Shown here: one piece after another, positions 1 through 64,000 of the stretch
Layout of the letters: every line of letters begins with the position of its first letter
Position numbering within the stretch: the stretch's first letter is position 1
Source of the DNA: Neoconidiobolus thromboides FSU 785
Lineage: Eukaryota > Fungi > Entomophthoromycota
Assembly (NCBI GenBank): GCA_025603075.1
Contig: MU626278.1
Coordinates: 1 to 64,000, forward strand
DNA: 64,000 bases
Direction of reading: 5' to 3'
Notes under the pieces: generated by a model
What the model was told of the DNA's origin: nothing
What the model saw: only the letters and a program-made list of their open reading frames with translations
Databases searched by the model: none
Translations under genes and position numbers: made by a program

Positions 1-282
1 TTCCTTATTAATGATTCCATCTTCTGCTTTAGGTTCAATTTTAATAGTTAAATCATTACGGTTCAATGTCAACCAAGGTAATAAAGCACCAAACTCATTT
101 TTAGTACATATTTGTATTCTAAACTCACCATTATGACTATTGTTTAAATCGTAAGCTCTGATATTATGAAAGTCTCGTAATAACATTTCTCTTAATATTT
201 GTGCTTTTGATGCCTCAGTTTGATTTCTAAAATAGACATGAGCATCAAAGTAAGAAATAGGACCAGTAAAATCAGTAATCAT
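1..282 (-). CDS. DOPA 4,5-dioxygenase-family (DOPA_dioxygen/DODA-like) protein, 3' end beyond the window edge
   Basis: Not in the ORF track. Manual translation from ATG 282 gives 94 stop-free codons: MITDFTGPISYFDAHVYFRNQ...AQILREMLLRDF...NSHNGEFRI...EFGALLPWLTLNRNDLTIKIEP. This matches the family pattern xHVYF...LR...F...pWLxLNRxxLsvliHP. Confidence 0.7.
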   Translation of the reverse strand, partial: MITDFTGPISYFDAHVYFRNQTEASKAQILREMLLRDFHNIRAYDLNNSHNGEFRIQICTKNEFGALLPWLTLNRNDLTIKIEPKAEDGIINKE

Positions 283-1174
283 ATTGAATGTAGTTTGTTG
301 ATAGATGTTAATTGATAAGATGTTAATTGATAAGATATATGTTTGAATTTGTTTTATAATATTTTAGTTTAATTCTATATTCATTATATACTTTTTTGTT
401 TTTCAATTTATTTTAATGTATTTCAAATTATTAAGCATAAGTTATAAGACAGTTGATATTCTATTTAAGACCTTAGTTAAATTTTATATAATTTAAATGA
501 AAATCATTTAATTCTATAAACCGCCGAGTTTGAAACTAAAATTATATACGTGATCATATAAATATATAATATTATTTTAAAATATTGCTGTAAAGATCAT
601 AATTATATCATTATACCACTTTTATAGGGATATTTCAATATTAGCTTGTCACTATCAATATGAATATAATATTTCAGCTATTTGTCTATAGAGTTGAAAT
701 TTTAAAATGGAAACACTAATGATAAAAGTAATCCTTATATGATTTTTCTTATACTAGTTTATTCGATTTAAATTGTATTATAGAATCAATTAATTTCATT
801 GAGATATTAGATTGAATACTAGAAACTTTGTTAAGTACTTTTATTAAGTACTTTAGTACTAAATTCAATTAAAAATTCTCTTTTTAGTCTAATATTAAAT
901 AATATTCGTATTTTTATCGAAATATTTTAGATTTTTATCATTGAGAAATGTAATATTGATTTCAAATAATATATGCTAAAACAGGTATTAATTAATTGTT
1001 TTCATTTATTTTTATCGTTGTTTTTATTATTTAAAATAAAACTATAAGATTTTCATTTTCATTAATAAAATAAATAAAGGAGGATAGAATTGATAATTCA
1101 ATGGGATTGAATTATTGAATATTAAAAAGGATCATCAAACTTGAAATTTTTAAAAATTATAAACAGCTAGATTG

Positions 1175-3172
1175 ATGACTATTATTTATTTACTTAGGAA
1201 AAAGTGGAATATTCAAACTCAATTAATTAATTTTAATAGATGTATAAGCCTTAATAGAACATTATGGAATGAAGATAATGGAACGAATCTTGAATCAATT
1301 GCTATTAAATATAATAATAAGGATGTAAAAAGAAATGGGGTACTCGAAAATATAAAGGAATTAAGGAATATCAATATAAGTAGTAAAATCAATATAACTC
1401 GAAATAAGCTCCATATAAATTACTTAATTGAACAAATATATCAACATAAATCATTAATAACTTTAACTGAGATAGAATTATTATTAGAGAAGAGTCGACA
1501 GATTGATAATATTAAAAAAATATATCAATTAATTGATTTAAGTGATAATAATGGAATTCAATTAGATGAGATGATATATTTGAGATTAATCGAAAATTAT
1601 AGGTTCAAAGATAATTATTTAACATCCTTTTTATTTTTACATTACTTTAAACAAAATGAGAATAAGACAAAGAATATTCATTTATGGTTTTTAGAATATA
1701 TTCAATATTTGGAGTTAAAGGAGCAATATAAATATTTTAAGAAATTTAAAGAGTTGATTAAAGAGAGTCAATATTCAATCGAAATTTACAAATTATTATT
1801 AAGGAATGTGTATTCAAAATGGATTATTTATAATGAGGATAAAGAAAAAGAGAATGAGATTGAAGAAGAAGAAGAACTCAAGGTTAAAATAGAAGAAGAA
1901 GTTTTGGAAATTGAAAAAGAAATAGAAATAGAAATGGAAATGGAAACTAAAGAAGAAGAGTCAAGACAATCAATAGAAATTCAAGAGTATTTTATAAAAA
2001 TTAAACAAGAATTAAAAGAGATTTATTATTCAGATATTGAATTGTTCAATTTAATATTAAAAATTGAAATGAAGTTTAATAAAAACAGTGAGTATTTTTA
2101 TAATCAATTAATTAATTTAATCAATAAAAATAAAACAACACCAAATAGTGAAACGTTTTCAGTCTTATCTTATTTATTTGCATATAATAAAGATAGTGAA
2201 AAAATACAACAATTATATTTAATAACAAAGAATTATCAAATTCAAAATAATCAACAATTATTTGATTTTACATTAAGAGGCTTTATTGATGGTCAATTTT
2301 ATCAACAAGCTAATTCCTTATTTTATAATAATATTGAATTAATATTATTAAATAATGAAGATAAAAATCCATTAGTAATATTAAGTTTTATTCAATATTT
2401 AATTCAAACAGATCAAATAAATCAAGCTTGGGATTTAATTTCAAAATATCAATTGAAATTCAATTCATTTTTAATTCATTATTTATTAGTCAATTTAACA
2501 GAGAAGAATGATTTTATAGGTATTTTGGAGTTTATAAAAGATATTATAGATAATAAGGAAGATAATGAGAATAATAATAAGTTGGAAATCAAGACTATAG
2601 AAATAATAATAAGTAAAGCATTTCAAAGAAAAGAATATTTATTTATATTAAATTTAAGAAATGAACTAATTAAATATAGTAATTATAAAGTAAATAGTAA
2701 ATTATTATATTATTTTATTTATTCAAATATAAAATTAAACAATAGAAATCATCAACATCAATACACAATTAAACCGTTAATTAAAGAAGTAAGAAATTAT
2801 TTAATAAATAAACAAATTATAATTAAATGTAAAACAATAATGAAATATGATTATAAATTATTTAATTTATTATTACAATTCGACTATATAGATTCAACTT
2901 ATCAATATTTTAATTATTTAAAAAATCAATCTAAAAATAAAAGAATCTTATTTAATTTATTATTAGCAAAGAAGAAGAATTTTATTATAAAATTAGAAGG
3001 AATTAATTCAATATTAAATTTATTTCAATTTCATCAATTAGAATTTAATTTATTTACTTTAATTTATTGTTTAAGATATTTTATATTAAAATTAAATCAA
3101 AACAAAATTAATTATTATTTAATTTTAATTTTAAATTATCAAAAGTTAAATAGAAAAGATTGTAATTTATTA

Positions 3173-3203
<31 letters not shown>

Positions 3204-4228
3204 TAGAAACGTTGGAAGATAGAGAGAATAACGATATTGTCAATATATTAGAAAATATAGACGAATATTTCAATAAAATCAATAATAATCCATATTTCAA
3301 TAGTAACAAATTCAAAGGATTATTAATTGAAGCTATAATAATAAGTAAGGAAAAAGAACAAATAATTGAATTTTATCATTCGATAAATAACATTGAAATT
3401 CAATATAATAGTAAAGTATTAGAAATAATTATAAATAATTATTATTTAAAACAAGATATAAGATATCAACAAGAATTAGAACAACTCATAGTTCAATTAT
3501 TAAATTTAGATAAATTTATTCATTTAAATATAAATACTTATTTTAATTTAATTCAATATTATTTATTTATGAAAGATAATAAATTCGTTGCAGATAAATT
3601 TTATAATAAACTATTATTACAAATTCAATTATGTAATAATCTCAATAATAATAACAATGAATTAAATGAAAAAATTATTATTAATGACACTTCAAAGATA
3701 TTGACATTATATTTGAAATATTATATAAAACAAGGTGATGAATTACAAATTCAAAAATATATTCAACAATTAGAAAAAAAAGAATATTATCATTCAAGAA
3801 AAATGATTCAATTAATAATTAATTATTATCAAAATACAAACAAAATTTTATTATTAAATGAACTAATTTCCAATTTGTTTTTAATGAATATAAAATATGA
3901 TATAAATTTCTATAATTCAATTTTTGAATATTATTTATTAAATTCGAATATAATTTTATTTGACATAATATTTCAATTATATGATTCTATATTATGGTTT
4001 AAAATTAATATTAATTTAAATACAGTTAAATTGATTATTCGAATTTTATTAAAATATCAAAAATTAGATGAATTATATTCTTTTCTATATTCATTAAATG
4101 GTCATTTTTATTTATTTCCATCTCCAATTTGGTTCCAAACTCAATTAAATATTGACAACTCTTTAAATTTATCTTATTTAAATGATTATTATTTATCATT
4201 ATATAATAAGAATCAAGAAATCAAATAA
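1175..4228 (+). CDS. Large intronless helical-repeat protein, probably a mitochondrial PPR protein (~1017 aa)
   Basis: 1018-codon ORF with TTG at 1172 and first ATG at 1175. Degenerate PPR-like units: TPNSETFSVLSYLF, IKYDINFYNSIFEYY, ININLNTVKLIIRILLK. Strongly N/I/L/Y/K biased. Confidence 0.5.
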
Positions 4229-4313
4229 ATAATTGAACTTTTATATAATAATATTTAATAACATTTTATTTTATATTTTATTTTATTTTATATTTTATTT
4301 TATAGAAACTATA

Positions 4314-4414
4314 TGGGGATGTATTTTTGTGTTTAACAATTTTACCAACAAATTTTCCGCTCAAATAGCGCTTAAAAAATGGAAAAAATAATGAAGTCAA
4401 AAAAAACACTCCCA
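4314..4414 (+). mobile_element. MITE family A, copy A (101 bp, TA-flanked)
   Basis: ta|TGGGGATGTATTTTTG...CCGCTCAAATAGCGCTTAAAA...CAAAAAAAACACTCCCA|ta. Imperfect ~16-bp TIRs. Lies between two convergent 3' ends. Confidence 0.85.
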
Positions 4415-4465
4415 TATGTTGATCTTAAAAAAATTGATATACATATATATATATATATTAATATA

Positions 4466-6221
4466 TTACATATTAAATGGCATATTCATATCCATTGGTC
4501 TACCAGAAGATAATTGGGGTACTTGAGTATATTTACCACGTAAGATATTACGAACTTCATGAAGTAAAGTAAGCATGGACATACCATGAGGATTAGTTGT
4601 TAATGCTTTAATCAATGCAAATGACATAGCACCTGTAGCCTGGGAAGCAATGACAGCATCAGCTGAGGTTTGATTGTCCATACAACTAAATTAAATTAAT
4701 TAATCTGTATTTATTAAATTTAATAATGAAAATTTACCCTGAAAACATGACTACATCAGCTAAAGAGCCTCTAGTTTCTTTACTAATTTTATCCGCTTTT
4801 TTCCCACTAGTTAACTGAGAAACACCACCTTTCAAGCCCATTAAAGCACCTGCAATATCACCCATCATATATTTTTTACCCAGATCCATAACTAAAGATT
4901 GTGCCGTTTTAGCTGGAGAATAAGATATCAATTTACCATCATGATTATAAACATATGGTAAATCTAATGCTGTACCCGAATGACAGCAATCCATAATAGC
5001 TGTTAATCTACATCCTTGAGGTAAAGGTCGAACCATAATAGCATTCATTTCATCATCAATAATCATACCTGCCTTTGTATAATCTACTGGACATATAGTT
5101 TCATCATATCCATCATCTTCATCACCATCTTCATCTTTTTGTTGACTACCATGTCCTGAAAAATGAAAAAATAAAGAATCATTAGGTTGTGCTCCTTCAA
5201 CTAACCATTTCATTGCTTGTAACATGTTTTGTCGAGTAGGCATTCGAGTTGGATTATTTTTTTGATCATCCGTTAAAATAACCATGTTATCAGTTGAGAA
5301 TTGATAATATCTACATATAAAATCTTTAACATTTTTTACATCATTAATACATCCTCTTAACTCTGCTTTAGTTCCATAATAATTAATCCCTACTAATAAT
5401 GCTTTCTTTCTACCCTGGAAATTAGAAGTAGCTACATATTGCCCTTGTCCATTAGGTAAGGGTTGATTTGGAGGTACATGTTGCATTGGAGGTGGTTGAT
5501 GAAACATTTGATTGTTTTGTGGTGGGGGTTGACTTGGTCCTTGGAAATGTTGTTGATTTCTATTATCATTGAAATTATTATTGTAATTATTATTATTATT
5601 ATTATAATTATTATTTTGTTGATAAGGAGGTGGGGGTACTGGATTATTATTATTCATATCCGGTTGTGTAAATGGGGAATTATTAGACCCTGGAAATGGC
5701 GAGTTATTAGATCCTGGAAATGGGGCATTATTAGGTCCTGGAAATGGTGAGTTATTGGAGCCTGGAAATGGGGCATTATTAGGTCCTGGAAATGGGGGGT
5801 TGTTGGATCCTGGAAAAGGGACACTATTAGGACCTGGAAATGGAGCATTATTTGCTCCTGGAAATGGAGGGTTATTTGCTCCAGGAAATGGAGGATTATT
5901 AAAATTACCTCCAGGCATGGGGAAACCATCGGGTTGGGGCATCCCCATTGGACTTGGAAAATTATTGTTGTTATTGTTATAGTTATTTCCATAATTATTT
6001 TGACCTTGATTATAATTACCCTGTCCTGGGAATGGAGGATTCATAGCTGGAGAAGGTCCTGGAGGTCCTGGAGGTCCTGGAGGGAAGTTATTATTGTTAT
6101 TATAGTTATTGTTGTTATAATTGTTATTATTATAGTTATTATTGTTATAATTACTATTGCCTTGGCCAGGCATATTATTGTTTTTATGATCTTGTCGATA
6201 TTGTTGTCCAGGATATGGCAT
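4466..6221 (-). CDS. MCA1: Type I metacaspase with N/P/Q-rich prodomain; 2 exons (6221-4738, 4685-4466)
   Basis: KKALLVGINY, LRGCINDV, FHFSGHG (catalytic His), DCCHSG (catalytic Cys). A 52-nt GT-AG intron (4737-4686) restores SGCMDNQTSAD. Confidence 0.95.
5661..5900 (-). repeat. Ten tandem 24-bp units encoding the octapeptide NN[PAS]PFPG[ASP] in the metacaspase prodomain
   Basis: NNPPFPGA NNPPFPGA NNAPFPGP NSVPFPGS NNPPFPGP NNAPFPGS NNSPFPGP NNAPFPGS NNSPFPGS NNSPFTQP. On the + strand this appears as repeated CCTGGAAATGG. Confidence 0.9.
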
Positions 6222-6732
6222 CTTTATTGTTTATAAATTAAAAATTAAAAATTTTGAAAATTTTAGTTTTTGTTACTTAAACGTCTTTCTTTATTCAGCG
6301 CTTTTTCTTTATTGGTTGGCAAGGTTTGACTTTTTAATTCAGCCTTCTTTTTAGAATTTAGTTAGATTCCAAATTAAAACATTAACGTCAAAGCTATTAT
6401 TAATTTTTATAAATGTAAAATTGTGAGCACTTTGATTTTGTAATTGAAAAATTTAATACAGCGATATTTTATGTTTTTGTATTCACAAAATACAAACTTC
6501 AAGTGCCCAGTTTCATATTTAATAAAATTTAGTAATATACTATTCCTAATAGTTCTTTAAGATTTAAAGAAAACAGCTATTCTAAGTAATATAGACAAGT
6601 AAGGAACTATAGATAGATATTTATAAGTTTAAAAGCTTGCTTAAAAAATAAAATTTTCTAACTCACTTTTTGACCATTTTATATAATGTAAAATTTAAAA
6701 AACTCTAAAAATTAGACAAACCATTTTAGCAT

Positions 6733-6823
6733 TGAGGGATATATTTTGATGATTTTACTAGCAGTTTTTCCACTCAAATAGTGCTTAAAAATAGAAAAAG
6801 TGATGAAACCAAAAAACACCCCA
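6733..6823 (+). mobile_element. MITE family A, copy B (diverged)
   Basis: TGAGGGATATATTTTG...CCACTCAAATAGTGCTTAAAA...CCAAAAAACACCCCA. Confidence 0.75.
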
Positions 6824-7697
6824 TGCGTTAATATAAGATTAAGCAAAAAAGCAAAGCAAAAAAAGTTATTTGGTACTTAATTGTAACTTTGCTAAAAATC
6901 AAAATTAGATGAAATTTGAGCTAAGTTTCTAAACTAATTCACATATAAATAGCATTCATATCAAACATTAATTAGTTTGATTTAATATCATATAGTAATC
7001 AAAAATAAATAATCGAGACATTATTTTCTATAAGCAATAAATAGTAAAAGATATTTATAAATTGAAAAAATACTATTAAACTGAATTTGTAATATAATAT
7101 CCTATATTTGCAATTATTAATACATAAAAGAAATAAACAATTTACATACTTTAAAAAATTAGTAAATATCATTTTTAGCTTGATATAAAATAGCAATAAA
7201 ATAAAATAAAATTGATTACTAATAATAAGGAAACTCAGGTTTGTATTGTTAAAGTTTTAGTATGTTTCAAAAAATCAATTATTTAAATAAAACTACTTTT
7301 GTTTTGTTTTTTATCTTATGTCTTAAACAATTCTCAGCAAAAATTTGATATTATAATAAAGCTAGAGTTATCACTATTGATCCGATCATTTTGAAACTTT
7401 TCGAGCAATATACTACATTTTCATAGATTATTACAATTACAAAAGATTAACCCTCATCATCTTTCTAACCCCAGTTATTCTTTGGACTTTTTGAACTACC
7501 CCCATAGCTGGTCAACGAGATGCTACAAAAGCTACTTATGTTCTGCATTAAACGAAGATAGTATAAAATTAATATTCATTTAACAAAGATAAAATGATAT
7601 TATTGTTTTCAAAAATAGTAAAAAAAAGTAGTAAAAACTTTTGTTAAAATTGTATATAAAATCAGAAAAAATTTATTAAAAACAAAAATTAAGTAAA

Positions 7698-9197
7698 TTA
7701 GATAGGAACAAAGTTGAGTTTGAGGTCTTTAGGACTAATAAATCCTAAAGCTGGTAGTGTAGGGTTATCATAATGAGGGGAATTTTCAGGTAATTCGACA
7801 TTAAAAGTGGATAATATTAAAATTAAAAAAACTTTTTGTTCTAATAAAGAAAATTGACTACCAATACACATTCTAGGCCCATAGCCAAAACCAAGTAATT
7901 CTTTAGTTAATTTCTTATTGATCGATAAATTTCCCAATTCATTAACAATTAAAAATCGATTAGGATTAAATTCTTCCGGGTTTTTAAAGTGAGCATTACC
8001 CTTCATTGCTAGGGCAAAATTTAACATTAAAGGTTGTCCTTTTTTGAAATAAATTTCATTTTCAAAATAGTAATCTTTTGTACATTTCCTTGGTAACATA
8101 TTAACTGTTGGTAAAATTCGCATCGATTCACTTATAACAGCTTCTAGATAAATCATTTGATTAATTTCATCTTGAGTTATAGTATGTAATTTATTAGAAT
8201 CCTTGATTTTTTCACCTACTATTTGATAAATTTCATCTCTCAATTTAGTTTGAATATCTTGATTCTTAGATAAATAATACAAAATAGTAGATATTGTATG
8301 GGCTGTAGTATCATGACCAGCAATAAAAAATGCAATCATATCATTAATAATTTCTTCATCTGTTAATCCATTATCATTAGTGTTATTATCTGAAGCTTGA
8401 ACTAAAGTAGTCAATAAATTAGGTTGTATATCATCAATGTTAACTTGTTGTAATTGTTGTCTTTTTTCATCAATCATTAATTGAATTAATTGACGAAATC
8501 GTTTAGCATCTTTTTTTAAAGTTAATCTTGAAGAAATAGGAAGATAATTTAATACAGGTAATACATAAAACCAAATATTATCCATAGCATTAATTAATTT
8601 AACATATAATCTGGCCATTTCATTAGTTTCATTTTCAATATAATTGAATTCAACATCAAAAACAGATAAACCTAAACTATCTAAAGCTGCTCTTTTCAAT
8701 GTACTTAATAAATCAAATTGTTTATTAGTTTGATTTAATTGAATATGTTGAATTAAATTAATTCCTATATTAAAAAATACATTGATATCCCAGCCTCTCT
8801 TAAATATCGGATTAATCATTCGTCGATGTCGCTTCCATTCTTCTCCATCAATATTGGCTATGTTATCCCCTAATAATTCAATTTGTTCTAACGGTCCATC
8901 TTGCATAAATTTACTAAAATTATCAGTATCTGATAATATTTTATGAATTGTTTCTAGATCTGCTACCATAATAAACCATTGTGTAAACCAATAATTGATA
9001 TATTTATACTTTTTAAATAATGGAACTATTAAATCGGAATCTCTTGTTTGTAAGGGTACATTATTTATAAAATAATAAATCAATTTAAATATATTAACAC
9101 TAACTATTTTACTACTTTCTTTCTCTTCTTTCTTTTTACTAAAATTGAATCTTATTAGAATTAAACTCAATAGGGCTATTAATATATAAATAATCAT
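7698..9197 (-). CDS. Cytochrome P450 (intronless, 499 aa)
   Basis: N-terminal membrane anchor, I-helix AGHDTT, ExxR (ESMR), PERF-like FNPNRF, heme motif FGYGPRMCIG. Confidence 0.95.
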   Translation of the reverse strand: MIIYILIALLSLILIRFNFSKKKEEKESSKIVSVNIFKLIYYFINNVPLQTRDSDLIVPLFKKYKYINYWFTQWFIMVADLETIHKILSDTDNFSKFMQDGPLEQIELLGDNIANIDGEEWKRHRRMINPIFKRGWDINVFFNIGINLIQHIQLNQTNKQFDLLSTLKRAALDSLGLSVFDVEFNYIENETNEMARLYVKLINAMDNIWFYVLPVLNYLPISSRLTLKKDAKRFRQLIQLMIDEKRQQLQQVNIDDIQPNLLTTLVQASDNNTNDNGLTDEEIINDMIAFFIAGHDTTAHTISTILYYLSKNQDIQTKLRDEIYQIVGEKIKDSNKLHTITQDEINQMIYLEAVISESMRILPTVNMLPRKCTKDYYFENEIYFKKGQPLMLNFALAMKGNAHFKNPEEFNPNRFLIVNELGNLSINKKLTKELLGFGYGPRMCIGSQFSLLEQKVFLILILSTFNVELPENSPHYDNPTLPALGFISPKDLKLNFVPI

Positions 9198-10412
9198 TTT
9201 TGAAAAATTATGTATTTATTAATTCATTGTTTGTTTTTATTTTATCAATGTATTTATATTCTATTCTTTTATAAAATACTCTTAATGTCACCCTTTTGCC
9301 ATTTGCAGCATAAGATTAGCACATTTTTGTTTAAAATATTTTAATTGTAAGAACTGTTTCGAAGTTATACTCAATTCAATTTTCAACACTCCATAACCGT
9401 AAATCTTTTCTTTATTATTCTAACTTTTTAATGAATTCTATCATTTAGTGATTCAAAACTTCCCAACAATCAAAAGTAATATATCCTTTTTATTCATATG
9501 ATTTCATTAGTTAATTGTGTTATTTAATATTTTTATTATATTGAGTTAGTATGTTTTAATTATCTGTTAACATGATTTTATAAAAATTAGAATAAATGAA
9601 CCATAATCCTTTTTATAATGTAATGTTGACCCATATTTGATATAAGGTAAAATAGAAGTAAATTGTTTATTTCAGTATTATTTTTTATTAAATATCAATA
9701 ATACTTTTCAATTATTAAAAATTGAATCTATTTTTTTAAATTCAACAACCAAATTTGAAACGTTTGAAAACGAATTCTTCCTTTGTAATGTTACTGCTAA
9801 TTATTAAATTTGTAATAATAAATAGCATAATCGTAATCAGTTATTATTAGGAACTTAAAAATTAAAAAAATTAATATCATACGTAACGTTTTCTAAAAAC
9901 TCTTAACTCAAGAAATCAATTTTAATTTAAAAACATTAAAAAAGGGTGAGTATTTTTTTATTAAGTTAACTTATTTTTATAAAAAAAGGATAAAAATGTC
10001 TTTTATAAAGGGGAATTCTATTATTTAAAATACGATAATTAAAGTAACGTTACATTGTACCAGATAATTGATGCTTCTAAAAACTGGTTAATAAAATTTT
10101 CATAGAACAAGTAATATTCTCAGTTTGAATGTTAATAAATATGGCATGTGAAGTTCCATTGACGGATTATTCCAACTTAGTATATGTATACTAGCGGATT
10201 CGTCCATTTTTAATCATTTTTATTTATTTGATTTAAAACTTAAAATTAAGTAAAAAAATAAAAACATATTAATCGAATACTATATTACTTTATTAATAGC
10301 AAAAAGAGCTATTTTTATAATAGTATTTATTTTTCTATTGATGTTATGTTCACTTTAATGTTTTAAAATTCAAAATAATTCGTAGTTATATAATGTTTAA
10401 AAAAACATGATA

Positions 10413-10504
10413 TGGGGTGTTTTTTTGGCTTGATTGTTTTTTCCATTTTTTAAGCGCTATTTGAGTGAGAAAATTGTTAAAATTCTTACAAAAATACGTC
10501 CCCA
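10413..10504 (-). mobile_element. MITE family A, copy C
   Basis: ta|TGGGGTGTTTTTTTGGC...AAGCGCTATTTGAG...AAAAATACGTCCCCA|ta (reverse orientation). Confidence 0.8.
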
Positions 10505-10847
10505 TATGTTTTTTAAGAATTTGGTATTTATACAAAAATTGAGCCACTTTTTAAGAAAAAATCACTAAAATTCTTAATACTTTATGTTAAATATTAAAAA
10601 ATCTACTTGGAAAGAGTTTATTTAAAAAATCCAAGTTATCTTTATATTATTTTTAAATTTATTAAATTTAGAAAATATTATAAAGCAAGTAAAAATAATC
10701 AACTTCTATAACAATATATATAATGCAGTTTTATCAATAATAATAATAACTTCTTATAATAAACAGAATAAAGGTAAATAATTACTAAAATAGCTACAAA
10801 GCTAGGATAAAAGTAGTCTATAAGGGGTGATTAATTTAGAAGTTCCA

Positions 10848-15902
<5,055 letters not shown>

Positions 15903-16106
15903 TTTAAACAAATCCAAATTTCTATGTGCTAGAATTAGCTAGACTTTAATCTGATTTTATTTTCGATGTTAACAAACTTCCATTTGTGCTTAAACTGCGA
16001 ATTTTGCAAAAATTGGCCAATTAAACTTGAATGGGATGGATCATGATTAAGATGAGATTTGATTTATCAAGATTAAAAAAATAACTAACTTATGTTCAAA
16101 TCCTAG

Positions 16107-17906
16107 ATGATAGTAAATACCATAGAAAGAAGGATCCTTGACCATGTATCAATATTAAGCATAAATGTCAAATTAACTATTAGCTATTTGAGGCAAAGTA
16201 AAGAGGTATTATATAGTCACAAACGTACATATAATAGCCACTATTTATGTTTTGGTTGCTATTATCTAAGGAAAGCAAGTATCAAGTCAACGTTGAATAG
16301 AGAGTCACAACTACTATTTATTAATTCGAGAAATTATTCAACTTTCAGTAATATAAAATACTTGTCGTATGACAAAGCAGCAGAATCAAGTGAGAAAATA
16401 CAAGAACTAATTAATAATGAAGATAGACTACTAAAGATAATAAACCCAATAATTAATCCCAAGCTTAACCTTGGCTCAATTTCAGAAAGCAAAGATGAAG
16501 ATATAAGGTTGATTAAATCAAAGCTATTATTAGGAATAACACCAACTATAGAGACCTTTAGAAAAGTAACATTCAATAAATTAATACAGAAAGAGTTTGA
16601 AACTTTATATGAGTTGATAGAAATTATATTAGAAACAAATATTAGAATAGAAAAAGATTTTTATGCAGAGATTTTTGAGCAATTATTAATAAACAACCTT
16701 CAAAAAGAGATAATCAAGCTGCTAACTTTTATTAAAGAAAGACAGCCTGAAATGGGATATCCTTTAAGTAATTGGGTGTTTGAGAAAGCAGTAAGTAACG
16801 GTAATATTGATTTAGGAAAAAAGTGTTTTAAATTTATGTTTTATAATGAATATTTAAGAAAGAATTCAAACCTTGATTTATTTTTGAAGTGTATAAATTT
16901 AGCTGATGCTCATCTTTTGCAGTATTGCCTAAGTCCATCTCAATTAAGGTATACATTCTCAAATTTTTCTATTAGGAATAATATGGAAGGTTTATTGAGT
17001 CTAGTCTCATTAACTTTCGCACTTGAAATTGATTTGGATTCAACTTATTATCTTATATTTCTTAAGCCCTTAATAAGCTATTCGCCCGAAATAGCTATAA
17101 AATTATTTGAACACCTAAAGACAAAATCAAACAGTAACTTGGATATTAAAGTTTATACAAACCTCATCGATGGAATATTGAGAAAATCAGAAAGTTTTGA
17201 AGTTGCCTATAAATTGATTGAAGAGATACCACCACAGCTAAAGACAATTAAAGTGGAGAGGACCATTTCAAATGTTTTGTTACAAGCTTATTTTCGTTAT
17301 TATGATATGGAAAGATGTCTTAATTTTTATAGTAATATGTTGGAGAGCCCTGGAACGGATATATATACGTATTCAATATTGTTTCAACGATTTTCTCATT
17401 ATAAGAAAGCAAATGTCAATCCTACCTATGAACCAAACCTTGATATGTTTAGAGAGGATATGAAGAAATACAATATAAGACCAAACGGTATCATCTACAA
17501 CATGTTAATCAAATGTTATTTGAAAATAAATTATTCAAAAGCATTGGAAATTCTGGATGAAAGGATAGCATGTGATTTTAAACCAGATGAGTATACATAC
17601 GCTATGTTTACAATTTATGCCTCAAAGGTTAAAAAGGACATATCTTTGACTTTATATTGGTTTGAGAAAATCATTGAAGCGGGCATGAAACCTATTCCAG
17701 AGGTAGTGACGGCTGTTTTGAATGTAATTAAGCGAGAACACGATATAGAAAGCGCCAAGTTAGTAAAAGATCTACTAAATAGGTGCAGATATAAACCAAG
17801 TTTAAGTGATCATATTGATAGATTTGTTTTTAACGTTGAAAATAATATCCCTCCAATTAATATTAAAAAGCCAAAAAAGAGGTGGTTAAAAGTTAATATT
17901 GGATAA
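16107..17906 (+). CDS. Pentatricopeptide-repeat protein, probably mitochondrial (intronless)
   Basis: PPR motifs DIKVYTNLIDG, DIYTYSILF, IRPNGIIYNMLIKCY, FKPDEYTYAMF, MKPIPEVVTAVL. Basic, hydroxylated N-terminus. Confidence 0.85.
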   Translation: MIVNTIERRILDHVSILSINVKLTISYLRQSKEVLYSHKRTYNSHYLCFGCYYLRKASIKSTLNRESQLLFINSRNYSTFSNIKYLSYDKAAESSEKIQELINNEDRLLKIINPIINPKLNLGSISESKDEDIRLIKSKLLLGITPTIETFRKVTFNKLIQKEFETLYELIEIILETNIRIEKDFYAEIFEQLLINNLQKEIIKLLTFIKERQPEMGYPLSNWVFEKAVSNGNIDLGKKCFKFMFYNEYLRKNSNLDLFLKCINLADAHLLQYCLSPSQLRYTFSNFSIRNNMEGLLSLVSLTFALEIDLDSTYYLIFLKPLISYSPEIAIKLFEHLKTKSNSNLDIKVYTNLIDGILRKSESFEVAYKLIEEIPPQLKTIKVERTISNVLLQAYFRYYDMERCLNFYSNMLESPGTDIYTYSILFQRFSHYKKANVNPTYEPNLDMFREDMKKYNIRPNGIIYNMLIKCYLKINYSKALEILDERIACDFKPDEYTYAMFTIYASKVKKDISLTLYWFEKIIEAGMKPIPEVVTAVLNVIKREHDIESAKLVKDLLNRCRYKPSLSDHIDRFVFNVENNIPPINIKKPKKRWLKVNIG

Positions 17907-18344
17907 AAATTAATAAAATTAAGTTAGAATTTATTTTTATGGTTTAGTTATTAGTTATTTTGATTCTATTAGACAGTATAATCTGTTAAAAACCATTTAT
18001 TTGATTTTAAATTTCATAAATATCGATGAATAACAACTTTAATAAAAATATTGACATTAAATATAACGCATCATCAGTAAGCTATTGGTTTGTTTTATAG
18101 ATAGCACTGCCTATAGTATGAATACGTTCAAAAAATGGCAGGATCTAATTACATTATATAACCCTCTAGTAAGTACCTTTGTTTTTATATTCGTTTTATG
18201 CTATACCTTATATGTTAGCTATAGTCATAATAGAGCATCATGAATTTAAAGCATTTCCTTTTATTTTTGATATTAAATGTATTTCATTTTAAAACTTGGC
18301 TCAAAAAAAGAACAATAGATACAAGCCAAAGTATTACCCTCGTT

Positions 18345-19164
18345 TTATTTATCGGATTTAAAAGGTTGTCTATCATAGTAACAAGGGTTGAATACTTTAT
18401 CCACTGCTTCTTCCGCTTTCCCTGGTTCTGAACAATGAGGATTATAGCTTATCGATAATATCGCTCTCCTTCTAACGCATTCCTGTTTAATTAGATAAAA
18501 TATAGAAAAAAAACTGACATCAAAATCATACCTGATGCTGTTTTTTTATTCTCAAATTACCTCTAAGAAATTCGTTGATCATCGAACAATCTTCACTCAC
18601 TGCTGCTGCTCTAATCTAATATTATGAAATTAATTGATGATATCTATATATATATATATCAATACTTCGGTACATGCGTTATGATAACAATTTTCATATT
18701 TGTAATTGAAATTCCACCTTATTATTAATAAAATTAACTAAATTTTAAAATAGGTACCAGTCATAAGCATGAACCAATTCATGAACTACTGTATTTTCAA
18801 TCTCGGCTTTAGATCTTATATTGTTTTGGCATATCAAAATCTTAAATGTTAATAGCTTAAAATAGGTACCTAAATAAAAATACCCCTTTGGAATCATCAA
18901 AATAACCAATTGCAGTGTCATTACAGGGCTCACACTTAAAATGAGAATCCTTCAAGTCGCAACCAGAAAGCTTCAATGAGTCTCTTATAATCTTTATCTT
19001 CGGGCCTTGAATATAAATAAACAAATAAAACAATGATAAAGCTTACTATTTTCTAATATTATTTTCTTTATCTTTTCGCATGACAGCCTCTCACTTTTAT
19101 TCTCTTTGCTTTTGTCTAAAATTGATTCATCACTGTTCCTGCTTAATCCATCTGGCTTGACCAT
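18345..19164 (-). CDS. ATP23: Mitochondrial inner-membrane metalloprotease ATP23, multi-exon
   Basis: Hand-spliced: MVKPDG...CEKIKKIILENSPKIK...CEPC...GYFD...ILICQNNI...TVVHELVHAYD (HExxH)...ECVRRRAILSI...CS...AEEAVDKVFNPCYYDRQPF*. Confidence 0.88.
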
Positions 19165-19585
19165 TTTTGTATTTTTTTATATACTGGATCCTTTAATTAT
19201 AACTATTTTAATTATAACTATCAATATATTAAATGTTAAAATTATCAATAAATCTAAAGAGAATAATAAATTAGTCGTTCGTTTTAAAATAGAAACAATT
19301 TCGGATCAAAATTAAAAATTGAAATACAAAAAGGCATTTTATTAAAGAATTTATCTACATAGCTTTCCAGGCAATCCTTATCATAGGCATTGGATTCCTT
19401 TATTTAAAAGGATATATTTATGACCTTAAAATGATATATAAAATTCTGTCTGCCATATAATTTTTTTTAAATTATGATTTTATATCAAATACTATATTTA
19501 ATAATTGGTGACATCACTCAGACCAAAGTAATATTGGTATTTAATTTTTAGACTCGAATTTTTTAGATTTATTTTTTGATTCAAC

Positions 19586-22500
19586 ATGAGTAGTCAAGGC
19601 CAAGAATATCAATATGATAGGCAATACATATCAAAAGACAGAAGGCCGCCTGATAACTCAAGAGGTCGATATCATGATGAGGATCAACCTTATAGGCCTT
19701 CGAGAAGCTACAATACCAATGAACAATTAGATCTAAGAAGTTCAATGAGGAGAGACAATTATCGAGGCGATTATAAACATGAAGATGAAGATAGATTCCA
19801 TTATAGTATACATGGCAATGACAGTCACAGTGCTTCTAGATATGAGAAAAATGACTCTAATATTGTTCCTAGAAGGAATCTAAGAGGTTATGAGGATGAG
19901 AACGAAAATTTATACCATTCCAAAAATTATGATAATCCAATGAATTTCCAAAGGAATACAAGGAACGAATACAGCAGACAAAACAATTTTGAGAGTCTTA
20001 AAAGCCAAAGGTCAGATACAAGAAGATTTAATGATAATGAGGATTATGAGAATAGATTAAATCATTATGATAAATACGATAATGGTTCAAATCGTAATAA
20101 AAATAACAATTATGAGAGACCAGACCGCGGATATAATTCTAGACAATATGGCTATGATGGCAGAGAGGATCCTAGAGGATACATTTATAATTCTAGAAAT
20201 GATGATTATAGTCCAAGAAGCAACAATAGTAATATTTTTATATTTCTATAACATTATACTAATTTTAAGGAGATAATAACTTTCGCTCTAGAAGAGATTT
20301 TGATGGTAATAAAAAGGATGGCTTCAGCACTGGCTACAACAGAAGCAGATTCGATTTAGGTGATCATAATGACAGACATGATTATAATAAAAATACCTCA
20401 TCACGTGGTTATAATGACGAAAGGCACATAAACAATAATGGAATGAGGCCTAATCGACCTTTTATATCAACTGCTGCTCCGAAATCAGGCTGGGCATCAT
20501 CTAGAAAAAGGTATGAATGGGACGAAGGCCAATCTGAGCTCAAAAGAGATGAAGCTCTTGAGGAGGACCTTTTTGGTGAAGAGAATCACGTTAATACTGG
20601 TATAAATTTCAAAGAGTATAAACAGGTGGATATAAAAGTTAAAGGAGAAAGTCCACCTCCAATCAAATTGGTAAAACGTTCATAACTTATTATATTTTTA
20701 ACTTCTATTTAGTTTAGCGACATTGACTTACATCCAAGTATTATGAATAATATTAAGTTAGCTAAATATGTGGAGCCCACTCCTGTTCAGGTATTTGGTA
20801 TTTTGTAATTTAAAATATATAAGTTTTTATTCCACAGGCATATACCATTCCCATTGTACTTGAAGGCTTAGATCTTATGGCATGTGCACAAACAGGTATA
20901 TTAGCTACTTATGCTGTGTTTGATTAACTGTTTTAGGATCCGGCAAAACTGCTGCATTTTTAATTCCAATATTGTCAAACTTATGTAAGAACCCACCATC
21001 AAATACTAGCGACGAAATCAAAGCTAACATCGTGAGTCAATGGTCTAAGTATGACAATGGGCCAAGGCGTACATCGGCGTGTGCAACACCTAGTGTCTTG
21101 ATAATTGCACCTACTAGAGAACTTTCTATCCAAATTTTTGAAGAAAGCTGCAGAGTACATTAATTTGGATTAATTTTAACTATACTAATTTTTTAAGTTT
21201 TCCTACTTGAGCAAAATGAGACCATGGTAAACCAATATGACACAACTTTAAAATCATTTAATTAGTATGTAGTTCAGTGTATGGAGGATCTTCTATCACG
21301 GAACAAAAAGCAGAGTTAGCCAGAGGGTGTAATATACTCACTGGAACCCCGGGAAGATTGAAAGATTTTATCACTCGACGCGTTGTATCCTTAAAAAATT
21401 TAAAGTAAGAAGTTACCATCACCTGTATATTGTTTAATATTTTTAGGTTTTTAGTAATTGATGAAGCAGATAGAATGCTTGAGATGGGGTTTGAAAATGA
21501 CCTTCGCGCCATTTTGGAAGGAGGTAAATAGCTATTTCTGTGATACAATTTATACTATATCAATGCAAATAGATTGTCCTAAGCCATCTGAACGTCAAAC
21601 TTTGTTGTTTTCTGCTACTTTTCCCAAGTCAATTCGACAATTGTGTAAAGATTTTATGAGAAAGTATCTATTCTTAGCTGTTGGAAGGTAAATTTAATCA
21701 TACTAATTTACTTTTCAACATTTAATATTTTTTAGAGTTGGTGGTACATCAAAAAATATTACCCAAAAAGTAACAACTTTATGTTTATTTAATGATTTAA
21801 TGATTTAATGATCTAATGATTTAGTTAGTATATGTTGAAGATAGAGATAAAAAGAAGGCACTTATGGATATTCTAATGAAAAGTAAACCTTGTAAAACTC
21901 TTATATTCTTAGAAACCAAAAGGGCAGCAGATACTTTGGATGACTATTTGTTTAACGAGGGTTTACCATGTACATCCATCCATGGGGATCGTACCCAAGC
22001 TGAAAGAGAAGATGCATTGTCAGCTTTCAAGTAAGAAATATTTTCTTTATATTGATAATTTACTAAAAGCTTTTAGAAACGATCAAACTCCGATATTAGT
22101 CGCAACTTCTGTTGCTGCAAGGGGGCTAGACATCAAAGATGTTAAGCACGTCATAAATTATGATTTATGTAGCACAATTGATGAGTATGTCCATAGAATT
22201 GGTAGAACTGCTCGTGCAGGAAATATCGGGACTGCCACTAGTTTTTTTAATTATAAAAATGAAGGTATTGCATATGATTTGGTAAAGCTTCTTATTGAGA
22301 CCAATCACGAAATTCCAGAATTCCTAAAGAAGTATGCACATAAGTATGCTTTACTATCTAAACTTATATATGGTGCTAACAATTACACTTTAGGATCTCG
22401 ACTCTTGTCGAAGAAGAAGAATATAATCCGAACGAAAAAGAATGGGAAAGTCCTTCAACTAAATTTGGTGAACGTTCCATAAATAATGATTATTATCAAA

Positions 22501-23270
22501 ACTATGGAGATAGACAAGGTCATGGAGATAAGCAAAACTACAGAGACAACAACAACTATGACATGCCAGATAATAGGGGTAATTATGGAGACTGGTCCAA
22601 ATCTAATGAGAATAGGAACAACGATTTTAACAGACATGGTGAATGGGGCGATAACAAAAATATAGATATCTCCCAAAAAGGTAATTGGGCACCTGCCCCT
22701 TCAGTCAAACACGTTGTTGATAATACTTGGAAAAAAGAACCAGATAACTTCAACCCAAATGCCAAACAAAGCGGAGAAGAGTGGGATCGCTTAAAGTCAT
22801 CAAACAATAATCAACATAGCTCTGAATGGAATCAAAAACAATCAGATCCTTATGATTCTTCAAGCAATTATAAGAACGAAGATTATGGGTCTCATAAATC
22901 TGAGCATAGATCAGATAGCTCATGGCATCCGAAACCTTTAGAATCAGTATCAAGTCATGGATATGATGAAGAGAAAGCAGACCATCAAGAATCATTAAGA
23001 AACATATTAAATAGTGAGTCACTTCCAAAATTAAAGGGAGGGGATAAAAGCCCAAGTAGCGAGCTAGTTGATCATGCTTCTACTCAAACACAAAAGAGTA
23101 TCCAAAACAAAAATGTAAATGTAAATAATGAGCTTGATAAATTGGCTCAAGATTTGGAAAACACTCACATTAATGGGGCTAATAAGAATGGTCAGAAAAA
23201 AGCTGATGATCTGCCAATTGAACAGAGGCCATCACCACAGATTAAAAGTTCATATAGTAGCGGGTGGTAA
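19586..23270 (+). CDS. DED1: DEAD-box RNA helicase of the Ded1/DDX3/Vasa group, with long disordered N- and C-terminal arms, multi-exon
   Basis: Q motif [12 protein letters not shown]|[54 protein letters not shown]. The [10 protein letters not shown]...Y segment before the core is typical of Ded1. Confidence 0.85.
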
Positions 23271-24235
23271 GGATACTACCTGCTTTCATTCTAAAAACTA
23301 ATACGGAAGTGTCTCTTTTTCGACTTATTCTTTTTCCTACCTTTTGGTAACTTAAATTTTGAAAATCGTTAGTTAAACCTTTAAAAAAAAGACGAACTCA
23401 AATCAATACCTTTTAAAGTTTTATCAGTAATGAAAAAATGCTCCATACTTTCAATGCCACCTATTTGGATGACTTTCATTTTGTTGTTTATATTATCAAA
23501 GTTTATTATTTTGTTTTTATAATGTTATTATTATGGAATCATTAATTCAAGTTTTTCCTTTAATATTGTTTAGATAAGATAGTTTATTGAAAGAACCCTT
23601 TAAATTTAATTACAAAGTTTAGTTATGTTACATCTAAAAATTTGAAATAACAAAACAAGCGTTATAAGCTATTAAAAATATTCTATAATTAATACAACTC
23701 TTTTTCAAAATTCTCAATAGCCTATTTAAGAGTAGAATCTAAGTATTAATCCTGCTAAAATATAAGGATTAGGCTTTAAAAAAATTTGTTAAATAAACAA
23801 GCTAACTGTAAAACCCCCTTCCCCACTAATTCTTTCTCAAAAGAGCTGGAACAATTTTATAGCTGCTATATTTTTTGCTTTATGATTGTTATATTTGTTA
23901 TATCTGAAACATATTTAGAGCTTACTAACAAGTTAGAATAAACTATAAACTTAGGAGTATCAAATATAATAAATTCATAAGCATTTATTATCGTTTAGTT
24001 ATTTTATATCTCAAAACCTTAATACATTGAGGAATCCCCAAAAACACTATGACCTTAAAATAAACAGACATACTTTAATCGTCATACCTTGTCCATTACT
24101 CTTTACTCTTCAATAATTAAATACAGTTTGAAACCTCAAAGTATAACAATCCATATCATTGAGTCAAGAAGTTAATGTTGCTATTTATAAATTAAAATAA
24201 ATAAACTTGAATTAAGTTATTTTTTATTTAATAAG

Positions 24236-24928
24236 TTAGTAGTATGGAGTAGCATTATTATATCCATTGAAGTTAGTACCAGCACCAATGACACCAAGTC
24301 CACTAGATGAACCATAATTATTAGAAGTGCCAATAGAGCCGGCACTGTTAGTAAGGATAGCAACATTGTTACCAGCATTGGTACCCGAATAAGGACCAAG
24401 GGATTGACCATAACTAGTACCTGAAGCAGTAACACCCGACGAGTTAATAGCATTACCTTGAGAAGCTTGGAAACTAGTAGAAGCACCAAAACCAGCGGTA
24501 CCCAAAGTGACACCAGATGTAGATCCAGAACCATAAGAAGCAGTGTTACCACCACCAGCATTACTACTTCCAGTACCAAAACTAGAACCCACATTAACAA
24601 TCCCATTGTCTCCAGTAGCTCCTGAAATGGCATTATTACCAGATGAAAACGCATTGCTATATGGGCTAGCAGTGCCTCCAGCTACATTGGAACTAGCACC
24701 AAAGGAGGAATTTGGCCCTGATGCAATACCAGCTGAATTACCAAAACTGGTACTAGTACCACTTCCTGCTGCTGAGCCAAAAGAGGAATAAATAGAGGCG
24801 CTTCCTCCATTAGTAATACCACCAATAGCACCTGAACCACTAACTTGAGATACAGAGTTATCTGGAACTGGGACAGCAAAGACAGAAGTCAATGCTAAGA
24901 CAATCATGAAAGGAACAGATTTAACCAT
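24236..24928 (-). CDS. Secreted Gly/Ser/Ala/Asn-rich low-complexity protein (230 aa)
   Basis: Signal peptide MVKSVPFMIVLALTSVFA followed by VPVP. The mature part has no Cys and almost no charged residues. Codon usage is coding-like. Confidence 0.8.
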   Translation of the reverse strand: MVKSVPFMIVLALTSVFAVPVPDNSVSQVSGSGAIGGITNGGSASIYSSFGSAAGSGTSTSFGNSAGIASGPNSSFGASSNVAGGTASPYSNAFSSGNNAISGATGDNGIVNVGSSFGTGSSNAGGGNTASYGSGSTSGVTLGTAGFGASTSFQASQGNAINSSGVTASGTSYGQSLGPYSGTNAGNNVAILTNSAGSIGTSNNYGSSSGLGVIGAGTNFNGYNNATPYY

Positions 24929-25377
24929 TTTATAGATTAGAGATATATTAATGAATATAAATTAAAGAGATAATATATTTGTTTGATGATAATCTTGAAT
25001 GTTGCTTCGTTCGTTTATATAGCATTTTTTCTCAGTTCTGTAAGCTTATAGTTTACTCTAGATAAGGCTTGATATTAAAAATAAGCTTTAATATTTTTGT
25101 GTATTAGGTGTCATAAGGGAATATCCTCACAAAGTTTTATTTGAATCCATTTTATTTTACTCCTTATTTCCCTGAACTTTTAATGTATTGAACTCCTAAA
25201 TTTAATCCATTTAACTAAACCTAGTGTTTTATAATTTATACTTTAACCCACCTTTGAAGGTAAAACTTTCTATTCGCTTTTTGGGTGCATGAAAAGTTTA
25301 ATTTTTTAATAAGTTAAAAATAAATTAAACTTAATATCAAATAAGGGGTATATTTACTATTTGGTTAGAATAGGTTG

Positions 25378-25518
25378 CAGTTAGGTGTCTTTTCCTGTTT
25401 TTAATTTGTATTCAATATTTTTTAATATGAACTCAAAAGTTGTAGATTTTGTTATATCCTTAAATTCATATTGAAAAATATTAAATACAAATTAAAAACA
25501 GCAAAAGGCATCTAACTG
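25378..25518. mobile_element. MITE family B (141 bp, 54-bp TIRs, CAG...CTG ends; Tc1/mariner-like)
   Basis: Left 25378-25431 CAGTTAGGTGTCTTTTCCTGTTTTTAATTTGTATTCAATATTTTTTAATATGAA pairs with right 25465-25518 at 5 mismatches in 54. TA follows the right end; TG precedes the left end. Confidence 0.8.
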
Positions 25519-25991
25519 TAAATTGCACTATATTATTTTTATTTCATTTGACATCTTATACAATTTGTGTTTTATTACGATTAGATATTTTAACAAGTTT
25601 AACGATTTTTGGGTACGATTAGTTTAAAATCTTGATATTTTATTAACTATTTCTGTAAATTAATGGCGTTAGTCCAGCCTAGCTTATTTAATTATACTTA
25701 AATTAATTTAAAATTCAAGAATTGACTAATAACGTTTAAATTTCAAGCTTAAAAAATGAAAATAACTGAAAAAATAATTCAGTATAAATTACATTGAATA
25801 AATTAATATCTATAAAACATTGTCTAATTTTTTAATATGAATATGAAAAAAAGAGAGATTACCTATTATACTTATTATTTTCTTGCTTCATAAAAACCAA
25901 TACCAGAAATACTTTTCAAATAAATAAACCTTTTATTTTATTGTTAATAATATATATATTAAACCAAGCTGATCTTAAAACAATTTAAATA

Positions 25992-26093
25992 TGAAGATGT
26001 ACTTTTATGTCTAAGAATTTTTTTACTAACAAATTCTCCGCTCAAATAACGCTTAAAAGATGGAAAAAGTAATGAAGTCAAAAAACACCCCCA
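25992..26093 (+). mobile_element. MITE family A, copy D
   Basis: ta|TGAAGATGTACTTTT...CCGCTCAAATAACGCTTAAAAGATGG...AAAAACACCCCCA|ta. Confidence 0.8.
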
Positions 26094-26508
26094 TATCAAA
26101 TAATTTTTTTATAGCTCTTGAATTGAGTTTAATGTTGTAAATGTAAAATGATAGAATAGTGAATCAAAGTTCTAATATAATCTTTTGTGTTTCATTATTA
26201 TTATTTAGTTAACTTGTAAAAATTTTGGTTATAAAAAAATTGAACTCTGGATTTAAATTAACTATTTAAATTAACTATTTAAAAAAAAATAGAATATTCA
26301 AATAATGATATTTAAATAATAAAATTAATGTATTTACAGTATTATAAATATTAGTATAAGTAATATTACAAATATTAGCATCATCATATAAAGGTAATTT
26401 AACTCATTAATTCGGTAGTTTCAAAATAGTATATTACATATTGACATATCAAATACCTTTTTAAAATCAATATAGTTTTTTGACCTAGTTCATCATAGCA
26501 TTTAACAT

Positions 26509-26606
26509 CAGGGATATATTTTTGTGTTTATGAATTTTATTAACAATTTTTCCACTCAAATAGGGTTTGAAAATCGAAAAAAGTAATGAAACCAAAAAAC
26601 ATTCTT
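26509..26606 (+). mobile_element. MITE family A, copy E (diverged)
   Basis: CAGGGATATATTTTTGTG...CCACTCAAATAGGGTTTG...AAGTAATGAAACCAAAAAACATTC. Confidence 0.7.
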
Positions 26607-28226
26607 ATTAAAAGTTATTTTTATTTTTATTTTTGCAACTTTATCTTTATTTCTAATTAAATTATTGTTCAATAGTATTATTATCTTAATCTTAAGGCCA
26701 AGCTATATACATTTATAATAAATATAGTTTAAATAACAATTAATCAACGGATAGTTTGTATTCGGTACATTCATATCGACTCATATTTATTTAATCGTCT
26801 GGCTATAGGTTATAAATAAAAGATAACAAAACAATAAAAAGAGATTAAGATTTTTACTTGCATATTCTATCATTTATTAATAGCATTTTAATTATAAATT
26901 GAATTTAAATTAAACATTTTAAATTAATATAGTTTGAATAATAAAATATCAACTGATAACTCATATTGAAATCCATTCATTATCAAGTTATATTTTTATT
27001 ATCGGGTGATTATTGATAAAAAAACATATAAAGAATACTTCAATTTTTATTATATTTATTGCTTATTAAATAGCATTTTAATTTTAATTTGAAGGTCAAA
27101 CTAGAAACATTTCCAATAGACATAGTTTGAATAATGAATAAGGGTTAATAGGCTGATTGTTGATGTTCAGTATATCTATGTAGAATATATTCATTAATGA
27201 GTCACATTCAATATAAAAACAGTTGATAACAAATACTCAAGAAGCTAACAAAAGGATAATAAAACATGAGTTCTATATAACAATATAAAAAAAATTTAAA
27301 GTGCTGTTTTAGTCAATAGGAATTTTAAATTTAGTAACTGAATAGAAGATAAGTGAATAACTTACATCTGGATTACTAAATTAAGGATATTACAATCATA
27401 TTTAAATGAATAAAAATTCATTAAAAAGATTTCAAGTGGTTTGTACCGAGCTTTGAAATAAGATGGGGTGGTGGGGTAAAAATGAAAGCTCATGCTTTCT
27501 ATATTAAGCTTGTATTTTCAGATGTAATCTTCAATGGTGAAAAAATAAGGCATAGTCGATATTTGATATTTATATTAGTAAATAAATTAAACTAAAAACT
27601 AATCGAAACAAAAAAGCTATTAATAATTCATGTAATAATTTATTTATAAATTTTAATTACTATTCGCAGTAAGAATAAAAGAATAAAAGAATAAAGAGTA
27701 GCCAATAAAGAATAAATTATTACCTTCTAATAATAATTTGTCCACTCTCAAGAATAAAAAATATTAAAAATAGCGTCATCTTTAATGGAAAAGAGCCAAT
27801 GTTACTCATGATCTTATGCAGATTTGGTTTTTTAGCCCTGAAAATTTAACCACACTGTTTAAGTTATTTTCCATAAGTTCATATGTTTTTTTATCACTTA
27901 GTTTTAAACCAATCAGTTTTTAAATTCTAGATTGTACTTCAGGTTTGTAGAATGTCTAATTTAATTTGTGTGGATCTTATTGGAAGTTTTTATTTATAAG
28001 TTCTAATCAGTATTTCAAATTTTAAACTAAAAAAAGTCCCTGTTTAAAAAAGCGTTAGAAATTAAAAAATAAACAGGGTGCAGATTAGAGTCAATTAACT
28101 TATTAAAATAATCTAACTTTTTTTAAAATTGCTTTTTTAATCGTTTTTTTAATTTTATTTTAAAAATCAACTCTTTCAATATTCAATTAAATTGACTTTA
28201 AAAACAATCAATATACGTATTTAACA

Positions 28227-29384
28227 ATGACAATCCTTGGTACAATTAGACATAATTCTGCATTTGAAATTCAGCTACCTGAAAATGAGGTTTTGTTTTA
28301 TGGTCCAGCAAGTGAATGTAGTGGTAAAATATTACAAGGAACATTAATGGTAACTGCAAATGATAGTTTTAAAGTGCGTTCCATTAGTTTACATTTCATT
28401 GGTCGTGCACAGGTCCATTGGACAACAGGAGCCGGTACCCTTCAGAGGGTGTGCTCAGAAAACCGAATTTTAATAGAAAAACGATGGACTTTTTTACAAT
28501 CTCAAAAAAAATATCATACTTTAACACCAGGTCATTATTTTTATGATTTTGAAATTACCTTACCAGGTGATTTACCAGCTAGTTTAATCACTGATTATGC
28601 TTCTATTGAATATAAATTTAAAGCTATATTAGAAAGACCAACTTTTTCTTTAAATTATACCTCTCGTCAATATCTCACTATTAAAAGGGCATTATTACCA
28701 TCTGCACCAGTATTAACCGAATTAATTTATTTATCCGATACATGGAATAATAAATTACATTATGAAGTTTATTCCCCCAATAAAGCGTATGGATTAGCAG
28801 AAATCATACCCTTACAATTTAAATTATTAGCATTAGAAGAAGGGTTAAAAGTACAAACGATTACTTGTTTATTAAAAGAGTATATCACTGTATGGGCACG
28901 TGGAGAAGATGGTAATTTAGCAAGTAAATGTGATGGACGAGTTCAAGCAAGAAGTAGTAAAACATTACATTCACAAGATAGTGCTATTGAAACTGTAATT
29001 AACATTCAAATTCCATCAATTGAAGATGAAAATTGTCATGCTTTTATGGAATATGAATTAATTAAAGTGGAGCACAAAATCAAAGTATTATTAGTTTTAT
29101 CGGATTCTCAAGATCGATTACATCGTATTTTAGCTAAAGTTGGGGTTGTTGTACTTTCTATTAAAAGGCAAGACACCTTAAATGCATTACCGTTATATCA
29201 AAGTTTACCACAAGAAGAAGTGATTCCTATTATTGGTAATGGTTTTACTTCAAATACTTTGGATGGTATGGAAGAAGATGAACCTCATTTACCTTCATAT
29301 AAAACTCAATGGTGTCCATTACCTACTTTACCTTCTACTTCTTCACTACCTGGATATAATAATTCACCTGCGTTGAATATTTAG
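28227..29384 (+). CDS. Alpha-arrestin (ART/Rod1/CreD-like ubiquitin-ligase adaptor), intronless
   Basis: Arrestin_N (LQGTLMV...ISLHFIG...YDFEITLPGDLPASL...IEYKFKA), arrestin_C (IKVEHKIKVLL), and tail PY-like motifs LPLY, LPSY, LPGY. Confidence 0.88.
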   Translation: MTILGTIRHNSAFEIQLPENEVLFYGPASECSGKILQGTLMVTANDSFKVRSISLHFIGRAQVHWTTGAGTLQRVCSENRILIEKRWTFLQSQKKYHTLTPGHYFYDFEITLPGDLPASLITDYASIEYKFKAILERPTFSLNYTSRQYLTIKRALLPSAPVLTELIYLSDTWNNKLHYEVYSPNKAYGLAEIIPLQFKLLALEEGLKVQTITCLLKEYITVWARGEDGNLASKCDGRVQARSSKTLHSQDSAIETVINIQIPSIEDENCHAFMEYELIKVEHKIKVLLVLSDSQDRLHRILAKVGVVVLSIKRQDTLNALPLYQSLPQEEVIPIIGNGFTSNTLDGMEEDEPHLPSYKTQWCPLPTLPSTSSLPGYNNSPALNI

Positions 29385-29791
29385 ACCCTTGAGTGAAAAT
29401 AAGTTAGAACTCAAATTCTCCCCTCTTATATTATTTTAAATAATTTTTTCCTTAGTTTTTTTACCTCCTTTGTTCTCTTTTTCCTTTATTTACAAATTAG
29501 AAAGTATTAGTATTGCATAATAAAATGTATATTTAAATTTAATGTCTATGTTTATTTGTTTAGATTTGTATTCAGTTTACTATTATATAATATTCATATA
29601 GTATTTGGTTTTTATTATTATAATAAATTTTTGTTATTTTGAGTTTTATTAGTAAACCACTCTAATTTACTTATTTTAAAATTCTATTTAGACCAAGTTA
29701 ACCAAACCAATCAAAACAATAGTTTCAAATTCCGTTTTTTAGCATCAACAAAGAAATCGAAATCTATCGATTTTATTATATATTTGTAAGG

Positions 29792-31746
29792 ATGAAATTT
29801 TATACTAATGTATTAAAAACATCATCGTCCATTGTAAAAAGCGTATCAATCAAAAGATTCCACAATGTACGAGTATTTCAACAAGAACAACAACAAGAAG
29901 ATAGTTTAATTGATGTGATGAGAAAACAATTAGATATACAAGAAGAGGATTTACTGGAGGAGACAAAAAAGAATAAAAAGAAAAAGAAAAAGAAAAATGA
30001 TATGGAAGGTATTCAATTTTCGAAAATGAATTCAAGGAATTTTAAATTAAAATGTAAGTATATTGTTAATTAATTAATTTTTGATTAAATTTATCTTTTA
30101 TTTTTTTCGTTATAAATAGCAATGAAACAAAATGCTATTAAAGACTTACCACGATTAAAATTTGGCTTAGATAGAGCTTTATTTAAGTAAGTTTATTAGT
30201 TTTTATTTTCATAACTATTATTAATTAATTTCTGTTATCAGTCCTGGTGTTACTTATTTACAAGATCCCAATAGTAAAGTATATAATTTTGATCCATATT
30301 TAGAGTCTATTCTTGATATTGATGAGTTTAATTTTGATAAAATACAAGGTTATATACCTGCTGGTGAGGATGAGGTAAATTTATTATAAAAAAATAATTT
30401 TATACAAATTCGATTTTAATTAATATATATTTTTAGTTATTACAACAAATAGCTGCTAAAAATGATAAAAAATACATAGCGACCACATCTTCAATCACTA
30501 GATTATTATGCCATATCTCATTTGTTATTACTAATTGGAGAACTATTGATACTTCCACATTAGGATCTGAGTTTTCAAAAATGGTAAGTCAATTAAATTT
30601 TATTGAATTAGTTAATTAATAATAATTCAAAAAAGACAAAACGATATTCACGTACATTAACATGTCCATGTTCTATTGTCTTAGAACCCCATGAAAATGG
30701 AGTATATTCTATCAACAGTGATAAAAGTATGGAGAATGGAGATAGTGTATTAAGCAAATTAGGGCAATTAATGGAACGTATGTTAACCCAAGAACCGTCA
30801 GTATTTTCTAAATATTCACAATCCTCCAATTCATCCGTGGAAGAAATTGAAAAGAATTCAATCTATAATTATTCATTTTATGATAAATTTGCGTTGAGAT
30901 CTCAGTTAGATTGTATTCATCCTTGGCTACCAAAAAAAGTATTTGATTTAAAAACAAGAGCTGCATTGCCAATTCGATTAGATAAAGAAAATTATAAAGA
31001 TTATTTAGGTTATCAAATTAAATATTTAAATGGTAAAATGCAATCGTTTGAAAGAGAATATTATGATTTAATGAGATCTGCTTTTATGAAGTATAAGTAA
31101 GTCTATATAATAATAATAATAAAATAACATATTTATTTATTACTTTTATTTTAGTTATCAAGTACGTATAGGTAATATGGATGGGTGTATGGTAGCATAT
31201 CATAATACATCTCAGATCTTTGGATTTCAATATATAAGTTTAAAAGAAATGGATGAAAAATTGTTTGGAAATAGTATATTAGCAGATCAAACATTTGGTA
31301 ATTCAGTCCAATTATTACAACAAATATTAGATCGTATTACTTTTGATTATCCTAACAAAAAATTAATAGTTACATTAAAATCATTACAAGATTCTTTAAT
31401 ATTAGATATCTTTGTAAATGTAATTGAAAATGAAACTTTTAATCCTCATCCAGATAATTTAGTTATTAAGTATCAATTAATCTGTTATTCGGAAGTTAAT
31501 GGAGAAAAAGTAATTACTCCTATTGAATTAAATGATAAAAAGATGAAATGGGATATTCATTATGTTTTAAGAAAAGTAGAAGATAATCCATTAAATTTAT
31601 ATAATGATTATGTTAAATTAAGATTATTAATTGCTAATTTTTTTACGGGAGATTTAAGAAGTTTACCTTGGTTAAAACAATTAAGGAATTTAGTTTTAAA
31701 AAAGGATTTGGCTAAAGATAAGAGTAAAGTGCGAGTGTTTAGATAA
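29792..31746 (+). CDS. PET127: Mitochondrial 5'-3' RNA exonuclease PET127, multi-exon
   Basis: LKFGLDRALF, PGV..LQDP.S..YNFD, STSSIT-like TTSSIT, LRSQLDC, FDLKTRAA, FEREYYDLMRSAFMKY, VRIGNMDGCMVAYHNT..IFGFQYISL.EMD. Confidence 0.92.
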
Positions 31747-32059
31747 AAAAATCAAGTTGAGGTTTATTTAATTAGGTGAAAAGTAAAGATTACTAATAGA
31801 TTATATGAGATTAAAATTATTATTAATTGTTTAATAAAGAATAAAAATTATAGAATATAAAAATTAATTTAAGTTAGACATTTTAAAAAATTTTAATCTT
31901 CAATATTTAATACTTATTTTATAAAATATTCAAAAATTTAATTTTTAATAAGACAGAGAGAAAGAATCAATTGCAAGAAAACACACTATTAAAAAACATT
32001 TGTAACATAAAAAACAATTCAACTTCAATATTAATCATCTAACTAAATTCCTATTATTC

Positions 32060-35000
32060 TTATTCCCATTCATCGTCTTCCATCTTTTGTTGGATTTGTC
32101 GATATTTGCTTATTGCATTCTTTTTTTTCTTTTTACCCTTTGTATTACTAATAGTATTAATATTATCCGAATGTTGAGTCAACATTATATTAGGACTATT
32201 ATTCACATTATTAGATTCAGGACTATTCATTCCACTATTAGTGGTTTGTTGTTGACTTCCTAAAGTTGATAATAATAAAGACATTTGTTGTTGCAATTGA
32301 TTTAATTGATATTCCATTTTAATCATTTCTGAGGTTTTTTCTTCATTTGGAAATTCCAATTTATTGGAATTAATGGGTTGTTGTTGTAAAGATCGTTGTA
32401 AAGGTTGTTGAGGTTGAGGTTGAGGTTGAGATTGAATATTATTAGTTTCTATTTTTAACTCTTTTTTTGGAATTTCTACTGACTTATCGGTGATTTCAGC
32501 TCCTTGTTTATTATTGAGTTTTATCGATTTATCGATGGTCTCACTATATTGTTTATTATTATCGACTTTATTTTCTTTTTTAAAAATATCTTCCATTTCC
32601 TCCTTACTTTTCGCACTTTCATCATCCTTAATACTGTTCGTTTTAACCCTAAACGATCCTTTACTTCTTACATTTGTTCTAACTCTACTCGATTTGACTC
32701 TTTTAATACTTAATCTTTTTAATGAATTAAATCGAATAAGATCTTCTTCTGGTGTAAATGTACCAGAAGATTGTTGTGGATTTAAATCCGTTTTCCATTG
32801 ATATTGTTCTTCATTATTATTGTCATTATTTGTGTTATTATCATCAAATAGCCCATATAAATTAGTTAATTCTTTTTCAAATAAATTGTTACTAGTAGAG
32901 GTAGTGGTCACGGGATTAAAAACTTCAAATATGGGGGAATCAATTAATGAGGTCTCATTGAAAGGGATTTCTTGAGGTTCTTTAATTTCTTTGTGGTGGG
33001 GTTCTTTAATTTCCTTTTCTTTTTGCAAAACTTGCAAAACTTCTTTTTCCTTCTCAATTTCCTTCACATCCTTTTTAAATTCAAATGTGTTACCATTACT
33101 CTCTTCATTATTAGAATAAGAGGAATATCTCATATATTCATTATTAATTGGTAATCTTTTACCAATTTGATATTGTGTTTCATTACCAACAATAGTATGC
33201 GGACGTGAATCCAATTCTTTGTGTAATTTAATTTCACTGGCATTCATCGTTTTATATCCTCGGAAAAAGGCACTTGAAGTGTCTGAATCTTCTCTTTTAC
33301 TTGATAATTCTTTTTCTATTGAAGATATTAGTTAAACACTATTTATAATCAATTATTATTCATTTACCTTCAACTTTTTCACTGTTTATTGATTTAGATT
33401 CTTTATTTAATTCTATTTATTTAAATTAATATTAATTATTAGTACTATCAACTAATTAACTTACCATTTGGTTGTTTCACTACGGTAAATGCTTTATTTT
33501 GTACATTAACTCGTTGTTTTATTGGTTGAATTTGAGAAGTGAGCGATGTTGGGGAGGGTAGATCTAAAATAATATTAATAATTAAATACAAAATTACAAA
33601 ATCATTTAAAGTACCATAATTAATATTTTCAGCTGATAAATCTAAATAAAATTTCTATTTAAGCATATATAAAATAAAAATAATCAACTGATTTTTACTT
33701 TTAAAATTATTTTTGCTGTTTGAAGCATAATTGATATCTCCTTCTGAATGACTAGTTAATAATGGATGATCATAATCTAAATAAATATATATTAATCAAT
33801 ATTTTAACTCAACAAAAGAATCAACTTTAATCTTACCATTAATATTTTCATTACTATTATTATTATTGTTATTATTAATACTTTCGTTACTTAAATTATC
33901 ATTATTATTGTTATTATTCAAGTTAGTATTATTATTGTTATTTTCATTATTATCATGTGATTTCAGACCCTCATTATTAGGTAATGGATCCATCCAAGAA
34001 GATGGATGGGAAATATAGATGGGTAGATCAACGGCTAAATCTTTACTATAAAATAAAATAAAATAAAATATATTAATATATTCTGTTATAAGTTTACCTC
34101 ATATTACATAATACAGCTACTTGTAACATGTAATTTACTTTTAATAAAGAAGTGAATCTTAAAGATAATAAATCATACTAAAATTAATAAATTAATAAAT
34201 AAATTAAATTAAAAATAATTATAATAAATCAAATAAAACTTACTGGTATCGGGATAGCACATAAGTATTCAATCGAATCATTAGGTTCTACTTTAATATC
34301 TTCTTCCTTAATAATTTTATCATAAACAGATCTTAATGGATCCATTACTTTGTTTGCAGGCTCATCTGGTGTAACAATACTTTGTAATAATGAAAGTCGA
34401 ATTCCTTGAACCTGTAAAACAAAAAAAACAAGTTGATTAATTTTCTATTCTTTAAAAAGGTATGAATTTCAAATTTACCTTTTTACTTGTCCTATTACAA
34501 ATAAAGAGCTTACAATAACCCAATCCCCCTGCTACTAATAAAGAACTTTGTAACTCACATTCTAATTCTAAAGGCATTTTCCCTCCCAAAAATAATCGTT
34601 TTCTAGATTCTGCTTTAATACCATGTTCTCGATAAATTTTGACTTCTTTATCTTCCCATCGTTCATAAATCACTACCTTTCTTGATTTCTTCAATTCTTC
34701 TTTTAAGATACCCGCTTTAAGTTCAATTTTTCTATAAGTGAAAACGAGATTAAAATCAATAGAATAAAATAACATCATTGACTTACCCTTCTAATTCGTA
34801 TTCTACTTTACCACTGTTGGTGGAAATACTATTGGGTAAGTTAGAAGCTAATTTTAACATGAAAGGTAAAATTGCCCGTCCTCTTTTCATAGTCCAATAA
34901 CCTTCATGATCTATATAAAATTATAAGTTGGTATTAATAAAATAATTTACAAATAATAATTTAAAGTAGATACTTACCATGACCTTTAGTTAAATCAACA

Positions 35001-35503
35001 CAATTACTCGGATGTTCAAAATCTTGTAATAATAATCGAGTACGATAAAATAATTTTTTGATTTCTTTTTGGGTAGAATAAATTTCTATTTAGAAAAATA
35101 ATAATTAATCCAAAATCCAAAATAAGAAAACTTTAGTTTCTGTTAATAAAAACTTACCTTCATATCCCGTTAATGTCAAGCCAATCTGTTTAATTTTAAT
35201 AGCTTCTTTGTTCAAATTAACAATCTCTAATCTACCCTTCAATACTTGATTAGCATTAACAAAAGGGCTATCATATAACACTTTAACTTTCAATCTACCA
35301 GTACCCTTATTATTATTGTTATTATTTAAACTTGAATTTGAGATACTAGAAACTGAAGATGCAGTGATGGCATTTTTTGCTATAGAGCCAAAAGATACTT
35401 TTTTTCTATGTTGTTGATAATGAGCAGATTCAGATTTTAAATTCAATTGTTGTTTGCTTTTTTTACCTAAAGTAGTGACAAAGGGTAAGTTGGGGGTTTC
35501 CAT
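32060..35503 (-). CDS. Arrestin-domain protein with long disordered/coiled C-terminus, multi-exon (start uncertain)
   Basis: KVLYDSPFVNANQVLKGRLEI...IKQIGLTLTGYE (arrestin_N), LPFMLKL..NLPNSI...VEY, ESRKRLFLGG..LELECEL...CKLFICNRTSKKV (arrestin_C). The reading frame stays open for ~30 codons upstream of ATG 35503. Confidence 0.65.
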
Positions 35504-36597
35504 TACAGTTCTAGGAGGAAAGATTGGGGATTCTATAACTGGTGGCTTAGCTAAGCAATTTAATGAGGTGCAAGTTGGGAGCTTTATGATGTTTATATTA
35601 GTAAGGGATTAATTTTAACTTGAGTTTGGGGTTTTCGAGAGAGCGTTTATATTTGATTACAAAAGAATGGAATAAAAGGAACTTTGAATTTTTTAAATTT
35701 TTGAGTTTATTAACTTCAATTAAGCAAGAATTGGAACTTCTGTAAGCATTGGGTCATGGATTTGACTAGAATTCAATTGAAGTTAAAAATAGAAATTTGG
35801 TTGGGTTAAAAATAGTTTCCACTAAAGTTTTTGAAGTTTAAAAATAATGCCAAGTGAAAAAATTCTCAATTTATTAAATGTGTTAGCATTTGGAGTGACA
35901 ATTATACAAGCATGTGGTTTTTTTCATATTAATTTCATTTAAAATTTTAGGGATCATGAATTAAAATAATATTAATTTAATGTTATTGAATTCAATAATT
36001 AAAATTTATGTTATTTAGATATAGTAATTGATATTAAAAATAAATATTTAAATTGTATAAATAGTTTATTTTGATTTTATAAATAAATTCTTTTAAAAAA
36101 TTACAAAATTCAATTTTTACATTAAAATGATCTAATAAATTAAAACTATCTACGGTTGATTAATATATATATGTTTTACATTACTTAGCTGCAATAGCTA
36201 ATTTTCCACTAAGTGAGCTTATCTATTATCTGAGTTATTTTTTTCTATTTATTGAAAAGAAATTAACTTTAAAAATTTTATTCTCTTCACTAAAAAGAAT
36301 AAATGAGTATGTCAGTTTATCTAGAAGATTGAGATTGGTAGTAATTTCTAGAAAAAAGTTGACTAAATTACGGTTGTTTTTTTCGCTAAAATATATATAA
36401 AGTAGAGTACTCAGGTTTATTTTTAAATTAAAGATAAATAAAATTCTTGTGTAAATAAATGGTTCGAATAGTTAGTTTACACTTGAAAGACTAACCAGCA
36501 ATTATAACTCTAATGATGACTATAAAAAAAACTTTCGAATACTTATTGATCCTTCAATCACTCTTAATATGGCTTTTGCATAACTCTCAGTTTCATA

Positions 36598-36697
36598 AGG
36601 AGATGTCTTTTATGTTTAAGAATTTTACTAACAAATTTTCTGCTCAAATAGTGCTTAAAAGGATGGAAAAAGTAGTGAAGCCAAAAAAACATCCCCA
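36598..36697 (+). mobile_element. MITE family A, copy F
   Basis: ta|AGGAGATGTCTTTT...CTGCTCAAATAGTGCTTAAAAGG...CAAAAAAACATCCCCA|ta. Confidence 0.8.
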
Positions 36698-36983
36698 TAA
36701 CTTATCATAAATTACTTTATGTTATATATATTTAACCGAGTTGTTCTTAAATTAATAAAAGAATGTTTAATTTATTTTATTATAATACATATTGTAAATT
36801 AGCAGAGTTTCCATTAAAATTTAATGAAAATTCCCACATTAATAAGGATTTTATTGATATAATCTATGTATTAATATTAGTTAAAGCTATAATATGTAAA
36901 CATATATTTATATTTCTAAAACTTAAGAAATGTTTATTGACTGCTTTATAGTCAACGTTACAGGTTTGGTATTAAACGAATTA

Positions 36984-37082
36984 GGAAGGTGTTTTTTATT
37001 TCATTACTTTTGTATTTTTTTAAGCACTATTTGAGCGGAAAATTTGTTAGTAAAATTCTTAAACACAAAAACACATCCTCCA
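36984..37082 (-). mobile_element. MITE family A, copy G
   Basis: Reverse copy: ...AAGCACTATTTGAGCGGAAAATTTGTTAGTAAAATTCTTAAACACAAAAACACATCCTCCA|ta. Confidence 0.8.
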
Positions 37083-37413
37083 TATTTACATTTATATTTT
37101 ATTAGATGTGATAATAAATTATATTCTTGTCCAGTATTTAATAAATCAAAAGTATCTAATATAATTTTAACTAAATTTATAAATTTTACAAATAGAAAAA
37201 TAAAGATTAACCTCGGTTTATTTTATAAAGAATGATAATAATTTAAAACCTTTAATGTTTATTAAGGAAGTATTTTATCAAATAATAAAAATAAGTTATT
37301 AAACATTAATATCATTTAAGTTATTAATGTTTAAACTGGTAAATAATTAGAAAACAAATAGTTATAGTAGTAAACAAAAATTATTATTATATTGCTTGTA
37401 TTATATAAAGATA

Positions 37414-37492
37414 TAAGGATGTATTTTTGTATTTAAGAATTTTACCAACAAATTTTCCGCTCAAATAATGAAGTCAAAAAAAAACACTCCCA
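37414..37492 (+). mobile_element. MITE family A, copy H (internal ~23-bp deletion)
   Basis: CCGCTCAAATA joined directly to ATGAAGTCAAAAAAAACACTCCCA; otherwise close to copy A. Confidence 0.8.
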
Positions 37493-37494
37493 TA

Positions 37495-37581
37495 TGTTTT
37501 TTTGCCTAAAAATTTTATTATAGTTATTTTACTCAAATAGCATTTAAATAAAAAAGTGATAAAATTAAAAAAAAACTCTCA
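37495..37581 (+). mobile_element. MITE family A, copy I (degenerate, abuts copy H)
   Basis: TGTTTTTTTTGCC...TTTTACTCAAATAGCATTTAAA...AAAAACTCTCA|ta. Confidence 0.55.
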
Positions 37582-37869
37582 TATAAAGAGAGTTAATTAT
37601 AGCTTTGAAGCTAATTATTTTTTTATACAACTATTTATTAACTTGGTAATATTTAATAATATAGCTATAATATTAAAATTGTTTCTTTATTTAATAGTAA
37701 ATCTGCAATATTAGCTATAAAACAGTCAATAGTAAATACTTTTTAATAAGGTTTTATAAAAAGATGTATTTATATACTAATTTTAACTAATTTTAATATA
37801 TAATCTATATTAATAAATTTTTTTCTAATCTGACAATTTTTATTCAACTTAATAAAAACTCTACTAACT

Positions 37870-37977
37870 TAAATACAAAAATACATTCCCATATTATAAG
37901 AATTTTACTACCAAGTTTTCCACTCAAATAGCGCTTAAAAGATGGAAAAAGTAATGAAGCCAAAAAAAACATCCCCA
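37870..37977 (+). mobile_element. MITE family A, copy J (left end inverted in place)
   Basis: TAAATACAAAAATACATTCCCATA (reverse complement of the left end), then AAGAATTTTACTACCAAG...CATCCCCA|ta. Confidence 0.8.
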
Positions 37978-38014
37978 TATAGTAATATATATATCATTTA
38001 TTAAACAATAAATA

Positions 38015-38111
38015 TGGGGATGCATTTTTTTGCTTAAGATTTTACTAACTTTTCTATTCAAATAGAGCATAAAAAATGAAAAAAGCGATGAAACCAAAAA
38101 AGACACTCTCA
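38015..38111 (+). mobile_element. MITE family A, copy K
   Basis: ta|TGGGGATGCATTTTTTTG...TTCAAATAGAGCATAAAA...AGACACTCTCA|ta. Confidence 0.75.
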
Positions 38112-38221
38112 TATAATACCACTTTATATTGCTAACTTTAATATCATGTTGACAATAAAAACAATATTCTAAATAGCCATTATAAAAAATTTCTGGTAGT
38201 ACTGGCATACACTATACTATA

Positions 38222-38319
38222 TGGAAGTGTTTTTTTGGCTTCATTATTTTTTCCATCTTTTAAGCGCTATTTGAGTGGAAAACTTGGTAGTAAAATTCTT
38301 AAACAAAAAAATATCCCCA
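38222..38319 (-). mobile_element. MITE family A, copy L
   Basis: ta|TGGAAGTGTTTTTTTGGC...AAGCGCTATTTGAGTGGAAAACTTGGTAG...ATATCCCCA|ta. Confidence 0.85.
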
Positions 38320-39047
38320 TATGGTTGTTTATTGTATAGTACACAATATTAATTAAAATTATATTTTCTAAATACATGATAGCCTAAAAGTTAATAGCAG
38401 GTTTCTTACACAAATGCAGGAGTATAATAAGGTAGGCTAATCATCAAGCCTGTTACACAAATATCAGAGTTATTTACGAATACCACTTCGAAGAGTGGAT
38501 AACTACTAATAATCTTCGGCCTAATTTGAGATCAATTTTTAATATTATAAATAAGACCAAGCTTACCTTTGATCAAAAGCAGCTATCCGAAAAAGAATGC
38601 ACCCAAAGAAGTGATACAATTGAAATTTTATATAATAAAAGTAAGATTCCTGTTCTTGTATATAAACTAGGTACTATGAGTAAGCGTAAAGATTTTGGTG
38701 AGGAGAGATGAAATAGGGGCTTAAGGATATTCATTGATTCGAATCAATCAGAATAGCTTTAAAGCAGTACTTTTATAATAATGTTAGTCCTGTGACTTCC
38801 AATATTAAGGGGAAAATCGTTTGAAAGGTTTAAAACATCAACCTTTTCTGAAAATATAAAGAGGCATAAGTTGTAATATAAAACAATAGATAATAAAGTA
38901 AAAAACTAATTTTAAAATTTTATTGTCAGAGTGAAAAGCTATACAAAAGTAAAAAAGGTTAAAACAAATCAATTGTTTATACTTTTTTTTATACCATTAT
39001 AGATTAAGTAATGTATGGAGAAATAGAGTAAACAATGATTGTGTTAT

Positions 39048-39644
39048 TTAGTCTATTTTATTCCCGCAACAAGAACAAAAAGATGCTGCATTTTTGGATT
39101 CATTATTATCAGTATTGGTAACAGCGGTGACTTTTTGGACAATTTTCTTATCAATGTAACCCTTTTGGTTTCTACGCCAGATCACTTTGTTTAAATAACC
39201 GACAAATACAGACCAAACTAAATAAGGTACTAATAGTTTAGCAGCAGTATCATCAATAGATTCAAATATGACCACAGTGGTAATTAAAGAAAGTAAAGAT
39301 AAAGCTTGGGTAAATAGAGCTAAAATGTTACTTTTCAACTTAAAAAATGCTGTAGGCCATACAAAGGAAAAAAACAACTGAATAGCATAAAGTAACAATG
39401 CTGTTTTAATACCTAAATCCTGTTCCATACTTGCATTAAAGACTAAATAACTACTAATCCCCATTAGGCCATAAAATAAGGTTTGTAATGGCCTTAATAC
39501 AAAGTGAGGTGGCGCCCATATCGGCTTATTTATACTATTATAATATTCTCTTCCTTGGCTAATAGCACTGGTACTAATAAAACCTGCGACTTGGGGGATA
39601 CCAATAAACGTTGTTACTAAAATAATGTCACTTGCGATACTCAT
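39048..39644 (-). CDS. TSPO: TspO/MBR family translocator protein (intronless)
   Basis: ATG at 39644 (MSIASDII). YYNSINKPIWAPP..V....LFYGLMG, YAIQL....VWPTAFF, AAKLLVPYLVWSVFVGYLN. Five hydrophobic segments. Confidence 0.9.
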   Translation of the reverse strand: MSIASDIILVTTFIGIPQVAGFISTSAISQGREYYNSINKPIWAPPHFVLRPLQTLFYGLMGISSYLVFNASMEQDLGIKTALLLYAIQLFFSFVWPTAFFKLKSNILALFTQALSLLSLITTVVIFESIDDTAAKLLVPYLVWSVFVGYLNKVIWRRNQKGYIDKKIVQKVTAVTNTDNNESKNAASFCSCCGNKID

Positions 39645-40589
39645 TTTAACAAAAATGAAATAGAATAAAAAGAGCAATTGGACAGCAAAACTTAGGTATA
39701 TATAATCTTTAATATTGATTTATATTGTAAGTTATATTAAATTTTTATATTTTTAGATTATAGATTTCGGATTATCAATTTATTTAAATTTTCATTTTAG
39801 ACTATAATGTTCGATTCAGATGCCACCAAGATCGTCGATCCTTGAAATGAACTCAAGAGTTTAAAATAATAGTAAATTATATAATATTTACGATTAAAGG
39901 CATTTTAATTTGATATTGATTTTATTAAAATATGTCTTAGTCCGTATTTTATAAATTCTCTACTATTTTTAGCACTAAACTTTTATTTAGTTTTTTAATC
40001 TTTCATAACTATTTTTTACTTTATCATACGTAAATTAAAATGATCAAACTAATGATTTGCTTACTTGTTTAGTTATCAATTTAAAACTAGAAATTGATAT
40101 AAAATTTCTAGCCATATTTTTATTAAATTAAAGCTTATAGATAAATCCTAAACAAAATAATGAAATTTCATATATTATTTTATACTTTTATTTTATCGCA
40201 TATAGGTTCCATACCTATCCCAAGTAATTTTTTAGTTTAGATTTTTATCATTAATTTATTGATTGATTTTAGAGCAAAATTTGGTTCTAAAAAATAACAA
40301 TTTACTCATATTTCAACCTTTTAAGCCTATTAACTAATTTAGATACTTTCTTTAATATTATTAATAAACAGTAAGATTTAGTGAATATAGGTGAAGGCTA
40401 GTGTAATCCTTATCCATTTGCCATAATATTGACAATTATAATGAAAACAAAGTTATTTAAAACATGAAATAAAAATTAAATAGAGAACAAATTTTTCTTA
40501 GTAAATTTCAATAAGGGCTTATGTTTGTTTTAAACTATGTCCATTTTAGCCTTACATTGGGTTTAATTTTATATACTTTCTTTGTGAAT

Positions 40590-40900
40590 CAATGGCACTC
40601 CTTAAAAATATGTCCCGCCACGTTATAAATAGTCTTTAAAAATCTTAATTACTTCTTCAAATAACAAATAGTTTCATTTAAATAGATTAAAATATTGGAA
40701 TATAATATTGAAAAATTACATAAAAGATTAGTGATAAGCAATTTTTATAAAAAACAGTGTATAAAATCTAAAACTATCTATATCTATCCGAATGGGGGGC
40801 TTTCTTGGAGCAAAAATTATCACTCCCCTTTTTCCTTCTCATCTATTACGAAAATAATATAGAGTTGTTATTGAAGACCCTCTGATACCAGTAACTACAA
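40590..40900 (-). mobile_element. Probable LTR-retrotransposon relic (primer-binding site plus decayed gag zinc knuckle)
   Basis: Minus strand TGGTATCAGAG (40890-40880) matches the classical tRNA-iMet PBS core. About 265 nt downstream, 40615-40595 reads GHIFKEC, a half CCHC knuckle. Confidence 0.4.
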
Positions 40901-41214
40901 TTTGAAATACACTATTTAGCTTTATTTTGAAACAATTCTGATTTTTAGCCTAGAAGATTAAAAGCTACAATGTTCCCAAAAGGTGTGCCCAAAGTGGTGT
41001 TTATTATGACAAAAGGAAGAGATAATTCAACTATGTAATCCTAGCATCAATTAAATCAATCTCTAGACTAAAATATTTTTCGTCAAATTTTTTATTAAAT
41101 AGACAGTTTAATTCTTTTATTAAATTCAAATCATTATTGTATTTCTATAATACCATAATAAAGACTATGAAAGCAACTGGTTTTTATAATAGCTAAAAGC
41201 TTCGCTTCTACAAC

Positions 41215-41283
41215 TTTTGCAAAATAAAGTAGACTGATTTATTGAGGATCATCTAGTAAATTAGTCCACTTTATTTTGCAAAA
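41215..41283. repeat. Inverted repeat/hairpin with 27-bp arms and 15-nt loop
   Basis: TTTTGCAAAATAAAGTAGACTGATTTA (41215-41241) vs TAAATTAGTCCACTTTATTTTGCAAAA (41257-41283): 25/27 complementary. Confidence 0.85.
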
Positions 41284-41856
41284 AGGTGAAATATAAAAAT
41301 ATTTCATATTTTCAAACATTTGAGGTTGGTTTAAATGAAATTATATTCTTAAGTCTCTAATTTTATCATACTATCTATATACAAAATATTTGGACTTAAC
41401 AATTTTTGTAAAAGTACTAATCTTAAAGTGTTTTTATTATTTTAGTAGTGGAAAAGCCAAATTGGATATGTGAGCAATAGAGCTAGTAGGCAAGGAGGAG
41501 GAGAGTCCTTATGAATTTAAAATTATAGGGGTTTGGAAATAAGTTTACTCTGATAAAACTAATCTTCAAGTTAAACTATTTTCCGTAAAATTCTTTATTA
41601 AATAATTTAATCTTTTTGCTAAATTTATAATATCATATAGGTAAATAGAATATTATTTAATATTGCAAAAAAAAAGAGCGAAATCTAATTTTTATTAAAT
41701 TAAAGAAGACTTAGGTAATGCAAATTGCCATTTTATAAGTCGAGAAATAAAAAAGAATTTCGAAAAATTTAATAACTTTCTTTATATTAAAATTATCATT
41801 TTAAACAAGTTATTTATATGATTAGAAACATAATATTTAAAAAAAACATAGAATTA

Positions 41857-43134
41857 ATGAATAGAGCATGTTTAACTTCAGGTAATTAAGTATTGAATTT
41901 GAAGCTATAGAACCGATTTATAATTTTATTTTAGTTAAACCTAGATATATTAGACTTCAACCTAATTTAATTAACTTTAATCACTATTCCTCCAACTCAC
42001 TTAAACCGGAATATAAAACGGACCCTAATAAATATTTGGGGGATAAAGAGCAGATTAATGAAAAAGGGTTTATGGATAAATTCAAAGAGTTGTTTTACTT
42101 TTACAAGAATGGAATTAAATTAATTTTTAAAAACCGAAAGGAAGCATCCTTGTTAAAAGCCAAACAAAATCAAGGAGAAGTTTTGACTAGAAGGGAGTTC
42201 CAATTGGTAATATTTTTATTTTTATTTTTTATATAAACTTATTTTTAGATTTATAATAGTGGTAAAGATATGAAAAAATTAATACCTTTTGGACTCTTGC
42301 TTCTTATATTACCAGAATCAATTCCTTTTGTGCTTGTATTTGCCCCTCAATTTGTACCTTCTACTTGTATAACTGAAGAACAAATGGTAAAATTAAATAC
42401 TATAGGAATAAACTTTTACTTACTAATTTTAGTTGAAAAAAAGAAAGAAGATTCAAGAGAAGAGAGATAACATTACTGAATTTGCTTTAAAGAGTACTAG
42501 AAATAACCAACAATTGGTAAAATTATATCAATCATTATCTTTAAGTCATTTTTATAATTCTTGTTTAGCTTACTCAAAAAAATTTCACTCAAATTGAAAA
42601 TGTTGCCAACGCTTTAGCTAACTACCATAGAAGTTTTGAGTTTAATTTCATTCAAAAAAAAGCTTTACAAGGCTATTTGAAGTAAGTATTTACAAATATA
42701 GTAGCTATCATTGTAATAATATTATTTAGATTTATGGGTATATCTAGTTTTGGTCCACTTAGCTTATTACAACGTCGAGTTTCTCAACATTTTGACTATT
42801 TAAAACAAGATGATCAAGTAAGATTTAGTGTTGTTTTATATAAATATAAAGCTAATCAAATAAAGTATCTTATAAAAGAAGGGGTTGAAGGATTGAATGA
42901 AAAAGAATTAATATTAGCCTTAGAAGAGCGTGGATTGTAATTTATTTTTGCAATTTATTTTTAAAAAATAATTAATTATATTATAGGAGAACTTTGGAGT
43001 TAAATACTACTCAAATGAAAAATTCATTGAATTTTTGGTTAAGTGCTCATCAGTTAAGTAACCCATCCCCTCCACCTATCTTTTTAATTCTTATGAATAT
43101 TTTCCGTAATAACGTGTCGCCACAAAAACAATAA
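41857..43134 (+). CDS. LETM1-like (ribosome-binding domain) mitochondrial protein, multi-exon
   Basis: Hand-spliced: MNRACLTS|VKPRYIRLQ... (presequence-like), KELFYFYKNGIK, LTRREFQL, DMKKLIPFGLLLLILPESIP...PSTC, RRVSQHFDYLKQDD, EGVEGLNEKELILALEERG. Confidence 0.8.
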
Positions 43135-43432
43135 ATATGTTTTAGACTAACGATGTTATTTTATATCTCAAATTTTACGTTCTTGTATTCTTATATTTTA
43201 TATATTCTGAAATAAATTTTGATTTCTATGAATTTTGTTTGGTACTAGAGTAACTCCAAATTAAGCTATCGTTTTCATAGTGCTTAAAGCGATGTCTTGT
43301 AAAGAAACCAATCAAAGTTGAAGTTTAAAAAAACAAAAATGAGCAAATTGTAGACAAAGTTCTTAAAATACCAAGATTTATGGTGGCTTTAAAACTTCGA
43401 TATTTTTTAAAAAAGTAAAAACAAAATAAAAA

Positions 43433-46400
43433 ATGGCAAGTAGTAGTGCTGCACAACCCAGTATGGAGGATCAAGCGAAGAGATTAGAAGAGGCCTTAAA
43501 TGTAGTAAATAAGCAATCATCATTTATGAAAAAATGTTTAGATGATAATAAACTTATGGACGCTTTAAAACATTGTTCAGCTATGTTATCTGAGCTAAGA
43601 TCTTCTTCATTGTCCCCAAAAAATTATTATGAGTTATATATAGCTATCTTTGATCAACTTCGTTATATGACTTCTTATCTTAAAGAAGCTCATATTCACG
43701 GTATTCATGACTTAGCTGACCTTTATGAATTAGTTCAATATGCTGGAAATATTATTCCAAGATTATACCTCATGATTACCATTGGTTCCGTATTTATGAG
43801 CTTACCAGACGCTCCAGTTAAAGAAATTATGAAAGATATGATTGAAATGGCTAAAGGTGTTCAACACCCTACCCGTGGTTTATTTTTGAGACATTATCTT
43901 TCTGGTATGACTAAAGATTATTTGCCAATTGGGGACTCTGATGGGTAAGGCTTTAATAATATTTAGAATGATTAAAAATTCATATTCTAAAGGCTACAAG
44001 GAAACCTCAGCGATAGTATTAGTTTTACTTTAGAAAATTTTGTCGAGATGAATAAATTATGGGTAAGACTTCAACATCAAGGTCACTCTAGAGAAAGATC
44101 AAAGCGTGAAGCTGAACGTAAAGAGTTGCGTACCTTAGTAGGCACCAATTTAGTAAGATTATCTCAATTGGAGGGTATGAATTTAGAGTTGTATAAATCT
44201 CGTATTTTACCTGAATTATTGGAACAAATTATAAACTGTAAGGATCTTATTGCACAAGAATATTTAATGGAAGCAATCATCCAGGTAATTAAATCTTTTT
44301 TTGAAGTTTTAATGTTTTATTAAGTTTAATATTTGAGGTTTTTCAAGATGACTTTCATCTTCGTACCTTAACTCCATTTTTAGCATCAATTGCTAATCTT
44401 CACCCACAATTATCAGCTAAAGGTATTGTTATCTCATTTATTGATCGTTTAGCAGCATATGCTTCTAGGGAAGCAGAAAATGAAGAAAATGAGGAGATTG
44501 AAGAAGAAAATATAATAAATGAAGATCAAAAAACATTAGCTGAAGAAGAAGGAGAAAATGCTACTCCAGTCACTACCAAAAAGCAAGAAGATAAAGTAAA
44601 AACTCATCGTGGTATACCAGAAGATGTTAAATTATTTGAAGTCCTTTGGAAGCAAGTCATTGATTTAATTGAAGTACACATATATAATTCAATCAGTTTT
44701 TAAAATATAAATTATCCTTTTCTAGGCTCGTAAGGAAATTCCTTTTGATGATATTACTGCCCTCTTAGTTTCTTCCGCTAATTTAGCTATCTCTTGTTAC
44801 CCTGATAACCTTGAATATTTTGATCAAGTATTAACAAATGCTAAAGAACGCTATATTGCTTTAGAAGATAGGTAAAAAGTCTATATTTTTATTTGCTTGT
44901 TTAATTAATCCATTTTTTAGCCCAGATGCACAATCAACTACTGCGTTAGCTAACTTACTTAGTTTATTAAAGGCACCAATTGAAGCCTACCCAGATTTGT
45001 TAACTTTATTAAAACTCAAAAATTATCTTGATTTATATAAATCACAACCTTATGAATCACGTCGTACTATTGCCAATACACTCATAACTGGTCTTTTAAA
45101 GAGAGAAACTTTATTAATAAATAAAGTCGAAGTGGATGGAGTATTAGATGTTATTTCAGTATTGTTAAAAGATCAAGACGATGGTGGTATTCGATTTAGC
45201 AGAATGTTTGGAGATATATCTAAAAAACTAGCCTATGAAAAAGAAGAAAAATATGTAACTGAGTTAACTTCAGTTGCTAGACTTCTTAACTTGATTCATA
45301 ATGAGAATTCGGATGTTATGCTAGAGGTAAATTTTATTGATGGATTTTTTAAATTTAAATTAATACTTTTAGCTTTTGAAATCTGCTTTTACATTTGTAA
45401 TTCAAGGTGATGTTAGAGTTAAATTTACTTTACCACCTCTTATCCATTCAGGTATCAAATTACTACGTATCAATGCACTTAAAGAAGAGAAGGTAATTTA
45501 TTTACATAATTCTTAATTTACTTCTTTTTAAATATAATTTTATCATAGCCAGAAGATCCATTTGAAGCATATAGATCAATATTTTCATTTTTACATAATT
45601 CAATTACCAATTTGTATAATAAAACAGAAGGTCACGATATTACTTTCCGTTTATTTTTAGCATCGGCTTTAGCTGCCGATGAACTCAATTGTGAAGCTCA
45701 AGCTTACGATTTTTTTGTTGAGGTAAATAATAATCAAGTTCGAAAAACATTAAAAATTAAAATAAATAAATAGGCATTCACTTATTATGAAGAATGTATC
45801 AGTGAAAGTAAAGCACAATATGAAGCTATATTACTGTTGATTGGTTCTTTACATTCTACTCGCTCTTTTGGTGCTGAAAATTATGATAATTTAGCTACTA
45901 AATGTGTATTACATGCTGGCAAATTATTGAAGAAACCAGATCAATGTCGAGCCCTTTCTCAAGCTTCAAGATTATTTTGGGTTGTTGCTACTCCCCAAGC
46001 ACAAATTCCTGGTTCGGATCAACTTCATTTACCTTTATTATCTCAACGTGAGGTAGTGTTATTATTTACAGTAAATTTATATAAAATTCATTTTTTAATA
46101 GGAAAACTTATATCGTGAGGGTAAAAGAGTATTAGAAACCTTGCAAAGAGCACTTAAAATTGCGGATGGAGTCATGGATCCCTTAAGGAGGTTTGAATTA
46201 TTTGTTGAATTAATTCAACATTATTTATATCATTTTCGTATGGGATGTAACTCCATTGAAGCACGCTATATTAATGGCTTATTTGAAATTACGCGTACTC
46301 ATTTAGATAACTTAGAGTTAGAAAATGAAAGTAATAATGGTATTGGGTATCAAAACGTAGCACCTGATTTAGCGTTTGGCTTATCAAAAAGCTCTGTTTT

Positions 46401-46512
46401 AGATATGTTTCAACGTTGCTTACAGCAAGTTAAACAATTAAAACAAAATCCACCTAAATTGGATTATCATGTAGATTTTCAACTTTTGGAACCAGAAACT
46501 GTGGATTTTTGA
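43433..46512 (+). CDS. VPS35: Retromer subunit VPS35, multi-exon
   Basis: [87 protein letters not shown]-like segment. Confidence 0.95.
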
Positions 46513-46826
46513 TAGTATAAGATGATTTCTTTTAATTAAAGTTGGGATATAAAACATTCTTATTTAATTTTTATTTAAACTCATTATGTAAAATATATTA
46601 TCATGCTATTTCTGGATTTTGTTTTAGTCTTAATAAGAAAATATGAATAATATGAAGGAATATTTGATAGTAAATAAGTTAAATTCTCAACAAATACAAA
46701 TTTAACAATAATGATATAAATAAGTAAAGATTAAAATCCAATTTTAATTTAAAAAGATTAAAGAATAAAATAATGAAAGGGGGTAGAAGAAATACCATAC
46801 AGAAAAAGATATGTTCAAGAAGAAAC

Positions 46827-48332
46827 TTAAGTAGAAGCAATCATAGCAGTCATAGCAGCACCAATACCAGAACCATCTTTAGCAATAACTAATTTAACTT
46901 TAGTAGCATCATCACCCATTAATTCTTCTAAAGCTAATAACATGTCCTTTTTAAAGTTAGGATGATGTTCAAATAAAGAACCATCAATACCAATGGTAAC
47001 TTCATCTTCAACACAATCCATACGTTTTTTAACTACAGCCGATAATACAGTAGCAGATAATCTAGCAGATCTTCTAGCTACAATATTGCAAATTCCTTTA
47101 ATAGTTTCCAATTCTTTAAGTGTAATAGAATCTCTTGAAATACCAATAATATCTTCAAAAATATGACGAGTTTTAGTTAATCTTGGTGAATCATCTGCAG
47201 AGATTTCAGAGAGATAGGAAGTAAGCAATTGATATGGAGAATTTAATATAGTAGTAGAACGTCCTTTAAACAAAGCACGATTATCAATTAAATACAATAA
47301 AATATTACGAACAATTTCTCCTAAATAACGACCTGAAATCATTTTTTCTAATACCATTTCATATGGATTTTGAGTTTCCCTATCTAATTTATGATCAAAA
47401 GAAGTACATGGAATATATTCTTTATCTGTATCAAAGGAACCCCATTCAATATTTAAGATCATCTCATCTGAAATATTTGGATCTCCTTTCCATTTTTTGA
47501 TATTACTTAATTTTTCATAATAAGCAGCATTAGTACCAGTACCCAAAATAACACCAGCTAAAGTATTTGGATAAGTATAAGCGGAAGATAAAAGAGTACC
47601 AACAGTATCGTTAACAATAGCAGCAACAGTAACATTTAATAGACGGCGATCTAAAGCATCTTGGAGTAATTGAACAACATCTTTACCTAAAGCACCAGGG
47701 CAAGTGAAACCTTTATTCCACATCAATAGTTTACCTCTATTAATAGCTGTTTGGGTTACTGGAAAAGAAAATGTAAATCCCAATGGAATAGTATCATTAC
47801 TATTAGAACTAGAAACTTTATGTTCTAAGATAAAATTTTCAATATGAGTGGCAATATAATCGAATAGTTGTTTGGCTTCAGCAGATTTTAACTCTTCCGG
47901 TACAACAAATTTACGCTGTAATACCTGTACTGGTTGTTTACTACCTCTTAAATGAACTAAACAGATTCTTAAATTGGAACCACCTAAATCAATAGCAAAA
48001 TAAGAACCAATTTCTTCACCTGTTGGACGACCTGTGACAAAAGTAGGAATCATTGGTAATTGACCACCATCACGACTTAAACCTAATTCCATTTCATTAA
48101 GGAAAGCTTCTTGAATGGACTGTAAAGTGGATAAACTAAGTTCAAATTGAGATTCAACTTCATGGAATAAATAAGCGAGCTTTTGAGTTTTAATTTCACT
48201 CAATATATTTTCTTCTTGACCAGGTGGAGAACTTGGTTGGGGTTGAGAAATCGAAATTTTAGAATTATTACGAGAGATAGGAGCTTTAGGGATATCTTGC
48301 CCATTAATATCAGTAGTACTTTGAGTCATCAT
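46827..48332 (-). CDS. HXK: Hexokinase/glucokinase (intronless)
   Basis: LPMIPTFV, AIDLGGSNLRI, LGFTFSFP, LMWNKGF, VNDTVGTL, ILGTGTNAAY, NIEWGSF, EKMISGRYLGE, IDGSLFEHHP, DGSGIGAA. Confidence 0.95.
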   Translation of the reverse strand: MMTQSTTDINGQDIPKAPISRNNSKISISQPQPSSPPGQEENILSEIKTQKLAYLFHEVESQFELSLSTLQSIQEAFLNEMELGLSRDGGQLPMIPTFVTGRPTGEEIGSYFAIDLGGSNLRICLVHLRGSKQPVQVLQRKFVVPEELKSAEAKQLFDYIATHIENFILEHKVSSSNSNDTIPLGFTFSFPVTQTAINRGKLLMWNKGFTCPGALGKDVVQLLQDALDRRLLNVTVAAIVNDTVGTLLSSAYTYPNTLAGVILGTGTNAAYYEKLSNIKKWKGDPNISDEMILNIEWGSFDTDKEYIPCTSFDHKLDRETQNPYEMVLEKMISGRYLGEIVRNILLYLIDNRALFKGRSTTILNSPYQLLTSYLSEISADDSPRLTKTRHIFEDIIGISRDSITLKELETIKGICNIVARRSARLSATVLSAVVKKRMDCVEDEVTIGIDGSLFEHHPNFKKDMLLALEELMGDDATKVKLVIAKDGSGIGAAMTAMIAST

Positions 48333-49909
48333 GGCTTAAATAATAAAAATAGAGAGGTTATTTAAACTTTAAGAGAAATTAAATATTTTTTTGATTAAAA
48401 ATGTAATTGTTTTCGTTTATATACATTTTTTCTAATTTGAACCCAATTTTTTCTGTAACATTTTGATTGGTAAAAAGGAGTTTTTCACAATATTTTATTG
48501 GATAATAATTTAAAATGGCACCTGAATAATTTAGTGGAAATTTTGTATGAATGAAATACTAAAAATTTTAAAGTTGTAGGAAGCTATCAATAAATGAACA
48601 TGTTTTCACTTATAGTATAATAACAAGATGTAGACTATATCCTCCTACATAAACAATATATAAAATAAATAGGATAAATTTTGACTATAAAATAAGGTTC
48701 TTAATAAAATATCTTGTCACCCGGATTTTCATAAAATTTAAATTTCTTACAAATAAAATTACCATATTACTTAAAATATATAAACTAGTCAATGGAAATT
48801 TAAGAAGAGTGGAGCACAACTGTTAATTATAGAAATCAATATAACATTACATTGGTCATGTTTTATTTATCCTTTTTTTTAGTCACCAGGTCTAAATATT
48901 GACCATCAACCAATCAATTGAATTTTAGATGAGATTTATCATCCATTCACTTGTTCTTTCAAGTTTACCATTATCCCTTATTTAGAGGAAGGTGTCTTAT
49001 ATTTCATATTTACACCTATTTTTATATATTTGTGTTTAAAAATATAAATTTTAGCACGGAATAAAGAATTGTTATTATGTTTATTTAGGGATTATTTGAT
49101 AAGTTTTATAGGTAAAGGTATAAAATATGAAAATGGTAATGTAAAAATGAAGTAAATTTTGAAAAAAGAATTACCATTTCTATGTTATATTATATCGTTA
49201 ATGCTTCTCATTCTTTCTTATTTTATATTTTACCATAGATTGATCTAAGATAATTTCTACATCACGAGACAAATAATCATATCTTCGTTTTTTTTCTTGT
49301 CTTCTTTTTATGTCATCCTTTTTTATTTTACAGAACCATTCGATTATCTTTTTGTAAAGGAATAATTAAAATTACCAGATTTGATATCTTAAGGCTATAT
49401 TATATCACAATGTTTTAAAAATCTATAAAAATTTCTCTCAATCTATTTTTAACCTAATTTTCTCACGTTCAAGGTTTTAATTTTTATTTCGCTTTAAACA
49501 ACTTTTAAAAATTATTAGCCTTTTTTTATTTGTAGAGTATATTGTATTATAAAATAGACTTTACATTTATGATAATTTATAATAATTTACAAATAATCTA
49601 CATTGAAACCATTTTTACAGCCAACTTTAATATTTAAAGTTTGATTTTTTATTTTCAATTGTATATGTTAGATTCTATATCTATGTTTGATATTTAAACT
49701 ATAATTTACATCAGATGGATTTGAAGATAACATATTAGCCCTACCAATCTAAAATCAACTATTTCATCCCTTATTTTTTAAATCTTGAAAATATACTAAA
49801 AGCAATTAACAAATATGTAAAAGATAGATTTAAAGGATAATATATAACTTGTTCTGATTTTAAAATATAGAAATAACCCAATTTAAGATGATTAAGCATT
49901 ATATAATTT

Positions 49910-52900
49910 TTATTTTAAATTAATAAAATGACCACAGGCACATGGACAAAATATAATACTGTTATCTTTAATTAATGATTTTTTTAATAGAAAATCATCT
50001 TCAGTACTGTTTAGCATTGCATTTAAATCATTTTTGCCATCCACTAATAATTCATTATTATCAAATTCTATACTTTCTAATAAATTTAAAAATTCAAATT
50101 GAATTTTAAGTTCTAATTTTCTTTTTTTTATCCAGAGCTTTATATTTTGATTATTACACGAAGCAAGTAAAATTGGAACTACCATATCTTTTAATTGTTG
50201 ATTACTATTGTTATTTTCAACTCTAAACTGAAATTTATTTGTTTTGATTAACTGTAATATCATTAACTCGATTTTTAATCGATTTTTATTGTTCATCTCT
50301 TTCTCTGTTAGTTTTAATTTAGGCTATTTTATGTTAATAAATAATAACACTAAATAATGTAAATAGCACTTACAATTCTATTAAATAAGATAGTAACTAA
50401 TTTAACAAATATACTTAACTCTAACTTCAATTCAATTGAATGGGAAATTATACTTATTAAACAAGAGGTAATGGAATTGATATACTAAAGTAAGGAATAA
50501 ATAAATGAATGATAAATTGATAAATTGAGATTTACTTCATTTTCATTATCTAGAATAGATTCATAATATTTTTGATACAAAGATATACAATTAGTGATGA
50601 TTTTTGTTGCTAATTTTAGTGATTTAACTTCCTTTATAGTTTCTGTTGGTATTAATATTTGAATTAGATTTAATTGTTGGTTCAATAAACTTTCAATATT
50701 GTTTTCTAAATAAATTATTATATTATTATTATAGCTTGATATATAAAATATTAAATTACCTTGGTGATTAAAATTCTCATCCAATTCCAAATAGGAAAAA
50801 TGAGAAATAAAATAAGTTAAATTAGATTGATTTTCAGATAATAATAGATGTGGTAAAAGGGGAGGAAAGAATAGATAAAAGAATGAATTTAATAGTTTTA
50901 TATTATCAACTATTTCACTATTATTATTATTCTCCTTACCTAATTTCTTTTTTAATTGAAAGATCTTTACAACTAATCTTAAATTTCTGTTAATTAATTG
51001 ATAGTTCTAATTGTTATGATTAATATATTATCAAGTAAGTAGTTCAAAACTTACTTTTTTATCAATTAAATATCTTATATAAATACGTAAACATAGTATC
51101 AAACTTTGAATTATTAACTTAATTTCTGTTTTTATAATATCATCTAAATATAATATTTACTACTATTATTTATTAAGTATTATATTAAGTTACCAATATG
51201 ATTAACACAGCAATAAATAATAAAGTGATAAATATTAATGAAATGATTAAATAATTCATTGTTATTAACAAAGTAGCTTAAATATGTATTATTTAACAAA
51301 ATAAATTCAAGTTGTTTTAAAATGCAATTTAAATCAAATTCTATCTTATTATATGGATTGTCTAATTGAATCCGATTATTTAGCTTATCAACTAACTCTC
51401 GATTGTTAATTGATTTCATTATATTGTATTTGAATTGAACAATCATTAATTTAACGTAATCATTATAATAATCAATTTTAACAAAATAATTTATAATTGT
51501 ATAGTTGTTATCATTGCTTGATGCTATAATATTACTACCATCCTTTTTATTTAGTTTATTACTACTATTATTTGATAGTAATAACTCTAACCCTAACTGA
51601 ATATAATTATGATGCTGTTGAATGTTATAAATGTCACTATCAACTAAGCAATTGTCTTGAAGTTGAAAAATAGTTGATAATAATTGAAACAAGATAATTT
51701 TATCACTTTCATTAAGTAACGAATTCATTCGATTGACGAAGTTCAAGTTTAACCAATTAAATTCCTAAATAATGTTAGATAAATTACTTTAATTGATTGC
51801 AACAATCTACAGTTAATAATAGTCTACCTCGTTATCATTTAATAAATTATCATTATCATTATCTAATTCAATAAATCGACTTAAATATGAATTTAAATAG
51901 GATAATAAATATTTGTTAATCCGTTTATTATTGATATTATTTGATAATTCATTTTTGAAACAATTTACATGTTGAATTATATACTCTTTATTATCAATCA
52001 ACTTTAATAAATAAAACAAATAAGAATTACTTGCTTTTAAATCCAATTCACTCAATCTTAGTAAATAATTCTTTTCCTTTTCATAATTTATATTCTTTTT
52101 ATTACCATTCTTATTTATGTTAATCTCATTAAACGATATAATTTCCACCATTAAATTAATTAATTTGCTCTCTGTTTGTTTATTCTCCAAGAATACCAAT
52201 AGTTTCAACATCTCTTCCAACTTGATGATAGTAATATTAAATTGATACTCTTTAGTTAAACTAAAGATGAAACTTAATAATTGATATATTAACTCTTTAC
52301 TAGTACTATTATTAATATAATAAAATAATTTGATTTTAAAATAGGTAAAATAAGTAATCAATTCACTATCAACCTTATTTCTATATTTTATGAACTCTCT
52401 AGTCTCATAAATGATTCTTTGAATAACTCCTTCATTTTCTTCATTCATCAAAATATGCTCATAAATCCTTTCAATGAATAATATTTTAAACTCCATGTTA
52501 ATAATATCATAATACTTTTTAAATATTATAAATAATCCAATAATACTTTGTTTTCTTACTATAAAACTTGGATCAATTAATTGTTTCTAAAAAAAAATAA
52601 ATCAAGTTAAGAATTATCATGCTATTAACTACTTACGTTGATAACTTCTAACTGGTTATAAAATTCCGATTTAAAATTGTTGTCATTACATAATGGAAAT
52701 AACCAACAAAAAAAAGTTATAGCATTAGCTCTAACTATTGAAGATCAATAACTAAACGCTGCAACAAAAAAATACAAATAACAGTTACCTATCGGATTTG
52801 CCACAAATAAATAATTATAATAAAACGGTGAAAACAATTGAAATAATATTTTTTCTGCTTCGTTTAAATCTTCACTACTTCTCAACTCTAAAAACGCTTC

Positions 52901-53111
52901 AATTTCCTCTTTTACTTTAGCTTCTATTAACTCTATCTCTCCTTCGTTTCGCGGATTTAACAAATATCGTTCAATAACTTTGTGAAGCACTTCCTTTTCT
53001 ATTATAATTAGTTCAGTATTTATTTCAACAACCGGCTTAATCTTTATTATAATTACCTATACTCTCCTTTTGTCTGCATTCGCTTGTACTCCATTGTTTG
53101 TAGATGCTCAT
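49910..53111 (-). CDS. NCAPG2: Divergent HEAT-repeat protein resembling condensin II subunit CAP-G2, multi-exon
   Basis: Hand-spliced exons 53111-53057, 52998-52789, 52734-52637 and 52586 onward give EAEKILFQLFSPFYYNYLFVANPIVRANAITFFCWLFPL...KQLIDPSFIVRKQSIIGLFIIFKKYYDII. This parallels the CAP-G2 core as I recall it (VEEMLYRLYxPILWRGLxAxNSxVRxNAAxLFxxAFP...LLxDPxPxVRxxGIxGVxxIxxxYWE). Confidence 0.6.
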
Positions 53112-54570
53112 AATTGATTTAAATCAAGTCTATGTTTATTTTGAAATTGATACTTTATAAAATAAAAACAAATTGGGTTGATATTAAAACTACAATTAAA
53201 CTGATCTATTCTTAAAATTTAGAAATTTAAGCTCAAATTTTTAGTGACGAAATCTAACTTATTTTAAATTTTAAATTTAGGTTACATTGTATGTTTTACA
53301 GAGGTGAGGTGGTTCCAGCTATTAATTTGTTTTTAATAAAGTTACATTTTAAGATAAAAATAGAAATTTCGAAATTTCGATAAATTTTTCAATGTAGTAC
53401 AGTATTTATTAGTAAAAAATACTATTTTCTAAAAATAAGCAGCATATGTTGATATTTATAAGTAAATTATGAGGTATGATATGGCAAAAAACCCTTAATA
53501 GTAATGTTAGTAGATTATTCAAAGACATAACTCTTTACTAATAACGTTATGCTATTTTTTGTCAAATTTAGTGAGATTTTGTTATTTTTATTTTTATCTC
53601 AAAATGTGACTTAATGTAAAAAATAAACTAAAACTATAACTCCATCCCTGTAATTGTAAAATGTATCTAAAACATATGTTGAGGTTTGTATATTCGATAA
53701 TTCTTATTTTTTGGTATTATCTAAATGATTCGTACTATCAATATGTTATTAAATTTTGAATCAAGTTATCAACATGATTGATTTAACAATAAATAGCAAA
53801 ACAATAAGTATCAATAAAATAATCAGATAGTTTATTATAATTAATAAGATGAATCCAACCTGTTCTAAAACACAATCTAAATTTTGTTTCATCTTATTGT
53901 TTAATTGAATATCATTATTTTAACCACTAGCTGAATCTCAATTATTAATTGATTCATTAAGTTATATTAAAGCGAATAGTTAGTAAATTAATACACTATT
54001 AAGATTGATTTTAAAAAAATACTTTGATTTTATATGATTATTATCCTTGCTATTATTCTAATTTCATTTGAATCGCTACTACTGTTATAATTCAATAGAA
54101 TCCTAATCTTAACTGAATACAAACTTAATATTGATGGATTTCATGAATCTGACTGTTAGTTTAATGATTATCTCGAGATTAAAAAATCAATAGTGCCACA
54201 CCACACGCTTCTCTATACTTCATATCTCTTTTTATTGAATTTTTATACTCTCAGAAAAAAAGATGCGCAGATCCTATTAGTCTTTCAGAAGTTTAAGGAA
54301 ATCAATTGTATTAGATGTGTTTTAAACGTAATTTGTATATGTTTAATTTATTTCTTTTCTATTTTAATATTTTGGTAAATTTTTAATGAATATTTTAAAT
54401 GAAAAACAGCAAATTTAAAATACAAAGGTTACATTTAAATTGAATCAGTAACATTAGCTAAAATAGAGATGTAAATTATTCTACAAAATATTCATGTTTC
54501 ATAAAAAATGGTGAATTAATTAGCCAAGTGATAAAAAATAGTTAAGTTTAAATCTTTTTTAAATAGAAAA

Positions 54571-55707
54571 ATGGATAATTGGAAAAATGTTAACAACTGG
54601 TAAGCTAAAACTAAAATTCAATCTGTTTATTAACATCTTCTAAGGCATTGGACTGAAAAAAATTGCATAAAATGGGCTACAACATATTTCAAAACTTCTT
54701 TAACTAATTTGCAAGTTGAAGATAACGAGATTAAAGTCGAAATCGTACCTGAAGTAAAAGTAGATGGAGATTGTGACTTAAACCATCGTAAAGGAAAGTT
54801 ATTACCTTTATTTGATATGAAATTAGAGCTACCTATATCATCTAAAGACAGCACTGGTAAAGAGGTAATAAAAGGAACTTTGATTGTTCGAGAAGTATGC
54901 CATGATTCAGATCTCTCAGATTACGTATTTGAGTGGAATGTAATCACAAGCTATAACGATAAATATAGAAGTAAAGTAATACAGCTTATAAAAAAGGAGT
55001 TAGAAACCAAAATCAAAAAAATAATCACCAGCTTTCAAAAAGACTTAATTGAACAACATAGTAAGGATGTTTATATTGAAGGGGAAACAAAGAAAAAAAG
55101 CAGCTTGAAAACACCAACTAAAAAAGATGAGGCTAAAAAGAACGATATCAAAAAAAGTGCTAAGATCAGTAATAACGTTACCATAAAGCTAGATCACTTA
55201 TTCTATGCTGCCCCTCACGATGTTTATAAAGTTTTTACTGATGCTAAGTTAATCAGTTTATGGTCTAATTCAAACACTACCTTTGTTGCAGCACCTAACC
55301 TTCCGTTTAAACTATTCAATCATCAAATTAAAGGGACTGTGTTAAAAGTAATCAAAGATTCATATGTATCACTACTTTGGAAAGATGAAGACTGGGATAA
55401 AGGTAAATTTTTTCATTTCATTAACCTTTACTAACTTTTTAAAATAGATCATAACTCAACAGTGAGTTTGTTTTTTGAACCCGAAGGTGAGGCTACAAAG
55501 TTGACTATTGTACATGAAAGCATCCCTGAAAGTCAATTACAAAGCACCGAAATGAAATGGAAGAACAAAATTTTACAACCTATAGAAAAATGTTTTGGTT
55601 TTAATCAACAGCTGGCTAATTCTTGGCTTAAATCCCCCAGTGTACTCATTACTAGCACAGTAGCTTTTGCAGCAGTTTATTTGGGATTTCAATACTTTTC
55701 AAGATAA
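54571..55707 (+). CDS. AHA1: Hsp90 ATPase activator Aha1 with C-terminal hydrophobic tail; 3 exons
   Basis: MDNWKNVNNW|HWTEKNC (45-nt intron 54600-54644), GDCDLNHRKGKL...FD, START-like AHSA1 domain (VYKVFTD...F.LFN..I.G...W...DW...S.V.L.F), ending SVLITSTVAFAAVYLGFQYFSR*. Confidence 0.9.
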
Positions 55708-55753
55708 GAAATAAAAAAAATAAAATTTTATATGACATTTATTCGCTTCAAAT

Positions 55754-58911
<3,158 letters not shown>

Positions 58912-59055
58912 TGTAAGAATTTTATTTTTAAAAAACAAAGGTTTTTAAATCAAACTAATCAGCTTTTGAGTGATTTGAGGAATTTAAAATTACTGCACAT
59001 TCTTAAAATTATTTTAAACGCATCTAGTAGAATTTTCTTTAACTAATTTAATATA

Positions 59056-59156
59056 CGGGAGTGTTTTTTTGACTTCATTATTTTTTTTCATTTTTTAAGC
59101 ACTATTTAAGCGGAAAATTTGTTAGTAAAATTCTTAAGTACAAAAATACATCCCCA
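59056..59156 (-). mobile_element. MITE family A, copy M (101 bp)
   Basis: ta|CGGGAGTGTTTTTTTGAC...AAGCACTATTTAAGCGG...CAAAAATACATCCCCA|ta, about 145 bp upstream of the ALA1 ATG. Confidence 0.85.
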
Positions 59157-59318
59157 TAGTTTGAATCATTTGATATTGTAAGGAACTGTTAACTTATTTT
59201 ACAATATATTTTTTTATTTATCGTATTAAAATTAACGTTAAAAAACTGAACAGATTAATATAAGATAGGCATATTATGCCACATCATCGAACTTTTAAAG
59301 CAAATACCCTCTTTCAAA

Positions 59319-62300
59319 TTACGCCGAATGTTTATTACATAGCCAGGCATGCCATATGGGCTGAATACCACGCGGTGTCTCGCTTTTATGATTAAAAGCC
59401 GTACACTTACGGTAACTTACTCCCAAGACTAAATTTTCATTCATACCCATATTGTCCTGTATAAACATTCTGGTTTCTTTTAGAGCAAGGTGTCGAATAC
59501 TAAGAAGTGCCTCTTGTGCTTTATTGATCCAGAATGAAATCCAGTTTGGATTTTCTCCATCTTCGTTGATTCCTCGAGAATTGAACATTTCTAGTGCTGC
59601 TGCTGTAATAGAGGAATCTACTGACTTATGAGAAGAACAGAACGATTCAATAACACAACTGAGTTTCTCAAAGTAAGTTACAAGATCCTTCTCATTAGAC
59701 GATACAATTGTATTAATGACGTCTGAATGAGCATTTCCTAGTATCTTTGAATCCGAATAAAAGGAGCATAGTTGAGAAACTATTGATAGAAGTGGCCCAG
59801 CACTACCAATAAAATCATGGGGTCTATTAAGTGGAATACCTGGGTGATTTGTAAAGTGAATGCTTAAAGAATCTTCACATAAGAAGTGGATCCTGAAAGT
59901 TTCGTGATTCCATTTATTTGGGTCTATCCAGGCATTCCCACAGTTCATTGTTGGTAAGACGACAACAAGACGTGGTGCTTGTATTTCGCTTGTAGCAACT
60001 ACTTGCTTACGAAGGGATGCAGCAAGCGAAAAAAGTTCTGGTGATAAGGGCTCTCTGTAAACTATAAATTTATCAGTTGATATATTGGGGGAGAAGCTGG
60101 GCAATGACTTGCATTGTAAAAGAAAATCTGAATCTAGGATATCAGAAGTGGTACTTCGTTTTAAGGGATTTTGATTTAAAAGTGATCTTATCACATCCGA
60201 AGCTTCAATCGGAAGTTGATTTACTTCTGGAAGGGTTAATATACCTTCTGAATCCCAATAAATTCCCTTTGAGATAAGATTTTTAGCATTATCAGAATTT
60301 AATAGTTTCAATATCTCTATTTCTGGAGTTCCAACACCCATATATGGCTTACGAACATATAGCTCCTAATACATATTAATAAAATATCAAACTAAATATT
60401 GAATAAACTTACATAGATAAAACAACCAAGTGCCCATACATCCATAGCAGGAGTTGCCGAAATTAGATTAGTTGAACTTTTTAAGAAAAGTGAAGCAAGT
60501 TCAGGAGGGCAATAGCGTGGGGGTTTGGATCCTTTAACTATATCGCCTTCAATTAAACAACGATCAATACGAGTAAGCATAATCCTGTTTGAAATAGAAT
60601 CTCCGGAAAAACATAAATCAATGGGTTGAAGATCTGAAATAACAACTCCCCTTGCATGACAGAAACTTAATAACTGTGCTACTTGTTTAACAATCATTCG
60701 AAGGTCATCATCAGATAATGGATATTTTTGTTTACGCAACAAATCAGTAAGTCCCATTCCACATGCTGAGTGTGTAATTACATAGCAAGACTTGCTCGAT
60801 GTATCAGATAAAGTATAGGTTTCTTTGATATGAGGTACATAAGGACCTTCTAAAATTTGAAGCATTTCAATCTCTTTTTCCCAAAGGGCCTTATTTAAAT
60901 AAATGAGTATTGTTACTGAGTTAGAAGAGGACACTTCTAGTGCAGTAGTGGCAAACACATCTTCTCTAGCGAATACTATAGGAGAAGTCATTTGATAAAA
61001 GTTACCTAATTTTTTAGCCAAAAGTGGTTCTAAGCCTAAATTTAAAGTATTAGGTAAGGAACGCTGTGAGAAACCTGAATTAGAAATTGGATTTGATTGA
61101 ATATTTGACATGCTTTGGAACAATTGAGCAGATTCTTGCCCTTCCCTAAGATTCGAATGTGTTCTTGAAATTACTATATCTTCTCTATATGGCCAATTTT
61201 GTATTGAACTAGTCGGTGTAGATAATTCATCTGGCGATCTGGAAAAAAGATTGACATTATCGATAGTACGCCCTAAGTGGGATATTCTTTCAAGTGGGCT
61301 CATCCTCTCATCATTTTGTCTGATTGACGTTGTACGAAACAAATTTGTATCAATTGAAAGTTGGGATGTAGCGTTGTGAGCAAGGGTCTTTGAAGGAAAG
61401 TAATCTATAGTCGGCGAAGCGGGCTCAGCCAAGGAGGGTTCTTTAAGTTCCTGTGATATACTTCTAGTATGATTTATTGTACTAGCAATATTTTCGCTTC
61501 TTTTTGAATCTAATGGGGAAAGAGGCCTCATGAATTTGATTGGAACTGGTGCAACAGAACTAGTAGCATCATCTTTACCTGAAAACATGCTATAAGATGT
61601 ACCATCAATCATGTCCCATTTATCGCTATTATCATTGTCGTCTTCACTTCTACTAACAGGGCGAGAAATCACCCGTGGTGTAGAAAGTAGCTTTGACTCA
61701 GAGGATGATTTTATTGGACTCAAATATTGGCCATTTATACTTGGAGTATTTGAATCATGAGCTGAGTATTGCGAATAACGTCCAGGTGTACCTATATTAG
61801 AATCTGGGAAAGTAGGTTGCATTAAATTACTATGATTCGCATTACTTTTATCGCTTATTGATTTATCTCCTTCTTTTTGATGCTTTTTGTTTTTTCTACG
61901 CCAGTGCCTTAAGCCTACTCCAATTATAGCCCCCATCATAAGAACTCCAAATAAAGCACTTACAATAGCTATTATAATAATATTATTAGATGAAGTTCCA
62001 GAGCTATTAGTGGTTCCACTATCATCACCGTCGTTAGGATCGTTTACGGATGTAGTACTAGGAGTTAATGCAGACCAGCTCCAATTAGTCGTATCAAGTT
62101 TATAAACAGCTGTACTAGAGGTTCCAACACCACCATAAATATATATATTCTTACCATCATCAGCTGCTGTATGTCCCATTAAATTTGAGGGTCCAGATTC
62201 AGAGTTGGAAGTTGACTGTTTTTTCCACTCTAACTGGAAAGTTTGAGTGTTCCAATTACTCATATCGAGAGTGTAAACCGACAATAAGTTAGGCTTCCAA

Positions 62301-63151
62301 TCAAGACCTCCTCCTCCAATTAGAATAGCCTTGCTACCTACGCATGATAAAGTTGCTCCTATTCTAGAACCTGGATTGTTTGCTAAGGCAGGATAATCAA
62401 ATTTAGTTTGAGCATTAAAAACTATTTCCTCTGTTATTGAAAATGTTTGAATTCTTTCCTCGAATTTCGTGCCATCATACCCTCCATAAACTATAACAAC
62501 CGATTTATCTTTCATATAACATGATGAATGAAAAGCAACAGGTTGACTATTCATAGAACGCAACCATTCAACTCTATCTATTTGATAGGATGAGAGCATT
62601 TCAATTGCTTTGTTACCAGGCTTTCCACTTGAATCCGGGACAATGCCTCCATATAACAACAATCGTTCTTTTATTGCCATTAATGTTGCGCCTATACGTA
62701 CTGGATCATCTAATGGGAAAGTAGGTGAATTACTAGAATTAGTCCACGTCCATTTGTCAGTGTTTAATGACAGTATTGGAATGTTTTGTTTTGATAAATC
62801 TGAAGCTGCTGTAAAAGTATGTACATAGTTTGAGCTTGTTACTGAAGAGTGGAATTTCATTGGGTATGTCGTTTTTTCCGTTTTCAATTTATACCATATG
62901 TTTTGATTTAGATCGAAAACCATTGTATCTGCATAAGGCTTTGCTGAATAAACATCAGCTGTCGGTTGTATACCGCCATGTATTATTAATTGGTTATTGA
63001 CTATTGCTGAAGAGTGAAGAGCTAAAGGCTTTGGATCAGCCTTTACAAGATTTGAAGACCCTAGAGAAAGTATTGGAGTTATTGATAAAAAAAATGAACA
63101 AATTAAAATGGGAAAGTCATTTATCTTTGATTTTATTAGAACTGAAAACAT
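59319..63151 (-). CDS. Single-pass receptor-like protein: signal peptide, six-bladed kelch ectodomain, TM, S/P-rich linker, pseudokinase, C-terminal domain (~1261 aa, 2 exons)
   Basis: Exons 63151-60413 and 60365-59319, joined by a 47-nt GT-AG intron (FIY|ELYVRKPY). Kelch GG motifs LIIHGG, LLLYGG, VIVYGG, ILIGGG, IYIYGG. TM IIIIAIVSALFGVLMMGAIIGVGL followed by RHWRRKNKK. Kinase C-lobe CHARGVVISDLQP...RYCPPE...DVWALG. Confidence 0.85.
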
Positions 63152-64000
63152 TGTTAGTTTTGGTGTTAGATTGATTCTATTAATTATTTTAACAAAAATT
63201 TCAAGGAATATTAATTATAGTATATTTGTAAACAGTTAATATTGCATTTGAATTTTGAGATGCTATTGCTATTTAACTTATTCCTAAAAGTTATCTTTAA
63301 GTTGTATTATTGAAATTAAATGTCCTAAGCCCTTTAAAAATAGAAAATAGAAAAGATATTATTAGATTTAATTAAGGGTAAAAGTTGACAATGTTCTTGG
63401 TTTACTTGATTTGTAAATTCAACTCTAACTTGAATTTCATTGGTGAATACCTTCATTAATCCACTAAAATAGGAATTAATTGTGGTAATAAGGACTAATT
63501 AGAAAGCATCTTTTAATAGAACTAAAATTAGAAATTTTATTAGACCAAATCACTTCGAACTCATCAAAGTTATTGGTTGAAAATTAGCTTTAAAATCACA
63601 TGAACCCCACAGAATCTGATTTCAACATGTTTTCTGCTGTTAAAACTTGGTGTAAAATTATTACATGGTAAAAAGTCTTCTGTGGAGAATATATTTAAAT
63701 ATTGCCAAGCGTGTAATAGAATTAATAGTAACATAAATATTTAATAGCTTTAAAATATACAAAAAATATAAACTTATTCAATGTAATAAGAGTGTATAAA
63801 AATTAAAAATTTATAGCTAATATGAAAACAGCAACTTTTTTCTTTTTCTTTTTAAGTCTTTTAAATGCTGAAATGAGAACGCTTTGCTTATGTTTTATTT
63901 TTAATATAGATTGCAATATTTGATGAATACTAAGCAATAGATTGTAAATAGAATAACTGTCAATAATATTCTAATGGCTAAACTTTACATTAAAAGAAAA

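Follow-up and report, generated by a model that had tools for sequence, protein, structure and literature searches.

Receptor kinases with a single membrane pass count as a hallmark of animals and of plants; in fungi, sensing at the surface is attributed to GPCRs, histidine kinases and sensors of the Wsc/Mid2 type. A gene of Neoconidiobolus thromboides FSU 785, an insect-associated fungus, raises the question of how a fungal protein might work that joins a predicted outer kelch propeller, through one transmembrane (TM) helix, to a kinase fold stripped of catalytic residues. The window analysed here, a stretch of 64,000 nucleotides (contig MU626278.1, positions 1 to 64,000), had been described in an earlier note made from the sequence alone. 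The reading favoured below, to which we assign a probability of roughly 0.6, is that the gene encodes a type I receptor whose signalling needs no catalysis and passes through a pseudokinase scaffold together with a C-terminal domain (CTD), and that it is the form taken in Entomophthorales by an old family of receptor kinases in early-diverging fungi.

On the minus strand, positions 63151..59319 form a single gene of two exons. Two open reading frames, 63151..60392 (919 aa) and 60341..59319 (340 aa), are joined with the frame kept by a 47-nt GT..AG intron (60412..60366). The resulting product of 1261 aa is identical to the GenBank 'hypothetical protein' K502DRAFT_363189 (database record P0001), whose two halves are matched exactly by exon 1 (913 aa) and exon 2 (348 aa). 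The exons were used as separate search queries, and the full-length protein is the database's own record. In the Massospora orthologue, an ORF break matches the position of the intron. Separate kelch and kinase genes can be rejected, because the kelch propeller, TM helix, linker and kinase as far as DVWALG share a single ORF of 913 codons and the remainder follows after a clean 47-nt intron; the earlier note was thus right to treat the locus as one gene, with most of the kinase in the same uninterrupted frame as the propeller. All the features that it listed are present at the positions it gave, although it missed both the intron in the kinase C-lobe and a CTD of ~235 aa (Table 1). The genome holds a single copy, with one exon 2 and one CTD, which rules out a paralogue expansion in N. 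thromboides.

Table 1. Features of the kelch-TM-kinase-CTD gene of N. thromboides, with positions in the window.
Feature	Residues	Position	Strand	Basis
Whole gene, start to stop codon		59319..63151	-	1261-aa product
Exon 1	1-913	60413..63151	-	ORF and splice sites
Intron, 47 nt, GT..AG, within kinase C-lobe directly after DVWALG		60366..60412	-	
Exon 2	914-1261 and stop codon	59319..60365	-	
N-terminal signal-like hydrophobic segment	1-31	63059..63151	-	Hydropathy
Six-bladed kelch beta-propeller, predicted ectodomain	43-366	62054..63025	-	Pfam; blades by eye
Ser/Thr/Asn-rich stalk, propeller to membrane	367-390	61982..62053	-	
TM helix, tandem small-xxx-small motifs	391-413	61913..61981	-	Hydropathy
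Positive-inside stop-transfer flank	414-424	61880..61912	-	K/R count
Ser-rich cytoplasmic linker	425-712 (about 290 aa)	61016..61879	-	Composition; conserved short motifs
Linker motif SPLERISHL	618-626	61274-61300	-	
Linker motif SIQNWPY	649-655	61187-61207	-	
Predicted pseudokinase domain, intron-interrupted	about 713-996	60117..61015	-	Pfam; motif alignments
VTIL (VAIK position)		60905-60916	-	Alignment
ISDLQPID (HRDLKPxN position)		60617-60640	-	Alignment
LTRIDR (DFG region)		60560-60577	-	Alignment
CPPEL (APE region)		60497-60511	-	Alignment
DVWALG		60425-60442	-	Alignment
CTD, small beta-sheet and helical bundle	about 1028-1261 (~235 aa)	59322..60023	-	AF2 model; profile
CTD site PRL..LP		59952-59975	-	
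CTD site F.IHFLCE		59874-59897	-	
CTD site H1083				Conserved His
CTD site W.C..H		59328-59354	-	

Residues 43-366 match two Pfam kelch propeller models, PF24681 at 98.8 bits and PF24981 at 82.8 bits (cut-off 50 in both cases), and six kelch blades are recognizable by eye. When used as a search query, the ectodomain retrieved, beyond the orthologue in E. muscae, one weak match to a frog KLHDC1-like protein, and it retrieved no kinase-less kelch-TM relatives in Dikarya. Only two segments stand out in hydropathy, residues 13-31 and 391-413; the N-termini of the orthologues are likewise hydrophobic. The second segment reaches a Kyte-Doolittle value of 2.8; the preceding 15 residues contain 0 K/R and the following 15 contain 7, and segment and stop-transfer flank together (391-424) are 79% identical between N. 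thromboides and Massospora. The single-pass type I topology put forward in the earlier note is predicted from this hydropathy and the positive-inside rule. The small-xxx-small pattern of the TM helix suggests helix-helix pairing, and matches to the Pfam model TM_ErbB1 are weak. The protein would presumably sit in the plasma membrane; its membrane could instead be that of the ER or another compartment. The cytoplasmic juxtamembrane linker is probably disordered, and 'Ser-rich' fits it better than 'S/P-rich', with 18% Ser and 7% Pro over residues 425-744.

The kinase fold is recognized by Pkinase PF00069 over residues 758-995, covering both lobes, at 67.4 bits against a cut-off of 31.7; the separate exon pieces score 44.7 and 12.9 bits. 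Alignments with Snf1 and CDK4 anchor the motif positions and confirm the degenerate motifs described in the earlier note. The site of the beta3 Lys is occupied by Leu in N. thromboides and Massospora and by Trp in a metagenomic homologue. The catalytic loop of N. thromboides, ISDLQPID, keeps its Asp but has Gln for Lys and Asp for Asn, and that of Massospora reads LVNFQPAD. At the DFG-aligned site, which reads RID (LTR in the Snf1 alignment), the first position is Arg instead of Asp. APE has become PPE, and the N. thromboides kinase fold has no GxGxxG Gly-rich loop. The residues that keep the fold, namely the alphaC Glu, the APE Glu and the Asp of DxWxxG, are retained. Without the residues needed for phosphotransfer, the domain is predicted to be a pseudokinase. 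Its closest solved relatives are Snf1/AMPK, BRSK, SIK and CK2, and those of an intact family member are CDK4/6, TTK and Rad53. PF07714 passes its cut-off barely (23.6 against 23.1 bits), and the domain gives no clear TK or RLK/Pelle signal and falls into neither the TKL/IRAK nor the TK group. On the evidence of sequence comparison, the pseudokinase and the CTD are shown to be under purifying selection; identity between N. thromboides and Massospora is 44% in the pseudokinase, 42% in the CTD and 35% in the ectodomain.

Word-index protein searches returned Entomophthorales orthologues only and hence said little about the distribution of the family. An HMM of the CTD, searched against the whole library, recovered the collinear kelch-TM-kinase-CTD order in Chytridiomycota, Glomeromycotina and Mortierellomycotina, which rules out a lineage-specific invention and leaves the earlier proposal of an independently assembled receptor unsupported as it was worded. 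Homology of the kinase and CTD to a Chytridiales protein reaches an E-value of 7e-27. Four collinear modules mark the family, namely a kelch ectodomain, a single TM helix, a kinase fold and, at the end, a CTD carrying PRL..LP / F.LH.LCE / H / W.C..H, and N. thromboides has them all. The kinase signature of the family, VA[IV]K ... HxD[LI]KPxN ... D[FLM]E, is degenerate in N. thromboides and its clade. Proteins with the same order and intact Lys/Glu/HxDxKPxN/D[FLM]E residues occur in Ambispora, Chytridiales sp. JEL0842, Irineochytrium, Actinomortierella and Entomortierella. In Paraglomus, the catalytic-loop Lys is replaced by Gln; the models from Paraglomus, Quaeritorhiza and Zopfochytrium are partial. 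The chytrid, glomeromycotan and Mortierella kinases have no canonical Gly-rich loop and carry D-x-E in place of DFG, and they are probably catalytically active. Members of the family are annotated as 'hypothetical proteins', one of them mislabelled 'Cyclin-dependent kinase 12'. The architecture still appears undescribed, as had been suggested: no curated Pfam family was found for it, and a full-text literature search, whose incomplete coverage keeps it from being proof, returned nothing on the family.

Full-length collinear orthologues in Massospora and the metagenomic homologue group with N. thromboides in one clade (support 100/99) and share equivalent catalytic losses; the degenerate kinase is confined to this Entomophthorales clade. 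The topology of the tree follows fungal taxonomy and so fits vertical descent of the family. Because relatives elsewhere in the fungi keep their catalytic residues, the N. thromboides gene is a derived member, with decayed catalytic residues, of an old family of fungal receptor kinases. In E. muscae, the orthologue is annotated as two gene models; they were split in error by the gene calling, which left a short stretch between them uncalled. In Basidiobolus, a single ORF of the homologue spans kelch blade 6, the TM helix, the linker and, directly after it, the CTD, with the kinase absent; other Basidiobolus copies may have a kinase.

Residues 997-1261 give zero Pfam matches even at an E-value of 10. 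For the CTD, PDB-sequence and fold searches returned no match. Look-ups in the ESM Atlas produced nothing usable. An AF2 run of exon 2 with 3 sequences reached a pLDDT of 36; the CTD model was taken from a run with a 42-sequence alignment (pLDDT 79.5, pTM 0.81), and on that model the domain is a folded unit. A tally across the CTD family shows conservation of H-x2-C-E, H and C-x2-H, and every conserved CTD residue is present in the N. thromboides protein. These His and Cys residues suggest a putative zinc site, in which one Zn would be bound by H1073, C1076, C1256 and H1259, perhaps together with H1083. A homologue of the CTD forms the last ~200 residues (1524-1720) of a nemertean Ank-LRR-Roc-COR-A/COR-B protein (P0052), and other eukaryotes have the domain in proteins of the LRR, Ank or PDZ kind, at the position of an output domain. 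Assignment of the CTD to COR or KEN was rejected, as Pfam, PDB-sequence and fold searches gave it no support. Because the CTD is kept in the kinase-less Basidiobolus homologue, it is at least as likely as the pseudokinase to be the output module. Of the earlier proposal that the receptor signals through a pseudokinase scaffold, the loss of catalysis stands, but the pseudokinase as sole output is not supported.

In the working proposed here, a ligand bound at the propeller would alter how the receptor pairs or is oriented across the membrane, and the pseudokinase would act as a conformational scaffold or a dimerisation module. The CTD, probably together with linker motifs phosphorylated by other kinases, would then relay the signal through the partners that they bind, without catalysis. 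We infer dimerisation, the presence of a ligand and the output role of the CTD; the ligand classes named in the earlier note (host, carbohydrate and non-self) are guesses.

Such an arrangement has counterparts among the pseudokinase receptors of animals (ErbB3/HER3, RYK, ROR and PTK7) and plants (such as BIR2 and STRUBBELIG-type RLKs). As is predicted for the N. thromboides protein, these are single-pass type I proteins with an outer binding domain and an inner kinase fold that lacks catalytic residues and is thought to serve as a scaffold or allosteric partner. The N. thromboides protein differs from them in a kinase nearest to Snf1/AMPK, CDK and TTK-like Ser/Thr kinases, in its kelch ectodomain and additional CTD, and in belonging to a fungus. 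Attractin and MEGF8, type I proteins of animals, carry an outer kelch propeller on one TM helix, the arrangement predicted here, and the Attractin/LZTR1 Pfam model is the one matched at 82.8 bits. However, the propeller of Attractin is joined by CUB, EGF, plexin and laminin modules, its tail is short, and kinase fold and CTD are both missing; the likeness is one of propeller class only. ROCO proteins (such as LRRK2, DAPK1 and MFHAS1) are comparable in that the CTD is homologous to the end of the nemertean ROCO protein, where it occupies the slot of the ROCO output domain, whereas Pfam finds neither Roc nor COR in the N. thromboides protein, and its CTD matches neither COR-A/COR-B in Pfam nor the fold of Roco structures. 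The sole ROCO link of the CTD is this one nemertean protein that ends in the same domain. The chytrid, glomeromycotan and Mortierella members of the family share with it the collinear plan, a homologous kinase and CTD, and the same Cys/His signature in the CTD; these retain the beta3 Lys, alphaC Glu, HxDxKPxN and D[F/L/M]E, whereas Lys, Asn and the DFG Asp have been lost in N. thromboides and its Entomophthorales kin.

Other readings of the same evidence merit attention. The kinase domain might be an unusual enzyme that uses substitute residues, which would make the protein a true receptor kinase; WNK, CASK and Haspin all turned out to be enzymes of an unusual kind. The catalytic-loop Asp (ISD), alphaC Glu, APE Glu and intact C-lobe of N. 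thromboides, the purifying selection on the domain and the apparent catalytic competence of the rest of the family are compatible with this idea. Nevertheless, we regard it as decidedly unlikely, given that the beta3 Lys, catalytic-loop Asn and DFG Asp are lost together, with replacements that vary by orthologue (L/L/W; D/D/R; R/R/S), that the catalytic Asp itself is Asn in Massospora, that the N-lobe shows no conserved Lys that could stand in for the lost one, and that the Basidiobolus homologue manages without a kinase domain. Still harder to credit is a decaying gene or annotation artefact without function. The lost catalytic residues, the merely hypothetical annotation and the two models in E. 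muscae might give that impression, but the frame of 1261 codons is intact with a clean intron, orthologues in Massospora and the metagenomic homologue are full-length and collinear, identity peaks in the pseudokinase, CTD and TM segment, and the E. muscae split has its origin in gene calling.

Two further alternatives were weighed. A sensor of an internal membrane, in the ER or another compartment, would follow the plan of Ire1 and PERK, with a lumenal sensor, a TM helix, a cytosolic kinase fold and a C-terminal effector. The predicted type I plan with a further domain after the kinase fold is indeed shared, as is the logic, seen also in RNase L, of a kinase fold used as a switch ahead of an output domain, and nothing in the sequence fixes the compartment. 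We consider this reading unlikely. KEN/RNase is absent, no Pfam match to the Ire1 or PERK families was found, the CTD resembles theirs in neither sequence nor fold, and the top kinase matches belong to other subfamilies (Snf1/AMPK, CDK and TTK). In addition, the Ser/Thr/Asn-rich stalk and the ErbB-like features of the TM and juxtamembrane region (weak TM_ErbB1) are more usual in surface proteins, and no ER-retention motif is seen at the C-terminus. A cell-wall or adhesion sensor in place of a ligand receptor, with a propeller that binds a surface or wall glycans of the fungus itself and a long cytoplasmic part that is no more than an anchoring scaffold, as in fungal mechanosensors of the Wsc/Mid2 type, seems rather unlikely too. 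Sugar binding is known for kelch propellers of the galactose-oxidase type, the TM helix follows a short stalk rich in Ser and Thr, and single-pass sensors with disordered tails are a known mode of surface sensing in fungi. Wsc and Mid2 tails, however, are short and have neither a kinase fold nor a folded C-terminal domain, Pfam finds no WSC or Mid2 domain here, and an ancestral form with an apparently competent kinase points to signalling over anchoring.

A receptor that signals without catalysis through its pseudokinase and CTD may also belong to a wider picture, which we advance tentatively and at somewhat less than even odds. Fungi may ancestrally have had a true family of receptor Ser/Thr kinases, composed of a kelch ectodomain, one TM helix, a non-RD D-x-E kinase and a new zinc-binding output domain shared with animal ROCO GTPases. 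This family would survive in chytrids, Glomeromycotina, Mortierellomycotina and Zoopagomycota and have been lost from Dikarya, with Entomophthoromycotina dropping catalysis stepwise, from a pseudokinase in Entomophthorales to deletion of the kinase in Basidiobolus. If this is true, the CTD, and not phosphotransfer, carries the core signal.

To our knowledge, the textbook statement that fungi have no receptor kinases rests on Dikarya. A conserved, vertically inherited family of kelch receptor kinases in early-diverging fungi would alter the accepted picture of how fungi sense their surroundings. Its series from an apparently active kinase through a pseudokinase to no kinase would also let one ask what receptor pseudokinases are for. 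The CTD, which follows kinases in fungi and Roc-COR in an animal, is a candidate for a new signalling output domain. In the insect-pathogenic Entomophthorales, such as Massospora and Entomophthora, a single-copy putative surface receptor is an obvious candidate for a sensor of the host or the environment.

The interval 59319-63151 on the minus strand is filled by two long open reading frames (ORFs) that together encode P0001, a 1261-aa protein held in GenBank as 'hypothetical protein K502DRAFT_363189' of Neoconidiobolus thromboides FSU 785. The intron between them preserves the frame and splices the residues following DVWALG to the remainder of the kinase C-lobe. The exons were searched separately, and P0001, the database's own record, served as the full-length protein. 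Because P0001 is exactly the two exon translations (913 + 348 aa) joined end to end, the coordinates proposed for this locus in an earlier note are the exact span of the gene. Two separate kelch and kinase genes are excluded, since the kelch region, transmembrane (TM) helix, linker and most of the kinase share one uninterrupted ORF. The N. thromboides assembly has one copy of the gene and one of its C-terminal domain (CTD). The window has ~35% G+C and short introns; the neighbouring ORFs at 56834-58938 (minus strand) correspond to an alanyl-tRNA synthetase interrupted by at least one intron, and in combination these features identify the DNA as eukaryotic (Entomophthoromycotina).

Coordinates of features in the P0001 gene and in related sequences
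Feature	Position	Strand	Details
ORF 1	63151..60392	-	919 aa
ORF 2	60341..59319	-	340 aa
Intron	60412..60366	-	47 nt, GT..AG, between the two ORFs
TM helix of P0001	residues 391-413; window 61913-61981		strong (hydropathy)
CTD in P0052 (Lineus longissimus)	residues 1524-1720		directly after COR-B
Basidiobolus meristosporus homologue	MCFE01000454.1, L004:4241-6142		kelch propeller, TM, SPLDRIARL, CTD; no kinase

The earlier note had read from the sequence a kelch propeller, a single TM helix with a positive-inside flank and a kinase with altered catalytic motifs, and all three readings hold. Six blade units are readable, and residues 43-366 match Pfam kelch propeller models above cut-offs. Hydropathy shows no hydrophobic segments besides a signal-like stretch at the N-terminus (13-31) and the TM helix (391-413). 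The 15 residues preceding this helix contain no Lys or Arg, compared with seven in the 15 succeeding it, from which a type I orientation is predicted. The helix carries tandem small-xxx-small motifs (A-x3-A, S-x3-G and G-x3-G), and its region weakly matches the Pfam model of the ErbB1 TM-juxtamembrane segment; together, these features hint at helix-helix pairing. Downstream lies a Ser-rich linker (18% Ser), followed by a kinase fold that scores 67.4 bits against the Pfam Pkinase cut-off of 31.7.

Alignments anchored on Snf1, on CDK4 via an intact family member, and on the family itself confirm the loss of catalytic residues. Leu stands in place of the beta3 Lys (VTIL). In the catalytic loop, ISDLQPID, Asp is retained, whereas Lys has changed to Gln and Asn to Asp. 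The DFG position is RID, without its Asp, and the Gly-rich loop is missing. Residues that hold the fold, namely the alphaC Glu, the APE Glu (as PPE) and the DxWxxG Asp, are retained. Such a pattern is typical of pseudokinases, in which the domain would be kept for its shape.

The kinase fold is trailed by ~235 residues without a Pfam match even at E 10, and ten CTD-only fragments likewise gave no Pfam match. A confident AlphaFold2 model built from 42 aligned homologues (pLDDT 79.5, pTM 0.81) predicts a small beta-sheet against a helical bundle. Foldseek found no PDB match to this model with an E value of 0.001 or below. The matches of an exhaustive structural scan were all generic helical bundles, with a best Z of 5.5, and a PDB sequence profile search gave none that was credible, the top match being a de novo designed helical protein (E 0.006). 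Nearly invariant elements comprise PRL..LP, a Trp, F.LH.LCE, a His six residues on, GY, a Pro, a Phe and, at the extreme C-terminus, W.C..H; conserved positions in P0001 include H1073, C1076, E1077, H1083, C1256 and H1259. The H-x2-C and C-x2-H pairs suggest a putative zinc site that would staple the tail onto the sheet. The CTD also occurs apart from kinases, sometimes as two copies in a single protein. It terminates the nemertean Ank-LRR-Roc-COR-A/COR-B protein P0052 (Lineus longissimus XP_064621640.1). Further carriers are LRR proteins from Adineta vaga and Mortierellaceae and a Rhodelphis Ank-PDZ-IQ protein, and the domain is also present in Cyanophora. The CTD is distinct from COR, and P0001 contains neither Roc nor COR.

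Word-index searches recovered orthologues from two species only, a collinear protein of 1154 aa in Massospora cicadina and the orthologue in Entomophthora muscae. The latter (QTSX02005843.1; L003:6001-9370) is annotated as two genes, of 741 and 352 aa, separated by ~50 uncalled bases, the first ending within the kinase C-lobe. This is a gene-calling split, because the two models combined yield a kelch-TM-pseudokinase-CTD protein like P0001. Since the novelty claimed in the earlier note depended on relatives being absent, a whole-library HMM search was run with an alignment of exon-2 equivalents. It gave 44 matches, several of identical order, and an assembly peculiar to this lineage is thereby rejected. 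Kelch, one TM, kinase and CTD follow one another in Ambispora gerdemannii, Chytridiales sp. JEL0842, Irineochytrium annulatum, Actinomortierella ambigua and Entomortierella beljakovae, and partial models exist in Paraglomus occultum, Quaeritorhiza haematococci and Zopfochytrium polystomum. Kinase and CTD of the Chytridiales protein align with those of P0001 at E 7e-27; over propeller and TM the alignment is weak but collinear. The A. ambigua member P0029 (KAF9977088.1) bears the GenBank name 'Cyclin-dependent kinase 12', which looks like a mislabel inherited from a generic kinase match. Fourteen of the 44 matches are short metagenomic sequences left without names; no sequence of Dikarya or Mucoromycotina appeared among the 30 looked up, 15 with an organism name, and the family may be absent from both groups.

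Nearly all kinases of the species just listed retain VA[IV]K, the alphaC Glu, HxD[LI]KPxN and D[F/L/M]E, the exception being Paraglomus (catalytic-loop Lys to Gln). These apparently intact kinases are all 'non-RD' (HGD, HLD, HAD, YCD or HTD), with D-[F/L/M]-E in place of DFG and no canonical Gly-rich loop, and for this reason their activity is rated no more than likely. Non-RD kinases are over-represented among plant and animal innate-immune receptors. In a maximum-likelihood tree of kinase and CTD, Neoconidiobolus, Massospora and a metagenomic protein form the degenerate group (support 100/99) and the remainder follows fungal taxonomy, which fits a single loss of catalysis in a vertically inherited family.

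Between Neoconidiobolus and Massospora, the ectodomain (35% identity) is less conserved than the TM helix with its stop-transfer flank (79%), the pseudokinase (44%) and the CTD (42%), and the linker motif SPL[DE]xIARL is present in 5/5 members of the P0001 clade. A decaying gene is essentially excluded. In Basidiobolus meristosporus, kelch blade 6, a near-identical TM helix, a linker with the same motif and the CTD follow one another in a single ORF, with no kinase between linker and CTD. The preferential conservation of TM, pseudokinase and CTD, together with this kinase-less form, points to an output independent of phosphotransfer. Ligand binding to the propeller would alter pairing across the membrane, the pseudokinase would then act as scaffold or switch, and the CTD and the linker motif would recruit partners. 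Dimerisation, zinc binding, any ligand and the membrane site, whether surface or internal, are likewise inferred. A rival to phosphotransfer-independent output is residual atypical catalysis by the kinase domain, which keeps the loop Asp and lacks its Lys and Asn partners; rivals as to role are a sensor resident in the ER and one for the wall or adhesion.

P0001 resembles animal and plant pseudokinase receptors in its proposed working, but its kinase, unlike theirs, lies outside the TK and RLK/Pelle groups. Its kelch propeller, predicted to be extracellular, is shared with Attractin, and its plan of a kinase fold plus C-terminal effector with Ire1, yet P0001 belongs to neither family. A full-text literature search found no paper on the kelch-TM-kinase-CTD architecture and the family's database names are all 'hypothetical' or a mislabel. 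What is rated new in P0001 is the combination of ectodomain and kinase, and a putative output domain previously undescribed. P0001 is rated a receptor-like (pseudo)kinase, and receptors of this type are held to be absent from Fungi.
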